From positions 10,387,287-10,451,286 of the forward strand of contig OZ199839.1 in the NCBI GenBank assembly GCA_964304625.1: a stretch of 64,000 bases of DNA. Direction: 5' to 3'. The translations under genes were made by a program, and so were the position numbers. The notes below the pieces were generated by a model. The model saw only the letters and a program-made list of their open reading frames with translations, ran no database searches and was not told the DNA's origin. Origin of the DNA: Kudoa neothunni (taxonomy: Eukaryota; Animalia; Cnidaria). Within the stretch, counting starts at the first letter, position 1. Each line of letters opens with the position of its first letter. Positions 1 through 64,000 of the stretch are shown here, piece after piece.

Positions 1-3000
1 ATTAAATTCTAGAAAAAGAAATTATTTTACTGTCGCAAATATACTGATTATTCAGTCCATTTTGACTGCTGACAATAAAGTTGGTAGGAGTTAGTATTTG
101 AGAGACACTCAACCTAGGACATTCGAGGTTGTTTGAGCAAATATAGCCGCCCCCATGGTAACAGTTATTGTTGATTAGATTACTACCAACATCAACATTG
201 TTTCTAGTGGAATAACTGCAATAGAGCTTATTGTGTTGGATAGTGATTGAATAAATCTGGTTGGTTTGTAGAGCAACTAGTTGGACATAAGGAGGGCTAA
301 ATTCGAATCCTTCTAAATATATGTCCAAGTTAGTAAACACATCAACTAGCAATTAATTGAATACTGGAGGGGATAGAGAACAATTTTAAAATTGGTCTGC
401 CGAAATCTCTGCTTTCATTCAGAATGACATAGAAACTGAAGTCATTGTAGTATTTCAGTTGAACTTCCACATTGACGCACAATGGGATACTTTTGAAACT
501 AACATAGCATTCGCAATTTTTATTCGCAAAATTTCTTTCTCCAATCGAATGAAAAATATAGTCACAAAATTTGGAATGATTTTTTGAATAAGGCACTCTG
601 ACTTTATACTTATTAACTCCGATAGTTTCTAAAGTGATATAATCCGTGTTGATTTCTAAAATTAAAATATGTTATTTAACACAATAACTTCTACTATGCC
701 AACATCAATAAGTAATACCATCTGAGTAAAATTCGCAATGCCAATGTTGGAAATTTTTTCGACCACAAACAAGAAAAGTTTCAAGCGTTTCACTTACCCA
801 AGTAAGCGAGCCTATAGGTGCACTTGGATTCGACTTTAAAATACCATTGAATACAGGAGTTATTATATGAGATGTTATATTGTTGGTACTGATTCCCTTA
901 AGTATGACTATTCTGTCCAATGATCGACCATTCTTAAAAAATATATCTATCTTTTTATCTCTTATTGTCTTTTTCATTTCAACTCGATAAAATATCTTTA
1001 ATTAGAATATAACAACAGAAAATTCAGTAATTTTGTTCAAGTTACTTTGGAATCGAGGGTCAGTGGCTTTATCAATCGTATGGTATTGTTATTTGGACAT
1101 TTCAGTACTAATTTAAAAACCAAGTCCCTTAAAACTAAAATTTTTAGACCGGCGTCTTTATCAATCATAATTCTATTGGTTTGCTGATCTATTTGGATCC
1201 ATTGAGAGCTTTTTTTATCCAAGTAAGTATTTGGTAAGGCGTAGACCATCTTATTACAATATGTGAATATACGATTGTTGACTTTGTGTTTAAAAGTAAT
1301 AGTATCGTCGGCCAGTGAGATTTCAAAGTCGTTTTTATTGTAGCCTAGGTGTAGAAATTAATGAGACCAATTTATTTATCACTCTATTCTTACCAATAAC
1401 TTGCTTATAAATATAATCGTATCCAACCAGTTGTACTGACAAAACAAGATGGCGGTAATTCGCAAATTTAGCAGCAAACGATAAGGTTCTTATATAGAAA
1501 TTTAGACAGGATACAATTGGTGGGCATTCACCAAAATTCCTGCACCCATATAAAAATTCTGAGCGGCTGCCCATCGTAAAACCTTCAAGTTTGAAGTAAC
1601 ATCTGAATCTTGATAAATGATTGAACGTGGTTGCAGTGATAACTATATCATTCCCTTGCCATGAGTGATTCCAATACACTGGCTCATTAGCTAGTCAATT
1701 TATTAAATAACGCCATATATCAATAATAACCAAAATCACCTCTTATTAATCTCACATTTTCCATTATATTATTGTATTTGACAGTGATATTGTATTTGTT
1801 TTTTGCGGCAATCTTGAAAATGGATCTATTGCAACTCGTGTTTTCTTCGCACAATCCCCCACTTGAGGTAGTGCACTGTGAAGTCCGTGTCGTTTGGGGA
1901 TTATTTATTTCATCGTGATCAAGAGATTGTATGTAATAGGAACAAGAAGCCTCAGTCAGATGTGAAAATCGATGTTTGATCTCAATTTCTTCATTATTTG
2001 AGCGTATTGTTACAATTAATTTTCTTTCTAAATTGAACATCAAACACAACTCACACATTATCATAATTTGACCTTTTTTAAAGTTTAGTCTGCGATCGAA
2101 TACGCTGTGATATGCAATTGAAAGATAGTTGTAACGAGAGAGATCCGTAAGAATAACATTTGTCGAGCAATCGTGCAAAAAGGATACCTTGTTCAAGTCG
2201 CTTCGCTCTTCTACACTCTCATACGAATCCAACTCTAACCAACAACTATAACCAGCTAATACAGCTAGATTTGAAACAATTTCAACTCTATCATTGTAGA
2301 AAGTAGGAGAATATTCTAGTTGGTCTAACTCTAAGAAAATTCTGTAATCCACTTCACATGATAGTTAATGTTACTTAGATGAATTAACTTTGCTGCCAAA
2401 ACCTCCAATTTATTAATATAGAAAATAGTTTGGATGGTTTTTTCCAATGGCACCTTCATATTGATACGCCCAAAGCTTAAACTGGTAAATGAGTTGTACT
2501 CGTGGCACTGTTTTATTAGTGTTTCAGTACAGAACAAACGCTCTTCTGACCTGCCGTTTCTCACTGCTCTCACCAAAACATGCACAGCGTTGTTGCTAAC
2601 CTCCTTCGTATCATCAACAAATAATTCCAAATATTTTCCATTTATTTTGTGAGATATGCGCTCTGGAAACTTCTCTACACTCTCAATTAAAAACTATAAC
2701 AATGAAATATTTGGATACCAAATATAAAGTATTTCTCCAGATTTAGTTTTGTTTTTTCAACAATATTGAATGTTAGTTTGTAGTTGGAGCTGAAAGATGA
2801 AAACTCCCACTGATACTCACCACAACTGTTTATTGATGTTTGAGAAGAAGAAGATTTGTCCAGTCGATACTCGATAATCGTAAATTCACACATTTCGTTT
2901 TTAAGGTATGGATTGTTGGAAGAGAGACGAATGTGACGATCATAAGCTACTATTTTCACGTGCTTTTCAACATAAACTAAAAAAGAATTTGTCAGCGTTT

Positions 3001-4910
3001 ATTAATCAAACAAAGTATTTCCAGCCCGACCGCCAAAAAAATATACTGTTGTCGATTTTTGTCCAGTAATTCAACTGACTGATCCATATATAGACTTTGT
3101 AAAGATTTTCGGTGGATAATTTCATAAAATGATCGGAGCATGACTTATAATTTGAAGGAAATGACCCCTCTGTTTGAGCTTCTTCCATATCTCCAATGCT
3201 ATCGTCGTAGGAAGCTGCCGTCAAATACGACGTCTCATTCATATTATGAGTTATAGCGTAATAGACGCATTTCCAGCCCAATTTTGGAGGTATATTTGAC
3301 CATATATTTATTTGTTGATCCTGAAGCTGATAGTTGAAATAGATTTCGCTCCCCGTATCTACAAGTTATTAGTGATGAGGTCATTGTAAGATCAAGATTA
3401 TATTTTTTAATAATGTTACCCCATAATATATTTTTTGTATACATCAAGTTGGAAGCTCGTTTCACATATATCCTATATGATTTTCCAATTTCTCGCTTAA
3501 AATTAAGTTCGCCGCATGTTTTTCTGATCGGTTGTTTACACTCTAGATCATTAATCGTCGAACATGATATCAATTTAATGATTTGGTTGTTTTCGATCTC
3601 TTCCCATCTATATTGTACAACTTCTTCCGCTGAGCACCCGTCAGGTTTCAGACTCACAAAAAATAAACTTTTCTCTACACCAATACTTTCACTGTTTATT
3701 TCTATAATTTTTATTATGTATTACATGATAAAAAAATATTATTTTAATTTTACCTGAGAAAACAAATCTAGAGAAAATCGCCAAATCTTGTTTCACACAC
3801 TTTATCACATATCCATACATGGGATCGTACGAAAATGTTAAACTGTTTGGGGCTGATATCGTAGAATCAATCATTTTAGTATTGAGATCCGGAGAATCCC
3901 CTACTTGTAGTTTTTCCATGTAGCAGTATAAATCAACTCCAAAAGAATAGATAGAATTTATCTGAAGCATCAAAGAATTCATCGACAAATTTATCGGCCA
4001 GGTAGCGACATCGTTTCCTATTCGCAAATAAATGATTAATCAAAGAACTGTTTGAAGGTGGTTTTCATTTAATGGCGAGCAGGTCGGTTAACCCATCTAA
4101 ATAGTTTAGCTATATATCATTACCTAATGGAATATCTATTTCGGCCGACAGATTTATCACTCTAACCGTCATTGTTGTTTGAAGATATTTGGTTGAACTG
4201 ATAAAAAAATCCTTGCATCTCTCAATAAACTCACATCTTTCTGCGGGCTGATCGCATTTGATAGTCTCCTTGTAAGATGAAAATAATTCATTTTTATAGG
4301 GGAATTTTATTTGACACTCTGCGTTAATATTTTTAAACAGCGGCGATGAAAGACGTATGTTATTGTTTTGATCCAATTTCACATCAATTTTCGCTTTCAG
4401 TGGATCTATTTATTAGTTTCAGTTATAATACAATATACTAGTTTGTGCAGATATATATATAGAATATATAAACAAACTACCGCTTTCGACAATAGACGTT
4501 AATGTCTGCTCACAATTGTCCGACCACAACTTCAATTCATACTTTTCCATTCTATCCACCTCATGAACCAAAATTTTACACACGTTGTCGTAACATTTCA
4601 CTCGATTATTTTTTGCATATTTGATTAGACTGTGCAGTTTGTGATTGGTTAGCGTCCACGATGCATTTAAATACGGATAGATGCTTTGATCTGTAGAAAG
4701 GATTGCAACGGACACCTCCAACACATCTGTGTTAAAAATATAACCGTTGGATAGTGTGCAGTGGTTTTGATGTTGGCCTAATGTTAAAGCATTATCTTAT
4801 CTATTTACTATAGGCTGTGTGGAAAAATATCAAATACCTTTTGCTGAATTTGTTAATAACAATAAAACGATAATTTGAAAAATATTAATTCCATATTTGA
4901 CTGATTTCAT
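1..4910 (-). CDS. Large secreted/cell-surface protein made of 14 tandem ~86-105 aa Cys-containing beta-rich modules (Ig/FN3-like architecture suspected); 3' end lies outside the window
   Basis: ATG at 4910 gives MKSVKYGINIFQIIVLLLLTNSAKG, a signal-peptide pattern. Thirteen minus-strand track ORFs join into one open frame via introns 4778-4837, 4406-4480, 4018-4123, 3702-3753, 3359-3419, 2977-3046, 2675-2718, 2331-2374, 2028-2072, 1691-1739, 1345-1393, 996-1045, 656-718 and 346-364 (or GC-AG 346-400). About 1,360 aa lie in the window. The family is not recognised. Confidence 0.8.
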
Positions 4911-6835
4911 ATTATATTTGTTGATAAAGTTCCACAATTCTTTCTGCTAAATTCACAACCAATATTGTAAATTTAGTTGTGTGAATCCTCGCCGTGAACT
5001 CAACAATTTTAATCCTGGTTCAGTTATACCCCAAAATTTGTAAAATATTGATTATTCCTTCGAAATTATATCTGAATATTTATACTACCTTTGCCCTACT
5101 CGATATTTGACCCCATTTAAAATTTGTGATATAACGACCCCTTAAATTTGAAGAGGATTATCAACATATAAAATTTCCATTTTATTTTTGTAACAATTTT
5201 ACCGACTATACTATATGTTAATAACAAAATAAAATTGTGTACAAATATGAAAATTTTAAAATGTCATTATATTCGTTGACAGAATAAATAATTTTACACT
5301 ACTTGAGGATATATCCACTCACAACCGTAGAATAAAATAAATATATTATGCATTCGCTTTCGATAACGACCAGCATACAGAGGTATATTTAAATTCTTTA
5401 GGGTAAAAACTTGTCTGTTATATAGTTAATATGAATTATTTGGATAAAACCATTAATCAAACCCGACCGACCGTCTGTGCATGCGCGTATATACCTTAAT
5501 ATGGTGAACGTTACGTTACTTGAAGATTAAACTGCAACCAATCTGTTAAAACTAAATAAATGCGTTATTTTTCTATCAAATAGCAATTTTTATTCATTCT
5601 TAGCAATATGTCGTTTCAAAACACACCTTTACAGAATCAAAATTGAATAAACCAAAACGTGTGGCGTTTCTTATATGAATGCGAAATGGAATATACAAAT
5701 GAATAGATTGCTGAGTGTGCAGTTGTTCTCAAATCATGGATTAGGCGAATTTTAAAACGAAATAAATAAGTTATTTGTCCAGTCAGTAGAAAATTATGAC
5801 CGCCTATCAAAATTTTTCATTGTGCAAAGAGCATTCATTCAACGTTTAATAGGTGATGATTGCACAACAAATTTTGCGAAAATTGTCTAGAAACTCCTTT
5901 TCCTGACATGTTATAGCGCTTTTTTTTAGATCCAAATGAGATGCTCTTTTATCAATAGATATCAGTTGTAGGAAATAGAAATTCTTCCGAAAATGATAAT
6001 TATTTAATGCCATTATGGAAGGTCCAAATGAAATTATGCCTAAACAATATCTAAATTACTACAACCATTCAGACTTATATTTTAATAGTTTTTCAAACTT
6101 AGATACTATTGATAACTGACAAAATATTTCGACAACAATCTTTTCACTATAGATGGATGGTCATTGTGACCTCAGATTATTCTAATATTTTAAAACAATT
6201 TTTTAAAAATATTACGATATTTTTAATTTAAGTAAATTAATATAATTACAAAATAACCAAATTAAAAAAAACGTTCCTCATCTTTCTTTAGATACTTGTA
6301 AGAATCCTCACTACATGTGAATGTCATGGATTTTATGTGGAGAAATGATGATAACATTAGCGTTTTTGATAATGGAATGCGAACCTTGTATATCTAGATC
6401 ATGGTTTCATAATCAGGAGTAAATTTAAATTAGGTGACACCAAAGTTGGATACGAGAAATTTTTGGGTAATGAGGCTTCTTATGTGCTTAAGTATTTGTA
6501 AGGAGTCATATTATTCAGGGCTATTGAACTCAATTAAACTGTTGTAAGAAATACTTAAAATATTTTAATTATAAGTACTTAACGGTTATATATAAAATTA
6601 TAGTCAGTCCTTTTCTTTTATGACTGGCTCATTTATCTCTTAGAAATGTGTGCTAATAATACTTTAGTAAGTATACAACCCTAAAGTAGATAGAGATTTA
6701 GCTTCCAAGTTAAGAAAATAAATTTAGATTTTTCACCAGGTTCAAGGGCAAATTTGAAAAAAAGGTTGAGGACCATTGGTCTAACTGAATTCTAAAATTG
6801 CCTAGTTATATCATAGTTGGTCGTAATATGTTTAA

Positions 6836-8686
6836 CCCTTTAATGCACTAAAAATCGACTGCACTCCTATGAATACGAATTTTGGGTTAAAAAATTACCA
6901 CTGATTTTTATTTCTCCTTTCGAGCCATAAAAAATATTTGATATCATACACTAAAAATAGGCAAAATCCCAAAGCTAGATTCGGCTGTAAAACAACCAAC
7001 ATCCCCTGTAGTAATTCTCATAATCCTCATAATCCTACGAAAACTGTATTAGGTAAAATCCAACATGACAATTTTCGACTGAGGCCTAATGCTTGAGTAG
7101 ATTTTACATTTGTATCATGTAACAAATATTATAATTATTATTTGCGCGACGAAATAAAATATTTAAAGATAATAAGATTTACAAACACTCAGAATGAATT
7201 TTGCAATGGTGTTTCGTACATCCGAGACAAACAGTAATGGATTTCTTATCAATTTTCCTTTGACAAAATTCGCAACTTGAGCATCATATTCATGAATTTG
7301 GTTTGTTGTGTTGTGTTGTAGAGGAATAGATAAGGAAGAGTTCTTAGGATTTTGGACTTCACGTATATTTCTTTCAACTAATGGAGGGATATGATAATTT
7401 TCAAAAACTTTATCCTAACCATATTATCATCAATGTTTTTTTGTATATGAAAAACACATTTATAAATAATAAATCCATTAAATAAAAAAAGCCATCATTG
7501 GCCGTCATTGCTGATTGTGGATTGAGCCGAATTAATATTTAATTATATGTATGAATATTTTGCAAATTAATAATTTACTCAGAAACTTCAATGTTATGAC
7601 ACAACTTGGTCGATGTGTTGAAAAATTCCCTCATTCGATTGCTTCTGGCGGTTTTGATAATTCTAGAAAAAGAAAAGCGTTTATCAGAGATAATTGAAAT
7701 AAAGATGTGCTATATTTTCCAATGAAACGAAAACTATTTTGCCGATAAACAAAGCTCAAAACGGCGATTATCGATAATTTCAAACAATTGTATTACAGTC
7801 ATTTTTTGATTTTTGAATTAAGCATAACAACTATACCTAGATGAGGTTATATTTTTATGTACGACTATTCATTCACTAAATTAAGAAAAATTAGTCAATG
7901 AGATAATATTTAGCTTGATTTTAAATAAGATGAGCATTTCTTGAAAATTAATAACAAACGTTTGTGATTATAACTTGGCATTGGATATCACCAACATCAG
8001 TCTCTTTTTAACATTCAAGCATTCAGAATTCCAGCTCAAATACTCTTCGTAATAATTCCAAAATGGTTCATGATCATGATAAACTGTGTCATATCGCTAA
8101 TAATGATGAAAAACTCCAAAAACTTGGTCTGAATTAGAGTATATCATGTTAAAATGTGTTTATTTTCACAAATAAACAGCATGTTCTTTTTAGCCTCAAT
8201 TTCTATACTACATGGGTTTTAATAATTCATTATTAAGATGTATGTATAAGTGTAACTTGGCTTTGGTGAACTTTTACTGTAGATATTTTAACTTGAAATA
8301 AAGCATTGTTGCAAGTATAAAATTACCTCTTCAAGTATTCCCTGCAATGAAAATGATTACGATTAATTTCATTTTTTGTGGGTTTGCAATAACTTCAAAT
8401 TTATCCATCAGATAAACCTAAACTTTGATGTATATATAATAAGTACCACTTATCTATCAACTGTTAAGAAAAAAAATCTGGGAATATTCTTTACCCCGAA
8501 AAATCATCGGAGTGCAAACACGTTATAATTTTTTTGATTTTATATTTTCAGCCATAATAATTTGATATCATATATTTCTTATCTTTTTGGAAAAAACTCG
8601 TATCCTATGGAGAGCAAACAAATCACGTATACAACCAATAACTTCTCGTTGGGGTAAAAATTTACTCCAAATTCATTAGAAGGTTT
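6836..8686. mobile_element. Possible decayed piggyBac-like non-autonomous element
   Basis: TTAA-CCCTTTAATG at about 6832 and CATTAGAAGG(T)-TTAA at about 8674-8688 form short imperfect inverted ends. A subterminal direct repeat (agccataa...tttgatatcata) occurs near both ends (about 6923 and 8550). No intact transposase. Confidence 0.35.
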
Positions 8687-8874
8687 AATTGACATTTAAT
8701 ATAAGAATACAAAAATTTGGGGGAAAGTAGAGAATGAGTTAGCTCAAAAGCATTCTATAGCCAACTTGGTTAAGTGAATACAAGACCTGGAAATGGTGCA
8801 CACAGACAAAAATAAAAGAATCAAATAGTTAAACTTTGTCAAAAATATTGGAATTTAAAATATATCCATTCAAT

Positions 8875-10496
<1,622 letters not shown>

Positions 10497-10839
10497 TAGA
10501 ACAATGTGTCGTGCCCCGAACACAGAACGAATAGGAATTAGTGGATTTATTTAAAAACAACGCCAACACCTTTGAATAATCAAATACCTTAGCCAGGTGT
10601 GTGGATGGAATTCTTTAATTAATTAAATTAATTGATTAAATTGTTTAGGAATACGTTGATACTTATCGAATGAGATTGTACATACGAGTTTCGTTTGGTA
10701 AGGAATAATTTTTAAAAAGAAGTTTCACTCTAAGAGATCTATAACGGAATCACATTCATTTGACTGTGTTTGAAAAATTTAATCTGTATGTAATTAAATC
10801 TCTATTAAAAGTAAGCCGAATGTTAAGTATTTAATCAGT

Positions 10840-11150
10840 ATGGGAAATGTCCAATCATCCACACAAACGTAATTTTCCAATCTCTCAAATGAGTTTATCG
10901 ACAATTTAATCTAGGTATAGAAGAAGAGGTTCGAGGGTGGGCCGCTCAAATAATTTAAACCTCGTGTCATATGATGACCTTCGAATTCATCTACTATTTA
11001 ATGTTCATCGAATCTCGGATTATTTCTCAGTAGGTTTAATCCTTTGAACATCGAATTTAATTCAGTGGCTGAAAAATATTTTGTACTATTTAGGTTTAAT
11101 TATGAATAATTTTATAGTCAACTAGCGCTAATGCCAAGCTTTTCCCGCTA
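10840..11150 (+). CDS. Putative small spliced orphan protein with N-myristoylation motif (3' end uncertain)
   Basis: ATG 10840, exon 10840-10868 and a 46-nt GT-AG intron (10869-10914) give MGNVQSSTQTYRRRGSRVGRSNNLNLVSYDDLRIHLLFNVHRISDYFS... Further small GT-AG introns are possible. It lies head-to-head with PDHB and is absent from the ORF track. Confidence 0.4.
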
Positions 11151-14100
11151 CTATTGGATGGAAAATTTTAACTTTTTAATTTTTCTATTTTCATTGATGC
11201 ATTTTAAAACCTGTCATTATTTTTGCAATGTGATTATTTAGATATAAACAGACGTATTTGGGGAAATTAATGAGTATTTTTAAGTTTATTTCACAAATTA
11301 TTATTGACCAAAAATATAATGACTTTAATTTTATGAGCAATTTAATTAACGATTAAAGTTCATTTATTTATTTATTTATTAAACAAAATCATTAAGTAAC
11401 TTAAATAGGACTTTCAGCTCTTATCTAAATCTTACGAGAAAAATTGATGTATACTGTAAGTAACCAATAGTATGCAGTTAAACTGCGCGCGTGGTTATTT
11501 GTATTTGTGTTTTCTTTATTTTTTAACATGAGTAATATAATTAATTTTTAAATTTGAATCACTAAAAATACATTATTAATATTATTTGGTCGAAAATAAT
11601 TTGTAAACTCTGTTTGAACCATACCTTTTGATAAAATATTTATATGCTTTTACATTGGGATAGAATTTATTAAAAGGTCGGTCCTATGGCATTATCAGTA
11701 TTTTTATATATTGACCCTGGAAATTTTAAAATAATTGACCTTAGCGTTTAATTTGGGTACAGCGTATACTGTAAAATGTCTGATGACGAGTATTATTGCG
11801 TTTTTATAAACTTTGGTTACGTCGTATTGAGGAAAGTGTGAACCATCGGTTACCTACTGTTGTTTTATATTTAAAAAAATATATAACCAACCCCCATGCT
11901 TTCTATTTGGAACATGCGCACATGTCGAACTTCGTTTTACCGAAATTGTAATATCTGAAAGGAAAATTATAGATTACAACATTTCCGAATAAACGATGTT
12001 CCATTGTATACAAAAATTAGCACAAATTATGTATACATCGCCCAAAGTGGGAGTTATTCTGTGTTGAAAGTCCCCTGAAACAACAATAATTGTTTTAATT
12101 TCCTCAAGTAAATATTTAGAGATCACTCGCATTATAAATGGAAAATTTAAAATATAATACTTATAACAATATTAAAAAGCATCAACCTAAAATTTATAAA
12201 TAATATATCAACATAAAAAATAATAAAAACATTGTTACTTATTATACCGCTATTTCACGAAAATTCTATTTTTACTACACTTTTATGTTGGATAAAATAC
12301 AGCTTTTAAAAAACTTATCATTTAAAAATTTATTTACGATAATTTTTTTATACAAATTTCAGATGTAATTAATTCAGAATGTTGGTCATATTGTCATGAG
12401 AAAAATTTTGTGATCAAATATTAATCACAAAATGATTATAACTATTTTTTAAATTAAAATAACTTAAACCAAAAATATATAAACTATAAAAAGTGATAAT
12501 CTATTGTAATTTTTATTTAAATGGCTCATAGTCGGTATATCAATTATGATAGAGAAGATAATTTATAATAAGATGTGTAAGATTTAATTAAACGTTCGGG
12601 TCGTATAATTATGCAACGACCCATCCCAAAAAATATTATTAAGGCGTACAATAAATGTAGAAGTTAATGTGTGCACAATAAAATATGTTTTCATTGGTTA
12701 TTGGAAACATAATGTAGATTTCACGCGTGCCGACGATGTTGTATTCGGGATTTGCACCAAAATTAGATGTTTCCATAATTAGCTGAATACTTCCTCTCGG
12801 TATTCTTTTATTTTCTTGCGAACATTCGTGAAAGAATCGACGAAAAAACGATGTGCAGAAAGGTGTTTTTTAGGTGCCACATTCTAGCCTATTACTCGTG
12901 TGGCTCCTCCAATTTTAGCGTTAATAATAGATTATTTTCGTCAGAAATGTCCCGAAAAAATCTTATTTACTCTCCTCATCCGTAGCGAAACAAAATTTTC
13001 TCCCAAATTTTAAAGACAAATTTTTCGTCTAATCTCATACGTGGCGGCGTAATAAACACAATAATTCCCACTATGCATCTGAGGACTAGGGACCTGTACT
13101 AAATGAGATCCCAACGGCTTCCTTAATTTTTAAAAAGTTTTTTAATTAATTCAAGACAAGAGATTACCTCAATAAATGAAAAATTTATACAAATTGGGAA
13201 TGCGCACAAGCCTCTGGATTAATAAAGTATTATCGAATCAACTTTCGTAAATACCCAATCAGTTTTATTTTGAAGAAAACCTCCCTTTTCCAGTTAGTAA
13301 TATAAGAATTTTAATTATTAAAAGATTTTAAAGTATATACTCAATAGAAATAAAAATTAACGATACATTACTTAACAAATAATTATCTCTCGATTTTTAG
13401 AAGTGTATAATTTTTAGTTTTAAAAATTTTCGTGTTTGAGTAAAACAAAAAATATTTTTTGAGGGGTATGTCAAATACCCCGCCCCGGGTAGGAAGGGTT
13501 AACGAAAATTTTCGGATATATTTGTTGTGGCGCTGGGTCGGCAACCGATTTGGCCGGAAGAACCAATTATTGATGTGGGAAAAATTTTTCTACTTCCGGA
13601 GCCGCATATTAAATATAGGCTCGAAAATAAAAATATTTAATTTTGAAGCCATGAATACATACAATTCAGAAAAATTTGGAGAAAATTATCAAATTAGTCT
13701 ATCAATGCGTTTTTCTTTAATGAATTCAACAATTATTTTTATTATTAATATTTTAATACAGGAGGAAATAATAAAAATAAGATAGGTATACACTTGAATT
13801 TTTCTGATTACTTCAAGTAATATTGTAATTTTGTTCTCGATAATTTCCATTATGATGAATTAAAAGTTTTATCATTGACGTCTATACAACAAATATACGG
13901 TATAAAATTTATTTTCTAGTGTATTTTCCTGAATTTAATTATTTCAACAATATTTTATATAGGGTTTTCTTTGTATTAAAACTAAAAACGTTATCTATTA
14001 CAGGAGAATTCTTTTTAAAGGATAATATTTAACAAAAATGTATGCAAAATCATTTTTTTTGAAAAAAAGTCGACTCAAAAAAATTTTAAAACTAGAAAAA

Positions 14101-16498
14101 TTATCAACACGTTCATAAGTATAATTTAAAGGTTTACAAAAAGTTGTGCATATAAACGAATAAGATGTATTTTGTATAATACTCGAAAAATTTATTATTA
14201 AATAGTTTCATTGATTATAAATTTTGATTGATGATAACAAATAATTTTGTAGTTTAAAAACGTAGAGAAAATTGAGAACATTTAGATTTATTGACTCGAT
14301 AACAGTTGTAGCTGTATAGGACAATGTTCTACTAGAAACTCTTAATATTAATAAGCAATTTTTTCTTTCTATATTTAAATTGTAAGTTGCACATAAAGAA
14401 AATTAATTCAAGGTGGTGACGTTGAGCACCATACATTTATTCATTACCCATATATTTCCATTAGAAAATGATTTGTCATGAAAATTTAAAATTGGAACGT
14501 AATAATAGGCTCAGCGACTGGGAATTATATAATTTCTTCGCCTTAGATATTGCAGTTGATATTATGCACGTAATATGGGGTGTTGCAAGTTGCCGCCCCT
14601 GTTGTAGTCGGGTTGTCGGTTGTTATTTTGGATGGCAAATTCATTTGAAAATCAACCTCGAGTTTTCCGATAATTAGATAATAGCATTGTCTAATTATTA
14701 TCTATATATTTGAGGAATTTCTTGTTTATTATCGCTTTTTTTCTTAGAAATGATGACTATGAATTGCTTGTATTTTTTTCTATCTGGCTAAAGATTTTTA
14801 CATTTGGGGTGGCTATTTTTATTTGTTACTGAGTAAAAATCACATAAAACAAATTTTTTTATCCAGGTGAGCGAATTAAGTTGAAAAATCTCTGAGGTTA
14901 ATTTGTTGAAAGTTATTAAAGAAAATAGTGCTGCATATGTATTAAGCAGATAAAACAATCATTAGAAGTTATATCTCTACATTTAACTATTGGTAGTTTC
15001 ATTAACACTAAAAAGTATAATATAAAGGAAATAATTTGTTATGATGAAACTACCTTCTTTGATTTAATTATCACTTTTAGTTGGAATGTTGAAACAATTA
15101 TGAATAGAGTATTCTGCTGATTATATCTACCAAATAAATAGCTTAGTTCTTTAGAACCAGAAACCATATATCGTAAAATTTAACTTTTCAACATTCTATA
15201 GATAGTTAAGGGAAAGTTTTTTGAAACAAGATAATAATATCATCAAATATCCAAAAAAGCATTACAATATTAAAAAGTGATGTAAATATATTAGTTTTCT
15301 CAGATTGTTCAATGTAAGTGAATGTTTATCGCCTTAATTACATCCAAAGGGCGAAAACAAACATTTTAATATGCATGCGTACAACGAACTAATTCGGCCA
15401 TGTTGATTATGTTATTTTTATTATTGATGCATATGATTCCATATTTAATATTCTATTTTATATCTCTTTGCCTCTTGTAGTCATTTTTACAGGCCATAAC
15501 ACTCACTCGCGTAAAGCAACCTTTATGCATTCTAATTCTAAAATTTAAGTTTGATTAATGATTTGGACGCGTTATCATTATTTCTCCTTAGCGATTGCGT
15601 ACTATTTATTTAAGAAATTTATAAAAATAAGTATGTCACAATTTTTAAAACCATGAGGTGTTCAATTGTAGCAAATATTTAACGTTACTACCAACAAAAA
15701 TTCTTTGATGAAACACAGACATTCCTACCAGAAATCGATCAATAAATACCACATAATTATAATTTATAATTTTGGGTATAATTATCGGTCGAGCTATAAT
15801 CTTTAATCGTTAAATGTGGTCAATATTCTGTACTTTTACTGTTTTACGCATTTATCCCCTTACCCTGAAGGGATTACGTAACACTGGTTACCAGCTGTAA
15901 CTACATGAGAATTTTAAGATAAAATACAATTGAACAATATAGATTATCTCTAAGATTAAAACTTTAAAAATTAATTAAATAATTTCTTTAAATTTTACTC
16001 TGATTTTGTTGAGGTTCGATATCCAGATGAGTTAATCACATTGAATCATGCGCAATCACCAACCAGTGGTTTTTGGGTAAGTGATATAATTATGTGTATT
16101 GAAATATCTCAAGTTTACTCGAATCATTCTTATTATATCATTGAAATCTCATCTTTATTTTTTATAAATTGAAATTGTATTACTATGTATGCAGTAAGGT
16201 AAATGAAACAACACGTCTACACCTTTATTGCGTAATCAATAATCCGACGACTGGATTATACAATATTCACGTTGAAATTGTCATTTTATGCTCTTTTTGT
16301 CATATACAGTGATCATAAGACTAAAACCGCAATTAAGTTTTTAATAATTATTAATTTCAAAGTTTCGATTGGATTGTCTAATATCATTACGAAATCGGTA
16401 TAGATTAAACTTGAAAGTCGTAATCACGAACGTTCAGAGTGTGGCTGTCGTATTTTTTACGTTGAATAACATTTTCTACCTAATTTGGATCTATTCGA

Positions 16499-19400
16499 AT
16501 GTCAGAAACAGAAAAGGTTCCATCAACCGATCCATCCCCATCAACACTTGTTGAAGGGCTCCCTGCCAAACAACATTCTCCGGGAAACCACGATTCTTCA
16601 CCTAGTCAACATTTGAATGATCCTATGTATCATCCAAGAGAAATAACACTGAAAACTAAAGATGGATCGTTTGGATTCCATCTTAAGGGGCCCCTAAAAA
16701 GTGGAAATCCTATGCGATTTTTAAATGGACGATTATACCCACCATTACATTACATTTATTCGATGGATCAATATAGTAGTGCGATAAAATCTGGCCTGAA
16801 GATCTATGACGCAATTCTTGAAATGTATAGCTTGAGTGTGTTGTTGGCGGTATGACATTTTTTATCTAGAAATGAGGTCGATGTCGGTGGACTAAGCTAT
16901 AATAGTGTACAGGAGTTGATTAACGAATGTGAAAAGAATCAGACAATTCAACTAAAAGTTATGTACCCTGATAATATAAATACTTTGAAAGAGTTCAGTG
17001 AAGTTCCATCGAACCAGTATGATTTTGGAAATTGTGTTGCAAGTATGAAACACCTAATGAAATCTTTACCTCCGAACAAAAGTACGAGCACATCTCTTAT
17101 GTAATTTACACCCATATTTACAGTTTCTTTTTAATTAACAGCATCTGCCACCTCTCAAAGTATTGAAATGTTAAATAAATCGGATTTGATTTCGCCATTG
17201 AACAAAGACCAACACATTGGATGTATATTTACAATCTTAATAATGCTGTTAACTCAACCTAGCTACCATTCCCTCGAATTATCACATCTATCCACATTCA
17301 CCAAAAATCGATTCCAATCATTATAGCGATGACAATCTACTTAATATAATCTGTATTCCTGTTGTTCGGTTTATAAAATGCTTCGGAAAAGAATGTGCTG
17401 TATTTGAACTGGTTTCTTGAGAGTCACTGACTTGCAATTAGTTTTACGACATTTATCAAGGTGAACACTTTCTTGTCTCACGACGATTTAACGATTTTAA
17501 ATCTTATGATAAACATGTATTCACATTGTAAATTGATAGAATTTGTTATAATTTTTTTTGGCTCAACAACTAGATGAGATCGCTTGTTGATGATTTCCCT
17601 GATCTTCCAAGTGGCTGGTCCATTTTTATGGATAACAATCAGATCGATACAAGACGAGTAGAATTGGAGAGCTATTTGAAAAAAGGTTTCTTATTTTTTC
17701 ATTTTAATCAATATTTTTCGTTTATCAATGCAAACTAACAGTCTTGTCTTGTGTTGTGTTTTTAAAGATTATAATTGTGCTTAGGTGGATTAATCTCCTG
17801 TTGAAACATATTCGTTAAATGAGCTTATAACTGTATAATTATATCTTTCATAATAAGTAAGTATGATATATTTTAAAGTTTTTATTCAATGTATTCGGCA
17901 TATTTAATTATTTTATTACTTAAAGTATGTGTAAAGTTTTTATTGAAAATTAATTGGTGTTGTTATTATTTTTTATAACAAATGAAAAAATAAATAAAAT
18001 AACTTAATTTATGAGTAATTTAAATGATTAAAATAATTTAAGAGAACCAATCGGCAGCTTAGTTATACTTCTTGGAAAAGTGTTGTTATAAATAGAGACG
18101 TTAACTTTAAAAATCGGTAGTATGATTAAAAATCTTAACAAAAGATAAATAAATAAAATGGCAATAATGTAAAATATGACACACGTGATAATTTTAAGAG
18201 CAATTCATAAAATGTAAGAATTAAATACATTTTTGTTAATTCAAAACCAAATTCTTATTTATTGCTAGCGCGTGTGAATATTTTATCTTATATTTCTTAT
18301 TAAAATGTTATTTTTCATTATAATAACAATTTTCTGCATACATTAAACCCAAAAAATCTTGGATCCTTTTTATCCTAAAGCCTGTTGGAGGGTTAAATTT
18401 AGCACAATCTAAAAAATTAAATCTTCAGAAAGTTTTTCAGTAAAAATTTCTTGGGTTAAAAATTGTCATTAGGCGGGAGCATATAACTTAGCATTAGAAT
18501 TTATCGTGGAAATGCCCCCATCCTTAGCTAGCCCAGTGTAAACCCTCAAAGCAGATTTCCCAACGTGGGCGTGAAAAAATTTTTGTGGGACGTGGAAAAT
18601 TCTAAGTATTGTTATGGAATGGATAATGGTGGGATAATTGGGCATTATGATGTACTTTGATGTCAGTATCGCTTATTTTTAAGTGACGATTAACATCTTA
18701 AAAAACACAAAAAGCAATTCCTTATTATAAAAAAACGAATAATAATATTTAACATGTCCTTTACCCGAATAGAATCATAATCGTTTAATCATTTTTTTGA
18801 TTAAACCTGATATAATGTTGATTAATTTTTTATTTTTACCCTTTATTTTCCGTTTATTAGTCCCGTATCCGTATACATGAAAGTCTTTCCTAATGAACGT
18901 TGTATTATCAGGGGTTTTATTTGACGCTGTTTTTGACAGAATGAAGAATTAAAGATATTAATTTTTAAGGTCCGTCGTTAAACTAAGTTAGATCTAATCG
19001 AATATATTTGAATGAAAAAAGTATATATATTAATTGCTTTTAAATTTCAAGGTTATAAGGAGCTTTATTCAATGTTATAAAACGGTTCAAGTTAAAAAAA
19101 TCAATACTTTTGAAAAAACTGTTGACAATCCCTACTCTAGAGGTTTTGAGATTTAAAAGATTCAAATAATTATTAGAGGCTGGTGTTTTTAGGTGGTTAA
19201 TAACAAATGATATATTTGCGAAAGTGGTAAAGACTCTCATTTCTAATATGTGGCGTATCAAAGTTTTTTGAGCCATTTAGACATAAAAATAAATATTTTA
19301 AACTTGTAGAAACGCTAAAATAAATTCACGTAATTTCTCTAAATTATTTGGGAATAGGAATTGGCTAGGATTAGTTGGAATTCGTATTGACTTAATGAAT

Positions 19401-22400
19401 TTTTTATTTTAAATAACTATTTTTACAAATATGAGAACTTGATCAAGATATTACACCTATTTTTACCCTCTAAAGCTTATTTTAACGAGAAGGGAAGAAA
19501 TTTGGTTGTAAAACTAATATTATTCTGTATAAATCTAATTAATTGTTTTGATATGAATTTTGCATATTCTGAGGTTTTTGGAGCCAAAAATGATTATAAT
19601 GTAAAAATTTCCTACTAATAAGATTGGAAGCTATAAGCACAATTTACACTGTCTTTAGATTGCTTATAGTCGGAGAAAATCATTTCTATATAGCAATTAT
19701 TGTTATTATCAAGCTGTGTATTCTATTTAATTGATAATGGCTTGATTTCTTTAAGTAAAATTATTCTTATTACAATATTTTATTGCTCTCAGTAGTCATG
19801 ATACAAATAATCATTTTTTCAAGGATAAGAAAAATTTTTGTTAATCACTATCTAACGAGTTTTTTAATTGCGCCAAATAGAGAAATCTGTAATAACTTCC
19901 CATAGAAAATCCACTTGCTCATACTTAACTGGATATAATGCAAATGGACATAAAAGGATTATACAATCGAACCTCGATTATCCGGAATCTCGGGAACTGG
20001 AACTACTATATAATTTTAATTCCGAATAAAAAATACCACATGTCACCGTGCGACATATAAAATGTAGCATATATACCGATGCAAAATTTAAAACAAAAAT
20101 ATTTCTAGGTTAATTAATTATAAATCGTTCTTTTAAAACTTAAGTTAAGCATTCAGTTCTCATATAAATTTGTGCTACATCTGAACATATACATTTACGT
20201 ATATTTAACAAACGTTAATTATCGATTATTTAAAAAGAAAGATTAACCCTCTGTAGACGTGTTTTTCTTCTATAATTATATACTGTTTTTTCTTTATATC
20301 TCCATCTGCTTAGTTAATAGATATGCCAATAATTTTAATTTAAGTTACAGAAGTTAAACCATTTTTCTTAATAAATAGTAAAAGTTGTTTATAAAACTGG
20401 TTAAAAATCGTTTAAGTAGAAATTAAAAAAATGAGTGCGCACATCAAGTTTTATATGTTCGATTATATATATTAGATGTCATAAACAAAATTAATTGCCA
20501 ACTTCGTTGTTTTAAATAAATTTTTCCCGCCGATAAGTTTAGGTTAGAAAATGGAATCGAAATATTTTGTTATTGTTAAAATATCACTGTAATATACATT
20601 AAATTTTATTATTATTATTATTAATTAAATTTAATAAAAAATAAACTTTTATTATCGTTTATAACGTGAACTGGTAATATACTTATGCCAAATAAATAGA
20701 AAGTGGGAAAAATAATAACTGGCATAATATCGAAAGTTTAATATATATTGCCAACAGTACAACGACATGAATGTTATGTTCCAAGTAATATCCTCGTTTT
20801 AAATCTAATGGATGTCAATTTAAATCGTATGACAGTTAATGAACAAGCTTTCCTTAATTTTCAAACATGGATTTGATTAATAAATTGTTAGTTATTTATA
20901 ATTTTGCCAGAGTTCTTTAAATTAAATGTTCATTTTATTATTTTGCAACAATTTTAATAAAATTTTTTCGGAATTAAAGTTCATTTGAGGGAGTATTTTT
21001 AACTGATTAATTAAGTTTATAAGATTTTTCAATTTAAACAGATTTTAACGGCTGATAATAACCTAGGCCTTGTTTTTTATGTGATAATACAATACTTTCT
21101 AACTTGTACTAAAGCTGTTTTGCTTTAAATTAAAATTAGTGAATGAATTGATGATTCTTGTGTTGAGTTTATGTTAATTTATTTTGTTAGTTGCAAGCTC
21201 GCTCATCCTACTAAAATTGGCACCAACGCGATTGTTCCTCGGACTTGGTACCGCCAAATATAACGTATTTATTACTATTACTCATATTAGTCAATTTATG
21301 AGAGTGGAATATTATGCTAACGTTCGACTCCAATTACTAGGATCGAATTCTTTCTTTGTGTGATCCTTCAAAAGAAACATCTAGTAACGAATCGGAATCT
21401 AGTGATGATTATGAATCAATATCTGAGCAAGACAAACTACGTCCAGCGTCTTCATCTCTCCCCATCGCTAATAATGCCATGGATGCTATCTTTAGTTCTT
21501 GTGACTCGTTGAGTTTGCCTACTTTCGAAGAGTGCAACAAAAAATCCACAAAATTCCTCATATCAATAGTTCTACCAGATTACAGCCTGCGTTTGCCACT
21601 TATAGTGTACGAACAACAAACTGTGCTTAGTGTATTGAAGGTGGGAAAATCATAATTGTGGAAGTCGTAATTTCTCTTTTAGGCTCTCTGCAGAGAATTT
21701 AATTTCCCCATGGAAACCATCAAACACTTTGCTTTATTTCATTGTCCAACAACTTATCACGGAGGTATGTTGCAATTACGTTTCTCTTTATGCCCATTTT
21801 TAATGGGAAGAGTTTGTTGTCGCGGTAAATGATGTTACTTCTTAAATTCTTCAAATCAGTTTTGTGATATTTTTAAGAACAGTTATTTTCAGCCTGCTTG
21901 TTAAACATAATAAAATAACGTTCCCTACCTAACTAGTTCCAGTTAGGGTCGAAAAATTTACAAGAATAAAATTTTATAATTTTTTATTTCCATTTTAATT
22001 ATATAATTTACTCTTTAGTCGTTTTCTACATTCCTGATTTATTATCGTTGTTAGATATGCTAATAGCAACATCTCATTAGACATTTGAATCGTTATTATT
22101 TCAACGATTATAAAATAAGAATTTTTTTCTCATAAATCTGTATAGTAAATATTACCAAATTAAATAAACATGAATGTTGTGATAATATTTTAGTTTCATT
22201 TTTTTGTTAAAAATTAATTTAATGTATAATTGTGTTAATTGATCTTATCACTCAAAATATTTACCTACAATTAATATTGAATGAATGATTAGTTGCAATA
22301 TGAAACTTATGCTTAGCCCAGAGGTGCACAAACTTTTGGAGCTTCGGACCAAATTTTAATCTTCGAAAACTTCCAGAGACCAGAAAGTTTAAAACTAAAG

Positions 22401-25036
22401 TTATGGCTCATACATTGGATAAATTGACAAATTTGAAACACAATATTCAAAATAATTTACAAATAATAAGTTTAATAAATGTTTTAAATTGAATAACGAA
22501 TAACATAGAAAACAAATAATATTCGTCCCCTATTGAATAAAACAATATTTTTCTGTCTAGGCGTCATTAAATTTTCTATTATTATCGTCAACTTCTTCTC
22601 GAATTTCAGTCATCTTAATTTGGAAATAAAATAAAAATTAGCTGAATTAAATATGAGATACACCTTGGGTGAGCAAAATGGTTGTATGCGCACAATATAA
22701 ATACCTTATTATTTCGCATCGTTTATAAAACGTACTTTAATTATTATTCTTATTTTAACTGAACTCTAACTAAAGGTCAGTATTGCAAAGCGAATTTTTA
22801 AATTGTAAATACGCTCAGTATCTATATGATTTTCTTCTCCTCCATACACACTCAAGAAGAATTAATTAAAATTGGTACATGAAATTTGATTAAAAAACGT
22901 TTTTTTCCATATCACATGGTGAAGTTGCTAATAGCAAGAAATCTGTTTGTCTATTTAGAGGAGTTTTTTTTGATGTTTCGTTCCTAATGGTTCGTACATA
23001 TTAAAAAAACTCAAATAAACTTTCTTAGTAGCTTCATTAGGTGTTTCCAATATATTCACCATCGAGAAAAAACCATTGGAAGTTAAATAATCAAACGCTT
23101 TTTTCATTTAATTTAAAAAATATACCATTAATCTGAACTTAATTGGGGTTCATCAGGGACTACAAAAAAGTTCATTGGGGGATGGAGTTTGTGCACCCCT
23201 GGTTTAGCCTAAATATTTTATAAATTTTTAGTTTGGTTTCGGTATATTTTATTCATGATTTATTGGAATAATCTTACGATGATTTCGGTAATTAAAATGC
23301 AAATTAAATTGATTTTTGAGTAATAAAAAACTCTTTCATTATAAAATTTTCATTGATATCGATTAAATTGATGAAATTTCCGCATGTACATGCAAAATTG
23401 ATTGCTGTTTAGGCATAACGTGCTCGTAGATTTTTCATACTTTGTACAATAAATATGAAATTGAAAGTTTGTCCACAAATATATTCCTTATACTTATTTA
23501 ATTATTTAATAATGCATGATAAAATAGATTTAAGAAAGAATAATAGAAAAAGTCATTCAATTGCTGTAATAATTAACAATTAATATTTATTTAACGCTAA
23601 AATTCGGATTAAAGGAGGTTAGAATTTGTCCATATTAAGCACCTACATTAAATTCAATTCTGAAAATTTACTTTTAGTTAACTCTTTTGTTTCGCTTTAA
23701 ATTGCAAAATTTATTCCATCTTAATAAAAAATGTCGACTAAATAATATATGTATCAAAATTGAAAATTTATTCTAATTTATTGAGATAGATTATTTGTAA
23801 AGATAATTTTTCAATAATTTTGAATAATGAAAGAACGGAAGGAACAATCACGGTTCGTCTTAATTTAGGTTAGACTCTTGCATTTGTTGACACTTAATTT
23901 TTCTTATAAAATAAAAAAATTAATTTTTGCATTTACATTTTCTCAAGAGTTTATTTGCATTAAAAACCGCAGGATAAAATCAACTAAATGCGCATGCATT
24001 ATTTTATATAAAATAAAATAATAAAGAATTTTATTAAGAATAAACTTTACCGTGACAATGACTGTGTTGATTATGCAATAATTATCCTTTTAAAATTAGG
24101 TGTTATTTTAAGAAAGAATTGTATTCCATTCCAGATATTTCTGCAGGATTATATTCACTATCACCACTATTCGCTGTGTATTAAACGATGGCGACTTGAA
24201 ACTGAAAATGTATATTTTGTGATCGGCTCAGGCTCAACAAATTTTTTTAGGAAAATATATTTCTAAAAACACCGATTCTTGTAAATATTTTGTACTCTCA
24301 AGTAAATTTTTTATTTGTTGTTGTTGAAATTATCAATATTAATTCAACATTTATTCCAAGTTGTGTTTTGACATAAAATATGGAAATATGGATGAACGAG
24401 AAAGTGCGTTTGTTGTAAAACCTAATTCGCCTGATCTGCCAACAAAAGTCAAGGTGATTAATGATTAATACCTTGAGGATCCAAAATCATTGTGTACGAT
24501 GGAGCGAGCTGACTTTCTATTATAGATTTTAAAAACCGCCCGCAACTTTTCATCATACGCAACTTTCCGAATTAATATAGATAGTTTCAGCATGAACGAC
24601 ATGCTCTACAAAAATTGTGTAATTATTCTGTCACCGTTTTCCGCTCGTATTTGTTTGGATTCTGAAACCGACCGAGTATTTTTTTGCAAAAAATCACTCG
24701 ATTTATTCTTCTAATAGACAACTATATTCAGCTTTAATATAAGTGATGTTGGAAAACCGAAAATTATAGAAACCGACAACTCAACTCAACAATCTTTACA
24801 ACTTGATATCAACGATGTCAATCAATACAGTGTGGTGCTTGTATCATCAAATGTATTAACCATTTATTATTGTTTAATTGAAATAAATTAATCCATTATT
24901 TTGGTGCATATGAGTTTGTTTGTTTGTTTATTTATTAATATTATATATTGTATAGTTGGGATATTTACTGAGATGCCTGAAAAAAGTTTTCAAAACCAGA
25001 GAACGCATGTCAGTTGTGTGTAATTCAAATTTCTAG
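16499..25036 (+). CDS. SNX27: Sorting nexin-27 (PDZ, PX, RA/FERM-like)
   Basis: PDZ PREITLKTKDGSFGFHLKGPLKSGNPMRFLNGRLYPPLHYI...DAILEINEV, with the SNX27-specific beta-hairpin insert. PX FYDIYQGEHFLVSRRFNDF...FPDLPSGW...DTRRVELESYLKKV. RA/FERM IVLPDYSLRL...HFALF...CIKRW...YLLRCLKKVF...*. Long introns at about 17686-21190 and 21765-24099; stop TAG at 25034-25036. Confidence 0.93.
19961..19985 (+). mobile_element. Solo pogo/Tigger-type terminal inverted repeat remnant
   Basis: TA-CAATCGAACCTCGATTATCCGG resembles the CAGTCGAAC... termini seen at 34842/36311. No partner end was found. Confidence 0.35.
22319..23201. mobile_element. hAT (Charlie/Buster-like) non-autonomous DNA transposon in an SNX27 intron
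   Basis: TIRs CAGAGGTGCACAAACT / AGTTTGTGCACCCCTG (15/16 match). The 8-bp target-site duplication GCTTAGCC / GTTTAGCC has a central TA. Confidence 0.85.
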
Positions 25037-26068
25037 CAATCAAATTTAGTTGCGATCAGCACCACCTAATTTCACATTATTTTTACCTAGCAACACCAAA
25101 CCAACATCCCGTTTAATGTTTGGCAGTAGATTGTTACTCGTTATTTTTATTTGTGTCAAAAATCATGTATATATAATCGAAAAGTTGATTTTTTTAATTT
25201 TTTATTTAGCACAAAAATCAAATTTTCAAACTAATATTCATCCTGCTGTTCAAGAATCCAATCAGCCTTCTATATATAACTTAAAATGGGTATAATTATA
25301 AGTAAATGCTAATTTTTCATTTTTTTCGCCACAGTGTTTTCGTAAGAATTGACTCTCTTGCTTTGAACCGACTATTAATGCCAATTATTGAAATTTAATT
25401 ATTATTGTTGCTTTATTTATCGCATACGATCTTAGACACGGTCGATTATATGTAAATTTTAATGAGGAATGAGTACCGTCTAACCTTCAAAGGTCAGCGA
25501 AAACGACCACCCCCCTCCAAGACTTTTGGGGTCCAGAAAGGTCCCAGTTTTTTATTTGATGAATTAACTTAATAAATATAGATATATCATTTTATTCAGT
25601 TTAAAAAAATTTCTGTCGGCTAAATTTGAAGAAAAGAGCCGAACATTCGTGTGCTTAACCCGTTATAATCTCGTCGGATTGAATCTCACGTAATCGTTGT
25701 ATAAAACCGTTGCTGAATAATTTTAAATTTTTGAATAATAAACAATTTAAATGAATCGGTTTAACGATTAATATTTTTTAGTAAACATATTAAATTTAAT
25801 AATCTAAATTATTGTTCAATACTGTATTGTTAATTCGCTCAAATAATGCCACGCATCCCCGCTTTGCCTGCACAAAATATATGTAAACTGATGAGTGTTT
25901 TGATAAATTTCAATCTTCGGGAAGTGAATTTGAAGAAAACTACAAGGAATCATCTGAAAAGTCCATTGAATCAATGGAATGTGGAAATGCTGAAGACCCA
26001 ATAATCAGTAAAGTTGGTAATATGTAGAGTTTTAATAAACCGATAACATCAAGAATCGGTGTAACAAG

Positions 26069-26844
26069 TAAGGGTTATTAAGACGGTTCGGTTTCTGTTA
26101 TTTCAAAAACGGTTTTCGGGTTTGTAAATAATTTTTCCAATTATCAATGTCAATTTTTTTCATGCAAAAAATATGTAAAAATATGATAGATTGAAATCTC
26201 ATTTTGGTCGTTCTTTGGTTCAATATGCTCTTTAAAACAAAATTTTGAATTAAATATGATATTACCTTTAATTAATTTTATCATATACAATTATTTTTTA
26301 CCGCATTTAAAAACAATTATAAATCTTTTATGATAAAATGTTTTCAAACACATAACAAAAAATTTCTTGTCTCAAATTTCATAAATAAACACAATTGTTT
26401 CAAGTTTCGAGTTTCGAATTGCTCAATTTTGTTCTCAACGGGGAAATAGCACGGTTGTGGTTGTATAAGGTAAAACATCAATCTGAGTCAATACTCGTAG
26501 GTCTAACGTTAGTAAAAGTTTTACGAATCATTTCAAAATGATCTGACATCACACCGTGATTAATAGAATTTATAATTTCATTAAGTGCGAACAATATTTT
26601 GTTCTTTTATTGGAAAGCCAAACAAAATACAATTCCTGTAATGCTAAATACAATATTTGTTCACTGTAAAAACACATCATTAAAAAATATTTTTTGTCCT
26701 TTTACTATTTTAAAAGCGTATTTAATTATTTAAAAGACTCTATCAATTAATTATAAAAGTTAATTTATATAAATTAAAAAATAAATTTTCGTAATCGGTT
26801 TTAGTTTTGTCAACAACAGAACCGATGTTTACATGTTTACCCCT
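26069..26844 (-). mobile_element. Decayed hAT element with a transposase C-terminal dimerisation-domain remnant
   Basis: Imperfect inverted ends (taagggtt...tcggtttctgtt / aacagaaccga...tttaccccta). Minus-strand remnant at about 26380-26515 reads NVRPTSIDSD*CF...ISPLRTKLSNSKLET*KQLCLFMK, resembling the hATC PaTS..sER.FS...R..L motif. Confidence 0.6.
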
Positions 26845-29480
26845 AGTCATAAGAGCTGGAAAGCACGCTGTCAAATGTATTACTCAGAAAATTTTAGCCA
26901 TACTGAGATAATTGATAATTCCACAAAGGCGATTTTTAAAGTCGTTTATCAGTTACTCTTTGGTTTCTAATAGCATTTACTCGTTATTGTTCATTCAAAT
27001 TGATAATAGTTGATGAGATAAGATAAAAAACTACTACTAGATTACTAGCGTTACCAGTCGTTGCATTAATTTAATTCAAATCACTTATCTCAAAATTTAC
27101 GACGGAATAAATTTTATTTCATCATAAATATGAAATTACAACGAAAATTTATACATAAAATCAATAAGATTTTGAAGTAAATGTTAAATGCTAATTAAAA
27201 TAAAGAAAATTAAATTTTCTCATATCAGCAATAGTAATTAAATGGGTTAATTTTTGACGTTTAATTATTTATGTTAAATTAAACAGAAAATGAGATGAAT
27301 TTAAGCGAAAACCCTGTTTAATCACTCCCCAACTATCATGATTGTGAGAATCGCATGCTCCGAAAAGTATGAAAAATCGGTTGCCTACTGTAACAAATTT
27401 AAGCCCAAATCTTTATTATCAATTCAATACTAAGCGAATACAATAAGAATTAGCTTCCATTGTTAAAATTGCATTTATTTTTTTTAAACTGGGAATCTTT
27501 TAAAGCAGCAGAATACGGAGAAAAAATTTCTACCGAAAAGCCACGAGATCATCTATAAGATTAAAATTATTTAATGGTTCAAAATACCACGGTGTCATAT
27601 TATTTCAAGTAAATATTAAAAATTCCATTGATTTTCGTAACATTTTAGCTTCGCCGGTGGACGGATTTAAAGTGAAAAATATGGTTGTGCAGGGGTACTA
27701 CGCTCCACACATATTTGGATTAAGACTCGTATGCGTAATAACTCTGCGCTATTTAATATGAACGTTTAGCGCACGCGTACATAGTGGAAATTTTGTGGGT
27801 GCGCGACCACTTTTTCTGCGTTTTTTTATTTATTCTCTCGTTGCACTAATAATAACGATAATAGAGAGATGTGAAAAATGTTTGTAATAATTTTGTTATT
27901 GTTCACAGAGGATTTTGGAAATAAATAAGGTAGTTCAAAACGAAGCTTATTTTATTTTGCAAAAGGAAAAATATAACTTTGTAATGTGTTTCAGCATTTC
28001 GTTGATGGGACCTTGAATAATTTCTTTATTCTCTTTAGATTTTCTATTTAATTTGTTCATTTTTAGACCAACTCTCGAACTAAACTCCTATAACTATCCT
28101 CGACCGACAGTTATAATTTATAAGTTATGGGAGTGTTATCTTACGTGCCGTCCTTGATACCATTGGCTAGTTTATTTTCCTGTTTTATTGTATTGTCTGA
28201 ACAATTTTATATTTTTCGTTCTCGGAGATTCGATCCATTAATCATTCTTATATCGAGTAGTTTGAATTTTTCTCTGAAAAGTTTGCGATAAAATCTTAGA
28301 TCACTTGAAATAAAGTCAGCAAATATTTTGGATTTTATTGATACAATTGTATTCAATATGGTGGCTGATTTATGGCCGGAGTGCCTAACGATTTTCGCTT
28401 TAGAGTCACTCTTAATTCCTAATATTTCAAATTATTTAACAATCTACACATTTTCTTCAAGTAAGCGATGATTGTTCCTGTTTTCCTACTGCGTACTAAC
28501 CATGCCAATGTAATCAAATAACAGATTTCCATGTGCGAATAAGCATGCATTCCTATTTTTCCCGACGAAAAAAGTATTTCTTAATTTATTAATCAATATA
28601 TTTTACTCTTATCTCATGATTTATATCTATAGTTAATTCGTATATTTTTGAATTTTCGACACTATTTCTTTAAGTGCGTAATAACCTAGTAACCTTGCGT
28701 TACTGTATACTTAAGAACTGTACTACATATTGTCTAAATAACTCAAGTATTCGTTTAAAGAATTATTTTCTTAAATTAAATCCGGATGAAATAAACATAT
28801 AAGCTTGTGATTAATTATCCACCGGCTGTGTTACAAATTTTTAAAATATTGTCTTCAACAAAAAAAATGGAATTGAATCTATCAAATAAGATCAATAATT
28901 TACAATTATATCAAACATCGATATGGTACATTTTTTTGAAATAAGTACGTTTTCTTTGTTATTTTTATGCGAAATAAAAATATTAATCTCGTCTCCAATA
29001 ATATTGAATATGTAAAAGGCCAATTCACCTTTAATACGTTAATCCATTTTATACATTATTCGTAAACATAAGAATTTCTTCTAATCGATATCAAGAAAAT
29101 ATTTTAATTGAAGCATCCAAAGTTTTTTATTATAGAAAACACCAATAGGTAACATTAATTAAACTTTAGATATTTGATAGAACGAATGTCATAATTTTAA
29201 TCAACTTTAAAGATTAACTATTTAATCAAATAACCTGCCCAATTAATTAACATATGCCACCTTATTGCTGTATTTTTTGACCCATTTCATCCCCATGATG
29301 TACATCTCATTTTTGTTAAAGTAAAATCAGTTAAAAATAAACACATTCAAATTTAAATGAAACAACTTTCAGCAATTTAAATTATACATACACCAAGTTG
29401 TTCTAAAATTAAGTTTATTAACCCCGATTTAAACACTCAGCACAACATCTGAGGTTTATCTCAACATTAATCCAATGTTG

Positions 29481-30409
29481 TTATATCGATGTCGACGTCG
29501 TTGTAGAGGTTTGGTGTGGATTGGGACCATTGGACAGATCGTCCTTCCGACCAACCCGTTTAGGACCTAGTGATTCGGGATATGTCGGTATTAGTTCGTG
29601 TATTGTCAACACTGCGTCACAGCTCTGCGTCTGCCGGCTACGTAACGTTGCTGTCTGGCCGTTTGAAACCCAAGAAGCTATCCCCAACTCCACCCCAGCA
29701 GGTAAATAATTGTTGACAATTTCTATTGAACCGTTCAGATTTTGGTTATCCTTTGGTAATCACGCAAATTAATGTTATTTGGTCCAATCTGCGCGCGCAG
29801 ACTAAATGAACCGTTATCTAACATCAGGTTAAGTTGGTCAACTTGATTCGGTGGATAAAGTTTAGTTAATTAAAAATTCAAAAAATTGTTTATCAGTCAT
29901 CCTACCGTAATGCGGATAGACTGATAATGAATTTAAATATTGTCGAGTGTAATAATTCGACTTTGCTTTATCACTTGTAGAATTCAGCGAGTTACCTTAA
30001 TATACAATACAATATATGTGGCCACGTGATCAATCTCACTAAAAGTAAGTCAAGCCACTTCTAAATAGGATCATGATCAAATTACAAACATCTGATTTTG
30101 ACTGTACTTGATGCGATCCCCTCCATAGTCACGAAAGTTTACTTTTGCGTGTAATCCAACGCAAATCTGCCATAGTTAATACGTTTTTTGTGAATTAACG
30201 CAGAAAGCATTTCTGCTTACATAAAACCTTTCGAGTGTCTGTTGTTTATAATTGGTTCGACTTTGTCGTGATAAAAACGAACTCTGACCTATGGAGAGTT
30301 TATTTATTGTAACTGTTACTATTGAGAAATATTGACAAAAGCCGAGTTTGAATAGTGAGCTTAGGGAATGATGCTTCCAGTTTAATGTGCGCTCAATAAT
30401 AAGTTGCAT
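29481..30409 (-). CDS. Uncharacterised multi-exon gene divergent from EPC (frameshifted in this assembly)
   Basis: Coding-like GC-richer segments separated by GT-AG introns: MQLIIERTLNWKHH...YFSI/VRVRFYHDKVEPII..., NSLNSTSDKAKSNYYTRQYLNSLSVYPHYGRMTDKQFFEFL, TKLYPPNQVDQLNLMLDNGSFSLRAQIGPNNINLRD and LPKDNQNL...GVELGIASW...STSI*. About two single-base shifts are needed and no family is recognised. Confidence 0.4.
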
Positions 30410-30437
30410 ATTTCACGGTGTCCAAATTGCAAACCCA

Positions 30438-30650
30438 CTAATATTACTATTAATATTACTATTAATATTACTATTAATATTACTACTAATATACTACTAA
30501 TATTACTATTAATATTACTACTAATATTACTACTAATATTACTATTAATATTACTACTAATATTACTACTAATATTACTACTAATATTATTACTAATATT
30601 ATTACTACTAATAATAATAATAATACCTAATAATAATACTAATAATAATG
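30438..30650. repeat. AT-rich minisatellite, about 12-nt unit TAATATTAC(TAC/TAT)
   Basis: Directly visible tandem repeats. They generate the low-complexity ORFs 30382-30666 and 30404-30787. Confidence 0.95.
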
Positions 30651-30702
30651 TAGGCAGTTTCCACACTGTTGATAATAGCCTCCGTCAAACTATTATCTAT
30701 AT

Positions 30703-33444
30703 ATGGGCGGGCGGGTTGAATTTTCGTTCTCGTCCGCTGGATAATGACCGTGCATTGCCTATCTATGAAGAGTATGAATTGGCCTGACCTATTCGATGCA
30801 TGCTTGGTCAATCGTCACGGTGACCAAGGTTCCAACTGGTATGGAAAAGGATGAGGAGTCTGTATGTGTTTTATTATAATTAATTATTTGTATTATTAAT
30901 GATTATTATTAATTATTTAATTATTAATCATTTTTATTATTAACGATTATTATTATTATTATAATTAATTATTAATCATTTTTATTATTAACGATTATTA
31001 TTATTATTATAATTAATTATTAATCATTTTTATTATTGATGACGATGATGATGATCCGGTTGAGTGTAGGAGTTGGATCTTCAAAAAGCTTTGATGGCTC
31101 AAAAAAACAATCAAAAATCTTCCAAAGCTCTGATTCCTGTGCCAGAGGTGTTTCTCATCGAAGTGGACTACCATCCTGATAAGGTTGAAATTCCCTCGTC
31201 TTACATCGGCGAAGAATGTATGATTATCTTTTTAGCGCCATTAGTGTCTCTCACATGCCAACTAATTGTTGAATTAAATTCATAATTAAACGCTAAATTA
31301 CTTAATTAATTGCTTAATTAGTTAATTGATATATGGAATTAATTATTTTCATTTAGTGGTTTCGGGTATCGATGAAGCGTCCAATTATGATATGGATGGT
31401 GTCGACTTAAAATTTATCAACCATTTTACTGCGTACGCTGATCACTACCATGACAACACATTGTTCACTTGCGATGAATTCGAATCCATGATGGAATTAA
31501 TGGAAACCACATACAAAGGTTCGAAGAGCATTGAACGTGTCATGGAACTTATCGACAAGAAACACGTTAACAAATATGTGTTTCAACACTGGGAGAAAAA
31601 AAGAAAATATTTAAAACCGAATCACATGTTGGTACCATCTGTAAGAACACACGACAAAAATTCTCAGAATGACCCATTTGTGGCTTTTCGTAAACGTATC
31701 GAAAAAATGCAAACTCGAAAAGTTAACGCAATTTTTGCGCGCGGTTTTTAATCCAATTCGTTTAGAATCGTAAATTGGATGAAGTTCGTTTCACTAATTC
31801 CTTTCGATTATCTCGTTCTCTTTTCTCGACAACGTAACACACCTACTTTATTAATATTACTACATGAAAATTGTGAATGTAATTTGATATTGACTTTAGT
31901 GATATTTTGGATATTGCACATGAGAGGGAAACCAACAAACAACTCATTGAAGATAACACTTTACAGTTATTCTATTTGAGGTGATAATTTTCGTATGTTG
32001 ACTTGGATTTTTATGATGAATTAGATACAATCATTTTGGTTCAACAAAAGAAGTTATACAAAATGCTGTTGGCAATAATTTAAACTTCGTGGATATTAAT
32101 TTCAATGGTTCGCTGCTTTCAAATCGCAAATCTCCTAATAATGCGTTCCTTTGTGTAAATTAATCTCATTTATTTTTTCAATTTTTTATCTTGTTATTCA
32201 ATAGAATAATCGTCGTGTTTCAAAAAATCGATTCTGGTTAATATTGCTTATTTGTGTTATTAGTTGGTTGATTAATATGTTGTTTGTGTAGGCGTCATGT
32301 GTGGAAATCGCCGCATCACTCTGCGCATCAAAATAAGGTATTGGATTTAATTTAATTTGGTTGACAGTCAACATATCATTGATCCAATGCATAGACTTTG
32401 AAATCTTATCGTAACGACTCTGCTGGTGATGATAACTCGATGGGGTGCGACAATGCCAATTTGCGGCGCGGTATCACTGTTGAACAGCCGAAGCCTTACG
32501 TCAAGAAAATCGTGGGGAAAACGACATCAATCTTCTCCAGCCGAATCCTCTGTGTATTTGTTACCGGTAACGATTGCAGCTGTCTGTGTGACGATTTTGT
32601 GAATGTTGTTGTCATTCAGTTGAGAGATCGACCCCAGTTCAAATGTCAATCTCGAGATGAGTTCGTTAGAAAACTATATTTTGCGCATTGCGTTAAAGAA
32701 TGCTTCGCACTCACTCGAAAGTATGTCCTCCACACATGTTTACACTTTGAATGAGTTTTTTGTATGTAGAAATATTGAGGGTTTATTAGTGCCGGTATCC
32801 ACCGAAGTTGATTCTTCGTTGGCCGATGAGCTTAAAATTAAGCACGAATACGCTGAAAATATGCCCGCCGATCATCTCAATCTCAATTGTGAAAAAACAG
32901 AGGTGTCTAACACCATTGTGCCCAACTGTTTTAAATTTGACGATGATCGACATCTCGGCGACACTACCAATACACCTCCACTTAATGAAATTAATCAGCC
33001 ACTTAATTGCAACAATAAAACAAGCTCGTACTCGGATGGCGATGTTAAAGATGATTTCAGAACCCCGTATCTGTCGAATTCCGATCTAATGACAATAAAC
33101 TCAATCTCCTCTGATGTAGGTATGCACACTAACATCTGATATGTTTAATTTAGATCGGGTTGTGCTATAAAATTTAATATTATTTAACATTAGCCAAAAC
33201 TCAAGAAAATGATGCGGTCGTTAGTGGAATGGTAACTCCCGAATGCCATGACTCCTTTTCTATTCATTGTATCGACAATGTGACTCACACAGTTGGCAAA
33301 ATATCCAATGGGTCCACTAGTGTGTACAGTGGTGATGATCACCTACTTTCTGCTTCTACTTCTGAGAACAATTCTTTTAAAAAGATTTATTCCGCTGTAA
33401 CTGATAACACCGTTACTTCCATCCATAAAACCGACAATACTTAA
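30703..33444 (+). CDS. EPC1: Enhancer of polycomb homolog (NuA4/TIP60 subunit); exon 1 has three +1 frameshifts
   Basis: EPcA motifs LNFRSRPLDNDRALPIYEEYEL-PDLF...VNR-VTKVPTGMEKDEES/ELDLQKALMAQ...IPVPEV..., NYDMDGVDLKFI, FESMMELME, VFQHWEKKR and NDPFVAFRKRIEKMQTRK/NRK. The C-terminal exons are low-complexity and less certain. Confidence 0.9.
30870..31050. repeat. AT-rich tandem duplication (about 48-nt unit) in EPC intron 1
   Basis: attaatcatttttattattaacgattattattattattataattaatt repeated about 2.5 times. Confidence 0.85.
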
Positions 33445-34841
33445 TCATTTCTTATTCTATATGTTAGACCCAAATAGTAGCTGTAAATAATTTGTAATGT
33501 TTAAAACCTTTTATATTTGCCCTTATTGGTATGTTTTATTTGCGTGACTATTTATTATGGGATATATTAATTTGTACCTTCATAATATGTGCTTTTGTCA
33601 AAATTAATTGTGTGATTTGTAGTTATTCAAAAGAGTAATTTAATCGTATTATGTTTCCACGATTTTAAGACTCATCAATAAAATGGATATTCCGAATTAT
33701 TATATAACTATAACAAAATAACTCTAGCGGTGAAATTTTATTGGGTATTTAATAATATTAAAAATGTTCAAAATACTTATTAGCACATTGATTTTGAGCT
33801 TTGATAGTAATTTTATCTTAGCTAGCAGCTATTGCCCAGCGTTGCTTGGGAGTAGTAAGCATTGAATAATTTTTTTAAGCTTTATATTTTAACGACTGTG
33901 AATATGAAATTTAAATTATGATCAATTCCGTGAAGGAGTATACCAATCTCAGCACCAAAACTAAATAATTTAACGTCGGTGTCGTATTTAATTTGCATCC
34001 CCGAATTATTTAAATTCCCTCAAAGTATTATTTCAAACATTATTTGGTGATCCTTGGATTTTTGAAAGTCGAATTCTGATCTGGCTCAGGAAGATTGTGT
34101 CCCACTGTTAACTGTTTACGGGAGACAAATAAATAGAAAAGATATGGAGATAGAGGAAAATTGATTTTTATTACTCAAATTATTATCTCTTGGCCCGGGA
34201 TAAACTTTGATGTGCTCTTTCTAAAAACCACATACAAATCGCGCCAATATCAACAATTTAAATAATTGGGTAAATAAAAATACACTGCTTGCACTGAATT
34301 TAATCAGAGAAAGTTAAACTTAGCGGACGATTTCAATAAAATCTACAGACACAATATTTCCATTATAATGCTTCAATCATTGTAATTTTAACGTTATTCA
34401 TAAAACATATAGAGATTTTTTAGCACATCCAAAACCATTAATAGACTTTTAAAATATATTTATAAAGTCATGTCATGTAAGTTAAAACTCCCGACAAAAG
34501 AAGTGCATATGCGCAAAATCCCAAATATACACGCCAATATTGCATAAAAGTCAGATGCTGTCGCTTTATTTAAATTTGATAAAGCATATAAGAAGGACAG
34601 TTAACTTAAAACACCGTCACCATGACGTAAGCTGGTATTAAGTCTATTTGTTTGTTGAGCTCAAGTAATCCGTTTAATAAACTTTGAATCGACAAAATCA
34701 CCATTTTCTAAACACTTCTAAGAACATTTGGTAATGTGAAAATGATTGGAAGATTTTTTGAAACATTGTGATTTTTAAAAAATTTCATAAATGCCTCTCT
34801 ATCTCTGTAAAGAAACTATTTTGACACTTCACCTTTGTATA

Positions 34842-36311
34842 AGGTCGAACTTGGATATTGCGTAATTTCACAAGTTCTTCGAAATATAAAGGATATTTTA
34901 AATTTTTTACTCAAACTTTGCTGTTATATTGTTTAGAGTAATGTTAACTGAGCAAGCAAAGATAAACAGTTTTTATTCAAATAGTATAAATTTAAGTTCG
35001 TGTGCTAAAACTAAAATCTCGCTACTGTGTAACATCTTGTTCAGTTTAATCCTCAAGTAATTTTCTTTTTTAATTCTGCAATACAAAAATGATAAGGAAT
35101 CAGCGAAAAATGGCTGAACAAATTCAAATAATCGAATACTATAGTTCAGTTAAATCACTCAAAGGAGAAAAATGAATGACTTTAAACTTCCCAAGCCATC
35201 TAATAATATAAAATTATCTAATCCCAATTTAATATATTTTCAAGGCATTCTACTATTAATAGAATTTTAGCGCCTCAAAATGATATTATTAATTCTATTA
35301 TTTCGGCTAAAAAAAGAATGAAAGAAAACAAGTACACGGAGTTAGTTCATTTATTCTATACATGAATAACTAAAATGTGAAATGAAAAAAAAGTTGTTCC
35401 GGCTTACATAATTGTTGGAAAGACAAAGAGTATCGCTAAATTCATAGGTATTGACAAATTTACCGGTATTAACGGTTGGTTCGTAGAATTTAAAAATAGA
35501 TTTGGAATGAATTTAAAGAAAATTTCATGATCAAATCAACAATGTGAATAATTAAACTATGATAGCTTTTTCGGTAAAATTACCAAAAATTTCATTATAA
35601 TACGAAGAGCGCAACCAACGTAATAAATATGGATAATTCATATTGAATTAAGTATATCATTTTGGTTTTACTAAAACTTTAAATAATGCATGGGGAAATG
35701 TATCATCGACTATAACTCAAAATTGATTTATAAAATCTAGACTAACTATTGAACATTGTACTTGGATACTACAATATACCAAATTAAAAATTAATTAATA
35801 GTTAATGAAAACTTATCTCAAGATTTTTCTGAAAATAATATTGAAAATTTCGTCACACCATTTAATTGTCTATCAAATTTAATTTTTAGATAAAAATATG
35901 ACGAAACCAACAATATTGAAGATGAGGGAAAATACAGGAGGAATCAATAGCTTTACCAGAGGCGTATTTAACTGATAGATTTCAAGAAAATGTCGATCCA
36001 ACTTTTGTAAAAGACGAAGCACTTGTGTCAACTGCGTAACTCAAACAATCAATTAATTTAATCAAACAACTTTTGTTAGAAAACTCAACAGCATTATTTT
36101 CAAACCACACAGTTCAGTTATGGAGTTCATATATGAAAATATCTGAAAGTCGTGCAAACAAATTAAAATTGTCGGTTACTGTAATCTCCGATAAATTTTT
36201 GTTTTTTTTGTGCATAACGCATTTGCGCTAATACCCTGTATTGCGTATAATCTCCATATTGTGTAATTTTTCCCCATTCCCGAAGAATTACGCAATATCC
36301 AGGTTCGACTT
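34842..36311 (+). mobile_element. pogo/Tigger DNA transposon, internally deleted and decayed
   Basis: TIRs gtcgaacttggatattgcgtaatt (34844) and aattacgcaatatccaggttcgac (ending 36309), 23/24 match, TA-flanked. Internal remnants KFTGINGWFVEFKNRFGMNLKKIS* (CENP-B-type HTH, about 35456-35530) and NAWGNVSSTITQN*FYK (about 35685-35735). The DDE core is missing. Confidence 0.88.
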
Positions 36312-38092
36312 TAATAATAAACTATCTTCTATATCATTATTTATGTATCTACTACAAACTTTTTACAAAACCATCTCAATAAATTAATACATGTTTTAGT
36401 TTATATATTTTTTAGATGACAATTTAGTTGCATTAAAAGGAGTTAGAATCATTTTATCATTAAACTTTTGTATTAACCAATAGATCTGCTTTTTAATTTC
36501 ATTACAATAAAAACGAGTAAAAAAGTTTATTATCAACTAATTTTTCAATATTTATTTTTAAAAAAGCTAAATAGAATAAATAAAATGGTGCAATAAAAAT
36601 GGCATTTAACTAAAACAGTGCGTAATGAACTTTATATAGGTGGCCTCATTTTTTGTAAAAAGTAAAAAATACATATATAAACTTATGTAGGGTTATTAAA
36701 TGGATCAGCGTATTTTGGGATTTGTTTTATGAGATTTTGCAATGTAAATATTTTCGATAATGAGCTACGTTGCTCTATTGACACTAGTTTGCTTATATAC
36801 AGTATACATAAATGCACGCTGTTTTAGCTAATCCCGCGAAATTTGAATACCACCCTCAGTGTTGAAATTTCGAATATTCAATGATCTCGACACTTGCATG
36901 TTTAAACCTCTATTTGGCCGAAATATTTTCATGGAATATTGACGACGTGAAACAAATTAGATAGTGGTGCTCTCTACTCGTGGAAGATGTCCAACATTAA
37001 GACCAAGGAATGAGGCGATTTTCCATTCATATTTACCAAAAATGGAGAAGAAATCTCCCAACTCAATTTATTATTTGTATAAAATGCAATAGATCGTTTT
37101 GATATAAATCTATGGTTGGCAATCGTCACCCCATCAACCAGAATATATTTCACCGCAAGTTCAAATTTGCATCAATATTCAAATCTATTCTCGTTAAGCT
37201 ATACTATATTTTTCGAGGATTTTAATAAAATAAATATAATTCAATCATTTTTTGAAATATGAACACATAATAATTAAATTCCTATCAAACAGTAAGATTG
37301 GTTATGTAGTAACAAGCACTAAAAGTTTCTATTCATAAGAAATCCCATCATTTTGTCGTTTAAATCTGTTGGCATTACGCATTACTACATTTTTTATTAC
37401 ATTCACGATTTTTAGAAATTATGATAACTTTACTTTAATGTTCGAATATCCACTAGATCGATTTGAATATAACATATAATTCGATTTACGAGAAACTATT
37501 ACGAATACGGGTTCATAATGTAAAAAGCATATAATATTTGTTATTGTTTTCTTAAGGATTGATTAACTACTAGTATAAAATTTTGCGGAGTCATAATTTC
37601 GATATATCTCAAAAATTAAACTTCCCCATACAAAACAAATGAATATGGTTTCATGCAAAAATTTAGATATGGTATTTAATTCGTGAAGAAACGAACACAC
37701 AAGTGTATTGCCTGAAGCAAATACTCACGACACTAGTCTGTTTCGTATAAACAACGCGCAGGTAACCGCGCAGTTATGCCTGATTTTATGAATGCTGAAA
37801 ATATCGACACTTCAACACAAGAAATTAACATTTAAATATATGAAAATATTCCTTAACATAGTTTATCTAAAAACTAGTTTTTAATTGGTATCATATTTTT
37901 GAACCAACGAGAATAAAGCATTCTTTTTGGATTCCGAACCGATATTAAAGTTTCATCTGTGACTATATCTTCTCCGATAATAATATTTTCTATTTAAAAT
38001 TATAAATTTCATTAGCTCAGAGAGATAAGTTAAATAATTGAGTGGAATTAACAAAAACTTGACTGGTGCGCATGCCTGATTCTTTCAAAAGG

Positions 38093-38440
38093 ATGTCGTG
38101 GCGGTCGTTTCGTCACCTTAGTGACTTTGTTTTAAAGCGCCCATCAAAACAATATGTTGCCAGTCCCAAACGTCTTTCCAAAACAATAGTTTTTTCAGAA
38201 AATGCAAGAACTCGCTTCGGATATAAATACACATACAGTGAAGCGTCGAAATCCGGCAACTATCCATTACCTGCTGACGATGTGGCCACTAGGGATATTG
38301 TAAAACCAATTGAAACCGAACAATATCGCGCCTTCAAGAAATACATGTACTACGAAGGAGCAATTCGTAAAACAAGAAATCCTTTACGTGTTCATCTAGG
38401 AAGGGGAAAATTTATCTATGAGAATTATTATGTTTTATAA
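38093..38440 (+). CDS. Uncharacterised basic ~115-aa protein with a mitochondrial-presequence-like N-terminus
   Basis: Single GC-richer open frame MSWRSFRHLSDFVLKRPSKQYVASPKRLSK...YENYYVL* in an AT-rich background. An in-frame ATG also exists at 38072. No family recognised. Confidence 0.6.
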   Translation: MSWRSFRHLSDFVLKRPSKQYVASPKRLSKTIVFSENARTRFGYKYTYSEASKSGNYPLPADDVATRDIVKPIETEQYRAFKKYMYYEGAIRKTRNPLRVHLGRGKFIYENYYVL

Positions 38441-39035
38441 TTGATTTTGTTGTTTTTTATGAATTCATAATGATTATTTTGCATAATGCGCAACAACGTA
38501 TTTATTCTATCTCGTTGATAGAGTTTAATGATTAAATCATTTTTGTTACCCATCTGCATTTTAAGATAGCAATACATATATGTGCTTTGATCCTTCTCAT
38601 ATTCAATTATTATTTTAAACATTAATGATATGGTGTATATTTCAAACAATCAACCATTGCATCTAAAAATAAGAGGAGTTTCCTATTCACTTAAAAAGGT
38701 AAAAAGTGGTTAAATAGGACCTTAAACGTTATGTTAACGGATTCGAGCTGAGAATGGTAAACAATTTGAATTTTTAGATGAAGCTGCTACCTCAATACAT
38801 TGATTTTACTATCGGTATTTAATTTGATCAATAGCCATCCTGTAGATGAATGTTAAAAAGAAAGACAGTGCTAACAAAATTTGATAGTATAAATGGAAAA
38901 TTGATTCATGAAGAAAAATTATTTAACTTTTCAAGTTTATAGTGTACTAGTGATGTATTGTTATTTCGTAAAATAATAAAAATTATGAATTACAATTTGA
39001 ACTTGGTACAATTATCCAAATTACTATGCTATACT

Positions 39036-40105
39036 TAAACTAACTATAACTAACTATAACTATAACTAACTAACTAACTAATTAACTAACTATAACTATA
39101 ACTAACTATAACTATAACTAACTAACTAACTAACTATAACTATAACTAACTATAACTATAACTAACTATAACTATAACTAACTATAACTATAACTAACTA
39201 TAAACTATAACTAACTATAACTATAACTAACTAACTATAACTAACTAACTATAACTATAACTATAACTAACTAACTAACTATACCTATAACTAACTAACT
39301 AACTATAACTATAACTAATTATAACTAACTATAACTATAACTAACTAACTATAACTAACTAACTAATTATAACTAACTAACTATAACTATAACTAACTAA
39401 CTATAACTAACTAACTATAACTAACTAACTATAACTAACTAACTATAACTAACTAACTATAACTAACTATAACTATAACTAACTAACTAACTATAACTAT
39501 AACTAACTATAACTATAACTAACTAACTATAACTAACTATAACTAACTAACTATAACTAACTATAACTATAACTAACTAACTATAACTATAACTAACTAA
39601 CTATAACTATAACTAACTAACTATAACTATAACTAACTAACTATAACTAACTAACTAACTATAACTAACTAACTATAACTAACTAACTATAACTAACTAT
39701 AACTATAACTAACTAACTATAACTATAACTAACTAACTATAACTATAACTAACTATAACTATAACTAACTAACTATAACTAACTAACTATAACTAACTAA
39801 CTATAACTAACTAACTATAACTATAACTAACTAACTATAACTATAACTAACTAACTATAACTATAACTAACTAACTATAACTATAACTAACTATAACTAT
39901 AACTAACTAACTATAACTAACTAACTATAACTAACTAACTATAACTATAACTAACTAACTATAACTATAACTAACTAACTATAACTATAACTAACTAACT
40001 ATAACTATAACTAACTAACTATAACTATAACTATAACTAACTATAACTATAACTAACTATAACTAACTATAACTATAACTAACTAACTAACTAACTATAC
40101 CTATA
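39036..40105. repeat. 1.07-kb simple satellite built from two words, CTAA and CTATAA
   Basis: Irregular mosaic of aact and aactat units with virtually no G on the + strand. It ends in the palindromic aactatacctatagtt. Confidence 0.98.
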
Positions 40106-40427
40106 GTTATAAGTAGTGCATGCAATTTTCGAAGCTTATTTTTAGAAAAATCGACGACTTAAATCAAAAATTAAACGCCTTAGACATATTGAATATTTAT
40201 AAAAATTACCTAATTATAATTAAAGTATACCGATAAAATTGTATTCAGATTTTCTCGAAAACACTCACGGATTTATTAGAGCAGGCAGTTCCGTGAACCC
40301 CAGAGATTAAGAACCATCGATTTGGAGAGAAAAATTATAGTTTCAATGAATCAATAAATAAACATATAGAAGCAATTATATTTAACAAGTGTATGCTTGT
40401 GTGAAATCTGATGTTGATAAAAAATGT

Positions 40428-42321
<1,894 letters not shown>

Positions 42322-42420
42322 ATTTGTAATCGACTATACACGAAAATAAACGAATTTGTATTATATAAGGGGGTTGGCGCAATCGTGCTGACACGTGCTT
42401 TTGTAATTGTGTGAGTGGGT

Positions 42421-42489
42421 GAGGTGCGTGATGACTTCAAAACTTTCGTTCTCCTGATTAGAATGATGACGGATTCTGTCTGACACCTC
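42421..42489 (+). ncRNA. SNORD59: Box C/D snoRNA, SNORD59/snR54 homologue with a second guide
   Basis: 6-bp terminal stem GAGGTG/CACCTC; box C GTGATGA 42428-34, D' CTGA 42454-57, C' ATGATGA 42463-69, D CTGA 42480-83. The D' guide AACTTTCGTTCT is complementary to conserved 18S AGAACGAAAGUU. Confidence 0.88.
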
Positions 42490-43253
42490 TTTATTGTTTG
42501 ATAATAATTGTTGTTCTTCGTTCGTTCGTTATGAATAACAAATTTTTTTCTTTTTATTGGGATAATCATTGATCCTTGATTCCGCTTAAACGCCATTTCC
42601 ATTTGAATAATAATGACTTTTTACCTTATAATTTGAGAATAGTTTAACTTTATTTTATTACCTTTGCAGTGCCATACAATCAAAGGTCTAATTCATTACG
42701 TTTAAGGGATTTTTAATATTGCTCAAATTAGTGTTTGTTGTATGTCTATCGCAGAAACTTGTTTTGATCGTTGTTTATAATTAGACGTGTGGAGGAATTA
42801 CTCATACCAATAAAAATCTCAGAAAATATATAATATTGTTATATGCTAGTAATATGAATTCTCGTGGAATTTTAATTCGTTCGCTTAACCTCCCCTGTAA
42901 TAACTTCCGAAACAAAACGCGTATGCCTGACTGGATTATTCCCTTAACCCCAGACGAAATATGATTTAAGCTTATTCAGGTTCTCTAAATTTTATTATAT
43001 TGTAAACAATTCCATTGCAAATATACAGCGGATTGTTATTTTTATCATCAAATAGGATAAAAACCTAGAATGGATGAACATTGACGTAGCAAAATCCAGA
43101 CACATTCATCAGTGTGTAGATATTTCCTCGGTAATAATCAGTGATATAACAAAGTTTAGGATTAGTGTTATTATCAGGTGAATCGATATTCTACAAAACA
43201 AAAAAGCATATAATATTTCATTATGGTAATTTACTTACAGATAGATGTAATGA

Positions 43254-43320
43254 ATGGTCGCGGACGGAGTTCAAACCTGCGAGCCATAGTTTTAAAAGGT
43301 GGTGGCGCCATACCTTCGTG
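43254..43320 (-). pseudogene. Degenerate tRNA or tRNA-derived SINE head
   Basis: Minus strand ends ...ctcgcaGGTTTGAACTCCgtccgcgacca, a B-box-like T arm with an acceptor-like 3' end. The D arm and anticodon arm are not intact. Confidence 0.4.
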
Positions 43321-43879
43321 TTGTTGATCGCGCATTAATTGACTTTGGTTACAACTCTTATACCAGCAATTAAAGAGTTTTCCAAAACATTAAATTGTTG
43401 AAATGACTCATATTAAAACCCAAGAAAAAACGAAATATTTTTTAAAAAAATTTAGTTACTCCAATATGCGAAAGCAAAAGCGAAAACAAAAACAAATGGA
43501 ATATTTAATTGGATTAATTATCGTTAATCTATTGTTGATTATATTCCAAAATAAATATTACTTTTCAAGATTCGCGTTTTGGTTTGGATCAAAAATTTCG
43601 ATTTTGATGAGAGAAAATCATATTTATAATAAATATATGAGCTTTAGAAATAATATAATCAATATTAAATAAAACCTGAAAAACTATGTCTTATTTTATG
43701 CATAAAGCTTTAGCCGATAAATTATAAATTTTATTTTCAGATAGAAACTCATTAAATATAGGAACTTGAGCAATTTCAAGGTGAATAACCAAAAATACAT
43801 AAATGTAGAAACAAAATAGTCAATTGGGGGTCTTGAAATACCCCAGTCAATACCAGTACCGGCAGGGTCAATTGAAGAA

Positions 43880-44255
43880 TTCCACGCGGAGGAGTTACTG
43901 TTCCCTTTTCGGCATAGGTTTATTTTGTTAATAGTTTCTTTAAGTCCAAACGCATATCAAAGAAACAAAAATTTTGAGTTTCACACATATATAGTATTAA
44001 AGCACAAATTTATGGGCGGGAATAAATTCATGCCGCCATAATATTTCATTATTGGTACGAAATGAGTGGTTGAGTATAAACAGCACGATATTTTTTAAAC
44101 CATAAAATAGAACTTTTATTTCCTTTGTAAATTACGACTGATTGAATGTACCAAGATATGTTTTCAATTATAAACAAATCTGTTATTCGAACAAAGAAAA
44201 AAATCATATTTAATGCGTGTGCCGAAAAGGGAACAGTGACCTCACAATGGGTTAA
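43880..44255. mobile_element. MITE with piggyBac-like terminus
   Basis: Perfect 18-bp inverted repeat actgttcccttttcggca (about 43897) / tgccgaaaagggaacagt (about 44220). The right end finishes GGG-TTAA; the left end is decayed. Confidence 0.65.
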
Positions 44256-45993
44256 AAATAGAATGTAGCGCGCATAATATTCGTTAAAAAACCCCTGACT
44301 AGTTCTTTAAAAGAATTTTTTTAATTTAAAAATCAATAATTAAACTTTAAATTTATCCTCTTTCTCTCATTTATTGATCTCAACATTTTATCACAGCTTC
44401 TATTTTTTTACTATAAAACCAATATAAAGTATAAAAAATCGAATAAAATGTTTATGACAGCTATCAATAATCAATATCTAGTAAATAAATTTCTGTGAAG
44501 GAAACAAAAATTCTTTTTTGAACAATTTCGAATTTAGGAATAGTACTTACATGAGGATATTAATTGCCCTGTTATACAATTAAATATAATTTGAGTAAGC
44601 CGGCATTGTGTAAGCGGGCGATGCCATTACTCCGTAGATTGCGTCCACCTAACTCCGATTCTTGCTCTATCGCATAATGCTAAAATGCATCGTTCGTGGA
44701 ACTGTGCGCTGCATAGTTTCGTTCAAGTATTATTGCACTTTTTCATGCGATGAGAAATATTTATTAACATTTAAAATATTAATTGTGAAATATAATTTTA
44801 TTGAGAAATAATTAGGTTGAAAAAAACTCCTTATATATAATTATAGCAATACAGTAGCAGAAATGGTCCAGCCCCCACATCAAAATGTTTTAAATTTTTA
44901 ACACGCTCGTTAATTTAGAATATACTCAAACTAAATCAAATAGATATAGAATTATTAACTCTAGAGTGTAGATGTATTTATTTGGTAAAAACAGCCATAA
45001 TTATCCTGCTCCGTGTTAAAAATATTACAAGTTTACACTAATTAAATTGAAACATATAGATTATTTATTAACAATGAGAATTTTTAATAAGATATTTATA
45101 CTTGCAGATGTTTCTGCCTGTAATAAATTTTACTGGGTTATTTTTGTTTTTTACTAAATCTTTATATGATCATAGAGTAGCTCTTAATACCTCCTCTAGA
45201 AACAAATTTTCAAAAACCATATTTTTTACATATTTCATATTTATAAATTTGTATAAATCCCAGGTATGTTTTATTAGCCTATGAAGTTCTGCCTGGTCAG
45301 GCCGGCTTCATGAACGCTGCTAGCTGTTAGCATCGTAACGAGCAATCTGTAACCTCACATCTTATATTTCTAAAATAGTTTAACCCATTAAACATCCTTG
45401 TCTTGGGGTGATAAACGTTACAAATCATATTTGCTTCATGTTAAATTATGTTGACATTGTGGGATCCACAATAATTGAGTAGTTTATAAGTCCCCCCGGA
45501 TTCAAATGTGTAATCAGATCTTTCTCATTGGATCAAAACAAAAATTACAGGTTTATCGTACTAATAATGAGTGTATATTCCAAATACAGCTTCCATTATA
45601 GAATGAGGACGTGCAATGCAAAAGCCTCGCGTTGAACTCGCGATTATATAATTTACAGTCCAGTGGACTCACGCCTGCCCCATCGGCGCATCTTTGCGGA
45701 GTTGCAAGTTTAAATCAAAATTTTCCTACTCTACATCTTTATTATTTACAACTTTTAATATTGTAAGCTATTAAATATAAAGAAAAAGTTAGAACAAATT
45801 TTTCGCCACTTCATTTGAAAATATAAGGGAATATTAAACAGTTTAGGAAGTTTTCTCTATTCGAAATATTGTTTTTTAACTCAATATTTGATATACACCT
45901 TTATAAAAGCTCGAAAGAATTCAAAAAAGATAGAAGGAGAAAAATCATCCAAAAAATAAGATATTAAGTTAGAATTGCGAACTTTGCAAGGTA

Positions 45994-47474
45994 TTAAGGA
46001 ACAATGGCCTTGGCAAATGAAATGGTTAGATTTTGAAAATCGAAAATAGTGTAGTATTTTTGAATGAAGGGAATTCCAAATATCCATTTGTACTCATAAT
46101 TAAGAAAAACATTACTTGCATAAGCAAATGCACTGAAACATTTATCGTTTTTCTAATATCCATTTAATTTATAAAGCAAAGATCACATCCGTACTTCCAC
46201 AACATATTCTTTTCTCTTTAGATGAAAGTCGTTACCTTGGATGCTGATGTTAATAATGGGAAGATGATTCGTCTTGTCACAGTCAAAGGTATACGAACCG
46301 CCGGACCAATATTTTGCTCCTAATTCGAGGTTGATTAGATTGACTTCTGATGATGGGCCTTTAATCATCGATGAACTAGAGTCAATAACGATGTCACACC
46401 CATATCTACAGAGTTGCACCTTCCCCACGCTAATACTAAATAAGTGTTATTTCAGCATCCTGAACTAACAGTTATTTGTATTCCTACTCGTCAACTTTAA
46501 CAGACCAATACATTTTGTTCACAATTGGAAATGTTAGTAGATTTCCATCGAAATAGCGACTATCTACACCACCAAATATAATCTCACCTTCGATATTATC
46601 ACTAATAACTTTTCCTCCCCTAGAAACGGTCATTAATGGAACTATTATCCGATTAAAAACTTCCTCAGATAGACAGAAAAAAAGTTTTTGGGATTTCTGG
46701 ACGTTCAGAAAACAGTTTGCTGTAAAATATATCTGCTTCCGGATTAATGAATTGTTGTAAACCCAAACCCACAATTCCTTGATATTTTCTCACTACATAA
46801 CGCCCACGGAAATTCGAGGATTTCACCAAACGCAAAGTTCCGGACTGTTATTTTCTCCTACCTATATTAATAAGTATTGTCATAGATTATAAGTTGTAGT
46901 TGTACTATATTAATCATAATATAGCCATGAAAATAAACATGTAAATGTATTTTCATGGGTAATCACCTGGAAATTATCGGTTGACACGACACCGAAGACA
47001 TCTGCCTGAGGATGATAAGAAACATATGGATACGGTGTTTGTTTGAAGGTGGAAGAGTTTTTTGGGTCAAAATCAGTAGCACATCCTGCATACCGACCAA
47101 GGCGCCGATTATTAGTTAACACCCATGTGTAGGGATAACTAGTGTCAAACAGGAATTTTAATGTTTGTGAAGGTGTGCCTAATCCTAGTTCACCGTAATA
47201 TCCAATCTGAATTGGATAAATTTGAAAATATTATTTGTAGTTTTAATTCTCACATACCCCCATCGTAATTGTGTAATCTTACAGTTACATTTGGTACCAA
47301 TAGAATGTGCTACCTTCATTTTTGGTCGATAGTCATCATATCGAGGTATTGTTTTTAACGGTATTCTATATTTGTGGTGATATGAACTAGCTATCAAGTT
47401 AAAGTAGTTTTACCTAAAAATTTTCACCCAGCTTTGGCTGATATAAAACTTGCGACAATGAACAAGGATAGCAT
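45994..47474 (-). CDS. Pepsin/cathepsin D-family (A1) aspartic protease-like protein with non-canonical catalytic motifs; four +1 homopolymer frameshifts in one exon
   Basis: Signal MLSLFIVASFISAKAG, propeptide YRIPLK, then YYGELGLGTPSQTLKFLFDTSYPYTWV, FDPKNSSTF, YQGIVGLG, GEIIFGGVDSRYFDGNL, YWSVKVD, GCDIVIDSSSSMIKGP, YTFDC...LP and WIFGIPFIQKYYTIFD...ISFAKA. Confidence 0.9.
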
Positions 47475-50400
47475 TTTGAATAGTATAAGTGAAAATTGAT
47501 CTTATTAGTTTGCATTTAAATTTTAAATATTGTTTATTATTAAAAGCATTTGTTTGTTTTTATCACTCGAGAAATTATAACGTTAAATGTTTGAATAGCC
47601 TTGTACATATGTATATTCATTCAATGATTAGACACGATTAGAGTATTATAGTTCAATTTATAATTTAAATATGTATTTTACCTCGTTTTCAATAAAATAA
47701 TTATTCATAATAAACAATTTTGTTTTTATCATCTCATTTAAATTATAAATGGCCTTGTCAGTAATATTTCAAAATTTATTAGGGCGTAGGAATTTTAATA
47801 ATCGATTCATAGCTGGTATTGACTCATGTTTATTTTATAATACATCCGAGATGACATAAAAATTGAAAATATGATTAAATTAAACATATTTTATTAGAAC
47901 TCAATTATTTAACTACAAAATTGACGCGTTATATAGATACGCATAATGAATGCCGAGAATTGCAAGCTTAATACATAGAGATGGATCTTTTCGGTAATTT
48001 TTTGATATAATTAAGTAAGAGTAATCTCATCATATTTGTACGTTAATTCTTTCTCCAATTTTAATCTAAAATATTTATATTTTAATTTTTTGCTTTATAA
48101 TGGAGAGAAAAACGAATACGATTGACAATTTAAAACAAAATATATAGATTAAAATAATATGGGAAACAGTTTAATTTCCAGATTCTATAAGCCCAAGTTT
48201 TCTCGTCAGCATATTTTAATTTTGGATAAATTCTGATCAAAAATCCCCGATTTTACAGCCACATCTTGAAAATGTGATACAGTAACCAAATATTTTCTAG
48301 GTATAGCGAGAGAGGTGAGCTAAAAATTGATTTAGTCTTCCTTTACATTTTCCTGGTGTAACTAGTAGATATCATAACGGTTTCCGCACAATATTTCCAT
48401 GATACTAGATGGTCCCTGCCTGACGGCAGAGCTTTGATTAGTAAATATCTATCAACTTCATATATCAACGAAATTTGGGTGCAATATCAATTTTAAAAAT
48501 GAAATATTGTTCATAATAATAGATGGAAAGTATTAATTTAAAAAATATTCCATTATTTGAACTATTGTATATGAGCTAAAGTCCAATGAAAGATGTTGAA
48601 AGGTATGATTGATTAGAGATTTCTCAAGGAATGTAATCCTGAAATTATTACCAATGTAGTTTCGGAAGCGCCCAAAAAAATAAATTATGAAGCAGAATCA
48701 TACGGCCATCACATTGGACTCTATTCGGTATATGAAGAAGTATTTAAAAAAATACTCAATAAACATATCGTTAAAAAACTCATGTATTTCCTAATTAATT
48801 CACTTTTCAGTACGAAAAGCGGTGAATGCAGAGTTTTTAAGCATCAAGAAATTCAATTTGAGGTTTCCTGTTTTGTTACCAAAAAATGGGCCTATTAGAC
48901 TTATTAATAAGAAGAATTGAGAGAAATAGCAAAAAAATGGGAAACCGGAGTCTCGAGAGTTATTGATAATCTACGGTATAGTGTACATAAATATATGTTA
49001 TCATGCGAATAAAGCTTCTTAACTATAATAGAATATCATTTAGACTTTTTTCGTGTATTAATCTAAATGATAGCGCTCAGAAAATTCTTTGCTTTCCTTA
49101 ATTAGATTCTGTGATTGATAATTATAGAGTTATGAAGGAAAAAAGTGCATTTACTGATTTAAAATATTTTCACTTTGTATAAGCGATGTGCTAGCTACTT
49201 TATTTTAAAAAGTTGTCGTTACGAGTTGATATCAAAATAATAAATATAATAAAGAAAGCTGATAACATTAATTTTGATTAAAAAGTGTTAGAGCATTATT
49301 AGCGGCGTAATAAATGCATTTTTGACTTTGCGTTGATGAACTCCTTTCGGAGATATGGTGATTATCCTCTAGAAGGGTCTTCAACAAACAATTTAATGAA
49401 GAACGACGTACATCGAATTTCTACTTAAATCAAAAAGGGCAGTCAAAAAAATCCATCATCAGCTTTAAATATATTTATTTTTTATTAAAAATATGTTACA
49501 TAGTCTCCACATCTGAATAATTATATGTTAGTTGGGAAAGGGCGTCCCCATTTAATATGCTAAGAAAAAATCATAATCTACAATTGCATACATGTATTAT
49601 CGAGAAACACCGGAGATTGTAATCATCAAATGCTTTGGGTCTCATGATCAAAGTTTACATTAAAACTCAATGGGATATTGTACATTAAGAAACAAATTTC
49701 ACGCATTTTCGTGGGCAATTAGTTTAAGAAAAAATTGACATTTAATATTTATTATGTTGCGTTAAAAAAGGCCAGTTAACTATATATTAATTTTTAAAAA
49801 AATAATTAAAACTCGAGAAACGTGTTAACAATCACAAAAATATTGTTCAACCCATCTACGGAACACTTCCTTTGTTGCTATCGGTGGAATAAGGCAATTT
49901 CTTCTACATTGTGAATAAAATTTTCAGAGTATCTTTGAAAAAAATGTTCTGATTTGTTTGGTCTACTCCGAACTAATTTCGGTGTGGCATCAACAGATTA
50001 ATTAATTAAATTTGATTTTTAAATGTTGGACCTTTTTTTAAAACAGCAAAAACTCTCAAAGAATTGCACGTGAAGGTAAAACTTTTTCATTGGCTAATTG
50101 ATTCCTCTTAATGATTTTCGTGACGACGCTTAGTACAATCCTTTTGTTTCGTGTCCACTCAATCCACACATATACACCATCAACAGAATTAAATTGTCCT
50201 ACATGTAAATAATTTCTATTTTTTTATTCCAAAAATATTTTTTGTTTTTTTGTGGTCTGTAGGATGTCATTAAGAGTCGAGATATAAGATATTTTAAAAC
50301 GTGATATAATAGCAGTTTTTGGGTGTTTAAACTGGAGACTTTTATAATAATCAGTAATATTGACTTAACTAGATAATAAACAAGAAGCACCCGAAAAAAA

Positions 50401-50689
50401 GTGCATGAAATTGGCAAATCACCTGACTTTTGGTTACATTATTTCGCAATTTGTTAAAGTAATTTTTATATTAATTTTGATTGAAATATAAAAACCTATA
50501 TAAACAATGAAAAAATCAATATTATAACTAAATAGGTTTTTAAAAAGTGCGTAAAATTGGTTGCTTACTGTATTATTATCGTTCACCCCCCTTGAACGAT
50601 AATAGGCGAAGATAATGGTATCTATCTATTTAAGACATTTTATCTCTTAATGTACAAGAATCATGGGTAATTTTTCTTGTTTACAAGAT

Positions 50690-51145
50690 CATACCCATGG
50701 CGCAACTTGTTAGGTTGTGAAGTTCGGGCTGGTTAGGCCTTCTTAATTTACGTTGTAGGCACCACAAAGTCATATTAAGGCGACTTACATTTATACGGTA
50801 GTGTGGGATTTTAAACCCACTAAACAATCCTTGTTTCGGAGAAACCACTACCCCAACCATGCCCAGAATTAGTCTGGGAAAGTCTTCTGAATGCGGGCGT
50901 CGGCTTTACGTAAACCCCGTACTGGGTTTTATTTCGTTCCTGTACCTGTACCTCTGCGTTTTTGAGCGTCCGAGTTATACCCCTCACGGCTGCAAAACAA
51001 TGCCACAGTAAATCGTAGATCCTTGCGATTACTACAGCCTTCCTACTTAATTTCGGATTAGGAGTACAAGAACGTCCGGACTAGGCTTTGAACTCACTCA
51101 CAACCTCCAGGTATGCGATCTCGACCTAATACCATTATACCATAT
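50690..51145 (-). mobile_element. Probable tRNA-derived SINE
   Basis: Minus strand from about 51142 shows an A-box-like TGGTATAATGG and a B-box-like GAGTTCAAAGCC, followed by a ~400-nt GC-richer non-coding body. Boundaries are approximate. Confidence 0.45.
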
Positions 51146-52722
51146 TGTCCAGGCTTTTCTAGTACATGGGTAATGGTTTATGGGACAATGTAAGCATTTG
51201 ATAATAATTCAGCAGCAGTAGAAAATCCCATCAGCTAATATCTATTATATTCACATAATAGGTATAACAACCAGAAGGAGTAAAAGATTTTTAACTGTTT
51301 AAAAAAAATGACCCCAGTGGGTTCCTCGCGTAAGTTTTTTTTAAGTCGGGCCATCGAGGCTTAAGCATTCTAGAGATTCACTTGAAAAATTATTTATTCG
51401 AATTTCGTTATCTTTTGTAACATTTAACTATTGGGATTGAACTCAATTCTTCGACGAGCCGATCCCAATTGTACCAAATCTTTTCACCCTCACCCGATCT
51501 CTAGAGCCATTATGGAATTTGTATCGAATTTCTCCTTGTAATGGTAACAACTCTTGATATATTTAAAAATCTTAAATCCATTATATACAAAATGTATTTT
51601 TATGGATAATGATCATTATTTTTAATATCATAAATAAAATTTTTATACATGAAATCATCGATTGTTGTTGTGTGCATTAACAAATGTACATATAGAATTA
51701 TTTTTATATTTTCATATATTGTAAAAACTTGATATTTTTAAAAAAACTTTGATTAACCTTAAAGCTGATAAATCTCTTATTTTATTTAAAATGTTAATAT
51801 TAACAATATCCATTATACGAAAAATTAAAATTTAATAGTATAAATATGTAAGATTAGATAGTAATAATTACGTGTATTGAATATTACATTTTTGAACACG
51901 GTAATAATTACGCGAAGCGAATAAAATGATAAACAGTTTTAAAATTTAAAAATCGCTCATAAAACGTCTCAACAAATTATATCCGAAAATTCCGTTGTAA
52001 AAATTTTATCATTTGAAAAATCATGAACAATTAATAAGGTGAACTCTCAATTCTTCTTTAATTATTAAAATTTCATAATTTTTTTAGTAGTGTCAAAAAT
52101 GAATGTTTCTTCTTTAAATTACTAACAGTTGTTTAATAAGTGTTAAATATATGTTTCCTGTATATAAATTAGTGTCAAAAAAACAATTGCTATGGTTAGC
52201 AATACATTATACTCGTATATATTAATTATTTATCAAGATTTATAAAAATCGCCCACGCGAATATATATAAACACCCTAAGTCTACTGATCAATGTTTTTA
52301 CTTATTTATAATTGGTAATAAACGCTCCACGGAAATATAAATAGAATCATAACTCTATGATTTGTAATTCATTAGATTGGAACCAGTTTCCTGTCGCAAT
52401 TAATTAGATAATTATTTAGATACACTTTAATACTTCATCTATCAACAAATGTTTTAATAATACTATTTATATACTCTTAATTCTATATTATAAAAAAATA
52501 TTACTTATTAAATTCCAACAATATTTAAATAAGTGTAATTTACTGCGACTTAAAACTAGAATAAGTTAATGCTAAAAATACAGCGGTAAAAATTAGTTTG
52601 ATTTGATTATAATTAGAAAATCTTAACAAAAGCGCGAAAAATACACAATAATAATCAAAGTTAAGATTAGAAAAAAATTTAACGTACAAAAATTGATAAT
52701 AATGTTACAGTCATAGTTTCTA

Positions 52723-55700
52723 TTAGATGCAAGCACCATCAGAATGGGTGATCTCTCGAGGGGAAACATAGTGTTTCAAAATGAGCATACCAATGAAGTA
52801 CAGCCAAAGAGACTGAATTGGCAGGTTCAGATTTGTTGGAAGGATCCAGTAAAGGTCGATATTTGTATTTTTTTATCTAAAGGTAACGATAAAGTATATC
52901 GTAAGGTAGCAACGATACAAAAACAGCACCACATTTTTTTGGAATAATACTTCGTGTTAGGGACTCCAAAAAAAATTTCTCACTACTCATTTTAATATTG
53001 AAGTCGGTTCGATTTAGTAACACAATTTTGCACTATATAAACATAAACCCATAAATTCAAGTTTGCAAGCAAGCAAGCAAGCAAACACACACACAACACA
53101 ATACCTTAGGCTTTCCAACACTGTGATGTTCAAGTAAACCATCCTCTCTAACCATCCTCTCTAAGAATAACCCGATAAGTTTTGTAAGTGGAATCCTAAA
53201 TATCGGTAGAATCTAAACATAATAACAGGTTTACGATAGAGAAGAGCGTTGACGTCAAGCGGACTGTTTTCCTTCTAACTAGCCCACTATGAACTACGGG
53301 TGAAATACTGTATTTTAGGAGTTCATTTGATTTTGAACGTCGTAGAGAATTTAAAGTGTTTGAAGGAGTGTTTGAGGGTAGATGAATAAAAATCATAAGA
53401 AACTGAACCATCGACGCCTAGACTTTCATTTCTCGTAGAACTGTTGTTATTTTGTGGGGATATTAAATTGGAATTAGAGGTCTCGCCGAGTGGTTTAATT
53501 GTGTCAATGTTAGTTGGTTTTGTTAAATTGGAGTTATTTTTTCGCGTCACATTATTATGAGTGAAGCATGAATTACAATTGATGGAATCAGATGAAAAAA
53601 TTGGTCTCATGATTGGCATAAATTCAAATCTAATTAAAATATGTATGTATTAGAAAAATAGTTTATATATATGACGCAGTTGAAATCCGATATGACTAAT
53701 GGTACGACTGATAACACAAACGTAGACATTCAGTTTCTACACGCTACATTTTTTCAATGATTAAACTACTCAATAAACTAGTTTCATTTTTGTTAGAATA
53801 ATAAGGTTAACTCTTCTATGGTTTAGAATCACCCCACCGAATATTTCAAAATATTTCAGAATATGATGAAAAATAATTCGAGAACACTTTTCTCAAATTA
53901 AAATTTTTCAAATAAAACATAATTTAATGCATAAAGCAGAAATTTTTTCCGCATTAAAAAGACTTCCTGTTCAATCCCTTCAATGAGTTAATCGAAGGGT
54001 TCAATACTGATTTTTGACTGATTTTAAGGGATTTATCAATGCAAAAGATTCAACTGAAAAGCTCACTATAATTTTCTAATATTTTTTAATTCAAGTAAAT
54101 AATTAAGCCATTTTAATTTTAAACCAGAAAATTTCAACTATATGAATGCTTTTAGGATTTAATGAGTAAACTTTATTACGCAAAATTATAAATATATCAA
54201 AAATGCAATAATTATGACTATAAAAAGATTGGAATATTTATTGACATAGAGTTAAAATTGTCATAATCTTATGCAATAAAATAAACTTTATTTTTAAACA
54301 GATTAAACAGTTTCGGGGTTCTAAGGCAGCGCTTCCCAATTCAAACCAGAATCGCAACTTCTTTTGATAAAAAAAACGAAATTAATTCCTTTTTAGGTGC
54401 CTTCTATACTTCTATATACGATAAGGTGCAACTAGCTCAAAACATCCGAAAATGATTAATATTATATGTAATACAGAATTAAGCAAAGAAGTTCTTTTCA
54501 TCATTCCAGTATAATTTAAGTATGTAAAAATTTGTCGAAAAAACACTATTTTTTTCTTTTGAATGTACTAATATTCAGACTCATTTCTAATTCATATAAA
54601 TACAGTAGGTAAACAATTTTTCGTGATTTGCTCGAGGTCTTTCAATAGAGTGCGAAAAATGGGATAATCATCTTTTCGTCAGAAAACCGGATAATAATGT
54701 TTTATTGACTTAGAATTTAATAAATATTACGATAAAAGGGATTTATAATGATTCTTTGAAAACGGGAACGTTTCTGAATCGTTTGTTGTAAGTTTTCCAA
54801 AAGTCTGACAAATCGGTTACCCTTGTGAATAAAAATTTAATCAATTAATTTTTTCAATAAAACACCTATCACAAAATATTTCTGCAAATTAAGATAAAAA
54901 AGAAAACTAATTAAACTAAATAAAATAATGATATATTACCGTAAATATTCGAGTATAAGTCGTATTATTTTTTCAAAAAGAAGCTTCAAAATCCGCGCAC
55001 GACTTACACAAGTGATAAAAGTTAAAAATAAGGATAGCTGGTACTAAAGTACAAAATTTTGTCTTAATAAGTTAATTATCTAACTTAACTGTAACGTTTG
55101 TGAGCATTAGATTAAACGGATGCCTGCGAGATTGCCAAAACAGATAACTTCAGGAAATTTTAAAAGAACTACATTATCTATTGTAGCTGGCTGGATGAGA
55201 GGTTCTTGGGAATCAGTCAATAAGTTCAAAAATTATTCAAAGATCGTTCAAAAAATGCGACATATCCAATTCAATGGATGGGGACGAAGATGATATATTT
55301 TGGGAGGTTGAAAAAAGAGAAATTAACGATAAAGAGGTTGATGAGATCTACGACGACTCCATAACTGCTGAGAAAGGAATATGATTACTTGAGTGGAGCG
55401 ACCCTTCTAATTTAACCGACGAAAGCCATTAACATTTGAAACTTATCTTTCGAAAAATACAAGCACTATATGCACTTAAAATAAATATTTTTTCATTTTA
55501 TTTATTTCATTAATTTAAGCTAAAAAATTGAATCTGTTAAAAATTTAAAAAAATTAAAACTTGTTATCAAGGTGCAACTGATACACGAACCAATAAAAAT
55601 CATGAAAACTTGTTCCAAAACTCCCTGCGACGTACACTTGAGTATATACACGGTAATTAAGTGTTTACATCTTAAATATTGAAAAATCGATAATTTACTT

Positions 55701-57731
55701 AAAAAATTCACAATTTTTTTAAATTGTGTTACAATCTCGCACATAAATCGCATAATTCACCCCTCTAGTTGCAGAGCGTTGTCCAAAAGTTTCAAAAAAG
55801 AGTTTTATGATACTTAAATGATAAAAATATATTTCACTCGATTATAGTTAGTTAAATTAATTGTTAATACCCAAATTAGATTCAAAAGGCGATACACATA
55901 AAATTCACTATTCATGCACACGCGTAAACAAAAATTAAGAAAAAATGGTTTATAACTAATTTTACACACTTTGTATTAATTTAAAATAAGCAACTGCTTA
56001 AAGGTAGTTATCTTTTAGTATACAATTCATATGAGATCGTTGAAATTTAATGATTTATTCATTCTATGGATAAACTAACTTTTTTATACACCCCTTAAGA
56101 AATCTGATATTGAATTTAATCGTACCAAAAGCTCCAGCCTACCTATTAACTGACCATCACATACTTGTTTCCCGCGCTAGCAGCTTTTCGGTGTTTGAAA
56201 ATTTTCGATTTACTACGTTCAACGTTGGATCGGCCATTTGGGTCAGAGTTTTTATCAGGTGTGGAAGTGATTGCTTGATTGGTAAAAAGATTGCCCCTAA
56301 CTTTAAAAGAAGGACTGAACGAAGTGTTCAAATTCGATTCTATTGAACAAGCCCTCGATAGCATTGTCTAATTAAAATACAAAGATGTACTTGCAGATGG
56401 GTGGATGAGTCTCTCGTTTAGTGGTTCATATAAAAGCGATATTCTATACGAAAAAAAATAGCTCCATTTGGCTAGATGAATTAATAATCAAAATCAATAC
56501 TCGTAATACTTATCGTCAAGCAGGCTTCTTTCGGCATCGTTGTAGAAAGACTCAGTTAAAAATTTATAGATGGGATCAATTTTTTTTAAATGATCTAAAA
56601 TAGATATTGGCATCCACATTTTAATAGCAATGACAAAATAACCATATGATGACTGTTGAAACCATGAAATACGATCTAAAATCTTCTTAACTGATTCATT
56701 CGAAGGTTTTGTTTTGTTAGATATAGAATGAGTTGTGTAGATGTGGGTAATATCGGTTAAATAAATGCCTTGATTCACAAAACTATAGACACAATCTCAC
56801 CACCAAATCAACAACTCACCCAAGTAGGGAATACATGGAAGTGATGTGTCAGCCAAATATTTCCTCAACTCATTACTACACAAACCAACAAAATCCAACC
56901 AACCAATCACATCCATAAAATCATACAAATTGTTGGTGCATGAAAACAAAGTGACAAAATTTGAATATTGCTCCTTATATTTTTTGGATAGATTCTTAGT
57001 TGGATAGCAATAACCAAAATTAACATAATCAGCTTCAACAGAAAAATTACAGCCCATGTGGCAGCCAAACGATAAATAGGAGCCATTTGTAATGCAGACA
57101 AAATAGCAAAAGTTGAATTGATGTTATTCAATGAGTACAATCTCTAGACAAACACAATTAAGAATGATTCCATAAAAAACCTCACATCCAACACACAACG
57201 TGTAGTGAGGGTGTGACAATTACCGACGCAAGTTTAATGTATTTTCTCATTGCGAATGAACGATTTTTAACACTCTTCTCCTTCAATATAGTTTGAATGA
57301 GCCAATAGGACAACTTTTGAAAATAAAATGTAACAACCAAAAACAACCACATACATTATTAAATTGATGTTCGAAACGAGTTATATTTGGAGAATTAACG
57401 TGTTTATTCCTGTTGGACCAGGAACAATTCAAAAACTCCTTCACAAAAATATTAATAGAGTACAAAATAGCAAATTACTTTTGATTCGATTTTAGAAAAT
57501 AGTTCAATATCTATTAGAGTTATTTGCTCCTATAGAATTGATTATTATATTGGAGAAAAATGCATTAGTATTGTTAAATATTTATTAGATAAATAAAGAC
57601 ATATGAGAACCATTCGGATCTATTTCTGGAAATTTTTAAAAATTCATAATTATTACAGCTAGCTCATCACATGAAGTATTCATAATATCAAATGGTGGAG
57701 TTTTAAATAAATTCTCCATACTATCGCCCAT
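52723..57731 (-). CDS. RALGPS: Ras-specific guanine nucleotide-releasing factor RalGPS-like (N-terminal CDC25 domain, C-terminal PH domain)
   Basis: EQITLIDIELFSKIESKEFLNCSWSNRNKHVNSPNITRFEHQFNN/LSYWLIQTIL...LYSLNNINSTFAILSALQMAPIYRLAATWA...LPCIPYLG/IYLTDITHI, with no REM domain. The PH domain starts HSGLVRRKTV and ends KKYKYR...LHWYAHF. A ~2.5-kb intron lies at about 53630-56140. Confidence 0.88.
54939..55653 (+). mobile_element. pogo-superfamily (POGK/Passer-like) deletion derivative in a RalGPS intron
   Basis: TA-flanked TIRs CCGTAAATATTCGAGTATAAGTCG / CGACGTACACTTGAGTATATACACGG. Internal remnant WMRGSWESV...IIQRSFKKCDISNSMDGDEDDIFWE is typical of the pogo transposase C-terminus. Confidence 0.85.
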
Positions 57732-60700
57732 CGTTGATTACATGCGCAGCCTTATGCGCACCTATGTCACCAAGGTTAAATATAAATTTGAGATTTTAAA
57801 TAGAAACCTTTCATAGAATACTCGTAAAATAAATCTGTTCATTACTACAGCAATCGAGTTATCCTAACAAAACAATCTACTCCTACATTTAATTCCTCGT
57901 ATCGGCTTATCATTTTTTGTGATATAATTATCAATTATTTGTTTGGGTAAAATGTTATTTAATTATGTATTTATTTATTCAAATGTAAATCTCTCAATAT
58001 TTTAATAGGTTAATGTGGTGGTGGACAAATTCTTTAACGTACATAAATTCACAGCTCCGTGATGTTATTTGAAGAGATAAGACCATCGAAACTTTGTGGT
58101 CATTTCATTGGTTATTTTATTTTGTAAAAAACGCCTGTGCTGTGAATTAAATGGAGCTTTAGGCGAAAAATAATTTTCTAAATGTCTGAATTAGTAAAAC
58201 TAAAAATATATATTTTTTCGTATTGTTGTACAATATGGATTATACGCTTCTTGTTTGCCTGTTAATTACGTGTTAAAGTGAGTTTTCTTACTTTTACATT
58301 AAAGCATATTTTTTAGGAATCATACTGAAATTAATTTTACAAAATTTAGGATTTACAATACAGATGATTTTTATTGATAGTATTAATATTATTATTATTA
58401 TCGACTTCCAAAATGATTGTATAATGTAGTTGTTCCCATTAATTATTTATTATGTTATATTTGCGATTTATTAAGACAGAGACTATTGACATGGTAAAAT
58501 TCAACCTTAAACGGCATGAACGCTTGCGCACTAGGAAATTTTAATCTCTGTAACTCCTACTTACGAGCTGTTTATAGATTTATTTTCTTGGAATCTGTTA
58601 TATTTAATTATTTCCGATCATTAAGAGCGAAGTGGTGGTCAAAAATAATTAAAAATAGTCAAAACTAGTGGTGTCGGAAAATATTTACCGTGCCAATAGC
58701 CATTTCCATTATTTATTCAATCATCAGATTTATATTTATTCTATTTGGGAAAATAATTAAATAAAAGTTTTCTAGCTTGGATTAGATCATATAATCACCA
58801 TTCAATAAGGAAACTTTCGAATTTAAAGTCAATCACTTATAGATATATACTCCATTTGTATTAATAAAATTAATGAATTCTGAAAACGTTATGTTAATGT
58901 TGGTAATGGATAAAATGGAAGGTTACAGTTAAATTGTCACACACTGATAATCAGATTTGGATTTTTAATTAGAAACTTGGGATTGCTTAGATTAATCTGG
59001 GAATTTGAATTTATCAATAGATTAATGAACTTGTGAAATCGGAAAAATTAAAATTAATAATTTAAGTAATATAAATAATATAAAATCAATAATTTTCAAT
59101 ATCATAGGAAAGAGGACGTTTGTCTAATAAACAATTGGAAATTTTGAGTAAATTTTACAATTTTAACATCAATAATGAGAAAACTAAAATTTTTCGACCT
59201 TTCAACTGAATGAATTGAATATTTTGTGATAAGGCCTAGTACTCTCATTATTTATTTTCCAAAATAAGTAGCTTGTTCTTCTAGGATTTATAAATGATCA
59301 ATATATAAGTGAATTAAAAATATTAAGATCAAACAACTAGTGGAATTGTTGAATTGAATGATGAAACTTCATGTTCCTGTAAGATAAAAAATCGTTATTC
59401 CTTCAATGGGACCATTTTTTGTCAAAAATCTAGAAAAAAATATGTGCCACATGTTAATAACTAGCCTCAATAAATATATTCTTTAACGAGGATAGGAATG
59501 ATCATTGTTGTGTTCTTAGCTCAATGAATAACAAAGTTTCGAATGATCCCTCATTAAATTAAGCAGTGTTTCACAAGTCCCGACCGATGAGCGTAATCCG
59601 ATTTTCGATAAACAATTTGTGGTTTGCAACTAGCGTTAAATGAGAAAAATTTATAAATATATTTTTTTATTTCAGAACGGGTTTCTTCTATAACTTTCTT
59701 ATTTATCTATATCCCAGGGGTATTCAGGGATCGATTTTCTCCTAATCCTAAAATAATAATCGAGTAACTGAGGTAAAACATGAACACGAACCCACAACGT
59801 ATGAGAGTTAAATAAACTTCCATCCACATGAGTTTGTATTGGAATTAGGTTAAAATTGCAAACCTATCATACCTTACCAAGGATTCATTTATATAAATTT
59901 TTTCCTATTAAAGAATGTCCATTGAAATTATAATTTTGCCGTCCTATAAACTTACCACGTTAGTTCAACTCTATTCGGTTATTTAAATAGCTGTAAGGTA
60001 GAATTTTAGAAAATTCGAAAACTAAATAATGGTGACGAATATAAAGCCATAAAATATCAAGAACATGCTGTAATAACAATTTGATATTTGGTATATCCAA
60101 TATAATATGTAAAAGCCATTAGTAACTGTGGGTTTGAAATATAGGGTGCGTCCTTGATCTGCTTGATTACGCCAAGCTCTTTGGTCTACAGAAAAAAAGA
60201 TTAGCGTAGGAAGATAGATAGACTCGTCATTAGAGTTAACAATACCGCCAAAATGTGTATACAAGGAAATTTTATTTATGGTGTATTTTTGGAAGAAATC
60301 TTAATTTGTTGATTAATTTTTCAAAAGATAAAAATAAATAAGAACTTTTGTTAACTTTCTGAGATGAGTAAGTTTTTATAAGGAACACTACTAGAGATCT
60401 CTAGAAAATCCGATAATACCAACTAATTGCGTATTTTAAATAATTTTTATTGTGTAATTTATTCCTGATTATAAAAAATAATATTTTCAATTTATTTATT
60501 TTAAAATATTAATTGTTAAACAATAATAACAAATTTTATTATTTTATGCAGATAATAATTTATTATCACTTATTTTTTAATGTGTCGTTGATATTTTAAG
60601 AATGTAAAATATTATTTTTTTAGAATTTTGTAATCGACGACGAATGACATGGATTTTATGACAAAATTGAGCTATCCATTATTTGAATCATACTTAAAAA

Positions 60701-60935
60701 TTATCAGGTCTGTTTATTTTGCTTCATTATTTTCTCTTATACGTCGTTGTTAATTTTGGAAAATTGAATATCTAGATTGAAATTTTGATTTTAGTTGCCT
60801 ATTTCTAGTAGTTGGAGTATTGCTCAAAATATAAATAATTAATCACAGCAGATCAAAAATATATTACACCTGAAATAAATAAATTGAGGATGTCCTTAGA
60901 GTGTATTACTATTAAAAAAGACAGATATTGCTCCT

Positions 60936-61258
60936 GTAGTCGTAGTCTTATTGGACGTGACGTGAAGGGCCGAATTAGACCTTTGTATTGGCGAAGACGT
61001 ATAAAAACGGCGCTATCTTTTGTCGAACTGAATCGAATTCCCTAAGAGAGTGGAATTAGGCGGTATTCTTCCTCAGATTACCAATTTTCAATCGGATTCA
61101 AATCTTAATATTGAAATATTAGGGACGTATTTGTTTTAACGTGGTACAATGATAGAATCGCTTACAGATCAAGCTGGCTAGATCACAAACTTGTTCTCCC
61201 AGTAAATCATTGAGTTAGTGGGTTTATAATAAAAGAAATAAAGAAACATAATGCAACA
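60936..61258 (+). mobile_element. Possible solo LTR or promoter-like island
   Basis: TGTAGT...GCAACA ends, with internal GACGTGACGTG, ATTGG, TATAAAA and AATAAA. No target-site duplication is recognisable. Confidence 0.25.
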
Positions 61259-61459
61259 TAACTCTTAGGTAGACGCATTGATATTATAAAATAATTTCTC
61301 TTGTTTGACTTTTGTTATAGATAACTCATCAAGACCAAAATTAATTTTAAATATTTTTAAAGTATTTTGAATCCAATTTAACGCCAAAGAAGACAAGAGT
61401 TAAACAGTTACAGATAGCTGAGCACTCAGAAATTAGTCAAAAAGTAAGTTCGTCAATTG

Positions 61460-62156
61460 TCAGGATGAAAAGTAACTCTTAGAATACCGCTTGAACTCAA
61501 AACTATGGCAATCGTTGTGTCGTTTTACGGCTGTTATCAACCTGGTAAGGTTCCCAATTGACTCCACTTGTTCATTCACAAAGAATTCCAATAATAATCC
61601 AATGCTTGGATCATCACTACACTGTTCGTTGATATCCAAAATGGAAGTATACACCAATTTCTCTAGGTTGAGAGCTTTCTCAAGTGCACCGAATAGAGTT
61701 AATTTATCATTTCCTGACACACATAATTCGGTCTAAGGCATTTAAGTAAGTTATCAAAGTCGACATAGAACATTGAAGTTTAGGTACATTAATAGGGCTC
61801 AAAGTAACACACCCGCCTTTGGTATTGATAAAATCAATAAACTAAATTGTTTCCGTAAAGCACGATGGTCATGGAGAGAAAATAAATACTTTATTGGCAT
61901 GATCCATTTCTTCCTTGCTCTGTTTGTCAAAATATTCAGCCGCAGCTGGAAGAGCTTGATCCGGTCTATCGAAATAGATTGCCTGAAAGGGTCAAACTCA
62001 TGTACACATTAATTGGAAAATATATATATATATATAATTTACCATAGATTTGTAAACGTATGATGCAGTTAATTCCATGTTGATTTGTTTATTCAATATT
62101 TCCTCATTTTTCTTGGATAAACACAAAGAAGTTGATATGTTTTGTTCGCCACCCAT
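61460..62156 (-). CDS. Ferritin, H-type (4 exons)
   Basis: MGGEQ...EEILNKQINMELTASYVYKSM/AIYFDRPDQALP...FDKQSKEEMDHANK/FIDFINTKGG.../...ALEKALNLEKLV...DP...FFVNEQVESI. Ferroxidase-centre equivalents of E27, Y34, E61, E62, H65, E107 and Q141 are all present. Confidence 0.93.
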
Positions 62157-62717
62157 AATAATAAGCACGCTACTTTAAAATTTTGCCCACAGAAAAATAT
62201 TTGGGATTACACAATCAAATTTAGTGTTATAAAGCTTACTTATAAATCGTGTCAGATTAGCTTTAAGATAGGGTTTGTAATTGATGGGATATCAACTCGA
62301 GATTATGATTTAGCTCTTAATATTGAAAATCATCCAAATGCCTATTGATTTTAGTGGGATATAAGGAAAAGGTCTAAAATTCATACCAAAATTATTTGAT
62401 AGCTTATTTAATTATCCATTGTTCAGCGTACGAATTTTAATGTTCGCATTGCAATAACGCTGCGATAGCTTTATTGCATAGGAAACAAAATTAAATATAT
62501 TGTTATTAATTTACGACTGAATTGTAATTAGATTTTATAGAAAGAATGGTTAGTGAATAATGGTTGTTTGTGTTCGGTACTAAGACTCGGCACAGTCTGC
62601 TTTAATTACCACAAAAAAATCAAACTAATTAAGAACAACTGAAATGCTTTAATATATTGCTAATAATTAAAATGTATTATTCGACTCTTCGGAAAATTAG
62701 TATCAAAAGCATAACGA

Positions 62718-63326
62718 CTAGAATAAATCAAAATAAGATCGGAGGTAGACAAAATAATCTTGAGGAAGATTGAACCGTGTCAGACGCTCAATCCAATTTT
62801 TAATATTGTAAGTGACCGAGTCCCCATCATCAAAAGTCTGACATGAAAGCAAACGGGGTATCTCAGCCCTTTCTCTGGGATTGACCTGTAGGCTAAACAT
62901 CAAGGAGTAAATGCAACCATCATAATTTTTTTAAATACCATTGTCGAACCAATTCCTCAATATTAATAGGATATGATGGCGGTTGATGCATTGTCACATT
63001 CTATAAAACCCCACAAATTATAGTAGAAAGCAAATGCATTTTTAACAGCAAAAACAAAGTTTTAATCATTACTCCATTTTTGATGCATTCGAATACTTTA
63101 CGAGGATCGGATTGAATATCTTTCCTTTCGGGGTAATGTATAATACTGTCACGAGTTTTGTAAAGGTCAGGATCATCTAGATACTCAGTAAAACATCCCA
63201 TCTCCAATATATGATCCATTGATAGCGCTGGAACAGGATAGATTCCATAACACATTTCCATCATAATAATTCCCAAACTCCAAATAACAGAATTGTCATA
63301 ATATTCTGGTGTTATGATTAATTCTG
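62718..63326 (-). CDS. MAP2K (MEK1/2)-like kinase, C-lobe exons; the 5' exons lie further right and mostly outside the window
   Basis: The exon begins at PE of the (S)PE motif: PELIITPEYYDNSVIWSLGIIMMEMCYGIYPVP, then an insert, then KVFECI.../...QPPSYP...EELVRQ/CLQVNPRERA. This aligns to MEK [21 protein letters not shown]...CLIKNPAERA. Confidence 0.75.
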
Positions 63327-64000
63327 GCTAGGAAAAGAAGACGTTAACAATATGGATAGTTGATCATATAAAAATTTAAAAATTATTATTCGCGATATTT
63401 ATAACATTTAAAAAATTGAATTAGTACCATTTTCACATTTAAAATATAAAAATAACCAGAGAATCAAAACTCGTTCACGTTTTTACAATAGGTGACCACT
63501 CGGTAGCAAAACCCACGAGGATTGAAAAATGTAGGAAAACTGGTAGTCACCACCCAATTTTTTGCATTAATGCGCGAATATAATGTTTTACAATAAACAA
63601 AATATAAGAACTCTCATTATTGATAAAAATTGTATTATTTTGGTTTTAATAGTTAATACTACCTTATTTTTTGTATTTTTTTCTATTTTTAAAATACAAT
63701 CTAATCTCGAATAAAATAATAATTTGGTTTTTTCTAATTAGGATACCTTGCAACGTTGAAATAATGGATAACTTAAACTGGTGAACAGTAGTAGTCATGA
63801 CATGCCTCTATGACAAATAATCAAAATAAGTGATTATTTATTATTTTTCTTATATATTTCTGTAATTGTATGATTTTTTTCATCACCCATTTTTCTGTAA
63901 TTACGAAAAACTGGTTAATTCGTAGGCAAGTTCTCGGCAAAAATATACGAAAAAAACGTAAAAACTAGTCAAAGTTAATTAAAATTTTTACATCAATTTG

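Follow-up and report, generated by a model that had tools for sequence, protein, structure and literature searches.

Giant repeat-rich adhesion GPCRs (class B2, e.g., ADGRV1/VLGR1) combine a signal peptide, a very long ectodomain of tandem beta-sandwich repeats, and a membrane-proximal GPS motif (C-x-C-x-H-x-T...F/Y-A-x-L), which is followed by the 7tm_2 core. The consensus for GPS cleavage is H-L|T/S, and ligands are usually bound at the distal end of such a receptor. The beta-sandwich modules themselves are best known from the FN3/Ig-like group (E-set, TIG/IPT), present in fibronectin, gp130, Tie2, LAR, Sevenless/ROS1, and sDscam. Classic exon-shuffled FN3 and Ig modules are encoded by one phase-1-flanked exon each, and FN3 domains have no conserved cysteines. 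As for myxozoans, they are extremely reduced cnidarian parasites of fish, some of which cause food poisoning and flesh spoilage.

The locus described here occupies positions 1-4910 of the window, a 64,000-nucleotide stretch of contig OZ199839.1 from the myxozoan Kudoa neothunni. According to the comparisons below, it quite probably represents the N-terminal head of one gene of ~22.4 kb (contig ~10,369,750-10,392,196, with the 5' third inside the window) for a lineage-specific giant adhesion GPCR. Similarly to the adhesion GPCRs mentioned above, the predicted receptor would have a signal peptide, a very long ectodomain of tandem predicted beta-sandwich repeats, a putative membrane-proximal GPS, and a 7tm_2 core, and it also belongs to an expanded family (at least 15 copies).

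Exon chain in the window

On the minus strand, positions 1-4910 hold a signal-peptide exon, which starts with the ATG at 4910, and 14 module exons, all of which can be spliced. The modules are designated W02-W15 after their exons, and the features are listed below in window coordinates.

4838..4910, minus strand: exon 1, start codon and signal peptide (24 codons + 1 base, phase-1 donor)
4481..4777, minus strand: exon 2, module W02, the sole CxxxxC-type module in the window (Cys 61 and 66)
4124..4405, minus strand: exon 3, orphan head module W03 (Cys 30, 50, 57, and 63; no Pfam match)
3754..4017, minus strand: exon 4, orphan head module W04 (no Pfam match)
3420..3701, minus strand: exon 5, orphan head module W05 (collinear matches in paralogues P1, P2, P3, P4, and P11)
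3047..3358, minus strand: exon 6, head module W06 (IWSNIP...C...KSC...IWI.QLNY), the best-conserved of the head modules
2719..2976, minus strand: exon 7, orphan head module W07 (weak match to Pfam TIG_2, E 0.017, under the cut-off)
2375..2674, minus strand: exon 8, orphan head module W08 (no Pfam match)
2073..2330, minus strand: exon 9, orphan head module W09 (counterparts present in paralogues)
2028..2072, minus strand: candidate intron between W09 and W10 (45 nt, in-frame, phase 1, GT..AG ends)
1740..2027, minus strand: exon 10, orphan head module W10 (Cys 28, 51, 59, and 65)
1394..1690, minus strand: exon 11, orphan head module W11 (Cys 30, 49, 55, and 61)
1046..1344, minus strand: exon 12, orphan head module W12, followed by the sole phase-0 intron (1045-996)
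719..995, minus strand: exon 13, orphan head module W13
365..655, minus strand: exon 14, orphan head module W14
31..312, minus strand: exon 15, orphan head module W15, the last in the window (match in paralogue P11)
1..30, minus strand: first 30 nt of a 50-nt phase-1 intron (30..-19)

The first-pass annotation proposed that separate ORFs splice into one frame of ~1,360 aa with a signal peptide, with internal exons of 258-315 nt and 13 of 14 introns in phase 1, and all three figures are closely reproduced. The spliced frame runs through 1,353 codons with 0 stops, whereas the two alternative frames contain 103 and 105, and the probability of such an open frame arising by chance, estimated from the local stop density, is log10 P ~ -41. 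Module exons measure 258-312 nt (n = 14), and the phase count is identical, intron 1045-996 being the only one in phase 0. Positions 1-4910 are confirmed as real coding sequence, and one spliced coding unit with a predicted signal peptide is supported. The gene is not limited to this interval: it passes the left edge of the window via the intron 30..-19, which joins W15 to an exon with a CxxxxC module at window -20..-322.

All 14 introns have GT..AG ends, and their lengths (44-106 nt, median ~51) agree with the 49 bp reported for K. neothunni introns (PMC12239612). An alternative GT or AG is found near five junctions (4480/4406, 3046/2977, 2718/2675, 2374/2331, and 1739/1691), with phase 1 kept throughout. 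Since the 45 nt of the putative intron 2072-2028 keep the frame, this segment could also be a coding linker; in alignments with paralogues P2, P3, and P11 its 15 residues have no counterpart, and their pLDDT in the AF2 model is ~36. The splice model consists of curated junctions. Two dynamic-programming gene finders were discarded, the first owing to over-long introns and the second owing to over-split exons and tiny exons invented in gaps. Queries for database searches and structure prediction were individual exons or ORFs without interruption, and the joined frame was checked for stops only.

The peptide of exon 1 opens with Met and a basic N-terminus, followed by a hydrophobic core of 10 residues and the c-region 'NSA'. 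A similar mini-exon of 57-73 nt (Met and hydrophobic stretch, phase-1 GT), located 40-90 nt upstream of the first module, is present in 7 of 8 family members. No TM-like segment is detected in any module of the window, which supports modules of the extracellular type.

Module types and predicted fold

According to the HMM of CxxxxC modules, which was built without the gene under study, W02 is a clear member (E 6e-11) with at least 14 paralogous copies, and the modules further down this gene score from E 1e-3 to 3e-13. Modules W03-W15 show no membership in this search, the best value being E 0.006 for W10 (23-sequence set), which is also weakly linked to the CxxxxC modules by blastp (6e-4 to U09). 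Judging from sequence, W03-W15 are 13 distinct positional types and sequence orphans, several of which have positional counterparts both in paralogues and on a contig of another organism. The earlier description of a fast-diverging repeat family is not supported as one homogeneous family: W02 is of the CxxxxC type, and the other 13 are distinct types. The faint signature ascribed to several modules is partly confirmed, since 10 of the 13 modules outside the CxxxxC type have a cysteine at module residue 28-31 (P 1.5e-7; 1e-5 when corrected for the choice of window). Profile-profile comparison, however, reveals no homology between the head-module families: hhalign among the positional families of the paralogues yields a probability <12% for all head modules with these shallow profiles, and an iterated HMM started from the W06 type does not spread to other head modules.

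Regarding individual modules, W06 has at least 14 paralogues with 30-36% identity and aligns end to end with the internal part of single ORFs in other paralogues, which comprise 279-504 aa and contain 3-5 head modules each. A counterpart of W03 lies on contig L041 of another organism (28% identity, 93 aa, E 1.5e-6). In atlas features W11 is nearest to TIG/IPT clusters at 0.83, a sub-threshold value that serves as a lead only.

Among Pfam models, fn3 and Ig give no match with E of 1 or less across the 14 modules of the window, and the only sub-cut-off matches are TIG_2 in W07 and LIFR_D4 (E 0.07), with E >0.01 everywhere. The profile search against 1.84 billion proteins recovered only three Kudoa-like ORF fragments, which supports the claim that the module sequences are lineage-specific. 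A further match, P0003 (2,911 aa, JGI, repetitive, E 6e-5), was rejected as spurious. The homologous-protein search with a 213-aa double-module ORF returned nothing from a collection that seemingly does not include the ORFs of this genome.

The AF2 models of W06, W09, and W10 (3 of the 14 window modules) agree with the beta-sandwich fold suggested in the first pass, being predicted FN3/Ig-like sandwiches of 6-7 strands. The W06 model has 7 strands and a pLDDT of 72.8. The joint model of W09 and W10 reaches an overall pLDDT of 65.1, with 7 strands, pLDDT 71-85, and FN3-type matches up to Z 7.4 for W09, and 6 strands, a low-confidence Cys-rich loop, and FN3/Ig-like matches for W10. The best structural matches of the three modules are FN3, Ig-like, and MG domains (Z 6-7.6, rmsd 2.2-3.3 Å, 70-86 residues), a Z range that is also reached by merely common arrangements, values below 8 indicating a common sandwich arrangement only. 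Foldseek against PDB reports nothing at E 1e-3 or better.

Downstream gene and receptor family

Beyond W15 the gene continues with ~20 further modules (~17-19 of the CxxxxC type in the proposed architecture), followed, in what is probably the same gene, by a GPS motif and 7tm_2 ~22 kb from the ATG, which Pfam places at window -16462..-17536. Two exon ORFs, -16714..-17040 and -17168..-17536, match 7tm_2 (PF00002) with 24.9 and 28.6 bits (cut-off 20.6) and cover profile positions 22-125 and 147-250, respectively. The GPS (E 2.6e-4) scores 21.9 bits, just below the Pfam cut-off of 22.5, with the motif readable as ...C-S-C-N-H-T-T-S-Y-A-M-L-F, and is preceded by a 196-aa region conserved among paralogues but without a Pfam match. 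The presumed cleavage site is H-T|T instead of H-L|T, which makes autoproteolysis uncertain. The adjacent DNA, where the first-pass annotation had looked to a possible C-terminus, shows GPS and 7tm_2, and its proposal of a hidden surface protein or undescribed system is not supported as a stand-alone one, the head being paired with a 7TM in all 15 listed loci. The order would be signal peptide, one CxxxxC module, 13 orphan FN3/Ig-like modules, ~17-19 CxxxxC modules, GAIN-like/GPS region, and 7tm_2, giving a receptor of roughly 3,600-3,800 residues.

Between head and 7TM there are four gaps of 1.1-3.8 kb without modelled exons. The 3.8-kb gap (window -3466..-7311) corresponds to an interspersed repeat, of which at least 60 copies exist, and reads as an intronic insertion. 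Several downstream modules are recovered as halves only; elsewhere in the family, half-modules are modules split by an intron. A six-frame Pfam search for 7tm_2 in the same genome found nothing because the domain is split over exons, and the 7TM loci of the family were found with exon-protein queries.

Among the matches listed, 15 7TM, 15 W02-type, and 15 W06-type loci pair one to one, and in all 15 listed pairs head and 7TM have the same strand and order, with the head 11-40 kb upstream; the family size of at least 15 loci is a lower bound. The closest paralogue among the matches listed is collinear from the first module through the 7TM and spans 12.6 kb, compared with 22 kb here. In 8 of 8 members examined the pattern is CxxxxC module, orphan head, CxxxxC modules, and GAIN/7TM, with ORFs tiling across the transition from head to CxxxxC modules, and by these comparisons the head appears to be a block of its own, made up of orphan modules with CxxxxC modules on either side. 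On the 6.9-kb contig L041 (GC 17.5%), an unbroken row of ORFs likewise runs from a CxxxxC module through head modules to CxxxxC modules. Head introns are variably present across the family, and the occurrence of several head modules per ORF in paralogues indicates that the phase-1 introns are not needed for function. Identity to other members is 35-45% in the 7TM and 26-37% in the head. Omega among paralogues is ~0.3-0.8 for ectodomain modules (up to ~1.2 per exon) versus 0.1-0.3 for the signalling end, and the signalling core is identical at the DNA level in three tandem copies.

Since symmetric 1-1 exons make any chain frame-compatible, frame continuity cannot prove a single transcript. Three RNA runs with the same species label contain 0 reads of this organism and hence provide no test of transcripts; parasite RNA reads were also very few in the Kudoa genome study (PMC12239612). 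The DNA run X1 is in all probability the one from which the assembly was made. It is comparison that suggests one polypeptide for head and 7TM, namely the 15 of 15 listed pairings, the collinearity, and contig L041. The division into two genes, in which a secreted multi-module protein ends before the repeat gap (~window -3466) and a separate adhesion GPCR lies downstream, seems unlikely. It would agree with the gaps of 1.1-3.8 kb and with the last pre-gap module, whose ORF stops 15 codons on if donor -3420 is unused. The one-to-one pairing of head and 7TM argues against a split, however, the 3.8-kb gap is a dispersed repeat and no gene end, and compact members and contig L041 tile head and CxxxxC modules without gaps. 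Moreover, later modules have no phase-compatible start exon with Met and hydrophobic stretch (the search for alternative start exons inside the gene gave only out-of-phase chance candidates), and the protein on the window side would have no membrane anchor.

A decaying or untranscribed family copy, the 5' exons of which are open merely through youth, is very improbable, even though this member is the most gap-ridden and repeat-invaded of those examined, being 22 kb long against 12.6 kb for its closest listed paralogue, and shows several modules as halves. Open frames and usable splice sites are seen in all 15 window exons and likewise in those for GAIN, GPS, and 7TM, and the identities given above indicate an old copy, in which open frames would not persist without selection; intron-split half-modules also occur in other members. 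Combinatorial skipping of 1-1 exons, by which a variable protein at the host interface would come in many isoforms, is rated as improbable as well. Phase-1 introns flank 11 of the 14 module exons on both sides, so these could be skipped in frame, and the higher omega of the ectodomain would suit such variability. W12 and W13, however, share the phase-0 intron, and neither can be skipped singly; the positional order of modules is kept in paralogues and another organism, as in a fixed architecture; and family-wide skipping is excluded by paralogues in which a single exon holds 3-5 head modules.

Meaning and comparison with known receptors

As a giant adhesion GPCR, the predicted protein would, by analogy with known ones, project a rod of sandwich modules outward from the parasite cell surface. 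Its distal head may bind a partner on the host matrix or cell surface, or on another parasite cell, and this binding or a mechanical pull would be passed to the GAIN/GPS region, which may contain a tethered-agonist-like segment, and to the 7TM core, which would signal via G proteins. The life-cycle stage of receptor action is conjectural, like the ligand and the G-protein coupling. Phase-1 introns at the module borders may be traces of an ectodomain that grew as exons or modules were duplicated.

A broader reading is tentative and on the whole doubtful: the orphan head could recognise ligands for an expanded set of at least 15 giant adhesion GPCRs, a repertoire specific to the parasite and serving myxozoan host or tissue sensing, in which gene conversion homogenises the core and ectodomains diversify at an omega of ~0.5, with phase-1 module exons as the unit of diversification, possibly with in-frame skipping. 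For a genome of ~5,300 predicted genes (PMC12239612), a set of at least 15 receptor genes, each 12-40 kb long, would be a large investment. The text of the Kudoa genome paper (PMC12239612) nowhere contains 'GPCR' or 'receptor', and the family is unmentioned in the literature searched. The distal end of these receptors, in every member examined, is a block of sequence-orphan modules that appear FN3-like, and exact exon coordinates are now available for cloning or antibody work. Gene callers that rely on short ORFs would miss or fragment such genes.

Adhesion GPCRs bearing fn3 or Ig domains exist in sponges (PMC4302439, Fig. 4). In comparison with known adhesion GPCRs, however, the Kudoa repeats fall outside Pfam fn3, Ig, Calx-beta, cadherin, or any other model, they comprise two classes (CxxxxC and 13 orphan positional types), and the cleavage triad is H-T-T. 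Regarding FN3/Ig-like proteins, the Kudoa modules have no sequence membership in PF00041 or the Ig models, and their cysteines (~30 and 50/57/63, or C-x4-C) are not clearly the Ig B-F pair. What they would share with this group is the predicted 7-strand sandwich of 85-100 residues, together with the arrangement of one module per phase-1-flanked exon.

Gene model in the window and its probable membrane end

The stretch at 1-4910 (minus strand) encodes a signal peptide and 14 modules, which probably form the distal end of a giant adhesion GPCR specific to this lineage. Two features mark the limits of its part in the window, negative positions lying to the left of it:

ATG at 4910, minus strand: exon 1, 73 nt, encoding a basic N-terminus, then a hydrophobic core of 10 residues and a c-region of small residues
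30 to -19, minus strand: 50-nt phase-1 intron linking the final exon inside the window with an ORF that begins to its left

Exon 1 is followed by 13 long ORFs on the minus strand. The exon model was obtained by enumerating every frame-compatible GT..AG pair between adjacent ORFs, with in-frame introns also sought within a single 642-nt ORF. The resulting model comprises 15 exons and 14 introns in the window, with internal exons of 258-312 nt and introns of 44-106 nt, 13 of which are in phase 1 and one (1045-996) in phase 0. No stop is found among the 1,353 codons of the spliced frame (103 and 105 in the other two frames), which is far beyond chance and thus confirms the chain of about 95-codon exons with mostly phase-1 introns noticed in the first-pass annotation; the signal-peptide start proposed there stands as well. 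Five junctions have alternative splice sites close by, none of which alters phase 1. At 2072-2028, a 45-nt in-frame intron is a candidate, whose 15 residues are absent from paralogues and disordered in the model.

The window is AT-rich and eukaryotic (GC about 30%), and the values published for K. neothunni are 30.4% GC and an intron length of 49 bp, in an assembly of 40.2 Mb with scaffold N50 of 12.0 Mb, three chromosomes and a mitochondrial genome (PMC12239612). A strong dip in GC and AT skew of the composition profile is explained by a microsatellite that exceeds 1 kb and has CTAA/CTATAA units at 39,030-40,100 and beyond.

In the 28 kb examined left of the window, the row of module ORFs goes on, many of them having a C-x4-C motif. 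The adjacent DNA had been suggested as a place to look for the C-terminus, and a probable membrane end lies there, the protein not being confined to 1-4910. According to Pfam, the segment from -16462 to -17536 (10,369,750-10,370,824 of the contig) contains two 7tm_2 pieces (24.9 and 28.6 bits, cut-off 20.6) and a GPS match slightly below the cut-off (E 2.6e-4, 21.9 bits).

The GPS motif at about -16,520 to -16,580 (minus strand, locus L003:3290-3538) reads C-S-C-N-H-T-T-S-Y-A-M-L-F, with the presumed cleavage point preceded by Thr instead of the usual Leu; H-T-T also occurs in the closest paralogue. The receptor may lack GPS autoproteolysis or have it in altered form. The gene's largest gap, 3.8 kb at -3466 to -7311 (10,379,986-10,383,816 of the contig, locus L002:2700-6530), is occupied by an interspersed repeat about 2.4 kb long, of which the genome has at least 60 copies (67-82% identity), another one being located within one paralogue, P4. 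The repeat reads as an insertion into an intron.

One gene or two

Three RNA runs labelled with the species yielded 0 reads of it, and by the account of the K. neothunni genome paper (PMC12239612) very few transcriptome reads come from the parasite itself; the case for a single gene was therefore built on comparison. The module exons are designated W02-W15 in 5' to 3' order; W02, together with many downstream modules, represents the CxxxxC type, while W03-W15 are orphan modules, hereafter the head. That head and 7TM belong to a single gene appears probable from these comparisons, and a pair of separate genes, one for the head modules and one for the 7TM receptor, rather improbable. At least 14 paralogues were found for each of the last 7TM exon, W02 and W06, and in all 15 loci compared, a lower bound for the family, head and 7TM are paired one to one, with the head upstream on the same strand and 11-40 kb away. 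In the closest paralogue (about 9,588,600-9,601,200 of the same contig), collinearity with the window gene begins at the first module and reaches the 7TM, and six more family members have collinear matches at both head and tail. According to a locally built CxxxxC profile, all eight members to which it was applied have the same layout: one CxxxxC module, 10-14 non-matching modules, 8-12 CxxxxC modules, and GAIN/GPS/7TM. Their ORFs tile at about 350-nt spacing over the transitions between head and CxxxxC modules. In seven of the eight, the first module is preceded by a mini-exon that encodes a signal peptide and has a donor in phase 1, and a search for a comparable in-phase start exon before later modules found none.

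In other paralogues, three to five head modules share a single unbroken ORF (279-504 aa), and the W06 exon aligns end to end to an internal part of such ORFs, which argues that the modules are parts of one polypeptide and that exon borders are module borders. Fused head ORFs are seen in about nine paralogous loci (L015-L024, on contigs C1 and C2), while the window gene and its nearer relatives have one exon per module; loss or gain of phase-1 border introns has thus taken place in the family. A P-type (Na/K-type) ATPase is encoded some 7 kb upstream of the closest paralogue by an ORF of 3,006 nt (about 9,578,800-9,581,800, plus strand, locus L008), which is intron-free, in contrast to the many-exon receptor genes.

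Identity and fold of the modules

Modules were searched as single exons or as continuous ORFs. Not one of the 14 window modules is recognised by Pfam, the only matches being below its cut-offs (W07 to TIG_2, E 0.017, and W10 to LIFR_D4, E 0.07). W02, scoring E 6e-11 against a CxxxxC HMM built without the window gene, is evidently a true CxxxxC module; W03-W15 are unmatched by this HMM, with the best value (W10, E 0.006) coming from a tiny database. BLAST between modules gives just a few weak links (W06-W07, 3e-4; W10 to the CxxxxC module U09, 6e-4; W05-W10, 5e-3). A W06-type HMM, in line with the paralogue search by module profile proposed in the first-pass annotation, finds exactly one module per gene and does not spread to other modules. 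Profile-profile comparison of positional families links CxxxxC modules mutually at 50-99% and finds no links for head modules (all probabilities below 12%, from shallow profiles). Taken together, the weak BLAST links, non-spreading HMM and missing profile links argue against a young homogeneous repeat. The head is best described as a set of distinct module types in fixed order; several of these have positional counterparts in paralogues and in another organism.

Of the single repeat family with a faint C-x-hydrophobic signature proposed earlier, the signature survives in part. A Cys at residue 28-31, in C-x-aromatic/aliphatic context, is present in 10 of 13 head modules (P 1.5e-7; 1e-5 corrected), but profile homology is lacking and the positional types are distinct. 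Five or six head modules have a common four-Cys pattern (about 30, 50, 57 and 63), whose last pair, C-x5-7-C, lies at the same place as the CxxxxC pair of W02 (residues 61 and 66), which tentatively suggests common descent.

Fold models cover three of the 14 window modules, W06, W09 and W10. The AF2 model of W06, based on an alignment of 12 paralogous sequences, has seven strands (mean pLDDT 72.8) and an unstructured gene-specific loop at 48-67, and the uninterrupted W09+W10 ORF is modelled as two sandwiches, with seven and six strands respectively (pLDDT 65.1, alignment of 8). Foldseek returns no match at E 1e-3 or better. An exhaustive structure aligner reports Z of 6-7.6 for W06 against Ig-like sandwiches and 6.2-7.4 for the top W09+W10 matches (FN3 and DUF3244 Ig-like domains), though by its own note Z below 8 can mean merely a common arrangement. 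W06 matches include a GH2 sandwich domain, T9SS C-terminal domains, a TEP/alpha-2-macroglobulin MG domain, and FN3 domains of fibronectin, gp130, Tie2, Sevenless, ROS1 and sDscam. Because of these Z values, an FN3/Ig-like sandwich is assigned to the three modules with moderate confidence only and no family membership is claimed; the beta-sandwich proposal agrees with these three models. None of the 14 modules contains a TM-like segment.

Family divergence and comparison with known receptors

A W06-type profile searched against 1.84 billion proteins gives only four hits, three of which are ORF fragments of relatives. One of them is carried by L041 (Logan SRR31175926 contig, 6,904 nt, 17.5% GC), where an unbroken ORF row leads, in order, from a CxxxxC module (the W02 counterpart) through counterparts of W03, W05 and W06 and a set of fused modules back to CxxxxC modules. 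L041 is a relative from another organism, outside this assembly. A second outside relative, L042 (ENA ERZ28624939 scaffold, 2,121 nt), is 51-63% identical to other paralogues.

Three tandem paralogues lie 14-83 kb past the window end (about 10,465,800-10,534,700, loci L025-L032). With dS and omega computed on paralogues other than the window gene, the last module, GAIN, GPS and 7TM exons of the three copies are DNA-identical (dS 0), and their ectodomain exons have dS of 0.03-0.8 and omega of 0.1-1.2 (mostly around 0.5). In comparison with a copy from another chromosome, omega equals 0.10-0.27 in 7TM exons and 0.3-0.67 in modules. Such a pattern is consistent with gene conversion at the 3' signalling end combined with faster, weakly constrained ectodomain change. 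The rapid divergence suggested earlier is hence partially supported at the family level, as ectodomain omega exceeds 7TM omega in paralogues.

The K. neothunni genome paper does not contain the words "GPCR" or "receptor" (PMC12239612), and the literature searched gave nothing relevant on adhesion GPCRs in Kudoa or in myxozoans generally. Sponges and other animals have members of this receptor class that carry fn3 and Ig domains (PMC4302439), so the class is familiar. The original observation is confirmed and its interpretation partly supported; the idea of a stand-alone undescribed system is not upheld, given the familiar architecture of an adhesion GPCR with a GPS-like motif and 7tm_2 downstream. 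What is new is the head anatomy, the positional counterparts of several head modules, the variable presence of head introns, the homologue in another organism and the mosaic identity pattern among the three tandem copies. In comparison with known adhesion GPCRs, the Kudoa gene probably has the same receptor architecture, but differs by its orphan module sequences and expanded family.
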